From: the human T2T-CHM13v2.0 reference genome, Homo sapiens
Strand: one strand, 5' to 3'
Length of the DNA: 64,000 bases
NCBI RefSeq assembly: GCF_009914755.1
Contig: NC_060925.1
Part shown: piece after piece, positions 1 to 64,000 of the stretch
Layout: every line of letters begins with the position of its first letter
Position numbering within the stretch: position 1 is the first letter of the stretch
Position numbers and translations under genes: made by a program
Notes under the pieces: generated by a model
Database searches by the model: none
What the model was told of the DNA's origin: nothing
The model's input: only the letters and a program-made list of their open reading frames with translations

Positions 1-21
1 GCTTTTCAGCATGCTTTGTAG

Positions 22-333
<312 letters not shown>

Positions 334-481
334 CTGCAGGCTCCTCTTCTACCTACCCCTTAAGTGTTGGAATTTCTCCTGGACTTGCCCCTGGTATTTT
401 TTTTTTTTTCTGACATTCCATGATTTCAACTAAAGTTTATCTTTAGGCCAGGCCTTTTTCCTGAACTTTCCATTCATGCAC

Positions 482-824
482 TATAGTAATCTACACAGCC
501 TGCCATAATAAAATGCAGTAGATTGGATGGCTTAAACAACATTTATTTCTGACAGTTTTGGAGGCTGAGAAGTCCAAGATTAAGGTGCCAGCCAATTTGG
601 TTCCTGGTGAGAACTCTCTTCTGGTTCGCAAACAGCTGCCTTTTTGCTGTGTCCTCACAGGGTGGAAAGAGAGGGATCTCCTACATCGCTTCTTATAAGG
701 GCATGAATCCCATCATGAGGACTGCATTCTCATGATCTAATTACCTCCCAAAAGCTCATCTCCAAGTGCTATTACATTGGGAGCTAAGGCTTCGACATAT
801 GAACACCAACATTCAGTCCATAAC
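482..824 (-). mobile_element. MaLR LTR (MLT1A/B-like) interrupting an L2 relic
   Basis: Typical MLT1 text: ggcttaaacaacatttatttct..ggaggctg..aagtccaagat..cttataagggc..aacattcagtccataaca. Subfamily from memory. Confidence 0.75.
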
Positions 825-3162
825 ATACCCAACAGCCTAATAGGTATCCCTACTTGACTGTTACACAGACTCTTACAATGTCAACAGGTTTAAAACTGAA
901 CTCATCTTCTTACCTGCAATCCTGCTTCTCCTGGATTTTTCCTATAGGATGCCATTCTCCATTCAGTCACCTGAATCAGATATTTTAAGACTCATCCTGC
1001 ACATATCCCCACCCCCGCCCCCACCACAGACAAGCAAACCCTGTGCTTTCTGCCCCCTGACGATCCTTCGAATCCATCTCTTCTCCATGTTATTGCCATT
1101 GTCTTCACTCAAGCCCTCATATTTTCCACCTAGAGTATCACTTTCTCTCATTGCTGCTGGATCTATCCTCCATACTATATCTAGAGTGAAATTTTGAAGG
1201 ATGAAAATGTTTTGGTATTACTTGCTTTCAGTCCCTCAAGATAAAATGCTGACTCGTCCTGGTCAGGTCCCTCCCTACGGGACCACTTGCATTGCCTGAC
1301 ATGCCGTGGACTTCCTGCCTCTGTGCCTCTCTGCCCCTGCCCCCGCGCCCGGCCAAACCTGACAAATTTTCTGATTCCACCTGGGCTTCTGGCGAGGCCC
1401 TGTCCAAACCCTCTGTGTCTGGGGCTTCTTAGTTCTTGTTATTAGGATCTCCAGGGATGGGAAGTAGATAAGCAGCCTTCTCCTGCAGCCTGTTCTCCTG
1501 TTTTGCTACCCTGTCACTACATTACTTACTTTGTCAGTATTTATGGAACACTTTCTCTGTGCCAGAGAAACATTTTTAGGAAACATGAATGAGACACAGC
1601 CTGGCCTCAAGTCTGTAAGGGAAGACTGATGGCCAGGCACATCCAATATCATGTGCTAAGTGCACAGAACACTGCAGTAGCCCAGCTTCTCCTGATCACT
1701 GATAGAAATTTCACCCTGCTTTTTCCTGTACAGGCATGGAGAACCAAACGCTTAGTTCCCAGCACCACCCACCTACCGACCCTCCATCTCTCAGGCTAAG
1801 CACCCAGCCATCAAGACGGTCACTTCCAGGTGCAGGCTGTGGTAGAAAGCAGGCTGCTCCCTGTGCTCCCCGCCTACTGGCTGACCAAGGGGCAGAAGAG
1901 CTTCCCCTTCCCTGCCCCCACTAGCTGCAGTCAGAACCATCTTTTCTGTTAAACGCCTTTGCAGCCCTCCACAGGACTGTCTCCTCAGCTCCTGGAGTAG
2001 CCAGGAAGAAAACCAAGCCCACTGTTTACTTTCTAAATGCCAGGCTTGTTTCCCTTGATGACTTGTGTAGGTTTGCATAGGAAAACTTCTTAGAACAATT
2101 TGTTCTACAAGGCAAGCACTCAAATGGCCAAGGCCTGGTTGCCTGGGCTAGCTTCAGCACTGGGGCATCAGCTCTGTGTCTCCTGCTTTACATCCACCTG
2201 TTCCATTTTATAATTGGTGCGTGGTCTCTGAAAACTCATGAGAAATCTTATTTAAAGACGGCAGTAATTAACCTAATTGCAAATATAGAAAATGAAAATA
2301 TTTCCTATGAAATGCCCAGGAGTTGTCAGATGTTTTTACAGAATCCCAGAAATAGGATCAAGGAAGGAAGATAAGTAGGAAATAGCAGGGCTTTCATACA
2401 TTGGTATTAAGCAGTATGCTGTGCCTGTGGTTAAATATTAAGTAAAGACATGGCCATTGTCTTCAGTGGAAAGGAAGAAATGTGGGAAGTAGAAAAATTA
2501 GATAAGGAAGCATGGAAAAGCAGCCACCCCATCTCTCTCCTCCTCCCCGTGCCACTTCCTGCAGGCGTCTTCCTGGCTTCTGCTGTTGGTGAGAGGATCA
2601 GGCTCTGAGGGCTGGGAGATTGATACTGTGCTAAAATGCAGCCTCACATCTCCCTGCCTTATTCCTCAGTCATGGAACCCTACCTGTCCATCTAACTGAG
2701 CTTCTAATTCTGTAGTTAAAGAAACATGGCCCAGAGAGTGAGGGGATTTGCTTCTTGTCCAGCAGTTTATTGGAGGCCCAACCTCCTCATTTCTGGACCC
2801 CCGGGCCAGGGCCCTTTCCCTTGACTGCTTCCGTTCCTGAGCTGCGATGACATGGAGATGATCAGCATCCCCTTCTTCCAGTGTACCTTGTCAATATATT
2901 CCTGTGAACCTGGCAAAACTTTTACATCCAGGCTTGAGGAAGTATTGCCTTTTTTTCTGGACTTTGAAAAGATACTAAGATGAGAACATCTTACTGGGCT
3001 GGAAATGCACTTTAACGTACTTGAGTGAAAAGATGTGTGAAAATGTTACAAAGCCAGTGGCATCCCTAGGCTCAACATGCCTGAAAGCTAAAGTATTAGG
3101 AAAGGAGGACTTTGTTCTCGGTGTTTTCATTCTCTTCCCTCCCTCCCCTGTTGTTCCTGCAG

Positions 3163-3329
3163 GCCGCCAGCTCACTGGAGCCGAGAGGGCCTCCACGGCC
3201 ACTGCAGAGGAGACTGACATCGATGCGGTGGAGGTCCCACTTCCAGGGAATGATGTCCTGGAATTCAGCCGAGGTGTGACTGATCTAGATGCTGTAGGGA
3301 AGGAAGGAGGCTCTCACACAGGCTCCAAG
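3163..3329 (+). CDS. NOS1AP: NOS1AP internal coding exon (exon 7 of the long isoform)
   Basis: Acceptor cctgcag| and donor aag|gtaggc; 167 nt; encodes (G)RQLTGAERASTATAEETDIDAVEVPLPGNDVLEFSRGVTDLDAVGKEGGSHTGSK. Confidence 0.96.
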
Positions 3330-4939
3330 GTAGGCAAGAGATGGCCCATCTGTGTGATCTGCACACGTGTGCCCTCAGGTCATCAGTCACTTCCTAGCCC
3401 CTGCCAGCTCAGCTTCCGAGTGAGGCACTCCATGGCACAGTGGCGGTGCCAGAGCGCACTTCATTGCCTTTCAGAAGGTCTGACTTCCAGAGGGTCTGAA
3501 CACTAGATGCTGCTGCAGGCCAGGATGCTGTGGAGCTGATTCCTGACACACATCGCCCTCCCCAAATCCCACCAATATTTGGTCTCCTACTCCCTGGCAC
3601 CCTCTTCCCTTAACAGCATCTCATCTTTGCACAGTATTTTGCAAGGCTCACTCTGGCACACACACACACACACAGACTCCCCTGTGACTTAGCTAGTAGA
3701 GCAAAGTCAGTTTGGGCCCGCTCTGCCTGCAGTAGCGGTGGTATACCGTTGGTAATTCCTGTGGATAGCACTTTGGAGTCTGGAAGTTGGCCCACTGGAT
3801 GTTAGAAACTGAGAGACCACCTTAGTCTTCATCAGCTCTAACCTAACATCATATAGGTGAGATGACTGTGGCATCTGGGGGTTCCTAATGTGATCCAATT
3901 AAGAAACTAAGAACTTGAGATCAAATTCCAACCTGAAGCCAAAGCTAATTAAAAATGTTTTAAACCCAGAAGCAAAATTACTGACCAATAGCTCTACCCT
4001 TAGATTCCCAGGTGGTTTATATCAGGGCACCTCTCTCTCTTTAACATTCATATCTTATCTCACATGGAGGTTTGGAGGGCAGTTCAGTTCTAAACTAGCT
4101 GCCTGACGTTTCCTTTGGAACCAGTTTATCCTCTACAAGTGGAAACAGCCCTGTGTCACTGGGGGCCTTCCTTGTGTATGTCTGAAGAAGTCCCCACAGC
4201 AGAACTGCCAGAAACAAAATGTCTTTCCCTGCCATGGAATTCTATGAATCGTAGAAGCCATCTTGGTAAAAATGTCCACAGGAGAGGGAGACAGAAGGAA
4301 AGGAGGGAAGGACACAGGAACTTCTTTCATCTAAGAGGATCTCTCCAGATCATTATATATTTTAGGATCCAAACTTCTTTGCCGATGGTTCTCACCAGAG
4401 GCAGTGGAGGGCAGGAGGTAGCCCCCTCACATGGCCCCTTCCTCCAGGACCCAGCTCCACGCTTCTCCCAACAAGGGAGAAGGAACATCTCAGACCCTGG
4501 AGGAGGGAGCCCTAAGGACACAGCAGAGTAGAGGATTGAAGCTGGGTCCTTCCTGTTATCATGGTAGGGTGGATGGAAGCTACGTTTTCCTAAAATAGAT
4601 TCTTCTAAGTCTAGAACCTCAAGGAACTCAGTGACAGGGTATCATTGGAAGTGGTGGGCAAGAGATGGAGCAGTATCAGCCATCAGTCTCCCATCGGGGT
4701 CAGTTACCGAGGTGTCCCCCTAGTCCCCCTACGATTTTCTGACTGTGTGGTATCAGCCCAGGCAGCTACACCATTTCCTTTCTGGGCCTCTACTCCCATT
4801 TCCATTGAAGATATAGTGCTGTCAGCTTATGGGTTGTAAGTGTGCCAATTTGCTCCTCCTGAGTGCATGCCAAAGAGAGGGAGGCCCCTCAAGATGGCTC
4901 CTGCCACATGTCATGTCCTGTCTTCTCCTTCTCCTCCAG

Positions 4940-5116
4940 GTTTCGCACCCCCAGGAGCCCATGCTGACAGCCTCACCCAGGATGCTGCTCCCTTCTTCTT
5001 CCTCGAAGCCTCCAGGCCTGGGCACAGAGACACCGCTGTCCACTCACCACCAGATGCAGCTCCTCCAGCAGCTCCTCCAGCAGCAGCAGCAGCAGACACA
5101 AGTGGCTGTGGCCCAG
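4940..5116 (+). CDS. NOS1AP: NOS1AP exon 8 (Ser/Pro-rich, poly-Gln, start of coiled coil)
   Basis: Acceptor ctcctccag| and donor cag|gttctc; 177 nt; encodes VSHPQEPMLTASPRM...QQLLQQQQQQTQVAVAQ, in phase with the flanking exons. Confidence 0.95.
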
Positions 5117-8100
5117 GTTCTCCTCAGCCTCCTCCCTACTTCGCAGGCTCCACTCTCATGGGCTTGATGCACCTTCCCTAGCGAGGGGCTCAGGGCAGGT
5201 TTAAAATCTAGGGAGTCATAAGGAATCGCTCATGCTATTGGATCATTGCTTGTTGGGGAGTGGGGGCAGCGGGAGGGGGATAGATGGGGGATGCAGTTGA
5301 AATGGAGAGGCACATTTTGGTTTCCCATGTATCCCCTGCTCTGAGCTGGGCTTGGCTGGCTTGGCTGAATGTTGTTAATGACTTGAACTGACCAAGGGAA
5401 AAGATGCACACAATTCCACCCTTCCTTTCCTGCCTTACTTTCCTGATATTTGGGGTGGAAAGTGATGCCTTTGGAGTCAGAACAGTTGTGGCTTTATGAT
5501 ACCACTCTTAAAACAGCTTAAAGTATGAATTTGTGCCAAACACTGTTGTAAAAAGATTACTACCCTAGCATCCCAGTCTCCGTGTCTATAACAGGTTTCC
5601 CAGCCTTCATTACGATCTACTTATTCCAGGCAGTATTTGATTGGAATTCATTATTGTAGGATTTAACTTACAGGAATTTAGGTGTATTATTTGAGCCATA
5701 ATGAAAAGAATTGGCTTAGATCTCAGAATCAAGGTGGTGTTTGTACCCCAAAAAACTTGTTCGGGGGCTGCTACATTGTAGGGGAGGGCGAGCTGATTTC
5801 CCTTGCTGCTTTCAGCAGGGATTCTTCTTGTTTGCTTTCTATAGAGGGCGCTGTAGTCCACATCTTTCTTGGGAAGTCTGAGCTCCCTCTCTACCACCAG
5901 CACTCAGGGAATGGTGAAGACATTCATTCATACCCAAGGCTGAATCCTGAGGCGAGAGGCAGGGTCAGGGCCTGATGAGTGCATGAAGATCTTAGGAGAG
6001 GGGGCAGTTGGGGCTTGGAAGAATTGGTAAAGGATCTGGAAAGGCAGCCTGCATCAACATTCTAAATCTGCTTGACCAGACTGTTGACCACTTAGGTTTT
6101 CTGCATTCTAGAATGGCGGGGAGCAGACTTCTCCAGGGAGCACTTATTGCTCTCTGTTATGTCTTCTTCTTACTCTTGTCCTGGCTCTTGAGTGGACTGA
6201 ATCATCCAGCCAGAGATATCCTTTCCACCTTTCCACCTTGAGGAGGCATCCGGCGTCCTGGCCATAACAGGATCTGCTATGACTCAGGGTTTGAAGAAGA
6301 CCTTCTTGTAACACGGTCTCTCCTGACCTGGGCCTGAGATGCAAGGCTCATGGATGACTTTTGCAGCCAGGTTTCAGGAGAGTAGAGTCAATGGGACACA
6401 GCTCTCAAGTTATCGGAGTCTTTTTAAAAAGTCTTACCATGAAACAAAAGGATATCTCGTGATGCTAGGAGGATTTGCAGGTGTTCCCAAAACAGCAACA
6501 GAGAGGGGGAATGTCATTAATGGCTTCTTATATTTGGAGAAAAAAAATCATTTCTCTTTGTCAAATAAAAGAATCCATCTCCTGTAGTTAATGATGGCAC
6601 AGCAGTCTGAGAATCCCCTCCCTAGTGTGACAGTTGACAGGAGCACAAAGACTAAGCACTGCAGCACGGGTCCATTCTCAGACTCATTTCATTTCCACAA
6701 GTTTCCCATTGAATACAGAACATAATACTTTTATTTTGCAGCGTATCAATTGCCAAGTAATTATTATTTATCTAAGAGTGGGCTTGATGCATATTCATGA
6801 TATGATTTTATCAGGGAGGCATTTGAATTCGAAGTCACTGCTAAGTACTAGAGAGAAACTATTTGCAAATGTGTAATCCACACAATAGTGTTGTGGCGGT
6901 GGAAGGAAGCATTCAATCTCCAAAGCAACAAGACATGTAACTTATCACAGGTCTACTACAGTCAGGATGAAACCTTAAGAGTAGTTTTCTGGTATAGAAT
7001 CAATTGTCAGTCTCCATGGGAAATCCTGCCCTGGCCCTGTTTTAATTGTGTCTCTCCTAGAAGACAATGAATCTAGGGGAAGGAAAGGGTGTGGTATTAG
7101 AGATTTGCTTCATGAGCCTCTCTCGGTTCCACATGTCCACAGGCTGAGCACCCTTAGCCTCTCACTCACTTGGAATCTGTTGAATATAGTTGCCCTGCTT
7201 GACTCTCAATACAAGCAGTGTGGTGATCAAAAGGCCACCATACTGCATCTGTGTCCCACATTTGTGAGATGACTTTAGGGAGAGTCTTAGGCTTCCAAAA
7301 TCATCAGATAGGACGTTGGGGTCATCTGATAGGTTCTTGAACATACTCCTGTACCTCTGTCTGCCATGCCCATCTGTCTCTGACTACCTTCTTTCTGTTC
7401 GCATCTTGCTTTTGCTGTCCAGGACCACAGCAGGGATATTGTACATTTCAGCTGGCTTTCAGCTCTCCTGTCCTGCAGACGGATTCGGTCCTAAACTGAC
7501 CTTCAGTTAGAGGTTTCTCCGCACACTGTTCATTCTTCCACTTTCTTTGTAGTGTTTAATTCAAGGGCTTTTTTACTAGTGTCTATATCCTTGGGTAAAA
7601 ACAATTACGTAAGATGTAGCTGGATTAATAGGTGGGTCTTCTTGGCATCTTTCACACATTTGAAATAGACCAAGTATAGCAAGCTTGGTTTCTCTACGCG
7701 GGGGGGGGCTGATTTCAGTTTCCAGCACGAGGTCAGCTCTTACTTGTTCTGTCAGACTCTGTTGCCACCAAACTGCAAGGCTTCTGTCTGTCTTTATTAA
7801 ACTACCAGCAGTCCCCAGAATTCCAGTGAGTAAAACTATGACCTCAGCCTTTCAGGTGGGAATAGTTTCCTTCTCTCGGAGAGCATCCAAATCCTCCTAT
7901 GTTGTTCCTGGATAAAAATCTAAGGATAAAGACAGTTTCTTGCAGACAAGTGTACCCTTGATGTCACTTGTTGCACTATTTATGTCGTCCCCCCCCCACC
8001 ACCCCCATTTCTTCCCACAGACTAGTCTAGTTCTGCTGTTGCCATGGGGACCAGGCTTAGGTTTCCTTCACAGTGTCCTGATTTGGTCTAAGACTGCAAG

Positions 8101-10147
8101 ACCTCTCCCAGCCTCACCCTAAATTGGTTCTGAGCTGGTCTCAAAGGGGCCCGCCCTGACCTTAAAGGTATATGGGCAAAGGTGGTATTCAACCAACTCT
8201 TAAGTATTTCCGGGTTAGACCTCAGTGGGTAAGTAGTGAATACCCAAGTCCCTCTGACCGCTCTTCCGACCCAGCATGAGGCTTGCCTGGCTGCACTAGC
8301 TTCCTGCTTTTAGGTGGACCAGAAGTTCAAGGGTGTGAATGAGAGTATAGCTAAGCCTCGAAGCGAAGCTGGGATGTAGCTGGCACCTGCATGGCCATGG
8401 GCTGGGCCGACATAGTCTCAGAACTGATCTGGGCACTGTGGCTGATTGGCAAGTGTTAAGTAGGCCAGGTCTATTCACAGTTTGCCAATTCCCAGCCTTT
8501 TTCCTGAGGAAAGTGTTAGTACAGTTCAGTATTGCTATTTAAAGATTTCTCCTCTACCTGCTGCCACTTCTGTTTGTTCAGGAACAAGGAATTGGTTATT
8601 TATGCTTCGCAATCATGTATGCTGTAGTTAGAGGAACAGTGCTAACAAAACTCCGCATCCCCACCCCAGGCCCTCTATTTAGCATATGTCCCTGTGGCTT
8701 CTCCCAGTCCCCAGCACGCTGGCATGCACTGCCCAAGTCCCTGCCATGTGCATGCTGAGACAGCGGCGCCTGCCTCTGCTTCTGTGTCCAGTGTGTGGTG
8801 GGGCAAATTGCTCTGGTTCTCTCCACTGCCATTTCCATGTGCCTGCTACTCCCTAACTTCAGCCTGGCCCTGCCCTCACTTCTGATGGAGGAGCTGGAGT
8901 CCAGGCAAGTAAGCTGGAGAGTGAGGGCGCCAATGGTCTGGTGTGGCTGGGTGGGTTGAGGGTGGGTTTCAGAGTTTGGGAAAGCAGTGTAGAGCTGGAG
9001 GGTGCAGGGCTGAACTTTTGTGTGTCATGATGAGGCCAGAGTGCAGAGCTGGACATCTGAGCCCTGGCACTCGGGACGTGGCCGTAGTGTCACATCACTC
9101 TGTGCCACATCACTGACTTAGTATGTAAGTACAACATTCATTGCCAAAGACAACACAGTTCTGCAAAGGAGACACTAATTTGTACCTTTCCAGAAAGAAA
9201 TATGGTCTGCTTTTACAAAAGGGGCTTAATTCTTTGAAAGAAAAGCATGCTAAATACAAAAAAAAAATCCCATCTGGTGGGGAGGAGGTGGTGCTCTCTG
9301 CCCCTGTTGTATGAATGGGGAAACAAAGCACAGAGGGCTGTAGCAGACTGCCCAAACCAAGGTTTCACGTAACGCTGCCTCGTTTCAGTGCTTCAAGTTC
9401 GAGCCTACATAGTTATAAAATGCTGCACCTCAAAGTTAAAAGAAGTCCAGGCTATTTTGTCTCAGTATGGCCTGGTTTGGGTTCTCCTGCAGCACAGCCT
9501 GCCACAGCTTGAGGTTTGAGCCTTATGCCCAGTACCACTTTTGACAGCTGCAGAAGCAGAGGGCTCATTAGTGCTGGCTCAGGCAGTAGCAGCAGTGAGT
9601 GCTCACATATTCACAGGACTTGAAAATACCTGAAATAGTGTAACTGGGTTTACAGAGGTAAAACTCTTATTTAATCTGGTACAAGGAGCATTTTCTCATG
9701 GCACTTGGTGCCAATGGATCTGCGATGGGAAGCATTTGAGTCAAAGGTCTTCTTCTAGGTATTGCTGGTACTCCACCATTGAACTTGGGTACCTGCAAAA
9801 AAAGCTTTCAATTTTTTTCCTGGCTTCTGTAAGAGGGGACTTTTCCTTCACCCTCAATTCTAATTCTGACTTCACAATGGGGAACTGAGAGTTTTCTTCA
9901 ATGAGCCATTAACAAATTGCCTCCAGTACTGACCACAATGTCAACCTGGATGTAGAATTATCAACTGTCTCAGCCTCAAGCCAGTCCTCTCGGTTGACAG
10001 ATGGAGAAACTGAGGTCCAGAGAGAAGTGAGTTGTCTACAACTGCCTAGGGAGTACCCAACAGACAAGCACTCCAGCTCCTGGTCTGGTGCATTCAAATG
10101 GCCTGTCCTGTTGGGATGTTCAGACTGGAAAGCAGGAAACTGACTCT

Positions 10148-10519
<372 letters not shown>

Positions 10520-10897
10520 TTAGAGGTATGCAGGATTCTCTACTTTCTTTGTTTATATCTGCTGAAAGACTTTGTTCCACATTTCTCTCTGGTTGGTTTG
10601 GTTCCAAAGAAAATGGAAGATGAATAATTTAGTAATTTTATTTGCTCAGTAGGTTCCTTTCGATGCCACTCTTTGTTGGGATAAGTAACGGTACTCATAA
10701 GTGCAAGATTAAGCTTACCCTTCTCTGAGGCTTATCTGTGGGCTTCCCATAGCAGTTGTCCTGTTCCTTAGAACCAAATAGATTTGGGGGACCCCCAGCT
10801 GAAATTTCTCCATGCCTCCCTTTCCAAAGAGGAGAAAACCTTAATAGCCACCCACCATCTGACATCCAGATTACAATATTATTGACATTTCTTTCCC

Positions 10898-11749
10898 TGT
10901 TGAGTGGATATAGGAAGAAACAAACTCAGTTTCTTCCTGCTATACTGTCACAACATACTTCTATGACCAAATGTATGGGGCTTTTTCCCACACACCAAGC
11001 AAGCAAGCAGTTCTGCAGAGGGCACACAGTGTCCTCTAACTCAGTTTGATTCTGATACTATCTACCTGGAAACAGCATCAGATCCCACAGTTTGAGGGCT
11101 CAATCCCACAAGACTTTCCCCCATTTCAGACACCAATCACAAGTAATAGTTTGTCACCTACACCTCTGACCAAGTGGCTATAAATTGGTGTTCCCACTAC
11201 CCTCTCCTTGGACTCAACTGATTTGCTAGAGCAACTGACAGAACTCAGGAAAACACCTACATTTACTGGTTTATTTTAAAGGATATTATAAGGGATACCA
11301 ATGAACACCAGATGGAAGAGATGCATAGGGCAGGGTCTGTGGGAAGGGTGGCAGAGCTCCCATGCCCTCCCAACGTGCACCACCCTCCAGGAACCTCTAA
11401 ATGTTCAGCTGCCCGGCAGCTCCCCACACCCAGTCCTTTTGAGTTTTTAATGGAGGCTTTATTATGTAGGCATGATTGATTACATCATTGGCCACTGGTG
11501 ATTAGTTTAACTTTTAGCCCCTCATCTCCTGGAGGTTGGGGCGTGGGACTGAAAAATCCTATCCTCTAATCATACCTTGGTCTGTCCTGTGAGCAGCCCC
11601 CATCCCGAAGCTTCCAGGGGTTCCCCAACCACTAATCATCTAATAAGCATACAAAAAACACTCTTACCACTCTGGAGATCTCAAGGGTTTGGGGAGCTAT
11701 ATGTCAGGAAACAGGGATGAAGACCAAACATGTATTTCACTGTATCACA
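10898..11749. mobile_element. Solo LTR, MER21-like
   Basis: tg...ca termini and characteristic text (gatactatctacctgga..gcatcagatcccacag..ttgctagagc..cagaactcaggaaaacac). Family assignment from memory. Confidence 0.7.
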
Positions 11750-13035
11750 CCTGTTCTCACCCCTCCCCAGATCTTCTCTCAATTAATATGAGACAAAAAA
11801 ATGAGTCTGACTTCTTGACCAAAATATCAGTTCTGTCCTTAGCAGCTTTATGGAGGACAGATTTAGTTTAAATTCCTTAGGCATTATGCCCCTGTGGCTC
11901 CACTCAATCAGAAATAGGGTCAACGGCAAGGTCAGGGCCTCCAATCTGGGCAAGAGGGAGGCAGCCACGGTATCCACAAGTGTAATTCTCTGAGTGCTGG
12001 TTGCTGGGAGGGGCACACCCTGGGCCAGCAAGTCACTTGGCCAAGGGTGGCCAACTGTGAGGTAGCACTGCCCTTTACTCCCTAAAAAAATGTGAATCTC
12101 TTTGGAGCAAACTCCTCTTCAGAAATTTGAGCACTTGTTTTCTGAGCAAGGGAATCAGCTAATGCTTTTGACTCCCCGTCCATCTTCCTGCATCCTCGTC
12201 CCACCTCTCCTGCCCCCACTCACCTGGCTCTGTCTTTACCCACACCATGGTTTTGGTACAAGAACACCCTTTTCCCCATAAGCTACACTGGTCCAGGCCA
12301 TAAAAATTCATTAGTTCCCTTTCTTCAGGGGCCTTCTGAAATGCTCCCTGGAGAACTCTTTATTCACTTCTTTGCACAAGAATCACATATGTGTGAACAC
12401 TGGTATTGGCCTTCTAACTCAGTTTCTTCAAACCAGGGTCCTGGTCTGGTTGCCCCTGTCTCCTCCCACTGAGTTTTATCTCCACATAAGTATTGCTCAC
12501 CAAGAACAGAGCTGTTGACACCACTGGGCCTCAAGCATGCTGAATGCATTGCTGCCAACTGCTCTGCCTTAAGAAGGTTGGAAACTGATGAGGGTGCCAC
12601 AAATTGTTCACCTCAGCCCTTCTGGGCTGGTTGGAGGAGGCCCTCTCATGAATCAGTCAGCAAATGTTTGACCCCTACCAGGTGGTCCTGGTAATATGTG
12701 GTATGAATCATGGTCCTAGATGTCTGCCATAGCAAATAAAAAAGGAAGACAGGGAAAGAAGCTGTCGCCTACAGAGTGGCTTGATGACAGCTGCCTCACT
12801 AATTTAAAAAGCCATGTGTAGTGCTTCCTATTTCTCACTATGTTTGGGTGAGTGGGAGAGGGAGAAAGATTATATGGGCTTCGTTGTGACACTGTTCTTA
12901 GCCAGTGGGTCAATAGATGAGTTTTGGTTTTGTTTTTTAGAAGACAGGATGAGAAGAGAGTGCCCCCTTCCACCTCCAACATGGCATGCCATGCTAGGTG
13001 CTGAAGGAGTTCTCTAAGCAGGGATGGAGCACCGT

Positions 13036-13084
13036 GCGTGTGTGTGTGTATATGTGCACGTGTGTGTGTACGTGTGTGTGTGTG
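13036..13084. repeat. Imperfect (TG)n microsatellite upstream of the CAPON-S start
   Basis: tgcgtgtgtgtgtgtatatgtgcacgtgtgtgtgtacgtgtgtgtgtgtg. Confidence 0.9.
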
Positions 13085-13327
13085 GCAGGTCTAGAGGGTC
13101 GATGGCTCTTTCCTGCCTCTTGCCCTTGGTATGGGTACCTTAGTGATGCATCATGGCCCTCCCTTAGGACACACAGCTTCGCAGTGCCAGTGAACCCACT
13201 CCTTTTGGCTCCTCCTCTGGAATGATAAGCCCAGATGCCCATGCTGCCCGTGAAGGGCTTCTTCTTGAACTGAATGTGGAGGGCATCTCTGGTCCCGGCC
13301 ATCTGCCAGTGACTCTCATGTGCATTC

Positions 13328-13381
13328 ATGTCCCTCTCTTCTCTCTGTCCTGTCTTCTCTGCCGCTGCCTCTTCTCTGCAG
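13328..13381 (+). CDS. NOS1AP: Unique 18-aa N-terminus of the short isoform CAPON-S ([18 protein letters not shown])
   Basis: ATG at 13328 is in frame with exon 9; 13328-13547 plus 15030-15445 = 636 nt = 211 aa, matching the short isoform as I recall it. Confidence 0.85.
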
Positions 13382-13547
13382 GTACACTTGCTGAAGGACC
13401 AGTTGGCTGCTGAGGCTGCGGCGCGGCTGGAGGCCCAGGCTCGCGTGCATCAGCTTTTGCTGCAGAACAAGGACATGCTCCAGCACATCTCCCTGCTGGT
13501 CAAGCAGGTGCAAGAGCTGGAACTGAAGCTGTCAGGACAGAACGCCA
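13382..13547 (+). CDS. NOS1AP: NOS1AP exon 9 (coiled coil)
   Basis: Acceptor tctgcag| and donor cca|gtaagc; 166 nt; encodes [55 protein letters not shown]. Confidence 0.97.
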
Positions 13548-15029
13548 GTAAGCCAGTGCCCTGCCCAGCCCTGCTTCCTCTGTGAAGGCTCTGGAAAGAG
13601 TGTCACTTTCCCTAAGTTTTTGGTGGTGCTTTCTTGGACCCCTGACCTACCCCTATATTCCAGCAGAAAACATAGGCAGCTTTGTTTCCCCATTAGTATA
13701 CTTAATGAATTACAGAATCACATGCCCAAAGGAGATCTCGGGTGCCTTCTAATCCAGGCCCAGGGCTGGACTTTGAATGTCCCCGGAGTCACTGCTATGT
13801 GCTCATCCAGTCTCTATTTGATAGGGGCTCAGGTACTCTGTGTTCTAGGGCAGCCCATTTCTTTCTCAGAGAGCTTTTGCAATCAACAAACAGTATACTT
13901 GGCACCTATAGGGTGTCATGGTCTCTGTGAGCTCTGTGGGAGACAGCAGATTGTTTCTTAGTTTACTACTCTGCACTATGTATTTCAAGACTCTGTCACA
14001 TAGAAAAAGCTGGGAGCAGTATATCTGTTCAGTGGATAAGGCAGTGGAATCTGGCTGCACTGCTCTGCTGGGCAATAGCAGAGGTTGCCTGGCCCCTGCT
14101 TGAGAAGCTGTCTCTACACTCAGTACCCCTGGGCTGGGCTGGGCAGCTGTAGATCGCAACACATTTTCACGCCTTCCTCTTGAGCCTTTCCGTGGGTTGT
14201 TTGCATGCTCAGAGTGTGTGTGGGCTGTGGACCAGCAAATACCCATTGATCACATATTGTGCCAGAAACTGTGATAGAATTTTTTGCCTGTGAGCTCATT
14301 TAATCCCTGTAGTTCTGCTGCAGAAAAATGGGATGCCATTTTACAGATGAGGTAACAGACTCAGGGAGGTTAAGTAACTAGCTCAAGGTTATAGGCCTAG
14401 CAAGGAGCAGAGCCAAGATTCAAACCTAGATCTGATTGCAAAATTTTGTTCCAACTATACCAGTGGTTCCCCCAAACCATCCCATGAGCTCTTTTAAAAA
14501 TGCATCTTTCCTACTGAGATCCTACATCGTTCTGTCTAGGGCTGGTCTGGGAGCCTGTATTTTTAAAGTAGCCCAGAGGTGTGGATTGGAAACCAGTGCC
14601 CTTCACCACTCTGGAAGCCTCTCTGGATTTTCCAGATTGTTCATTGAAACTCTGCTCTATCCTAATTAATGCTTATTTACATGATTGTACTAAAGGTTAC
14701 CACAGGCTTCTAACATGGTTCTCTCAATTGGTACCTTTTTCCTACCACTAACCCTATTCAGAGCCTTCAGTGGCTACCAGAACCATCATATGGTTCTTAT
14801 GTCCCCGCCTTTACCACGTCCCAAAGCTCCTCCCCTCCAGCGAGGTGTGTCTGGAGCTATGTGGGGGCGGGAGGAAGGGTGAAGTGTTAAGAGACCCAAA
14901 GCCCGGAGAGGTGCTGCTAAGCTGGTCTGGGAAGGGCTTTGGCAGGGCACGGGCGGGCAGAAGGCGGGCATCCCAAATCAACAACCTTGCCTAACGCTGC
15001 CCCTCTGCTACCTCTTGTCTCCCCTGCAG

Positions 15030-15445
15030 TGGGCTCCCAGGACAGCTTGCTGGAGATCACCTTCCGCTCCGGAGCCCTGCCCGTGCTCTGTGACCCCACG
15101 ACCCCTAAGCCAGAGGACCTGCATTCGCCGCCGCTGGGCGCGGGCTTGGCTGACTTTGCCCACCCTGCGGGCAGCCCCTTAGGTAGGCGCGACTGCTTGG
15201 TGAAGCTGGAGTGCTTTCGCTTTCTTCCGCCCGAGGACACCCCGCCCCCAGCGCAGGGCGAGGCGCTCCTGGGCGGTCTGGAGCTCATCAAGTTCCGAGA
15301 GTCAGGCATCGCCTCGGAGTACGAGTCCAACACGGACGAGAGCGAGGAGCGCGACTCGTGGTCCCAGGAGGAGCTGCCGCGCCTGCTGAATGTCCTGCAG
15401 AGGCAGGAACTGGGCGACGGCCTGGATGATGAGATCGCCGTGTAG
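15030..15445 (+). CDS. NOS1AP: NOS1AP last coding exon, ending in the PDZ-binding motif EIAV
   Basis: Acceptor cccctgcag|; A+TG forms Met, then GSQDSLLEITF...LDDEIAV*; CpG-rich exon; TAG at 15443-15445. Confidence 0.97.
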
Positions 15446-18400
15446 GTGCCGAGGGCGAGGAGATGGAGGCGGCGGCGTGGCTGGAGGGGCCGTGTCTGGC
15501 TGCTGCCCGGGTAGGGGATGCCCAGTGAATGTGCACTGCCGAGGAGAATGCCAGCCAGGGCCCGGGAGAGTGTGAGGTTTCAGGAAAGTATTGAGATTCT
15601 GCTTTGGAGGGTAAAGTGGGGAAGAAATCGGATTCCCAGAGGTGAATCAGCTCCTCTCCTACTTGTGACTAGAGGGTGGTGGAGGTAAGGCCTTCCAGAG
15701 CCCATGGCTTCAGGAGAGGGTCTCTCTCCAGGACTGCCAGGCTGCTGGAGGACCTGCCCCTACCTGCTGCATCGTCAGGCTCCCACGCTTTGTCCGTGAT
15801 GCCCCCCTACCCCCTCACTCTCCCCGTCTCCATGGTCCCGACCAGGAAGGGAAGCCATCGGTACCTTCTCAGGTACTTTGTTTCTGGATATCACGATGCT
15901 GCGAGTTGCCTAACCCTCCCCCTACCTTTATGAGAGGAATTCCTTCTCCAGGCCCTTGCTGAGATTGTAGAGATTGAGTGCTCTGGACCGCAAAAGCCAG
16001 GCTAGTCCTTGTAGGGTGAGCATGGAATTGGAATGTGTCACAGTGGATAAGCTTTTAGAGGAACTGAATCCAAACATTTTCTCCAGCCGGACATTGAATG
16101 TTGCTACAAAGGGAGCCTTGAAGCTTTAACATGGTTCAGGCCCTTGGTGTGAGAGCCCAGGGGGAGGACAGCTTGTCTGCTGCTCCAAATCACTTAGATC
16201 TGATTCCTGTTTTGAAAGTCCTGCCCTGCCTTCCTCCTGCCTGTAGCCCAGCCCATCTAAATGGAAGCTGGGAATTGCCCCTCACCTCCCCTGTGTCCTG
16301 TCCAGCTGAAGCTTTTGCAGCACTTTACCTCTCTGAAAGCCCCAGAGGACCAGAGCCCCCAGCCTTACCTCTCAACCTGTCCCCTCCACTGGGCAGTGGT
16401 GGTCAGTTTTTACTGCAAAAAAAAGAAAAAAGAGAAAGAAAAAAAAGAATGAATGCAAGCTGATAGCTGAGACTGTGAGACTGTTTTTGTCCACTCTTCT
16501 GAATCACTGCCACTTGGGTCAGGGACCACAGCCATTGCCACCCTTGGCCCATCTCTCTGGGTGCGTGCCTTGAGCACACCTATAAAAAGTGCCATGTGCA
16601 ATTGTCTTATCTTTTATGATCTAGGCTTTGCCTAGGGATCACTACTCCTTAACGGGCTGGCTGGGGCGATGAGGAAAAACTCCTTTGCTCCTGTAAGGCC
16701 ATAAGTGGCTGTTAACAGATTTTCAAATGCCTGAAGAGATTGCTGAGACCTGCTAGAGTCATATGTTCGGGGAATTAAGTCTTTATCCTAGACAACAAGG
16801 TACAGATGCAAACTGCAGTGTTATTGGAGGGTCAATCGGCAAGGATATGATTATCCCAAAATGGAGTTCATCGACCCTAGCTTTCCTTTAGATTATATAT
16901 AAATAAAAGTGCAGTCCTCTTCTAATGGCCACAGTTGGTTTTCTTGTAGCCCAGAAAGTCCAAATTAAAGGAAATAAATTCAGTTTTATGTTAGCCTTCC
17001 TTGGTGCATCAGGGTGTCAGTGGAAATAGGATCAGATGGTGTGTGTGTGTGTGTTTTGTGTGTGTGTGTACACATGTGTTTATATATACATGTGTGAGGG
17101 AAAGTGTGTACATATATGTAGGATTGTAACCAGACGGAAAAGAATGAGGATCTCCAGGGTGTTTGAATCAGCAACAGATTTGTGTTTTCTAACATGCATT
17201 TAGTTGGAGAGGCATGGTTCTGTTTGTTTTGTTTTGATCTAATTTGCCATTGGAAATAGGTACAGTTACACAGAGAAGGAAGAACCAGGAAAGTGAGATC
17301 CATGAAACTAAATGAGCAGCTGTCAGAATCCAGTGTGGCTGAGCCTACCTAGCTTATGAAATCTAACCCAGGGTTCCCTGAGTCCAAGACCACTTAGATT
17401 ATTAAGATTTTGAACGTCCAGAGGAGTGAAAAGTCTGTTTTCTGAACGTAAGCCGGAGCTGAGGATAAAGCCAGAGGCCAGTGGATTAGGTGTATGGAAT
17501 GTGGATGGAGAGGGCTTGTGTGGGATGTGGCCAGGGAGTGGGTGAGGAAGGCCGCTTCTAAATGGCCTGTAAAAACTTGAGATTGGATAGACGAAAGGAA
17601 ATGGAGAAATTAAAGAATTGGAGAAACTAGTTATCTGTGTTGCTGACTTTGGGACCCATCCAAGACTCCTGCCCTTGGGGTGTTCCATGGTGGTTTCTTC
17701 CTGCCTGGGCGCCACCCTTTCCCCAGTTCAGGCCCTCCCTGGAGGACTAGTTTGTGTATTGGCATCCTCCCCAGTGGACCCAAACCAGCGCATACTTGGT
17801 GTGTGGAGATGGGAGACAAAGGACAGATCTAGGAGCCTTGAAGGATCACCAGCCACCGACCCTCCATCAGGGCCAACTGGGCAGGAAAGGGAACATTGCA
17901 GACCTGATTTCCCGACGATGTCACCCTGTCCTCCCTCCTTGCTTCTTGCTCTGCTAACTCAACTCTGCCTTCCTCTTTTTCATTCTTCTACTCTGCCCTA
18001 TATGGAGGACAAATGGACACCAGGGGTGCTAACCTTATTGGTGCCTGCCCCAGCCTACCCCAGGTGCCAGCAGACTCTCGTGCACAGGAGGCTCCCACAG
18101 TTATGGAGCCAGGAAAGAATTTCTCTGCACTGGATGGACTGTATATTGAGATTAAAAATTATATTCCTTATATTCCTGCTTATATCAATGCTCTCTCTGT
18201 AAAACCTCTTCCTAGCCTCATTTCTCTCAACTGATCTTGTTTAGGCGTTGTATTCCTTTTATTTACTCTTTGCTTGACTGCTTCCTCCTAACCCTCTACC
18301 CACTAGCACTCTACTTCCTAAAGCTGTTGTGTCATTAACTCTGTTGGATCAACTCTCTGGGAAAAGATTCTGTTAATGTAAGTGCACTTACTCCCTGGAT

Positions 18401-18453
18401 GTTGTCACTAGTCTAGTGGCTTTTGCTAAATAAACCTTTCTTATTTCTAGAAG
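15446..18453 (+). other. NOS1AP: NOS1AP 3'UTR (~3 kb)
   Basis: Repeat-poor sequence between the stop codon and AATAAA at 18429; further AATAAA at 16902 and 16973. End position approximate. Confidence 0.75.
18429..18434 (+). terminator. NOS1AP: NOS1AP distal polyadenylation signal AATAAA
   Basis: AATAAA followed by a U-rich downstream element (ttttccattgtcttttcttg). Confidence 0.75.
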
Positions 18454-18668
18454 CTTTTCCATTGTCTTTTCTTGCTGCTTCTATTCCACCTGCTCCTTCT
18501 CTCCCCCTCACTTCCACCCCACTTCCCAAGCCAAGTGGCATCAGCTCTGTGAGATGGTTCCCAAGGGTATGGGATTGAGGAAAGATTCACAAGTTCCCTG
18601 TAGGAGGAGAGGAAGATGGTGGCTTCATTTGCACTTTATATAGATCAGCCCTGCGGGATCAGAGGTAT

Positions 18669-18868
18669 CAGTGGTTCTTAACTAGGCCTGATTTTTCCTC
18701 ACCAGGGGACATCTGACAATGTCTAGAAATGTTTTTGGTTGTCACAAAGCTACTGGCATGTAGTGAGTGAAGCCAGGGATACTGATCAATATCCTACAAT
18801 GCACAGGACAGCCCCCCACAACAAAGAATCATCCAGCCCCAAATGTCAGTAGTCCTGAGATTGGGAAA
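18669..18868. mobile_element. hAT DNA transposon relic, MER20-like
   Basis: cagtggttcttaac...ggggacat..gacaatgtct.gaaa..ttttggttgtcacaa...ccccaaatgtcagtagt..tgag.ttgggaaac. Confidence 0.7.
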
Positions 18869-19009
18869 CTCGTCTACACCCATTTTTGCCGACTCTGCCA
18901 ATCCCAGGTTTTTTCAAACTCCAAATATCATTAGAATATGTGGGTAGTAGCAGCCAGTTGGTTTTTTTGGTTTTGGGTTTCAGGGCTTTTTGTTTTTCAG
19001 GTGTTTTTA

Positions 19010-19283
19010 AGGCAGGGTCTCACTCTGTCGCCCAGGCTGGAGTGCATGATCATGGCTCACTGCAGCCCTGACCTCCCTGGGCTCCATGATCCTCCCACTT
19101 CAGCCTCCTGAGTAGCTGGGACTACAGGTGTGTGCCACCACACCCAGCTAATTTTTCTATTTTTTGTAGAGACGGGTTTCGCCATGTTGTCCGGGCTGGT
19201 TTCAAACTCTTGAGCTCAAGCAATTCTCCCACCTTGGCCTCCCAAAGTGCTGGGATTGCAGGCATGAGCCACCACACCTGGCC
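19010..19283 (-). mobile_element. Alu (AluJ-like), antisense
   Basis: Reverse-complement Alu consensus. Confidence 0.92.
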
Positions 19284-19347
19284 AGCATCAAGTTCTGAGT
19301 GCTTGAAAAATTACTACATCATAGATATTTGCCAATATAACTGTGTA

Positions 19348-19666
<319 letters not shown>

Positions 19667-21664
19667 ATTATACTATTTCACGGACTTCATGACTAAATGC
19701 CTGAAATATGTAGTTGGTAGAAGTCTGAATAGGCCCATTCCAGAAATGTTCATACTGGGGACAAAACTGGCTCCTCCTCATACCTACCTCGGCGGGGATC
19801 ATGGTATCACTATGACACAGCTCAGCACAGAAGTCCTGATTCATGGGAATGTAGGCTTCCCTGCAAGGAGTACAAATGAAAGGGCAGAGGAGCCTGGTAA
19901 AGGAGGGAGTGTTTGAGGAATGAGGAGCTGTGGGATCACACAGAACAGACTTTAGAAAAGCCAGGTCACTTTGGCTGGAACTTTTAGCCATTTTGCAGGC
20001 AGAGGATGTGTTAGGCCTGATGGCTTCGTCAGGCCCAGGCTAGAGAGAAAGTTGAAAAGGTTAGATCAACTGGGTTCACATGCTCTCTGTTCTTTTCTGG
20101 CTAAGTGAACTGAACTGAGTTTTGTATTCTCATCTCGAAAATGGGGATAGTATAAACCACACAAAGCTACTATGGAAAGTAAATGAGATTGTATTTTAAA
20201 AGCACCCAGTAGAGAGTGCCTGGCAGTGACCCAGGGTACAGAACAATTTCCCTTTTAGGGAGCTTCCTTCTGCCTGCACCTGTGCTGCTCAGTACAGTGC
20301 TGGGTGCTCTTTCCTGCTCTGCTAAAACTTAGCTCTGTACTGAGAAAATTCCTGGGGTTACATTGATACAACATTAAATGTGGAATGTGGAAAACGCCCT
20401 GTCTTTAGGGAGAAGACACTAACCACGAGCACCTGGCAGGCGGGATGGGCACGTGCCATGGCACCTGGGCTCAGTCCCTGGCCTGCTTGTTTTCCTTCTC
20501 GTGATATGTTCTATGCCTGTTGTACAGATGCCATAGAGAAGGGAGCATGGGGTTGGCAAAGGACAGAGACAACAGTAGCTCGGAGTGAGGATTAAAAAGA
20601 TTGCCCAGAGCCACTCATCTGCCCTTTCAGGGCACAGGGTCCTGGGAGTGATGTCAGGGCTGCCTGGAGACCTCTGCACACTGGACTGGATAGGTTGTGA
20701 CCTTGTCCTGGATCCCAGCCCAGCTGGAGCCTGGCAGTCAATTGGACTTTGGGATGCAGGCTGGGTGGGGTTGGGGACAGAATGGGGTGAGAAGCATGGC
20801 TCGAGGGCACAGGGCCGCAGTGGTCTCACAGCACATGATGCGATGGGGATCGAGCCCAGCCTCCCTCCCACTCTGTGGGGAACGACCACAAATGAGGTTT
20901 TAGCAGCACACTGATAAGCAGAGCAGCTCTGCTAAGCCACAGATAAGACTCTGGAGGAAAAGCCTTTGGGAGGTGAGGGAGGACCCTCCACACCACCTGC
21001 TGGCCAAGCCCTGAGGGAGGCAAAGACCAGGGCGGGGGTTTGTGCCAGGGTCCCTGCAAGGCAGTGCCCACTGCAGTGGAGGGGCTACTGAGTCATCAGG
21101 GTGATAAAGCAAGAGGTAAATGAGGCCTGAAAGGATGACCAGCAAGCATTTGGTGCTTTTTAAAAACCACATTACAGTCAAGATAGATGTCTCTGCTGCA
21201 TCCCTGATGCTTATCCATCTTTCTGGGTCAGATGGACCAGGAGGTTCACTCAGAAATGGAGGCAGAGTCAGGGCTGCCCACTGGACACATTACTTGGTAA
21301 CAGGAAGCAATAGGTTCCCATGTTTACCTGCCTATTTTCACCTGGCTCAAAGCAGCCAAGAAAAGACGTCTCCTGGGTCAAAACTGATTCTATTCTGCCC
21401 CAGCACTGGATGGCTGTTCTAAGTGAATGATGGTAGTGCCTGAGAGCTCAGTCCCGGGTGAGCTCAGCCCCATCTGCCTCTTACCTGCCTTATACTCAGA
21501 GGCGTATTTTCCTCCACATTACCCCCTCAGAAGATCTACCGTCAAAGAAGCCTTTAAAACTGCAGAGATTCTTCCCCATGCAAATAGGAAAGGGCATCCA
21601 GCCCCTTCTTCCCAGGGTGGGGCAAGGACTGACCACATAGGGACCAAGCAGAGGCCAGAATCCT

Positions 21665-21830
21665 AGAGCAGTGCTTCTCACAGCTGAGCTGCATCAGAGT
21701 CACCTGGAGGGCTGGTTAGGACATAGACCGCCAGCCCCAGACCCATAGTTTCTGATTCAGTAGGTCTGAGGAGGGCCTGAGAGTTCCCAGGGGTTGCTGG
21801 TACTGCCAGCTGGGCACCTTTGAGAACCTC
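21665..21830. mobile_element. MER5A-like hAT relic
   Basis: cagtgcttctca..gcatcagagtcacctggaggg..tctgattcagtaggtctg..ctttgagaacc. Confidence 0.7.
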
Positions 21831-21866
21831 TATCTTAGATGATTTTCCCAAACTTCAAGTATTGTC

Positions 21867-21872
21867 TTTATT
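21867..21872 (-). terminator. SPATA46: SPATA46 polyadenylation signal (a second AATAAA lies at 22010-22015)
   Basis: TTTATT on the + strand, ~150 nt and ~10 nt beyond the stop codon respectively. Confidence 0.6.
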
Positions 21873-22024
21873 TTTAAAAGAGAGAAAGGGGAGGGTGTGT
21901 GCCTGGTGTTGCTAGGCAACCATTAGCCAAAGGTGATGAGAGCCGGGTTCTGGGAAGGACAGCAGGCTGTGCGGGGTGACCTCAGACTGGACAGAAGGCT
22001 GTGACTAACTTTATTGGCATCTCT

Positions 22025-22593
22025 CTAGAGACATAAGTAGGCTTCACCGCCAATTTGCCTAAGGTGTTCAGCAGGACTATTGAAGGCCTGGCAGCTGCCG
22101 GAGGAGAGCCTGTCTCCCAGCCGGGCCTTCTGCTCCTTGCTCCAGAGGGCTTTGAGCTTGCGGTAGTACACCTTGCAGCTGAAGCCCTCCCTGAAGCCCC
22201 TCTTGATGTGGCTCTTGAGGAAGTCCAGGGTGGGGTACATGCGGCAGCAGGCCACGCACTTGTAGCCATTCTGCTGTGCTGGGTGCCACCTGGAAGCCAT
22301 TAGGATGTCCTGGGATGTGATGGAGTCCAGGCCATGCCTGGATTTCTTGGTGGCTTCTCGAGGGCAAGTGTTCTCTGGGGAGGAAGAGGACGAACAGATG
22401 TTCTCAGCCATGTCCTCAGAAAGGCAGTTGTCCCACTTGCCCTCATCCTGCTGCACCTCTGGGAAGTCATAGGCCTCCAGCTGGCTCTCTTTGTCTGCAC
22501 ACACGAAGTAGCTGTAGGGGGAGAACCAGGGCCGGTAGATAGTGCAGTTCCGCCTCAGCTTCTCTCCGTGCTGGGTGTCCCCCAAGCTGCAGT
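22025..22593 (-). CDS. SPATA46: SPATA46 (C1orf111) exon 3, containing a C2H2/C2HC-like finger
   Basis: Acceptor cctttgcag|ac; encodes DCSLGDTQHGEKLRRNCTIYRPWFSPYSYF...GGEAYLCL*; 569 nt. Confidence 0.95.
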
Positions 22594-23266
22594 CTGCAAA
22601 GGAAAGGACCAGGTCTGAGTCTCTGGCAGGGAGCAGTGGAGCCAAGGATGCTGGAGCAGAAAGGTAAGAAGGCAAACATCAGGCATGACCTCGGTTACCT
22701 CCACCCCACCACGATTGCAGTTCTGAGAGCAGACGCAAGACAGTAGTAAGAGCAGCCGAGGGCATTCCTTCTCACTGCATTCTTTTTCTAGGGGTACAAA
22801 GGGCCGTTGGATCTTGGGGCAGGAGAGGCTGCTTTTAGTTGGTAAGCCTTGGTATTTGTCGAGGCCTTCCCCTCCTGGAGACACCATGTCCACTGACTCC
22901 TCTAAGGATAGACACAGACAGGTGACCCAGCGGATAGCCAAACCGGCGGCCTCCCACAGTCCCTCTTTTCGCCACCCATGGCTGTAACCCTTTTTTCAGC
23001 CTCACTGCTCATCTTGATCCCTCCACGGCCCACTCAGCCAGAAACTGCTCTTGCACACCAGTTTCAGAGACAGGAGAGGGGAGGCAAGGCGAGAGCCCCA
23101 GGCCTGTGGGTGTCTACCAAAGGAAGAAGGGCCAGATAGGAGGCTGCAGGTGACAAGACCGCGCATGGGGGTCCAGCTTCCAGACACCTCTGCTTCCTTA
23201 GGGAAGCAGCCCCTTTTCATCCTTAGCCTCTCACACATTCCCGCCCAGAGTCAGAGAAGTCCTCAC

Positions 23267-23380
23267 CTGGTGAGAGCACTGTGTTCTGTATCCCTTGCCT
23301 GACAATGATGCTTTGGTACTGGGGTGGCAGGGCCTGAGCTGGGCTGGATGCCTCAGTGGGTACTGCTGTCTTTGCAATGT
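23267..23380 (-). CDS. SPATA46: SPATA46 exon 2
   Basis: Acceptor ataacccag| and donor cag|gtgagg; 114 nt; encodes DIAKTAVPTEASSPAQALPPQYQSIIVRQGIQNTVLSP. Confidence 0.93.
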
Positions 23381-23975
23381 CTGGGTTATAGAAGAAACAC
23401 TGGTGAGCTGAGCAAGGTTGGGATTCCACTTTCTGGGACTCCCCCAGGCATACCTAGGGGCTCAACCTCTGTACTTCAAGGCATCTCAACGCTGAAACAG
23501 AACAGTGACCTCTCAAACTCAGCCAGGCAGAGCTATTCTGGATGACATCCTGGGGAATTCTGAATGGGGCCATTTCATTCAGGCCTCAGAAAGATCCTCT
23601 GGAAAGTGGGATTTATGATGTAGCCCAGATGACACCTCTCCGCCTGGCCTGCCCCTCATCTAACCCTCCTGCATCTCATCACGCGGATGGCTTCACTCCG
23701 CATTGCCAGTCTCCTGAGCATCCTGGGACCCAGAGTCACAGGCTGCAGAGCAATGTTCCATGCCCGCTTTGAGGATTGTCCAGTTGAAACATCTCATACC
23801 CACAGTCAGGGTTCCTGTGGGCCATCACTGCACGGCACACCCTGGAGTGCTAACACTTGGACAAAAAGCTGACCTGCCTCAAATCCCAGAATAGCAGCTG
23901 TGTTCAGTTTGGGGGACAAATTTATAAATGTCATATATGTAGACAAATGGATGCTTAGGAGGCCTACTCCACTGA

Positions 23976-24138
23976 GCAGTACTTCTCCATTTTACTGTGC
24001 ATAGGGATCCCCTAGGGATCTTGTTAATAACACAGATGCTGATTCAGTGGATCTGGGGTGGGAACCTGAGATTCTGCATTTCTAACAAGCTCCCAGACGA
24101 TGCAGACGTTGCAAGTCTAAGGACCGTATTTTGAACAG
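23976..24138. mobile_element. MER5A-like hAT relic
   Basis: ctgattcagtggatctggggtgggaacctgagattctgcatttctaacaagctccca. Confidence 0.75.
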
Positions 24139-24273
24139 GGAGTCCTCAGGGTGTCCAACTTTATTCCATGATGTGCTCATCAGTTTACGCTGCTGCTTAG
24201 GCTTCTCTGATTTGGCTAACTCCAAATCCTCTCCAAACTTGTCAAAACAGAGCTAAAACTAGTTTCTACTCTA

Positions 24274-24457
<184 letters not shown>

Positions 24458-24663
24458 GTTTTCCCCTTTCTTCCCTTACCAAAAATCAATACACAGCAGT
24501 AACTACTTACCACAAATGCAGCATTTTGAAAAATTATTTTCTCCCCATGCGTAATTTGACTTTCTCACTAAATCATGGTCCTGTAACATGATCTGGTAGG
24601 GTACTCAATTAAAAGCTTCAAAAAAAACCACATCTTTGTGGCCCTAGTGGCACCAAAGTTTAC

Positions 24664-24766
24664 CTGGCAGGCTGGTGGCACGAGAGAACATAATGTCGGG
24701 AAAAGCACTCAGGGCGGAGGAAGAGATTGGAGGTCCAGAGATGCTGAGGAGTGAGAAGTTCTCCAT
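24664..24766 (-). CDS. SPATA46: SPATA46 exon 1 (coding part)
   Basis: ATG at 24766; encodes MENFSLLSISGPPISSSALSAFPDIMFSRATSLP; donor cag|gtaaac. 103+114+569 = 786 nt = 261 aa. Confidence 0.93.
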
Positions 24767-25234
24767 ATTCTGACCACTGCGGGGGTACAGAGATCACACG
24801 CCTGCTCTGGAGAGGCTGGCTGGTTTGTCCAGAGGATAAACATTCTGAGCACAGTTGATGTCACAAGGCACATGATTCCACTACCAACTAGGTTACCCTT
24901 TGGAAGATGAATGGAGTCTACTGAAAGCAAGATTAAAATGTGTAAAGATTGTATTTGACTTGCCATTGCCCAGTGGCAGGCCCTGATTGACAATACCCAG
25001 AGAGAAGAATGTAGTAGAGATACTGTAGTGATGCTGTCTATTTGTCCCCTTTTATCTTTGTTATCATCAGTTTTCTGTGTTGACACTGTCTACCCCCAGC
25101 CCTCCAGCCCTGGAAACCTCTGTCCTGTCTGAATAATCTCCTTCCTTTTCTTCTCCTTTATCAGCCTAATCTCTGTCAGCAAATATTTTTATTGTTTTGT
25201 TTTAGTTTGTTTTTTGAGGTGTATATATTTTTCA

Positions 25235-25580
<346 letters not shown>

Positions 25581-26889
25581 CAATACAAAGAACACCCTTA
25601 TGCCCTGTATCCAGATTTTCCTATTAACATTTTACCCCATTTGCTGTATCCGTCCCCTTCCTCCTGCCCCCTGCCCCATGTGTATGTGTATATACTTAAT
25701 TTTTTCTGTGAACTATTTGAAGGTAAGTTATAAACACTATGTCCTTTTATACCTAAGTACTTCAATGTGTATTTCCTAAGAATAGGGGCCAAATATTGTT
25801 TTCAGTGGTTGGTGCTCTTTTTAGCAAGTGACTAAAGCACAAATGGGTGGCTTACTCAATACTATTTTGCTCATTGCTTAAGTCAGTTTGATGGGGAGAC
25901 TCTGGGACTCCAGAGAGGCAAGGTTGCCTCTTCGTTTCGCTTGTCCTATAACAACCTTGTGCACTAACGAGGTGTGGAATAAGGTGAAAGATGATTGTGA
26001 CACTTGGAAGATAAGCTGAAGACACCCCTTTCTAGATTATCACAACATGTCAACTAGATACAGAGCAGGGCTGCAGATCTAGATGGCAGGTATGTTTATG
26101 CTGCATGGGGAGCTATGGCCGCTCTGGAAATAGTGATGGGCTTGTTTTGCAGTGCTGTCGAGCATGTGTGAGTGAGGTGTGAGTTAGCTTCTGCACGTGA
26201 GAGCCCAGAGTTGTCTTCCTGTGTGTATTTATTCACGGTACTGAAACATTCGAAGGACAATGGGAGAACATGATTCCCCTCGTGTTCCTCCCAGATAGCC
26301 TGGTTTGGAACATTAGCATGTATTGGAAAGTAAGTTGAAGCCACATACTTTGGCAGTTTGGGGGGTATCAGCAATTTCATTTGGTCCATTATGGTGTAGA
26401 GAAAGCTCATGAGTCTGGGCATCAGCTTATGTGACTTCTAACCCTGCTCCGCCATGAGCTACCTGTGTGATATTGGGCAAATCTCTCTGCTACTTGGTTT
26501 ACCCATGTTATTAGTTTAGACTCTAAACTGGAATGGATGAACATCTTCCTGGCTAAAACCCAGTGACTGACATGTGGACAGTAGCATACTTGTGAGTGAT
26601 GCACACAGGACCCCGAGGACTTGGAATTGCATTCTGTCTTGACCCATCACATTTCTCCGACTGCCAACTTCAGACTCTCCCACTGCAACCTCAGACTTAA
26701 AGTAAAGGGAGCTTAAAATACTGGGGGGAAATATGGGAGGCAGAATCTCTCAGTGCCTGTGTAGAGTTTTTAAAATGCGACCCGGTTTTGGTTTAGTCAC
26801 TGAAAAGTTTGTGGGAGCCTGGCGGTTCCAGGGTGCACACCACTCCTTGTAGCAGGTCCCCTGTCTTGTGTGCTGTGTCCCCCCGAGGT

Positions 26890-27007
26890 ATGCTGGTGCT
26901 GGTGGCCCAGGCAGGAGGTGACACTCTCAAAGTGACTGGTCACTACGTAAAATGTGTCTTTCTTTTGTTTGTTTCCCACCTGCTTTCCGAGCCCCTTTCT
27001 CGGACAG
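26890..27007 (+). CDS. C1orf226: C1orf226 alternative first coding exon (315-aa isoform)
   Basis: ATG at 26890, 39 codons + 1 nt, strong donor cag|gtaaga; joins acceptor 29867 in frame, adding 43 aa before MFENL. Confidence 0.65.
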
Positions 27008-29866
27008 GTAAGATATCCTGTTTTTTTGTGGATGACTTACATCCCCAGATGCCCTCCTCTGCTTGGGTGTGTGCATGTTGGGGGGTACTGTTGGGAGGGC
27101 CACCTGGCTGGGGTCCAGTCATCTCTCTGTCCTCCATTGCCATTATTTTCTGAACCATCAAGCCTCTAGTCCTGAAGCAAGAGAGATAATGTGTGGGGGT
27201 CATTAGCGTCATCATCAAGAAAGGGACCCATTGCACATCCTCAGACATAGGGATAAAGGGACCCCCCAGCCAGAGCCCCACTTTCACTTTGAATAGAAGG
27301 GCAGTTATCCGGGTCTGACCTCAAGAGCCCCTGAAGACCACTCCCATAGAGGGAGTTTTGAGTGGTTTTTATAAATGGAAAAAGACTTGTGAGCAGTTTC
27401 CCTACAATGTCAGTCCATCATGCAATTTTTAAGAATTCATATAAAAGTCAAATTCAATTAAACAAACTTATTAAATGCCTACTATCGTGCAAGACCCTAA
27501 GCTGGGCATTGTAGAAGATAAAGAAACACTTCAGGAGCTATGGCCCTCAAGGACCTTACCATTTTAAGACAAGGTGTATTTACTGGAAAGACTTAGACAA
27601 GGGTAAAGGGAGTGCATGGTAGGCTATCTTTACATTACTTAAGAATTCAGTGCGTTATAGACTATGTTATGAAGGGTAGAGAGCAAAAAATACAGGAAAT
27701 CCAAAATGGTGCATAATCCAGAGTTCTGTTTATTACAAAGAGTGTTTTAAAAATAATAATAGCTTATAATTTACTAATCACCTTGACAGGTGTTTTTGGT
27801 GCTTGCCTTTTTAAAAACGAGTATGTCTGCTCTGAAAAGTCACTTTAAACCAATAAGGAGACCACCAGGGAAATGTCTGATTTGGGAAGTGGTGGCAATT
27901 TGCCTTCCCCGGGCATTTCGTACAGTTTCATTGTTGTCTATGTACTTTCTGGTTTGGGGGGAAATAGTTAAATGGTTTGGTTTCCAAATCTTCTTTGCTA
28001 GTTTGCGGATGACGTGATTAAAGAAAATAAGAAGGATGTGGGACCTGACAGGCAAATTGTGCCAAAGTGGATGATGTGGCAAGATACACACTTAGGAGAA
28101 TCATCAGGAGTTGATGACCCTGCTTGCTGTGGAGCGGGCTGGAAGCTTCTGCTGGTGTGGTGGGTCTATCTGGAGCCCAGCCAGCTTGGGCCCTGTGTCC
28201 CAGGGATGCTGTCATGCTGTTCCCTGGCAGGTCCTCACCCTGCAGTGGTGCAGGCCACAGGGCTCATCCGCAGAGAGTAGTCTCCACTTCACTTCCCACA
28301 GGTTTTCCTCCCTGCCACCCAAAGGCCCTTAGAATATGGCATACCTAGGTAGTTGGCCTAGAAAGGATAGCACCACTGAAACCACAAGAAAGGTTTTCAC
28401 TGGCCCGGGATACAGCAGTGCAGGGCAGAAAGAACTGCTTTACACAAAAATTCAGCAGAAGAAAAAGTACACCCTAACCCCAGTTACTCTTAGAAGAGGC
28501 TCAGTGAAAATAGACACTTAGCAGAGGTGTTCACAAGGAAAGGAGCCTAGTCATCAAATGATCGAGCGATCTCCTTTCCTCAGACTGACAACATATCTGG
28601 GGTAGTTGGTGTAGACAGAAACCTTGACCCAGATTCGAAGGCCTCAGAGTGGGTCTGGCTGCCTGATGACTGAGCTGGATTTCCAGATAGGGAGAGGATG
28701 GCCAAGTGTGAGTGTGTGGACAGCATGGCTTAGAGCCTGGAGCTCCAGTCATTTCAATAACAAACCTTTAAGCTACCACCTTGGCCACCACAATTTTCTA
28801 TCTACAAAATGGGTTTTGGCAATTCAAGATCTGTATTGAGCACAGCTAGGTACCAAACCCAGGCTAGGTGTTGAAAATACAAAGATGAATGAGGCATGCT
28901 CTCTGCCTTGCAAATCTTTACAACCTAATGGGTTTATACCCAGCTCTTTGAGTTAATTTTTCAAGCCAAAGAGGATCCCTACAAGAAGGACCATGTACCA
29001 GGCATATATAGGCAGCTGTTCCATGATCTATAGCAGGGCAAAGTTGTGGACAGAGCCCTGAGCTGTGGGTTAGAAGGCCTGAGTTCTAGCTCCAGCCCTG
29101 CTAGTATTTAGCTGTGTGACCTCAGGCACGGCACTGCATTACGCGGAGTCCTGCAGGCTTCATCTGTAGGTAGATATCCTTCCATGTACCACCTCCCTAG
29201 GTGGTTGTAAGGATTAAGTAAGCTGATGTTCATTGGGATCCTCGTGCTTCACTGGCACCGAGTTCCTATCCATTTGGTACGAACTGATTCTGAACCACCA
29301 CTTAGCACCTCTGCAAGAGCTGGCCCACTCGCTCAAGGCCCACCTCTGTAGACCTGAGGAGCTGCTGCCCCATTTTTTGTGGAGAATATGTGCTATACTC
29401 ATGGCCTTCAGTGGGGAGCTTCTAACACCAAGCCTCATCCATGCCATCCCTCCACCAGCTTCCAACCCACTGAGAGCTCAGCACGTGCTTACGGTGATGT
29501 AAAAATGTCATGTTTCATTGCTTCATCCTCATTTTTTCTTTACTCCAAAGGGCGTGGTGACTCCAAGGTAAAGGGGCCAAGCCCATGAGTCAAGGAGGCA
29601 GGTTTACAGGAACAACTTTATTTTTTTATGGCTAGCATTAGTCACTGATTAACTTGGGTGGGGCAGAGCTAGAATTTCTAGTTCCTGTCCCATCAAGAAA
29701 ACTACACTGGAAAGTTCAAGAGTGTCTTTGCTGGCTCTTTCTTGAATATTTCCAAAGCCTTGGAAGTTACAAGTTTTGGGTGTGGGATAAGGAAAAACTG
29801 AATGATAGAGCACAGGTACCGCTCCCCTTTCCTCATCATGCCTCTCTGTCGCCTCTTTGTTCATAG

Positions 29867-30194
29867 TTGACCACGGCATGTTTGAGAATTTGAACACAGC
29901 CCTCACTCCAAAGCTCCAGGCCAGCCGCTCCTTCCCCCACTTGTCCAAGCCCGTGGCCCCCGGCTCTGCCCCTCTGGGCTCTGGTGAGCCTGGGGGGCCA
30001 GGACTCTGGGTGGGCAGCAGCCAGCACCTCAAGAACCTGGGCAAAGCCATGGGGGCCAAAGTGAATGACTTCCTGAGGAGAAAGGAGCCCTCCAGCCTGG
30101 GCAGTGTGGGTGTGACAGAGATCAACAAGACTGCAGGAGCACAGCTGGCCAGTGGGACTGACGCGGCTCCAGAGGCTTGGCTAGAGGATGAAAG
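29867..30194 (+). CDS. C1orf226: C1orf226 coding exon (internal ATG at 29878 starts the 272-aa isoform)
   Basis: Acceptor tttgttcatag|; encodes (V)[28 protein letters not shown]...AWLEDE; donor aag|gtgagc. Confidence 0.93.
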
Positions 30195-30377
30195 GTGAGC
30201 CCCTCACCCGCCCAACATCCATGCCCCTCTGTGGACCCACTTGAAAAGGTACAGGGACAAACTGCAGTGTCTGCACAGGAGAACAGCCCCAAGGGAGGGG
30301 TGTGAGATTGTCCTGTACTGAAAAGCTGCAGGATCAGGCCACGTTCTCAGGAGCTGGCTTCACCTTCTGCAGCCACA

Positions 30378-30506
30378 GCTGAAGGTTGCTGAGTGCCCAC
30401 CATGTCCTCGGCTCTGTGCTGCTGAAGGTTGCTGAGTGCCCACCATGTCCTCGGCTCTGTGCTGCTGAAGGTTGCTGAGTGCACACCATGTCCTCAGCTC
30501 TGTGCT
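30378..30506. repeat. Tandem repeat, 43-bp unit x3
   Basis: Unit gctgaaggttgctgagtgcccaccatgtcctcggctctgtgct at 30378, 30421 and 30464; the third copy has 2 substitutions. Confidence 0.95.
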
Positions 30507-31200
30507 GCAGGCTATAGTTGCACCATTTTGTCTAACCCTCCCAGCAGCCCTGGGAGGTAGATGATATTTCCATCCTGCAGATAACTCACGTTCAGACAGA
30601 CAAAGTAAATAGCTTGAGGTCACAAAGATAGTACTTGACAGAGCTGGATTTGAACCCAGCTATTGCCCAGAAGGTCCCCAGGTAGATTCTGATGCCCGGC
30701 CATAGCTGAGAACCGCTGCCGTAGACTGTTGCTTGTGGAGAAGCCTGCACCTGTCACAGCCCACTAGGGCACAGTGGGAGAAGCCCCCTGTAGGAGCCCT
30801 CCTGTTCTTCCCCCTCCTACCAACAGGCTCTTTCCAGGCCTTGTTTTAAACACCTGTGCATCTGAGGTGGGAATGCCCTCACATTCCCTGTTTTAAACAC
30901 AGGACTTACTGCCTGGGTTCTGATTTGACAAGCTTCACCAGCGGTCTCTATCCTGTCTTCTAGAGGCCAGCACTTTGTGCTGCTCTGAACACTGAGTAAG
31001 CATGGACCAGGCCAAAAGCTACTGTTATGCTGAAATTGCTAAGGCCTATGTGCCAAACCAAGAACCAGAGCCCAAGGAGTAGAGCAGTTATTGGGTGGGG
31101 TGGGTTGAAAGTGCAGTTGGAGTTGGAGAAGCAAGATGGCAGGTGGATTGGTGTCTTGCTGTCCTTAAGACATGTGTGTTTATTGTCATTAACCTTACAG

Positions 31201-31702
31201 GTCAGTCCTGCAAGAAACATTTCCTCGGCTGGATCCTCCACCTCCCATAACCAGAAAGCGAACCCCTCGGGCCCTGAAGACCACCCAGGACATGCTGATT
31301 TCATCACAGCCTGTCCTCAGCAGTCTGGAGTATGGGACAGAGCCATCACCTGGGCAGGCCCAGGACTCCGCTCCCACTGCCCAGCCTGACGTCCCAGCAG
31401 ACGCTTCACAGCCAGAGGCCACCATGGAAAGAGAAGAGAGAGGCAAAGTTCTGCCCAATGGAGAGGTTTCCCTGTCAGTACCTGACCTAATCCACAAGGA
31501 TAGCCAGGACGAATCCAAGCTAAAGATGACTGAGTGCAGAAGGGCCTCCTCCCCCAGCCTTATCGAGAGGAATGGCTTCAAACTCAGCTTGAGCCCCATC
31601 AGCCTGGCTGAGTCCTGGGAGGATGGCAGCCCCCCTCCTCAGGCACGGACCTCCAGCCTCGACAATGAGGGCCCTCACCCAGACCTGCTGTCCTTTGAAT
31701 AG
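31201..31702 (+). CDS. C1orf226: C1orf226 last coding exon
   Basis: Acceptor ccttacag|; encodes (R)[37 protein letters not shown]...HPDLLSFE*. 317+502 = 819 nt = 272 aa. Confidence 0.94.
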
Positions 31703-34700
31703 AGCCTCTGCTCTTTCCTGCTGAGCTCTGCCCTTGTCTTCCTGCTGCTTTCTCCTCCACTGCGCACACTGGCCCTGGCCTCAACTCCGCTGTGCCCTTT
31801 GTCTTCCTTGTATGAGGCACCAGCAGAGAGCCAGTCGTCCATCATGGGATTTTGCAGGACTGGAAGTCCTTGAGTAGTTCTAGTTAAAGAGTCTATCCGC
31901 AGAATGGCTGAAGGACTTGATGCCGTTTTGAGCCTAATTTTCTGTAACCTCCTCTGAGTGGGCTGCAGCCCTTGGACATTAGAGCTCTTCCACTCTTGAG
32001 CTTGTCCTGTCTTCTCAGTGAATTGCAGGGCCACCAGCTCAGGACAATGGATCTTACAGGAATTCTTTTTGCCTGTCCCCTACATGCGCCTCCTCCCCTG
32101 CTGTTCTCCCTCCCACACCCCTGTCCCTTCTCTCTCCTCCTTGATGGGTCCGATGCCCCTGGCCTCAGCGGGAGGAAGGCTGGATGAGGAATGATGTGTT
32201 TGGCTTGATGACAGGCCATGGCCTAGAAAGCCACACACCCTGACCACAGCCCAGCCATAGCTCCTCTTGGTCCCAGGACAGTGCAGGCCCCTGGTTGCCA
32301 TGTTTGCTCTGCCCCTGGGGTGGAGGCCAGAGGAGATGCTTACCAGGCCTGAGACCTTGAGAGTTCACCCAGGGTTTGAACGCTGCCACCCAGGGTTCCC
32401 AAGGTTTCTCCCATCTGGTCAGATTTCGAAAAATGTGGGCATTCTGCACGGAAGGAAAGATCAGGCTTCTCTTGCTGAGTGTGTGAAGACAGGGAGAGCC
32501 AGGCCCCAGCAGATGCGGCCTAGCACACTCTGATTTGGTTTTGTGGGGAGGGCCCAGGAACTTGGGGGTGGTCTTGGCATTCAGAGCTGGTGCTAAAAAC
32601 CCAGAGCAGAAGCAGGGAGAAGGGAGTGAGGATGGGACAGAGAAGAGCGACCACTGGGGATCAGAACAGCTTTTCAGGGGCCACCTTGCAGCCTAAAATA
32701 ATGCCGTTTCAGGGCCTGGGCCTGCTGTGAGAGCCAGAATGAAGCATGTGCAAGATTGGAATGTGAGAAGAACTGTGGGGGGAAACCAGTTTTAATTAAG
32801 TGGAAGTGCTTTGTGCTTGTGCTGAAGTTGCCTGGGCCTCCTGCAGCTCTGGACCTCACTGGAGCGGCCCCGCCCTGCCCTTGCCTGCCTTTCTTTTATG
32901 CTGATGCTGGTGGGCTTTTTCCTGCTTCAGGATCCATGTAAGGGACTGACCAGGTTCATCCAGCCTTAACTGGTTCCTGCAACCCACTTTTAGGTCTCCC
33001 ACCAGGGGCCTATTGTGCTGTCTTCCTCTGACCAGCAGATCCTGTAAGGGGGTGATCCTAATTCTGGGGCTCTTTGCAGCAAGAGGAGAACGTTCTTTTT
33101 CTTGAACAAGGTGGCCGGTTCCCTGGGAGAAGGCTGGGAATGGCACGTCCGGCCAGGGCAGGCGGTGCGGCATCCTCCTCCTGGGATTCCTGTGGCCTCC
33201 CCTGTTCTATTCATTGTTTGGCTTCCCACCCATAAGCTCTGGGATACCCAGGGCTTGCTTCCCAGCTCTTCTCATCTCCAAGCCTCTGCTCCCCTTCCCA
33301 CCACCACTGCCATATAAAATGGCCATGCTAACTCCTACACAACTAGGAGCCTCAGCAGGATTGCTAGGATGTGGGTTCCTTCCTGCATGCTTGCTTCTGC
33401 AGCTGTGTGGCCTTGCCATGGCCCTCCCACCACTTTCCCTTCTACCTTGCCTTCCATTGTCTTCCTTCTCCCAGAAAGCCAGGTTTCACCACGTGCTCAC
33501 CACAAACTGTCTCCCCTCCCTCGTAGGAGTCACTGCAGTAGGGCACCTGCAGGCCCTGGTAGAGTGAGCAGGGCTTACGTGTACATTCTTTCTCACTCTA
33601 AGGATGTGATATCTGACCCTGATGTCAGAGAGGAGGTCTCAGGACTAGCATTCGGGGTCCTTTGAGTGTTCCCAGAATGGTTTGGGGTATCACACAAAAC
33701 ACCAGAGCTGAGGATAGGGATAGAGTCCCCAAACACACATCCTGGGAGCAAGCCACTTCATCTGAGCTTCCCATACCAGGAGCATGGTTTGTGCTTTGAT
33801 GGGAAACCTAGCAAGCCCCTGCACTCTGGGGCTTCTCCTCTCCTGGAGCCCAGGGCGGCTCTGGCCCGATGATATGGCAGCCATAGGTACAGGTATTGCA
33901 GGTGCAGCCTTTCTTAAGTACCCTGCCTCCACTCTATAGCCCAGCTGCTGCTGGAGTCCAGGACCTTAGACCCAGGATGAGCAAAAGGATCCCACCAGGT
34001 TGTCCAGGACCATTGCCAGGGTGACCCCAGAGTTCTTCAGACCTGTGTCTGATACTGAATACAGTGCCATGGGACCCTGCTCCAATCTAACTGCCTACAA
34101 CCTGCCCGTCCCCCTGCTGCAGGGATGTTGCTGCTACCTCGGGAGGCTCTCTGAGACTGGTGTCTGGTCTTAGATGCTGCACATAGTACCTGGTGCTAGG
34201 GTCTAGGGGCTGCCCAAAGCCCAGCAGGAACAGCTACTACTCATCCTGCAGAGGCCTTGGCCCAGACCAGCTTTCCATCCAAAGCCTCACCTGGTTTCCA
34301 TGTCCATCTCAACAGTCTGGCCTTCCTGTGACTGTAGCCTGGCAGCCACACCCTCAGTAATCCCGCACAGTGAGTCCAGCTTCTCTGGGAGCTTGGCCTT
34401 CAGTTAGCCCAGTCCATGAGAGGGCAGGGTAATGAGGAGGAGTAAAGGACCTATCTTCTCTGTCCACATAAGGAAGTTGGGACCACAAGGTCTTTTATCT
34501 CCTTGTTACTCCCCAACCCCACCATAACCTCCTACTCAGCACACAGCTTTATCCTGGTAGATTATAAGGTGAGCTTCCAGAACCTGGCAGGAGGCTGGTG
34601 TATCCCCCTGCACAGAGGGAAGTGTATCTGAATGTTGTGTATGTGGCTGATATGGAAGACATACATGTATGCAATCCATCAGCGTTTAAAGAAGAAGATT

Positions 34701-34807
34701 GGCTCCAGTTCGGAGGAGGAGGAGGAAGATTACAGATCTATTCTGAGTATTTTTTAGAGAGTTAATATTTATATTTTTAGTAATTTTCTGGTAGAAGGAA
34801 ATTGCAC

Positions 34808-34813
34808 AATAAA
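34808..34813 (+). terminator. C1orf226: C1orf226 polyadenylation signal AATAAA
   Basis: AATAAA followed by the GU-rich element ggtttggtttgctggctttgtctgttttt, ~3.1 kb after the stop codon. Confidence 0.75.
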
Positions 34814-37800
34814 ATGATTTGGTTTGGTTTGCTGGCTTTGTCTGTTTTTCCTCCTGACTGATGGGGAGCAGTTGGTTTCCTCAAGGCTGACTTGTTGGCT
34901 GAAGTATGTTGGCATTTTCCTTTGTAAGCCTGGAAAAGTGAGAAATGAGGGAGGTAGAATGTGAGGAAGATGGGCATTACCGACACCTCCAGCCTGAACC
35001 CTTGGCGGGGAAATGACTTCTGAGGATGTGCCATCATTGGCTCCCCTGGCTGGCTGGCTGTGAGGGGGTACCTCTGCCAACCCGACCTATCACTGTTTCA
35101 GGATGTGCCATCATGATGTGCACAGGCACGACCCTCCTTGGGAGGAAGTGGGGATAAGCGGACATGGCCTTTGGATCATCCTCTAGGACACTCATTCTTT
35201 ACCTGGGTCCAAAGCCCTCTTCCACCAAGAAAGGGATGAAGCTTCACATTCATGTATGCACGTTCTTCCATAGAGGAACCAGAGCTTCTATCAGCCTCTC
35301 AAAGAGAGTCATCAATATATGTCAGTGATTTGGACTTAGGTACTTCCTGGGAGATTGCCCCCAAGGGCCCCCCATGGACAGGGACATTCTTATTGCTCAC
35401 CTGCGGAGAGAAGGTGGCTCAGAGAAGAGCTGGCCTGGAGTCCCTTTGCCCCTTTGCTGCCCCTGGGCCAGTGTCAGATCCAAGGATCCAGAGGACCCAC
35501 ACAGCTGAGAATTGGCCAGGCCTTTATCCTCCTTAAAAGGAAGGAAATGGGGGAAAAACAGGAAAGGAAAGGGGCGTTCAGTCTGTTCACAGAAGCCACG
35601 CACATTTCCAAAGGGAAACATGGGGCCTTTCTGCGCAGCCCTCTCACGTGCAGATGTGACTATGCCTGGGGTTGGATTCCACAGTTCCGCATGCAGGGGC
35701 TCCCTGGCTCCATGTCAGAGGCGTCTCAGGCTTGAGGCTAAGTCCCTAACGTTTTCTGCATTTTTTTCCACTCCCACACTTTGTTTCTCAGCAGAGGGGC
35801 AAGAAAAGAACAGCTGTGATCTCAAAGGTTGCTCGCTGTCTCTGCAGTGGGCTGCGGCGTTATCGTCCAGGGAAAGCAGGAAAAACACAAAAACCAATCC
35901 TCCATGTTTTGGGAAAAGGCATTGAAAATGCTTACGATAGCAACTTTTTTCTTTATAAGTATGCTGCGGTGACTCCAGACAACCTCTCCCATTGAATGGC
36001 TTCGGTATCTTGCTGCAGTCGTTCAGGTGTGAAACGTGCTTTTAACATGCCTTTCCCGCTATTATGTGAAGTCGTTATTTTTGTCTAAGATCAAGTATAA
36101 ACAGTTCTAGTGTAAAAAAATTTTTAAGGGAATTTTAAGTGTGAAAACGGAAGTGCAGATGTCATGTTTTTTAATGCTGTGCTCTACGCTGAGTCACTGT
36201 TCTAGAATCTGGGGGACAAAGATGCATTTATTCAGACAATATATCCAAGCCCCTTCCTGCCATGCACTAAGTGCTATCTAGGGGACTGTGGTGACGTTGG
36301 TGGAAAAGTGACACGCGGTCCTCTTTCTCCATTCTGAATGGATGGGAGTGCCATCATACCTGCCCTCCCGGGCGCTATGCTAACAGGGTATGTGATCAGG
36401 ATGTGAAATGCAGTGGAAGCACCAAAGTGGGGCTCAGGGTGAGGCAGTTAATTTCAGCCGAGAGAGTGCTCATTTCCTCTGGACTAAATCTGCCATTAGT
36501 AGTTGCTGAAGGAAACACACTCAGGGGCCATCAGGAGACCCACCTCATTCCTTAGGTCTGTGCCTATGCTGGCAGGGACCCCAGTTGGTATTCAGAATTT
36601 TTATGAAATTAGCCGACCCGGAAATGTACTCAGATGCTACCCTAATCTCAGAAAATTCCTGCTGGGTCAGTTTAATCTGCTCTCACATTTCACAATGCCT
36701 TTGAGGTCAGTGAATCCTGGGAGTGTTCTAGAACTCTCTGTGCTTGGACTCCCTGTCCTCCTCTCTCTGCTGCCCTCCCCACACTGCGGAGTTTCTCAGG
36801 CCAGCCTAGCTGTGGTGGCAAACTCAGTGATGGTTTGTCTGAGACTTTGGCCCTCAGAGTGCCCCGGGCTTCAGTCGCTCAGTTCGCCGCCCTGCTTTGG
36901 GACATTCAGCCTGGAGCCTCCCACTGTGGCCTCTCTGTTAGTGGGAACAAGTAATTAAGTCCATATAGCCCTTGTAGAGAGACTCCTACCTCCCCCTTGG
37001 AAAGCTTCACCAGTGCAGATGGCATTTAATACCTTTCGTCTCTCCCAAGGAAATCTACTCTGGAAGCTTTAAGTTGTCCAGTGAAAGCATCTTCAAGTAC
37101 ATCTCCCCTCCAGGACGCCCCCTCCCTGCTACTGTTTGCACTGGGGGCACAGGAGGAAAGCCCAGAGTCCCCACCACTGACTTCCTCCTAATGAGAAAAT
37201 TCCTCCACTTTCTGTATCTAGGGACCAGCTCTCCTGAGACACAAATCCTCTTTGTGTCCAGCTTATCTCCAGCTGCTGCCATGATAAATAGTCCAGCCCA
37301 AGGGAGCCTGGGGAAGCTACCCCACAAAACGAATCACTTGGCTATTAACAACACAGACGAGGAAGCAAGCTTGAGGAAATATTTAAGGACCACCTCAGAC
37401 TCCAGACTGTATTCTCCTTCGTGCAAGTTGCCTGAGGAGTCTGTTGGTTATATAGAGCAGGGAACATTGCCAGTGTGTTCTTTGGAATTGACCAAAACAA
37501 AACAAAAAACCCCAAACAAAAAGCAACCTTCCGACAAACCGCAACATTTTTTTTTTACTGTTTAACCAGCCAGCTGTTTCCAGTGCCATCTGCTTAGCTA
37601 CCTATTTCCTGAATCATCGCTCCATGTCTGCCGCCACCTGCTTTCTAGGCTTGCGTTTATTGGGAAATTCTTGTTGGCTTGGTCTGATGTTCAAGCACAT
37701 CCCAGTGTTCAGCCCACTTCGGGGGCTCACTCACAGCAACTTAGAACAATTCCCTGTGGTTGTCACAGGAGTGCTTTGGGTTGGTCCAGGCCTTCATGGG

Positions 37801-40192
37801 GCAAGCCAAAGGGGCAGGAGAAAAGTGAACTGTCTGCCCTGGGAACGGTTTGCAGCTTCAGCAAGATGCATGCCCCCCACTTTATCCTGAGCCTGCAATG
37901 GATGGATCCCCCTTGCTGGATAGGAAAGCTCAAGACAAGCGGGGACTGCCCCTGTTGTTTTGCCTTCCCATAATCTCCTGGTACTTGGTAAATTCTGTTG
38001 CAGCCAGCCTCCCTTGTTCAGCTTAAATCCTGGGTCCTATGTGTCAGGAAGTCTTTGCAGCTGACCTGGCAAGTAGTCTTTAGACCTGGCCAATGTGTGA
38101 CATTTCTAGGAACTGGGCCTCCCGGAGAGGCTGTGTAAGCCATCTAGGAAGCGATTTCACGTGTAAGAAAGCTAGAGGGGGAGGTGGGGGTGGCAGTCTT
38201 GTCCATGCCTCTCCCTACCCCACCCCCTTAATTATCAGTCATCGACTGTGTAGGTGGCACATGCTGTGACCTGGCCAGGAGGCTTGCTAAGACGCATGTG
38301 GGAGAGGTGTCAGGTGGGTTCTCCGCACTCTGGATTATTTGTGGCCGGCCTGCCTGCCTCGCTGGCGGCGACTGCCACTGCTGCCTCTGTGCTGTACTTC
38401 CCTCAGAGCCCCAGCCTGCTCCGAATTGCTTCCATGCCTGTGTTTAAGATGGTCCATCTGCCCGGGTCACGTTTCTACCTTCCTGTCCCTTTCCTCTGAC
38501 TTCACTAGGCTATGTTAATTCATCTTTCACATTTCCACTCAGGCATCCCTTCCTCCAGGTGGCTTCCCGGACACCACCCCACCCCTTCTCTGCGTTCCCG
38601 TAGCATCCTATGTGTTCCTCCATCACGGTACTCTCCATGTGTCATAGAAAGTCGTTTCATCCTCATGCTTCTCTCCCCCAGGTCTCTGAGCTCAGGGGCA
38701 GGGACCATGCCATCTTCATCCCTGACTCCTCGGTTCCCAGCACAGTGTCTGGCATATTGCAGGAGCTCGATAAAGATGCACTTTGAATGGAACTAAACTC
38801 AGGAAACCTGCAGTTGAATTTGTGTGGAACAGACTAGACAGGCTCTGGGGTAGACCAGCAGGACTCTTTCAGCCCCTCTTCCTCAGGATCTCTATCCGCA
38901 GGCAGCCTCTGTACATGATCATCAACTCCACAGAGAAGGATTGAGGGTGGCCATTTTCGAAGTGGAAAGTGATTAATGGGCCAATGTGAAGCTCATTTAT
39001 CTGCAGCCGGAGCCTTCATTAACTCTGTTCCTTGGACAGATGCCACCTTGCCACGGAGCTGGTAGAAGCAAGCACTTATATCCAGCATAATGCAAGAAGG
39101 GCTGTGCTTCAGTGCCAGGCACCTGCCTACCTCTGGGAGCTGCCTACAGGGCTCTGAGTTCCAATTCTTAACATTCTACTTCACTGTGTTAGGCTTGACT
39201 GTTAATTGGTGCTTTATCATTCTCTGAAGCTTCTATATACTCCAGGAATTGTGTTAATCAATTTATACACATGGTCTCATTTGTTTTTCTCATAGCCCTC
39301 CAAGGGAGGTCTTACTAAGCCCATTTTCCAGATACGGATGTTATTCTATTGTGCTTAAAGAGATTCACACACAAGATCTCATGAATCCTATCTTGTGAGG
39401 GAGGTATTTCAGCCCCATGTTAGGAAGAGGTAAACTGAGACTGAGATGATGTCTAAGCCAATTCCCTGGGTCTTACAACTGAGAGGCAGAACTCTCTGGG
39501 AAGACCTAAGTCTTCAGGCCTGAGGAACAGCCACCCTCCCCTACTTCTCTATCTCCATCGCGCCAGTCTGATAAATAATTCCAGGAAACGTTCATGGCTC
39601 AGAAACATCTTTTTGAGTTAGATCTTCTCCAAGGAGTAATACAGTTTCATTAAACACTGCATATTCACATGGGATGGGAATTTAAAGACCCATTCCACAG
39701 TCCCCTCATTTTACAAAAGAGGAAACAACAAAGACTGCATTGTTAACATGTTAACCTGGGCTGGCGTCATCTCAGTGAAGCTCCACAGTAACTTTATGTG
39801 GTAAGTCATTATCCTCATTTTCTAGATGAAGCTGACCAGAGGCTTAGGGAGTCTTAGCAATTTGCCCATAGTCACTCTACCAGTAAGTGACAGAGCTAAC
39901 AATAGTACCTCCTGAAAACATTCGTTCTTAAGGGTGTCGGTAAGAGCCTTCTCTGAATTGCAAGAATTTCGCCCTGCAGTAGGAGTGGCAAGAGCACCTA
40001 TTACATCTCACATTGCAAACTCAGGGAAGCCTGGCTTAGAAACTAATCCTGTTATCGACACTGGAGATTAAGCATTCAATGGGGAAGTGAGTACTGTTTG
40101 GAGAATACTTGCTAAAGAAATATTTCAGGTCTAATAGCTACCATGGTACTCAGCAGTGCTTTACAAAAAAAGAGAGAGAGAAAGAAAAAGAA

Positions 40193-40240
40193 GGAAGGAA
40201 GGAAGGAAGGAAGGAAGGAAGGAAGGAAGGAAGGAAGGAA
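40193..40240 (+). repeat. (GGAA)12 microsatellite within a purine tract
   Basis: 12 uninterrupted GGAA units, counted directly. Confidence 0.97.
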
Positions 40241-40479
40241 AGAAAGGAAAATAAAACCCTCAAGCAGTACTAGTTTTCTTGATGGCTGTCTGGCCTCTTG
40301 TGGCTGGCATCAGGTATTGCAGTTTCTGGTAACTGAAAGGAAGACTTCCATGACAAAACTAATAGTAATTTATGAGATAAATATTGTCTCCATTTTAGAG
40401 AGGCTTGTATCTTTCCTAAGATCACTTAACAGATATCATTTCAAGGGCAAAATAAAAGAGAGGACAGTTCTTAATTAGA

Positions 40480-44050
<3,571 letters not shown>

Positions 44051-45285
44051 TACCTACCAGACCCAGGGAATAGTAGCCATAAATTGCTGTGACCCCAAAT
44101 CTCACAATGCTCCACACTTTGGGGCTCCAGCCACAGTGTCTGTTCATCTGTTCATATTACCTCTAAGTCGAGAGCTCCTCTCTTTTAAAACTCTGAAGAT
44201 AAGTCCAGTGGGGTGAAATACATTACTACAATTTGATGATAGGTAAGAGAAAGGGCATAGAATTTGGTATATTTCAAACTGACCAGGTCCTAATTCACAT
44301 TTTGAACTAGCAGAAAAATTCAGCAAATCAATTTCAATAAACCTTAAAAACCAATTCAACAAACCTCCCTCAGCAATGTGCTTCCAGTCAGTTTCTATGA
44401 ACTAGGCACAGCTCTGGGCAGCACAAATTTCTACACACTGTGGAAGATACAAGGGAGACCCAACCGTGCTTTGATGGCACTTAGAACCTAGTTGGGAACA
44501 GAAATCACACATAGAATATTTTAGAAATCTCCACATACATCACTGTACAGAACCACATTCATGCTGTTGAAATGACTGATGCATAAGTGGAATTAAGCAA
44601 AACCAGGGAGAAAGTGTGGCTGGGGCAATGCTCACCAGGAAGTTTAAGATTAGAAAGAACCAGGAGGAGAGTAGCCCAGGCTGGAGGGAGAAGGGTGCAC
44701 ATGGGGGTCCAGCAGGTACAGAGAAGGTGCTGATCTGTATGCATCTCCATCACTCCCGATCCCTCACCTTCACCTGACACAAGCAGGCTCAACAGAGAGA
44801 CTGGGGCAATGTTTATCATCCCACCCAACCACAGAGACAAAGAAACTAAGACCTGGAGATGGGCAGAAACGTGTTCAAAGTCACACAGCCACAGGACTGG
44901 AACTCAGGGCTTCAAACTCACAGACAAGTGTGCCCCTCCTCTGTATAAAGCTGCCCCTCTGACTGCATGGTCCAAAGGAGGGTGTCAACCATGATGTAGG
45001 GTGGTACCTTTAACAAGTCAAAGGGAAAATGTTCAGGCTGTCCCATTCCAAGAAAGAAGAGTGAAACTGGAGAGGGTTTTGAAATTGCTCCTGGTATATG
45101 TCTGGGAGGCGGGGATGTGGAGAGTGACCTCTGGTGCTGGTGGGCAGAACATCTTCAGTTACACAACCAGGAGAGTCTGAATTGTCCACTAGAGTTTGGT
45201 GCTCTGGACCTATGCCTGCAGAAGTGGGTCATCAGTGAGAACTGTTACTCATCTCTTCAACTTGCTTTGTCCGGCAGCCTTATCT

Positions 45286-45321
45286 TCAAGGCAAGACATC
45301 CACATAATCGCTGTTACTGTT
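45286..45321 (-). CDS. SH2D1B: SH2D1B exon 4 (NSNSDYVDVLP*, C-terminal tyrosine motif)
   Basis: Acceptor ttttccctccaaag|; 36 nt up to TGA. Confidence 0.93.
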   Translation of the reverse strand, partial: NSNSDYVDVLP

Positions 45322-46928
45322 CTTTGGAGGGAAAAAAAAAGCAGAAGACCAGCCATGAGACCACACCCAGAAGTCATATCAAACAACCCCACTCAAAGGA
45401 AAGAAGACCCCTCCCCAGGCACAGAGCCATGTTGATGCCACCTGAAAGTTATATCTTTAAAGGCTGGGGTACTACAGGGAGCCCTCCTAACAAAATAGGA
45501 GATCTCTTTATAAGCCAAGCCTCAGACCTTCCAGCACAAGTGTCTCCATTCACCAGCAAGAAATCTGCACCTCCCTTGGAGTAAGAACATCTGAAGCTTC
45601 TTCTAAGGAAGCAATGGGAATGGGAGGAAGAGGTTGATGGGGAATATTTCCTCTTCAGTAGCTGAGAATTTTGGAGCCTGCTGTGTCAGCACTGACCCGG
45701 CATGGAAAACTGATGGAGTGAGATTCATGCCCAGGTCTTGGGGAAGATTTCTGAGGGTTCTCCTCCTGGGATTTATGATTCTTTTCTCATTGTTGAGACA
45801 AATGCTACCACCACCCCAACCAGTCCCAGCAACTCATCTGGGTTTGCCTAAGGGCTGCAGCACAGATACATTCCTGGGTTTCTAGATCTGCCACACTGTA
45901 TACTTTTTATTCTATAAATTTGGGGGGGAAAGTAGCTGTGGGACTACATCTGCAGCTGGACCTATAGAAAGTGATTTTTTTGTGTCCATGAGTACACACT
46001 GCCCTTCATGGGGATGGGGGGACAGGGACACAATGGTAGGGAAGGGAGTTGTATTTTATGCTTAGCCTTGCTGGGGAAATGAGAAGCCGGCTATGGCAGC
46101 CTAAAGGGTGACTTTGCCGCAGACAGAGTAGAATGGGGATGGAGTGATTGCAGGCTCCCAGAGAACTCTCTGTCCTCTGTCCCTCTCCTAGGGAGGATAT
46201 CTGATCTCATCCCATCACCTGCCACTGATAACTGCCATCCCTTTCACTGAGAATATAACCACACATTCCAACATGGGAAAACAGGATTAAGACCTAAGTG
46301 TTTCTGGAAGTCTGAGCTAAATTCAAACAACATTGCAACTGATAGTAAATTCTTTACTGAGAGCAGATTTCAAGAGTGTGGGTAAGGAAGAGTAGCTGCT
46401 CATGATATAATTTGAGAGGCTTAGGCAGGGATTCTCTGCACTCAGATTTACTGACCATCTCTCATTTTCCACTACGGCTTAATGCCTTTAAAAATGTATC
46501 TGACATAATTTGACACCCAGCACTTTATAAATGAATGCTTAGCAAATATTGAGCAAAGTGTAACAGTATACGCTTTGGGGAGGGCTTGAAGGGCTAGAGT
46601 GATTTTCTCATTTGAAAATCTGCCCATTTGCCCATTTATTCTCAAACTTGAATCGTCTGCACAAGGTCACAGAATGAATTTGAAGTCAGCTGTCTGCCCA
46701 GGAACCACTCTTGCTATCCTGGCTGCAAACGCAGCAAGCTCTCTGTCTTGGCCCTCAGGGACTAAAAGACAGCACTTCTCAACAAAATGGAAATTGCTCT
46801 TAGTAGGATGAAGCTTTTTAGAGATAATGTCACAGAAAAGAGCATTTGTCTGTATTGAGTTTACAAAGTAAGGCATTGGTGGAAATAGGATTAAGATTGC
46901 TTTCTGACCCCCACGTGAGAGATTTTAC

Positions 46929-47093
46929 CACAAATGTTTCCAACTCTAATTTCAATCCTCTCCATCTCAAGCTGGGGCTGGTTCTCTTTATTGGCTTTAA
47001 AAGGTGAACCACCATCCCCTGATTTGGTTTTTCAAATTTGGAGATCAGTTCCTTTAGGCTTGGAAAGACCTGTTTTGGAGAACCTTCTGCAGT
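46929..47093 (-). CDS. SH2D1B: SH2D1B exon 3
   Basis: Acceptor ttttgcag| and donor gtg|gtaaaa; 165 nt; encodes TAEGSPKQVFPSLKELISKFEKPNQGMVVHLLKPIKRTSPSLRWRGLKLELETFV. Confidence 0.96.
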
Positions 47094-47504
47094 CTGCAAA
47101 AATACAAGAAAGGAAATCACTCATTATCATGCAATTGCGTGTGAAATGTGACACTTCTCAAAGCAGTGGGTTTTCAGGGCTGCCCTTCTATGAGCTGAAA
47201 AACTGAAAACAAGTGGCTGGAGCTCACACCACTCCCAGTTCACAGAAACTCTCATTTCTAAGACCAACCTCTGACTTGAGCCACTCTGAGTAAAGAGGAT
47301 TTGCAATCAAGGGATCCCAGCGCAGTCCATAGTATCAAGTGAACCCCATCCTTGGCAAGTTTACCTGGGGCAGTTCTCGCAGATACACTCTGAAGGGTAC
47401 CCCTGTAAGGGCTTACGTCTGTACCTACAGGCGGGCTTTGCTATCTTAAGGGACTATCGGAAGTGGACTTCTGATGGGAATGCAAAAATGCAATTAAAAA
47501 AAAT

Positions 47505-48106
47505 TCCAACTGTTATTTTAAGTTCAGGGGTACATGTGCAGGATGTACAGGTTTGTTACATAGGTAAACGTGTGCCGTAGTGGTTTGCTGCACAGACCAT
47601 CCCATCACCCAGGTATCAAGCCCAGCATTCACTAGCTATTCTTCCTGATCCTCTCCCTCCTCCCACCCTGAGCCCTCCAACAGGCCCCTGTGTGTGTTGT
47701 TCTCCTCTGTGTGTCCATGTGTTCTTATCATTCAGCTCCCACTTACAAGTGAGAACATGCAGTATTTGGTTTTCTGTTCCTGCATTAGTTTGCTAAACAT
47801 AATGGCCTCCAGCTCCATCCATGTCCCTGCAAAGGACATGATTTCATTCTTTTTTGACCTAAGCTCCTTTCTGATCCCCATGTGAGAGATTTTACCATAA
47901 ATGCTTCCAACTCTAATTTCGATCCTCTCCATCTCAAGCTGGGGCTGGTTCTCTTTATTGGCTTTAAAAGGTGAACCACCAGCCTCTGATTTGGTTTTTC
48001 AAATTTGGAGAACAGTTAGGCTGCTTAGTATTCCATGGTGTATATGTACCACATTTTATTTATCCAGTCTATCACTGATGGGCATTTAGGTTGATTCCAT
48101 GTCTTT
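47505..48106 (-). mobile_element. L1PA 3' end (older primate L1PA), interrupted at ~47856-48018
   Basis: ggggtacatgtgcaggatg..ggtttgttacataggtaaac...atgtccctgcaaaggacatg; resumes with ggctgc.tagtattccatggtgtatatgtaccacatttt. Confidence 0.92.
47868..48017 (-). pseudogene. SH2D1B: Partial duplicate of SH2D1B exon 3 plus its donor site (pseudo-exon)
   Basis: 150-nt ungapped match to 46901-47050 with 8 mismatches by manual alignment. Confidence 0.93.
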
Positions 48107-48168
48107 AAAATATGCAATTTGTATACTTTATGAATTTAAAATACACAATTTGTATACTTGATGAATTC
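48107..48168. repeat. 31-bp tandem duplication at the L1 boundary
   Basis: aaaatatgcaatttgtatactttatgaattt / aaaatacacaatttgtatacttgatgaattc. Confidence 0.8.
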
Positions 48169-48248
48169 ACAATCTCCATGTGGGCAAAACAAAACCAAAA
48201 AAGTCCCAATGTAAATAGAAAGTGGGAATGGCAACACAACTCAGTTAA

Positions 48249-48612
<364 letters not shown>

Positions 48613-48674
48613 CACCAAGCACTATTTTCTAATATAACCTTTTAGAAATAATTTTAAAATGAAAAGAATTTTCT

Positions 48675-48953
<279 letters not shown>

Positions 48954-50240
48954 TACACACCCACACACACATGAATTTTCTTCCTCTACTTTTGTGTATT
49001 TGGTTTTCTTGATCGTCACTGTGGTTTTCATATGGCCACCAAGTCAGACTAGAGAAAGGGGTTGGTGATCAGAAGGTTTTCTGATATGCGCCTGATTAAC
49101 CTCTGTATTAGAGGTACAGGCTGACATCAAAGTCATCTGCAAGGAGGTTCCTTTAATGCAGTCATTTCAACAAAAGGCATCACTGCAGGCTTCTAAGCTC
49201 AAAGCTGCTCCCCAGTGAAACGCCTCTTTGTGTCTGAGTTACAAATGATTTGGATGTCTCCCTCTATTTTGTCCACACAAGAGACAAAACAGGGTACTGA
49301 GGAATTATCCAGAATTTCCCAAAGAATAAACAGAAAAAAAATGTCTTAAAATAAGTTGCTTTTTATAAGACATTTTATCTTGAAATTATTTCAGACATAG
49401 CAAAGTTGCAAAAATAATTTTTAAAAATTACCATATATTTCACCCACACCCCAATGTTAACATTTTATTATATTTGCTTTTTATTCTCTTTCCAAATATA
49501 TACACATATATTGTGCATGTATATATACACATATATATAAGCTATTTTCAAAGTTAATTTGCAGACATAATATCCCTTTAAATACTTCAGTATTTCTTCA
49601 AAAGTAAGGATATTACACAACCATACTACAATGATTAAAATCAGGAAATTAACCTGGATACAGTACTATTTGTTAATCTTATTCAAAATTTGAATTTATT
49701 CAAATTTTGTCAACTGCCTCAATAATGTCCTCTATAGCAAAAGAAAAATAGTATAAGTGAGGTGTTTGGGGATCATTTTATATTCTAGTCTCTTTCAGAT
49801 ATTCAGAGTAAACATTAATATACTGAAGATTCTTAGAAATCTGTAGTCTCCTTAACCTTATATGTAAGTGTTTGAGAAAGATTATTTTAGGATTCTCTGT
49901 TAGCAGTTATGTTTATTATACTCTACTTCTTAAGCCAGAGAACTAAATTTAAAAGAAGCAAAATGTTTTTCTGCTTAGCTCTCAGTAAACCAGAAAAATT
50001 AAACAAACCCTAAGACTTTCAGCTATCTGATGCTTCCCACTATATTTTCGTACAACTATTGGGCACACTTGACTCCCTAAACACTCTGACCTCTTTCCAC
50101 CGTCCCTTTCTAGCTCCATCTTGCATCATTGTTGAGTCTTCTAATTCAACGGAGGTTTTGCTTGGAGTCCAGGCTGGTGTGTTTGGCCAGTGGAGGAGCC
50201 ACAGTGGAATAACAGTGAGGGTTATTCAAAAGTAGAACCC

Positions 50241-50579
<339 letters not shown>

Positions 50580-50750
50580 CTATTTCTCTTCAGGGAAAAA
50601 CCAGGTTAACTCGATCTGACTCTCATCTCTGCATTGTGCTTTCCTTTTTAGAATGCTTTCGCACAGTCATGGCTCAGGTAAAAGACATGTTCCCAGGTTC
50701 TTCTCCCCCAACTTTTGTGTTGTTGTTGTTGTCGTCCTTTTTGTTCTTAC

Positions 50751-50814
50751 CTGTATCCTGTAATACCCGTGTTTCTCTCTGAAGATTCGGTATGTGTAGA
50801 CAATATTTTTAAAC
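50751..50814 (-). CDS. SH2D1B: SH2D1B exon 2
   Basis: Acceptor ttttccacag| and donor cag|gtaaga; 64 nt; encodes FKNIVYTYRIFREKHGYYRIQ. Confidence 0.95.
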
Positions 50815-50837
50815 CTGTGGAAAAAATGACTGTGTGA

Positions 50838-53440
<2,603 letters not shown>

Positions 53441-55151
53441 GTAAGACATATTCATGGCATAAAAAGGTAGATGAATATAATTTATCTTTCTAATATATAA
53501 ACTAAATTTTAATTCCTTATACATATGTGCTTTTGCTGTTTTCATGATTGGTTTTTGGCCTCAGATAGAAAAAGTGTTTCCTATTTTTGCAGTTATGTTC
53601 TCAATAAATATGTGGTGTCTTGACTCTCTGTGTGAGACTGATACCCAGTGGAGCCTACCTTTTTGTTTATTCTATGGAAATCATTGTCGTCATTTATGAG
53701 AAATACACTGGACTTATAAAAAACATTTAAAAATCTTAGGCATTAATTTCTCAGTTGAGGTTCAAAAAGGCTGGAATACAGGACCTCTAAGTTTTCCCAT
53801 ATCTTTGAATTGTTTTACTCTATCTATTTAGCTTTCAAAGTGATCGTTCCATGAGGTGCTGTGCACGGATCTCTGAGTCCTTGCTCAACGCATGAACAGC
53901 CCACAGATTAGCACGGTCTCATGTTGTGGCCATTGTTGTGGGGAAACTTGTTTGTGTTCAAGTTTTTATTTTAACTAACCTTCAAAAGGTCAGCTGAAGG
54001 AAATGGAATCGACTGCACCCTATAATATCAACAATGTGTTCTGCATTTTTCCATGCCATGATGCAAGTGGGAAATCCAAGTCAACAAAGAAATATTTTAA
54101 GACTTTTGACCTCTGGCCTTATCACTGTTCCTGATCTCAGTGTATCTTGGTGCAACCTTTTGTGGTACTAATTTTTCAGTGTGCATGAAGATTTTTTTAA
54201 ACATCTAGGATTTTATCCTAACTAGGGAGTAAGGCAAACTTTCACAGATGTAAGTACAAAAATGTTAATCATTCCAAATTACACTGAGTCCACTGGACTA
54301 AATTGCAAATGAAAATTGAAAATAACCTAATGTATGATATGTATACATTATGATATATCAAATCAATAAAATACTAAGCAGTCATAAGGGGATGACCTGC
54401 TTTCTTTGATGGGGAAAGAGACCTACAATTATGGAGAAAACAGGTTGCAAGCCATCATGTATAATGAACCATTTATGTACATATATTGGTTTATAGATGC
54501 GCAGAGAAGTCTGGAGAGATGTATGCCAAAATATTAAAAATGGTGATTTCAGAGTGGTGAGACTGATATAGTTTGTTTTGTTTTTTATACCTTTCTCTAT
54601 ATTTGATTTTCTAAAATGAATTTTCATTAGCTTGATAAACCACCACAACAAAATGGATCATTTCTTTTCTTTCTGTACTCTACAATCCTTGCAAAAGTCT
54701 CAGAATCTGAGACTCATAAATGACTCTCAAGGCAATAGATAGACATTGCCATTATTATTCTTAATGAGAGCATGCAGTAGGTTAGGGCTCAGGTCTTCCT
54801 CACCTGCAGCCTTCCTATGGCTTTGCAAAGTCCTCCTTTTCTTCACACTTGCAGATGAATCCTTTGCACCTCCTAATATCTACTCCATTTAATTTTACTG
54901 ATGATAAAGGCAGACAGTTTAGACACTCACAAAGTCACACTACACAGACAACCTTTTACACACTGGAGTTTTCTAGACACTCTATTACATTGTAAGATCA
55001 GAAAACATTTCCTGTCCACAGTTACCACATAGCTTTCTGGTTAGTGCCATATGCTGCTAGGTCAGCTCTCTCTGTGACCTCCTTCTTTTATTTCTAACCT
55101 TCCTCACAGTATTTTCATCACTAAATATTTAGCTCTGTGAAAGTCCTGAAG

Positions 55152-55282
55152 TATCGGGGGAACCAGCCCCCAATATTTCAACGTAGGTTCTTTTCTATTC
55201 TCCCTAAGTGTCGGCCAGTCTAAGAAATAAAGGGAAAGAGTACAAAACAGAGAAATTTTAAAGCTGGGTGTCCAGGGGAGAC
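55152..55282 (-). mobile_element. 3'-terminal fragment of a MER11-like (HERV-K group) LTR
   Basis: tatcgggggaaccagcccccaatatttcaacgtaggttcttttctatt...aaagctgggtgtcc matches the MER11 end as I recall it. Confidence 0.7.
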
Positions 55283-56394
55283 CCATTTTAATGCAGCAGA
55301 GAAGAAGGGGACACTGCATATCAGAGTCCACTCCCAAGCCCTCAGGTCCCCTGCTTGGGCATTTTATAACACAGATCCAAGGTGATTACCTGAAACATAT
55401 TTCAGTGAAGCTGGGGACATTGGTAAGAGAGGGAATGTAATAACATATTAGCAATTTGGCCCTAGGCAAGCTATTAAATAAGAAGCTACAGTTTATTTTC
55501 TCACAAAATAGTGATCATGTCGCCTACCGCAAAGGGATTGCAAATGACAAATAAGATAATGCATGTACCATGCTTAGCAAAATGTTTGGCTCATAGATAA
55601 TACCTACATGGTAACTTTTTCTGTGTCAGTGAAGACAAGCAGGCTAACACTTGTATCATAATAGTAATTCTTGCTTTGCTTGCAAAGGGTTGTATCTTGA
55701 AGCATGAATTGGTTGATGTGACCTCTTCAGAGAAACCTTTCCTGTACCCAATGGAAAGCAGCAGCTGTGTCTCTCCCTGTCATATGACTCTGTTTCATTT
55801 TCATCATATTTTCTCCTCTTACTGAAATTAACTTCATGAGGGCAGAAACATTGCCAGTAGTATTTATCACTGTATTACCAATGCTTAGGACCACGCATGG
55901 AACATAATAAGTGCTCAGTATATGCTTGTTGAATGAATGAAGGTTCCACTTATTCTCCTAAAGTCTCAGCTCCAATATCTGGTTCTCCCCTTTTTGCTGT
56001 CAGCTCTACAGTGCCCTAATGATAGTCCAATCATCATAATTATCACATGCATCACTGTGTCTGTTTACTTCTTTATTTTCCCCACTAGGCTCTGAGTTGT
56101 GTTGAAGGCATCAACCGAGTGTCTAGCACACTGTCTGACATATGAGAGAATTCAAATATTTGTTGAACAACTAGAATTTAATAGTCCATACTTATCTGTA
56201 TGATAATACATTTTTACAAGGCCCTATGAGGAGATAGCTTCAGGGGTCACTTGACCTAAGCCTTAAGCCTGAGGGTGAATGAAATGTTGTTTGCCTTTCA
56301 GTGACATGTGTAGGGAGGTGGGTGAGACCTGATCATGTGCAGGGGCTTAACAAATATTTATTTTTGCCTCTCCACTTGGTTTATTTTCATTTTT

Positions 56395-56716
<322 letters not shown>

Positions 56717-56827
56717 ATTTTTTAGCATCTCTTAGTGACCTTTGCTTTAGATGAATATGCAAGATGGGCTGATGCACCACAGAACAGTTGAGAATAAATA
56801 TCAATTTTCAAAGAGAATCCCAATATA

Positions 56828-57140
56828 GGCTGGGTGCAGTGGCTCATGCCTGTAATCCCAGCACTTTGGGAGGCTGAGGTGGGTGGATCACTGGAGCCCA
56901 GGAGCTCGAAATCAGCCTGGGCAACATAGCGAGACCCCATGTCTACAAAAAATTTAAACATTAACCAGGCATGGTAGTGCGCACCTGTAGTCCCAGATAC
57001 TCAGGGGGCCTGAGACAGGAGAATCTCTTGAACCCAGAAGGTTGAGGTTGCAGTGAGCCATGATCGCACCACTGCACTCCAGCCTAGGAGCTGGAGTGAG
57101 ACCCTGTCTAAAAAAAAAAAAAGAAAGAAAGGAAGGAAGA
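56828..57140 (+). mobile_element. Alu (AluJ-like), sense
   Basis: Alu consensus with A tail. Confidence 0.92.
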
Positions 57141-57562
57141 GAATCCCATATTGACCATATACCCTGAGATCCTGGCCAAGGTCTGTCCTTGCACCTTCTT
57201 GTTTTTTCCCTTCCCACTGCTTGCCCCAGCACAACTAGCTCTTCACCGTCTCCCGTCCAGAGACACAACAGTTTCTGTTGCCATCATTTCCCAGCTTCAT
57301 TGTGTTCTCCACGTCAAATTGAAGTTCCTAAATTCACCAGTCTTTTCACTTCCCTGCTCAGAAACCATCCATGTTTCCCTGTTATCTATAGAACCATTCT
57401 TTTAAAACTCCATGATCTTATCCCACCCTCCTTTTCCAAAAGCTGGTTTCCAAACTACATTTTAGGAACCTTGTATGTAAATCCTTTAAAATATCCCACT
57501 TCTAGACTCCTGTTCCTACCTCCTCCCCTTCCTAAAATGCCCTCCATCCCATTTACATGTAA

Positions 57563-57875
<313 letters not shown>

Positions 57876-57885
57876 AATATATATT

Positions 57886-57956
57886 TTTCTTTAAATGGTA
57901 CTGTTGGATGTAGATATGAGAGAAATAGCCTGTATCTCCAGTACCATTTAAAGAAA
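57886..57956. repeat. Perfect 18-bp inverted repeat with a 35-nt spacer
   Basis: tttctttaaatggtactg (57886-57903) / cagtaccatttaaagaaa (57939-57956). Confidence 0.93.
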
Positions 57957-57986
57957 GAAATATGTCCCTGTGTATTCTATTAGTAA

Positions 57987-58461
57987 TGACAATCACTTTT
58001 GTCTATAATCAGACTTCTGAGCCTATTCCAAGGCCCATTTGTGTACTTCCTTGTAAAATCCAGTTTTAGCAAAGAACCCTACTAAGTCAGTTTGGCAAGG
58101 ACCCCTCACCCTAGCTATCTGATCACTGTTGGATTCTGATCAGATTCCTCATCCTCCACCATCCCCCAGGCAACATCTGATCACCCTGGCCTGTCTTCAG
58201 CTACAATTCTGTTAGGCTGGTTTAGCCAGAATCCACTTTACCCCTGATGTTTCCTCCGAGTAATTTTCTGTCTACCGACAGCCACACTGCTCCTTGGCCA
58301 TAAATTCCCACTTGTCCATGCTGGATTCAGAGTTGAGTCCAGTCTCTTTTCTGTGCCGCAAGAGCTCATTGCAGTGGTCCCTGTACCTTTGTGATGATCC
58401 TGAATAAAGTCTTCCCAACCATAATTTAACAAGTGACATTGAGTAATTTTTTTCTTTAACA
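57987..58461 (+). mobile_element. Solo LTR, MER31-like (ERV1)
   Basis: tgaca...ttaaca termini, internal aataaagtctt, and text cagttttagcaaagaaccct.ctaagtcagttt. Family from memory. Confidence 0.7.
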
Positions 58462-58626
58462 AGAGACATTTGGATTTTAATTTCTGTTACAGGTATAATA
58501 AAAGGTTCAGTGGTCCCTACTTTACAAAGAGGAACATACATAAAGATAGGAGGTTTCTAGTGATTTCTGTTCAGGATTGCTTTCTAAACTGGGCATAAAC
58601 AAGTTCCTTCAGCTAGGTCTCTTTGA

Positions 58627-59275
<649 letters not shown>

Positions 59276-59883
59276 TAGACTCTGGAAATTCCAAATGAGT
59301 TTTAACACAAACAAATTATTTGAGAAATTCAGGTCTCTGTTTCTTTACCTATGAAATGGTGACTGCTTATGCTTGCCTTGATAGACTACTAGGATGAAAG
59401 GAAATGACGAATATTGAAGTCCTTCACAAATCTAACAAAATGTGAAATATGATTGTATTTATAGTTTACGTATTGCAAGCAGATGCTGCAGAATAAGTGT
59501 TTCAGATTGAAATTTCTTGAAGAACCCCTAGCCTTTTCCATACCAAATAAACAGATCTCTGGAGGACAGGACCTCTGACATTTGTACCTTCTTTCCATCC
59601 CTCTGTACCCCTGTACTTCCTGCAGCCCTTCCCTTCACCACCACCATGTCCCTCCTGCTGCTGCAGAGTCTGCTTGCAGGGCCTTTACACCAGGGAGAGC
59701 AGGCAGATGGAGGAGCATGGACAGATACATTCCTCTCCTGGCAGTGTCCATTACTTCTCATTCTACTCATTGAGACTCCAAAGTCAGAGTGAAATACTGA
59801 GGGATATGAATTCCTGTACTGTGTGGCAGCCATTGCCACATTCAACATACGATGTCAGATGTGTGCAAGATGAGGCTACTCAC

Positions 59884-60017
59884 GAGACACAGAGGCACAG
59901 GACTCCTGGTATCGACTCGCTGTCTCTTAAAAGAAAGTTGCCATCCACCCCTTCCTTGAGCAGCAAGGTCTCACAGTCTTGCTTGGTCAGACGTCCATGG
60001 TAGTAAGGCAGATCCAT
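59884..60017 (-). CDS. SH2D1B: SH2D1B (EAT-2) exon 1, SH2 domain N-terminal half with FLLRDSES
   Basis: ATG at 60017; encodes [44 protein letters not shown]; donor tc|gtgagt. 134+64+165+36 = 399 nt = 132 aa. Confidence 0.97.
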
Positions 60018-60124
60018 GGAGAACGCTCTTGTATCCCAGGAAGGCCTGTTGGCCTGAAATTCACCCCCAAGTCAAGGGACAGCTCTGAGGAGAGATGTGT
60101 AAGCAGCTGTACCTCCTGTGGAGC

Positions 60125-60245
60125 TACCTCTTCCTCTAGCGGTCTGTGGGACTCAGCCAGCTTCACAAGATTCAGGAAATGAGGAGGGCGGGGTGATAAA
60201 ATGACCAACACTTTTCACCCTCTAAATGGCCCACATGTGACTCAC
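60125..60245 (-). promoter_or_regulatory. SH2D1B: SH2D1B proximal promoter motifs
   Basis: ETS caggaaat (60173), GC box gggcgggg (60186), GATA tgataa (60194), E-box cacatgtg (60232) and AP-1 tgactca (60238), all within ~230 nt upstream of the ATG. Confidence 0.6.
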
Positions 60246-61939
60246 AGAAGTAGGTAAAGCACATTTAAACACACAATGGAATCAGTGATGCTCATGGCTA
60301 GGGAGGCAATGCTGAAGTCAAGCTTCCTGGAACTGTGTTGCAGCCTTGTATATTACCATGGACTATCATCAACTTCTTTGGCTACTGGTATCCTTTCCAG
60401 GAAGCACACCGCTGCTTTTGCTGTAATGGTACCCATTTTCTGCTGAAGTTGCCTAGGATTGGGCTATGCTTAGCTTAGACTGGGTGCTCAAAAACCATTT
60501 GGATGCTGAGAGAATTGATATGCTCAGATACAATGGGAAAATTGAAAGGGTGGGATTTCCGTGGATCAAATGACACTAAAAATGGAAGACATTAATGGCA
60601 ATAAAAAACAGTGGGACACTGTGGATGAGGACAGCCCATTCCATGGCTAAGGCTCCCAGCCACTGGTGAAAAAAGGCCATTTGAACACCCTCAAGCATTG
60701 TTCCTTTTGGAGAAAGGGCTGGTGTAGGTGGGAGGGATATCTGGGTATACTCATATATCTACAGAAAATCACTATATATATCTCAAAAATGTTATCTATG
60801 AAAATAGAACTATGTGCTAACGATTCATCTTTACTTCTCTTAACTTCTTCTTTTTTTTGTTTTCTTCATCTCCGTAGTACCTGGAGATCTTAACTTCTTC
60901 TTAACCTAGATGTTTATTTCACCTTGCTACTTTGCTTACCAGCTGTTTACTCACAGTTGGGTGTATCTTCTATGGAACTTCCTTGTAACAGATCTTTGTT
61001 CTTCCTTGGAATTCCCACTCTGCATTTGGCATAGTGCAGTTTCACTGATCAGGGAACTCGTTATCAGACAGATATGCTCTCAAATAGCAACTTTTCTTCT
61101 GTGGTTTTGGACAATTCATTATTCAATTCTCTGGAAACTATGGCAGTTGAAGACAGAGTTGTTAATAATGAAAGAAGAAATTTGGTATTTCTTGTGAATA
61201 AATTCACAATCGTGGTGTAAAGATGCTTTTTGACATAAGAGAGGAAATAACTGAAAGCATGCTCAGGCTCTTGGTCATCACAGGGGCTTCCTTGCCCTTT
61301 TTGCTGTTTCAAAATCCAACCCTCACAATAAAAGAAATGCAAATTACCTGCATGCTGAGATAACAACTCTCACCTATCATATGGGTGAAAATCAAAAGTT
61401 TGAAAGCTTATTGGGTTGGTCATGGTGAAAGAAAATAGAATATCTTGTATATCATTAGTTGGAATAAAAAATAGTTACAACTATAGTAAAAGATGGTTTG
61501 GCAATATCTTGCAAATTTATGTATGCCTTCACCATCTGATAGAACAATCTCAGTTCTAGAAATCTGTCACAAAACTACACAGGCAGAATTAGAAAATGAC
61601 TTGTGAATAAGGTAGTATTTTTTAATAGAAAAAGATTACAAACAACTCAAAGACTTGTGAATAGAGGGACAGGTGAATAAACTGTGATTCATGTATACAA
61701 TGGAATATTACTATAGAATAATAAAATGGGATTGAGGAAGATCTCTATATGCTGATATGCAATAATCTTCAGGATGTATTTTTAGGTGAAAGCAGCAAGA
61801 TGCACAATAGTATATAGAGTATGGGGGATATAAATAAATATATACATTTATAATATTTGCTCATATTTAAAAAACAAACGAAACACCCACTGGAAGAACA
61901 AAACTAAAACTAATTAAAACTAAAAACTTCTGCCTCTAA

Positions 61940-62650
<711 letters not shown>

Positions 62651-63175
62651 ATAATTGTTTTACACATTGAAAATAAACAAGTAAAAGGGTATTCCTAAAA
62701 GGAGGAATAAAAACTAAAATAATGTATCTAACTGAACATTACTTTGGTAATATAATCATAAAGAAAATTATTTCAACTGACTTTAGAATGTAGAATTTGA
62801 GTGAACAGTTTTAATTAAATATCTTGTACATTAAATAAACTAGCAAATAAATTTAGTGATAATTTGGTGTAATTTAAATATATTTAACTCATATTATAAG
62901 ATAAACAAAAATCATACTGATATTAACATTTTAAGAACTAAGTAAGGTAAACAACTGTACCAGTTTGCTTATGTCTGAGGGGTTTCCCAGTATCTACGAC
63001 TTTCAGTGTTAAAGACAGATGAGTCCTGGGAAAATTCTAGAATCAAGATTTTTTTTCAGTATAAGAAAAGAGATACACATATAAAAGCAAAGAAGTTAAA
63101 TAAAATTTTTGATGCTAAATTTGAATTGGAAATATCAGCATGGATTTACAACTTGCTTTTCAACAAAAGGCCTAA

Positions 63176-63292
63176 AACAGGGGCCAGCAAACTTTTTCTT
63201 AGGCATTGCAGGCAATAGTCTCTGTTGCAACCATTCATCTCTGCCATTGTAGTGTAAAAGCAGCACTATGGGCTGTAGTTTGCCAATCCCTA
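63176..63292. mobile_element. MER58A-like hAT relic
   Basis: caggggccagcaaacttttt...gtctctgttgcaacc..tctgccattgtagtgtaaaagcagc...tagtttgccaatccct. Confidence 0.65.
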
Positions 63293-64000
63293 GCTAAAAC
63301 AATGAAAACTTGGTAGCAATGAGCACACCTAGGGATAAGGCTATGGTCTCTAAATACCACTTCTCCTATAAAAGAAGCAAGAACTTTTTAGAGAAATGGC
63401 TGAATTCATGCCAGGGACATATAAGTGTGTCAGTGAAGACTGAGTCATGTCAAAGGACATAAGACCCAATATGGAAAAATTTAAGTATCAAAGGAATAAT
63501 GATTGTGGTTGATCAAAATACGTTGAATTTATATTATCCAGTAAAAGATCAACCTTGCCCAAATATAGATGTAGCCCTTTGTCCTAGCTCCTTGGAGAAA
63601 AGCTTTAAGCTCTTGGAATCCAGTGTATGGGACATTCAGTAGAACAAATAATGTGGTGTCTTCATAGGTTGTAAAAACTGAGTCAGATAGTTGGGTGAGA
63701 ACTGCTCTAGGTTAAAAAGATGGTTATGCAGCATGAAACCAATGCTAGATGACATCTTGTTTGGATCTTGGCTTGAAAAAACCAAATACCAAAAATTTAG
63801 TGCTGGGGGAAATTTAAGTATTGATTTGATATTAGATAGTGCGTGTAGCAATGGCATTATGCTTTTGTGAATATAACTTTTAGAGATACGTATTGAAGTG
63901 TTATGTCTGATACTGGGTGATTGTGTGTGTGGTTCATTATATTAATGTCTCTTTTTGCATGTGTTGTAAAGTTTTAATAGTAAAAATATCTTTCCATTCC

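What the first reader, a model, noticed from the sequence alone, without database searches (positions are those of the whole stretch)
47856..48018. Templated copy of SH2D1B exon 3 plus its donor inserted into an intronic L1
Seen in sequence: 47868-48017 matches 46901-47050 (offset 967 nt, same orientation, 8/150 mismatches). It contains 122 nt of exon 3 and 28 nt of the following intron, so it did not come from spliced mRNA. It interrupts an L1PA at ...attctttttt^ggctgc..., with no target-site duplication or poly-A, ~12 nt of filler on one side, and possible aggct/ggct microhomology on the other. The frame is still open (LFSKFEKPNQRLVVHLLKPIKRTSPSLRWRGSKLELEAFM), and all six exonic differences are non-synonymous. 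The donor (atg|gtaaaa) is kept but the acceptor is missing. Inference: this is a fixed templated insertion from double-strand-break repair that postdates the L1. It leaves a decoy 5' splice site upstream of the real exon and could cause read mis-mapping or gene conversion.
Basis: partly seen in the sequence, partly recalled or inferred. Interest (0 to 1): 0.7.

Follow-up and report, generated by a model that had tools for sequence, protein, structure and literature searches.

The report
Old exon-fragment copy inside intronic L1
A 150-base piece of SH2D1B exon 3 and its splice donor was copied long ago into a nearby L1 repeat in the same gene's intron, and it now looks like a harmless repair scar that still preserves three ancestral amino-acid states of the gene.

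Summary
Window 47867-48017 repeats 46900-47050 (151 nt, 8 mismatches), and the genome holds only these two copies.

The flanking L1 pieces are collinear. 163 nt (47856-48018) replace just the dinucleotide AT of an L1 3' fragment. There is no target-site duplication and no poly(A). The left junction has 11-12 nt of filler with no detectable template, and the right junction has a possible GGCT microhomology.

The donor lies only 805 nt away in direct orientation and includes intron sequence. A DNA-level break-repair or template-switch copy made after the L1 arrived is therefore the best reading.

New here:
- Orthologues polarise the six exonic differences. Three arose in the copy. Three (L93M, S113L, M121V) arose in the real exon, so the copy is a fossil older than the ape/Old World monkey ancestor.
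- This also rules out an assembly artefact and removes any meaning from "six of six non-synonymous".
- The break sits at TTTTTT/AT, an L1-endonuclease-type site found at about 0.5-0.7% of positions.

No evidence of function was found: no good acceptor, no protein model carrying copy-specific residues and no paper. This is an ordinary kind of scar, but a well-resolved one.

The parts
46900..47050 (-). Donor segment: the last 122 nt of SH2D1B exon 3 (46929-47050) plus the first 28-29 nt of intron 3 (46900-46928)
   Evidence: Reference copy of direct-repeat family D1. Exon limits come from the hub annotation. The coding frame was checked by translation.
47500..47855 (-). L1 3' fragment, part 1 (L1 sense is on the - strand, the same sense as SH2D1B); it ends in TTCTTTTTT
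   Evidence: 86-90% identity to the 39 other scored genomic L1 copies over query 1-356. Extents confirmed by blastn against 11 loci.
47856..47866 (.). Filler of 11 nt (12 if 47867 is counted) with no identifiable template
   Evidence: No more similar to the donor's upstream flank than random 12-mers (semi-global score 1.0 against a random mean of 1.94; ungapped 5/12, p about 0.18). With up to 2 mismatches the window holds only itself and one other place, against 5.8 expected by chance. The best ungapped matches within 45500-49500 are at chance level.
47867..48017 (-). The copy: 29 nt of intron 3 followed by 122 nt of exon 3 as read on the + strand, 95% identical to the donor
47890..47898 (-). 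Copied 5' splice-site motif ATG|GTAAAA (GT at 47895-47894); it differs from the real GTG|GTAAAA only at position -3
48016..48018 (-). TAA stop in the copy's frame at the junction. Base 48018 (a) is of ambiguous origin: the L1 'A' of AT, donor base 47056, or untemplated.
   Evidence: Translation starts with a stop. Junction comparison.
48019..48106 (-). L1 3' fragment, part 2, collinear with part 1. It begins GGCTGC (GGCT = possible microhomology with donor 47057-47060). The L1 is 5'-truncated at about 48106.
   Evidence: 34 of 39 other L1 copies match query 520-607. 8 of 11 fetched copies have only AT between the parts. GGCT within 12 nt has a chance probability of 4.7%, AGGCT 1.4%.

Best explanation
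This is an old, inert scar of DNA repair.

Sequence of events:
1. An L1 3' fragment inserted into SH2D1B intron 2, in the same sense as the gene.
2. The chromosome later broke, or a replication fork failed, inside that L1 at TTTTTT/AT.
3. The gap was closed with a 151-nt copy of DNA lying 805 nt away on the same strand. That DNA is the 3' two-thirds of exon 3 with the first 28-29 nt of intron 3.
4. The copy was made either by a primer end that switched template to the nearby duplex and back, or by capture of a spare local DNA fragment. The sequence cannot tell these two apart.
5. The join cost two L1 bases (AT), added 11-12 nt of filler at one junction, and probably used a GGCT microhomology with a 5-nt skip at the other.

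Timing: the event fell after the L1 arrived and before the last common ancestor of apes and Old World monkeys.

What happened since: the copy picked up three coding changes and probably one or both of the two intronic ones. The real exon changed at three codons (L93M, S113L, M121V).

The copy has a splice-donor motif but no acceptor and no start codon, and it most likely does nothing.

Shown: the anatomy, the collinearity, the uniqueness in the genome and the polarity of the changes. Inferred: the break, the copying mechanism, the dates and the lack of function.
For: Anatomy: 151 nt at 95% identity, direct orientation, offset 967. Only two copies exist in the genome.

The insert sits inside one collinear L1. 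39 other L1 copies match the left flank, 34 of them also match the right flank, and none matches the insert. 8 of 11 fetched copies have exactly AT between the flanks.

It is not from spliced mRNA, because it contains 28-29 nt of intron 3 (with the annotation).

There is no target-site duplication and no added T/A run. The T-run has 6 T, against 3-6 T in the 10 other copies displayed at this point.

The junctions look like end joining: a 2-nt loss, filler without a detectable template, and GGCT microhomology if 5 nt (CCTTT) were skipped (chance 4.7%).

Donor proximity (805 nt, same molecule) is what local DNA templating predicts. The RNA-derived insertions described in PMC5110952 (parts 1-2 read) come from distant loci.

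Age:
- The copy has L93. Saimiri, all 10 non-primate orthologues aligned and mouse EAT-2 (1i3z) also have L. Human, gorilla and Chlorocebus have M.
- The copy has S113, as do Chlorocebus and 7 non-primates.
- The copy has M121, as do Chlorocebus, Saimiri and Catagonus.
- The copy shares G112 with the catarrhines, against R in all 10 non-primates.
- The copy's own lineage carries 3-5 changes in 150 nt. The L1's terminal branch is 0.052 over 440 sites.

No sign of use: the best upstream acceptor candidate has a pyrimidine fraction of 0.71 against 0.82 for the real one, among 28 AG sites. 7 of 7 protein hits to the copy's peptide are ordinary SH2D1B with at most 85% identity. RefSeq lists one transcript (hub annotation).
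Against: The break lies at TTTTTT/AT, the L1 endonuclease target named in PMC5110952. Only 0.5-0.7% of positions are such sites on either strand, and 0.23-0.49% in this orientation. The insert's orientation is also what reverse transcription of sense SH2D1B RNA from that nick would give. This fits an L1-enzyme role at least in making the break.

Divergence does not separate the insert from the L1 in time. Seeing 3-5 changes where about 7.8 are expected at the L1's rate is not significant (my arithmetic).

The tract is longer (151 nt) and its donor farther away (805 nt) than in either described class of DNA-templated insertion: Pol theta insertions of 3-30 bp from flanking DNA (PMC7165422, passages) and MMB-TIs with templates within 100 bp, mostly inverted (PMC8421209, passages).

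The left junction shows no microhomology.

Presence in other primates and other humans was not tested, because no such genomes are available here.

The polarity rests on one Old World monkey cluster representative and one New World monkey cluster representative.
Confidence: 0.8

Rival explanations
1. RNA-templated patch. L1 ORF2 protein nicked the L1 DNA at TTTTTT/AT, or another reverse transcriptase acted at a break there. It reverse-transcribed a stretch of nascent, unspliced SH2D1B pre-mRNA present in cis, and the cDNA was joined by end joining. This would be a class-2-TSIP-like or endonuclease-dependent event without a tail.
For: The break site matches the TTTT/A consensus (consensus as given in PMC5110952, part 2 read). 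The + strand to the right of the T-run carries the antisense of SH2D1B RNA running 3' to 5', the geometry expected for target-primed reverse transcription (sequence, strand from the annotation). The absence of a target-site duplication and poly(A), the microdeletion, the filler and the microhomology all fit class 2 features. The insertion site lies within the transcribed gene, so nascent RNA could explain the proximity.
Against: No poly(A), and no A-rich stretch in the pre-mRNA just 3' of the copied segment for the T-run to prime on (sequence 46860-46899). The donors of the RNA-derived insertions described were distant, not nearby (PMC5110952). The model needs SH2D1B to be transcribed in the germline or early embryo, whereas EAT-2 is described as an NK-cell adaptor (PMC3978279, listing abstract only; germline expression not checked). 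The TTTT/A match is a single post hoc coincidence of roughly 1 in 150-200, and it is equally explained by L1 endonuclease merely making the break.
Confidence: 0.08
2. The insert arose during the L1's own integration. The L1 reverse transcriptase left the L1 RNA, copied about 150 nt of SH2D1B pre-mRNA, and returned to the L1 RNA two bases further on.
For: Same sense for the L1, the gene and the copy (annotation). The divergence of the insert's lineage (3-5 changes in 150 nt) is not significantly lower than that of the L1 (0.052). A possible GGCT microhomology lies at the return point.
Against: It needs two template switches with a return to within 2 nt of the point of departure. From recall, not checked here, known L1 chimaeras switch once and do not return. 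11-12 nt of unmatched filler sit at the first switch. It also needs SH2D1B RNA at the site.
Confidence: 0.03
3. The copy is functional. It acts as a poison or pseudo-exon, or as a decoy 5' splice site that tunes inclusion of SH2D1B exon 3.
For: The donor motif is identical to the real one at positions -2 to +6, and A at -3 is no worse than G (splice consensus recalled). It lies 803 nt upstream of the real acceptor in the same intron. The frame is open across the copy.
Against: No acceptor of comparable quality among 28 AG sites within about 500 nt upstream. A stop sits at the junction and there is no start codon. The copy has taken 3 non-synonymous changes at residues that are invariant (I83, G92) or conserved among primates (T119) in the orthologues, as expected for neutral decay. 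RefSeq has one transcript only. No protein model contains copy-specific residues. No paper was found.
Confidence: 0.04
4. Assembly artefact or chance similarity.
For: Only one assembly was examined.
Against: E 2.3e-60. An artefactual duplicate would be identical to its source, but the copy differs at 8 sites and three of them carry ancestral residues.
Confidence: 0.01

Closest known systems
Class 2 templated sequence insertions / TSIPs (Onozawa and Aplan 2016, PMC5110952; parts 1-2 read)
   Same: An insert of a few hundred bases or less copied from elsewhere while the donor stays intact. No target-site duplication and no poly(A). A microdeletion, possible microhomology and unmatched nucleotides at the junctions. 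The size (163 nt) lies within the experimental range quoted there (73-414 bp).
   Different: The donors there are distant, often on other chromosomes, and appear to be RNA-derived. Here the donor is 805 nt away on the same strand. Those events are polymorphic in humans, whereas this one is inferred to be tens of millions of years old. It also sits at a TTTT/A site, which is a class 1 feature.
Polymerase theta locally templated insertions (Carvajal-Garcia et al. 2020, PMC7165422; passages read)
   Same: Break repair that copies nearby DNA, with short microhomologies, aborted synthesis and small deletions. The 11-12 nt filler and the 5-nt skip resemble that kind of untidy start.
   Different: Those insertions are 3-30 bp, with primary tracts rarely over 10 bp, and are copied from DNA directly flanking the break. 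Here the tract is a continuous 151 nt from 805 nt away, and no local template was found for the filler.
MMBIR-type templated insertions, MMB-TI (Osia et al. 2021, PMC8421209, passages read; MMBIR model of Hastings et al. 2009, PMC2621351, listing abstract only)
   Same: Template switching to a nearby template and back, leaving an insertion. Such events are found as germline variants that may accumulate over evolution, and a 'direct duplication' class exists.
   Different: The operational definition is a template within 100 bp, mostly inverted, flanked by microhomology. Here the donor is 805 nt away and direct, with microhomology at one junction at most.
Filler-DNA capture at breaks in primate evolution (NUMT-mediated repair, Hazkani-Covo and Covo 2008, PMC2567098; listing abstract only)
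   Same: A fixed evolutionary scar in which a break was closed with foreign DNA by end joining.
   Different: The filler there is mitochondrial DNA. Here it is a copy of the gene's own exon from under 1 kb away.
Processed pseudogene / retrocopy, and tandem exon duplication
   Same: An extra copy of coding sequence.
   Different: The copy contains intron sequence and has no poly(A) or target-site duplication, so it is not a retrocopy. It is not adjacent to its source, it lies inside an L1 and it lacks the acceptor, so it is not a tandem exon duplication.

Membership tests
Class 1 TSIP (L1 ORF2-mediated insertion of non-L1 RNA) | Target-site duplication of at least 5 bp | tested here: not met
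   No L1 bases are repeated at the two junctions. Instead the AT present in 8 of 11 other copies is missing.
Class 1 TSIP (L1 ORF2-mediated insertion of non-L1 RNA) | Poly(A) tract of 10-40 with an upstream polyadenylation signal | tested here: not met
   The T-run at the junction has 6 T, against 3-6 T in the 10 other L1 copies displayed at this point. No added run is present.
Class 1 TSIP (L1 ORF2-mediated insertion of non-L1 RNA) | Insertion at 5'-TTTT/A-3' | tested here: met
   The junction is TTTTTT/AT. Such sites make up 0.5-0.7% of positions.
Class 2 TSIP (break patched by a templated sequence) | No target-site duplication or poly(A); NHEJ-type junctions (microdeletion, microhomology, untemplated bases) | tested here: met
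   2-nt loss, 11-12 nt filler, possible GGCT microhomology.
Class 2 TSIP (break patched by a templated sequence) | Template from a distant genomic region | tested here: not met
   The donor is 805 nt away on the same strand, and it is the only other copy in the genome.
Class 2 TSIP (break patched by a templated sequence) | Polymorphic among humans; RNA intermediate | not testable with these tools
   Only one human assembly is available and there are no expression data.
Pol theta templated insertion (TINS) | 3-30 bp identical to DNA flanking the break | tested here: not met
   The tract is 151 nt from 805 nt away. The 11-nt filler has no better-than-chance match within 45500-49500.
MMB-TI (MMBIR-type templated insertion) | Template within 100 bp, usually inverted, with microhomology at the junctions | tested here: not met
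   Direct orientation, 805 nt away, microhomology at one junction at most.
Processed pseudogene | Introns removed, poly(A), target-site duplication | tested here: not met
   The copy holds 28-29 nt of intron 3 across an intact donor. No poly(A) and no target-site duplication.
L1 (LINE-1) 3' fragment as host of the insert | Both flanks align collinearly to many genomic L1 3' ends | tested here: met
6639 candidates, 40 scored including the window's own copy. The other 39 match at 86-90% (left flank) and 34 of them at 85-98% (right flank).

The most novel reading that the evidence does not exclude
The break was made by L1 endonuclease at its TTTT/A target and was patched by reverse transcription of the nascent, unspliced SH2D1B transcript in cis. 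This would be a fixed primate example of RNA-templated break repair that used the damaged gene's own pre-mRNA, which would also explain why the donor is so close. A second, independent bold reading is that the retained donor motif acts as a decoy that lowers exon 3 inclusion in catarrhines.
Probability: 0.07. Interest if true: 0.6.

Novelty: new member of a known kind. Interest (0 to 1): 0.25.

Why it matters
In practice it matters little. It is a neutral intronic scar, and at 95% identity over 150 nt it poses little risk to read mapping.

It has some value as a worked example:
- The junctions are resolved to the base. The event falls between the described classes of templated insertion in both tract length and donor distance.
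- It sits at an L1-endonuclease-type site inside an L1.
- It acts as a dated fossil of the exon. It shows that three amino-acid replacements (L93M, S113L, M121V) and no synonymous change accumulated in this part of SH2D1B on the lineage to humans.

A genome-wide census of such sub-kilobase dispersed copies, and of how often they sit at TTTT/A, would be more informative than this single case.

Tried and rejected
(1) The filler as a diverged extension of the donor. Rejected: its similarity to the donor's upstream flank is no better than that of random 12-mers.

(2) The filler templated from nearby DNA or from the other break end. Only 6-mers are shared, which is chance level. The best ungapped matches are 9/11 at unrelated sites.

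(3) The filler plus the first bases of the copy as a first aborted round of copying from the donor's own right end (11/15 matches at 47041-47055). Rejected: an unrelated site ties with it among about 8,000 positions tested.

(4) Simple tandem duplication. Rejected on geometry: the copy's right end abuts the L1 continuation, not donor position 47051, and the L1 is collinear across the insert.

(5) Dating the insert against the L1 by divergence. Inconclusive: 3-5 changes in 150 nt against 0.052 over 440 sites. The L1 figure is biased low, because the compared copies were chosen for their similarity to this one.

(6) Looking for the copy in other species through protein models. 7 hits, all ordinary SH2D1B at 85% identity or less. 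The gorilla model of 175 aa differs only by an N-terminal extension. This cannot show absence.

Exon 3 alone, given by window reference, was used instead.

(9) Literature. No paper holds SH2D1B together with 'pseudoexon', 'cryptic exon' or 'exon duplication'. Subscription journals and supplementary files were not searched.

(10) Gene conversion between exon and copy. No sign of it. The 8 differences are spread without an unusual gap (the longest identical run is 60 nt), and the exon-derived states were not transferred.

Full report
OBSERVATION

The repeat is real. The repeat finder reports one direct-repeat family of two 151-nt copies, 46900-47050 and 47867-48017, 95% identical and 967 nt apart. 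A base-by-base count over 46901-47050 gives 8 differences in 150. A search of the whole host assembly with window 47856-48018 finds only the query itself and the exon 3 region (95%, E 2.3e-60). The copy therefore has one possible source and is unique in the genome.

SH2D1B lies on the - strand. The copy holds the last 122 nt of exon 3 (46929-47050) and the first 28-29 nt of intron 3, so it spans an intact exon-intron boundary. It lies in intron 2, 803 nt upstream (in the gene's sense) of the real exon 3 acceptor.

THE HOST ELEMENT AND THE JUNCTIONS

I queried the genome with window 47500-48130. Of 6639 candidates, 40 were scored, one being the window's own copy.
- The other 39 are L1 copies that match query 1-356 (window 47500-47855) at 86-90%.
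- 34 of them also match query 520-607 (window 48019-48106).
- None matches the stretch in between.

In the 11 L1 loci fetched, 8 have the two flanks separated by exactly AT. Two (L005, L012) showed no right-hand part. One (L010) has an inverted piece there.

The two L1 parts are therefore collinear pieces of one element, and 163 nt (47856-48018) replace the two L1 bases AT. The L1 is a 5'-truncated 3' fragment (about 47500-48106), with its sense strand on the - strand like the gene.

No L1 bases are duplicated at the junctions. The T-run before the insert has 6 T, against 3-6 T in the other copies displayed, so there is neither a target-site duplication nor a poly(A) tail.

Left junction. The first 11-12 nt (47856-47866/7) are true filler.
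- They resemble the donor's upstream flank no better than random 12-mers do (semi-global score 1.0 against a random mean of 1.94; ungapped 5/12, p about 0.18).
- The window has no other near-match beyond chance.
- The best ungapped matches within 45500-49500 on either strand are at chance level.
- An attractive idea was that the filler is a first aborted copy of the donor's own right end (11/15 matches). It fails because an unrelated site scores the same.

Right junction. The donor reads CAGTT-CCTTT-AGGCT-TGG and the copy reads CAGTT-AGGCT-GC, where GGCTGC is L1. There are two readings:
- the copy ends at CAGTT and a stray A follows; or
- copying ran on to AGGCT with a 5-nt skip and joined the L1 through GGCT.
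GGCT within 12 nt has a chance probability of 4.7%, and AGGCT 1.4%. This is suggestive, not proven.

The break lies at TTTTTT/AT, which is the L1 endonuclease target 5'-TTTT/A-3' as given in PMC5110952 (part 2 read). Such sites make up 0.5-0.7% of positions in the window, in the SH2D1B introns and in this L1. In the one orientation that fits sense SH2D1B RNA the figure is 0.23-0.49%. This is one post hoc coincidence, but it is the main item that keeps an L1-enzyme role alive.

POLARITY AND AGE

The six exonic differences are all non-synonymous. Written as exon then copy, they are I83F, G92R, M93L, L113S, T119A and V121M.

I polarised them with 13 orthologues: gorilla, Chlorocebus (representing a 31-member cluster), Saimiri (representing a 6-member cluster) and 10 non-primate mammals. 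Mouse EAT-2 in the PDB (1i3z) was also used.

The copy is derived at three sites:
- F83: I in 13 of 13 orthologues.
- R92: G in 13 of 13.
- A119: T in the three primates, A in none.

The copy is ancestral at three sites:
- L93: L in Saimiri, in all 10 non-primates and in mouse. M occurs only in human, gorilla and Chlorocebus.
- S113: S in Chlorocebus and 7 non-primates. L in human, gorilla and two squirrels.
- M121: M in Chlorocebus, Saimiri and Catagonus. V in human and gorilla.

This has four consequences:
1. 'Six of six non-synonymous' says nothing about the copy. It took three changes and the real exon took three.
2. An assembly artefact is excluded.
3. M93 is shared by apes and an Old World monkey, so the copy was made before their common ancestor. 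That is about 25-30 million years ago (date recalled, not from a tool).
4. The copy shares G112 with the catarrhines against R in all 10 non-primates (Saimiri has E), so it postdates that primate change.

Of the two intronic differences, one is the loss of a CpG in the copy (ACGT to ACAT), which is probably derived in the copy. The copy's lineage therefore carries 3-5 changes in 150 nt (2-3.3%). With the human-lineage divergence since the macaque split recalled as roughly 3%, this fits a date near the catarrhine stem, with wide Poisson error.

The L1's own terminal branch comes to 0.052 over 440 sites, against 0.049-0.079 for the other copies. I obtained it from pairwise K2P distances among 8 related copies under a star tree, without building a consensus. 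The figure is biased low because the copies were picked for their similarity to this one. The difference from the insert's lineage is not significant, so the order 'L1 first, insert later' rests on structure and not on the clock.

MECHANISM

Four facts point to a copy made from local DNA while a break or a collapsed fork in the L1 was being mended:
- The donor is 805 nt away, on the same strand and in direct orientation.
- The copy carries intron sequence.
- The L1 lost two bases.
- One junction has filler and the other a possible short microhomology.

The copy was made either by a 3' end that switched template and returned, or by ligation of a spare local fragment. I cannot tell these two apart from sequence alone.

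A simple tandem duplication is excluded by geometry. A retrocopy is excluded by the intron sequence and the missing tail.

Two RNA-based rivals remain:
- An L1 ORF2-type reverse transcription of nascent SH2D1B pre-mRNA from the TTTT/A nick. The orientation fits. However, there is no poly(A), no A-rich priming site in the RNA just 3' of the copied stretch, and no evidence of germline expression.
- A double template switch during the L1's own integration, which requires a return to within 2 nt of the departure point.
I put these at about 0.08 and 0.03.

FUNCTION

Nothing suggests any function.
- The copied donor 9-mer is ATGGTAAAA against GTGGTAAAA for the real exon, so a donor-like motif is present.
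- Among 28 AG sites up to about 500 nt upstream, the best has a pyrimidine fraction of 0.71 against 0.82 for the real acceptor. Most would give frame-shifting pseudo-exons (a crude measure, not a splice-site model).
- A TAA sits at the junction in the copy's frame.
- The copy's own changes hit residues that are invariant in all orthologues (I83, G92), as expected for neutral decay.
- RefSeq lists one transcript (hub annotation).
- A protein search with the copy's peptide returns 7 hits, all ordinary SH2D1B at 85% identity or less.

COMPARISON WITH KNOWN CLASSES

Against the TSIP classes of Onozawa and Aplan (PMC5110952, parts 1-2 read), the event has class 2 junctions and one class 1 feature (the TTTT/A site). 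It fails the shared defining feature of a distant donor.

Against Pol theta templated insertions (PMC7165422, passages: 3-30 bp, flanking DNA, primary tracts rarely over 10 bp), it is too long and its donor is too far away.

Against MMB-TIs (PMC8421209, passages: 10 bp to read length, template within 100 bp, mostly inverted), the same applies, and it is direct.

It is best called a sub-kilobase dispersed, or templated, duplication. That is a known kind of structural scar that falls between these operational definitions. Templated insertions of about 10-1000 bp at breaks are also described in yeast (PMC12214859, listing abstract only) and in cancer genomes (PMC7025897, listing abstract only).

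No paper in the searched library holds SH2D1B together with 'pseudoexon', 'cryptic exon' or 'exon duplication'.

VERDICT

This is an ordinary, probably inert scar. Interest is low to moderate (0.25).

Presence in other primates and in other human haplotypes, and any use of the donor in RNA, could not be tested with the tools at hand. A search with the full-length protein was left out (see Tried and rejected). The exon-only search gave the orthologues that were needed.

Noticed in passing
window 46929-47050 (SH2D1B exon 3, codons 82-121): With the copy as an internal outgroup, the real exon took three amino-acid replacements (L93M, S113L by CpG decay, M121V) and no synonymous change since the copy was made. 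That is about as many changes as the neutral copy took. It hints at relaxed or adaptive evolution of the end of the SH2 domain and the tail of EAT-2 in catarrhines. The counts are too small for a test.
   Followed up: partly
window 47490-47510: The 3' end of this L1 is not followed by the T-rich run (antisense poly(A)) seen beside most of the 11 other copies. An A8 run sits there instead, so the tail seems lost or rearranged.
   Followed up: partly
window 48099-48160: A 31-nt tandem duplication (84% identity) starts right at the 5'-truncated end of the L1 (family D5). It may be another small repair or slippage scar at the L1 boundary.
   Followed up: no
window 48286-49013: Two Alu-like elements in inverted orientation about 60 nt apart in SH2D1B intron 2 (inverted pairs I1-I7, 71-87% complementary). 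This is the kind of pair that can form long double-stranded RNA in a pre-mRNA.
   Followed up: no
L010 (G000:C1:60194078-60197434): This L1 copy has a 119-nt stretch between the two flanks that includes an inverted piece of the right-hand part. It looks like an internal L1 inversion.
   Followed up: no
proteins P0013, P0016: Two 'metagenome' proteins (source lgn, contigs of 4252 and 1373 bases) are mammalian SH2D1B exon 3 read through into flanking non-coding DNA. This is host DNA in metagenome contigs called as genes.
   Followed up: no
protein P0002 (gorilla UniRef model): The 110-aa gorilla model lacks the 22 residues encoded by exon 2. The 175-aa NCBI gorilla model has a 43-residue N-terminal extension. 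Both look like gene-model artefacts and have nothing to do with the copy.
   Followed up: partly
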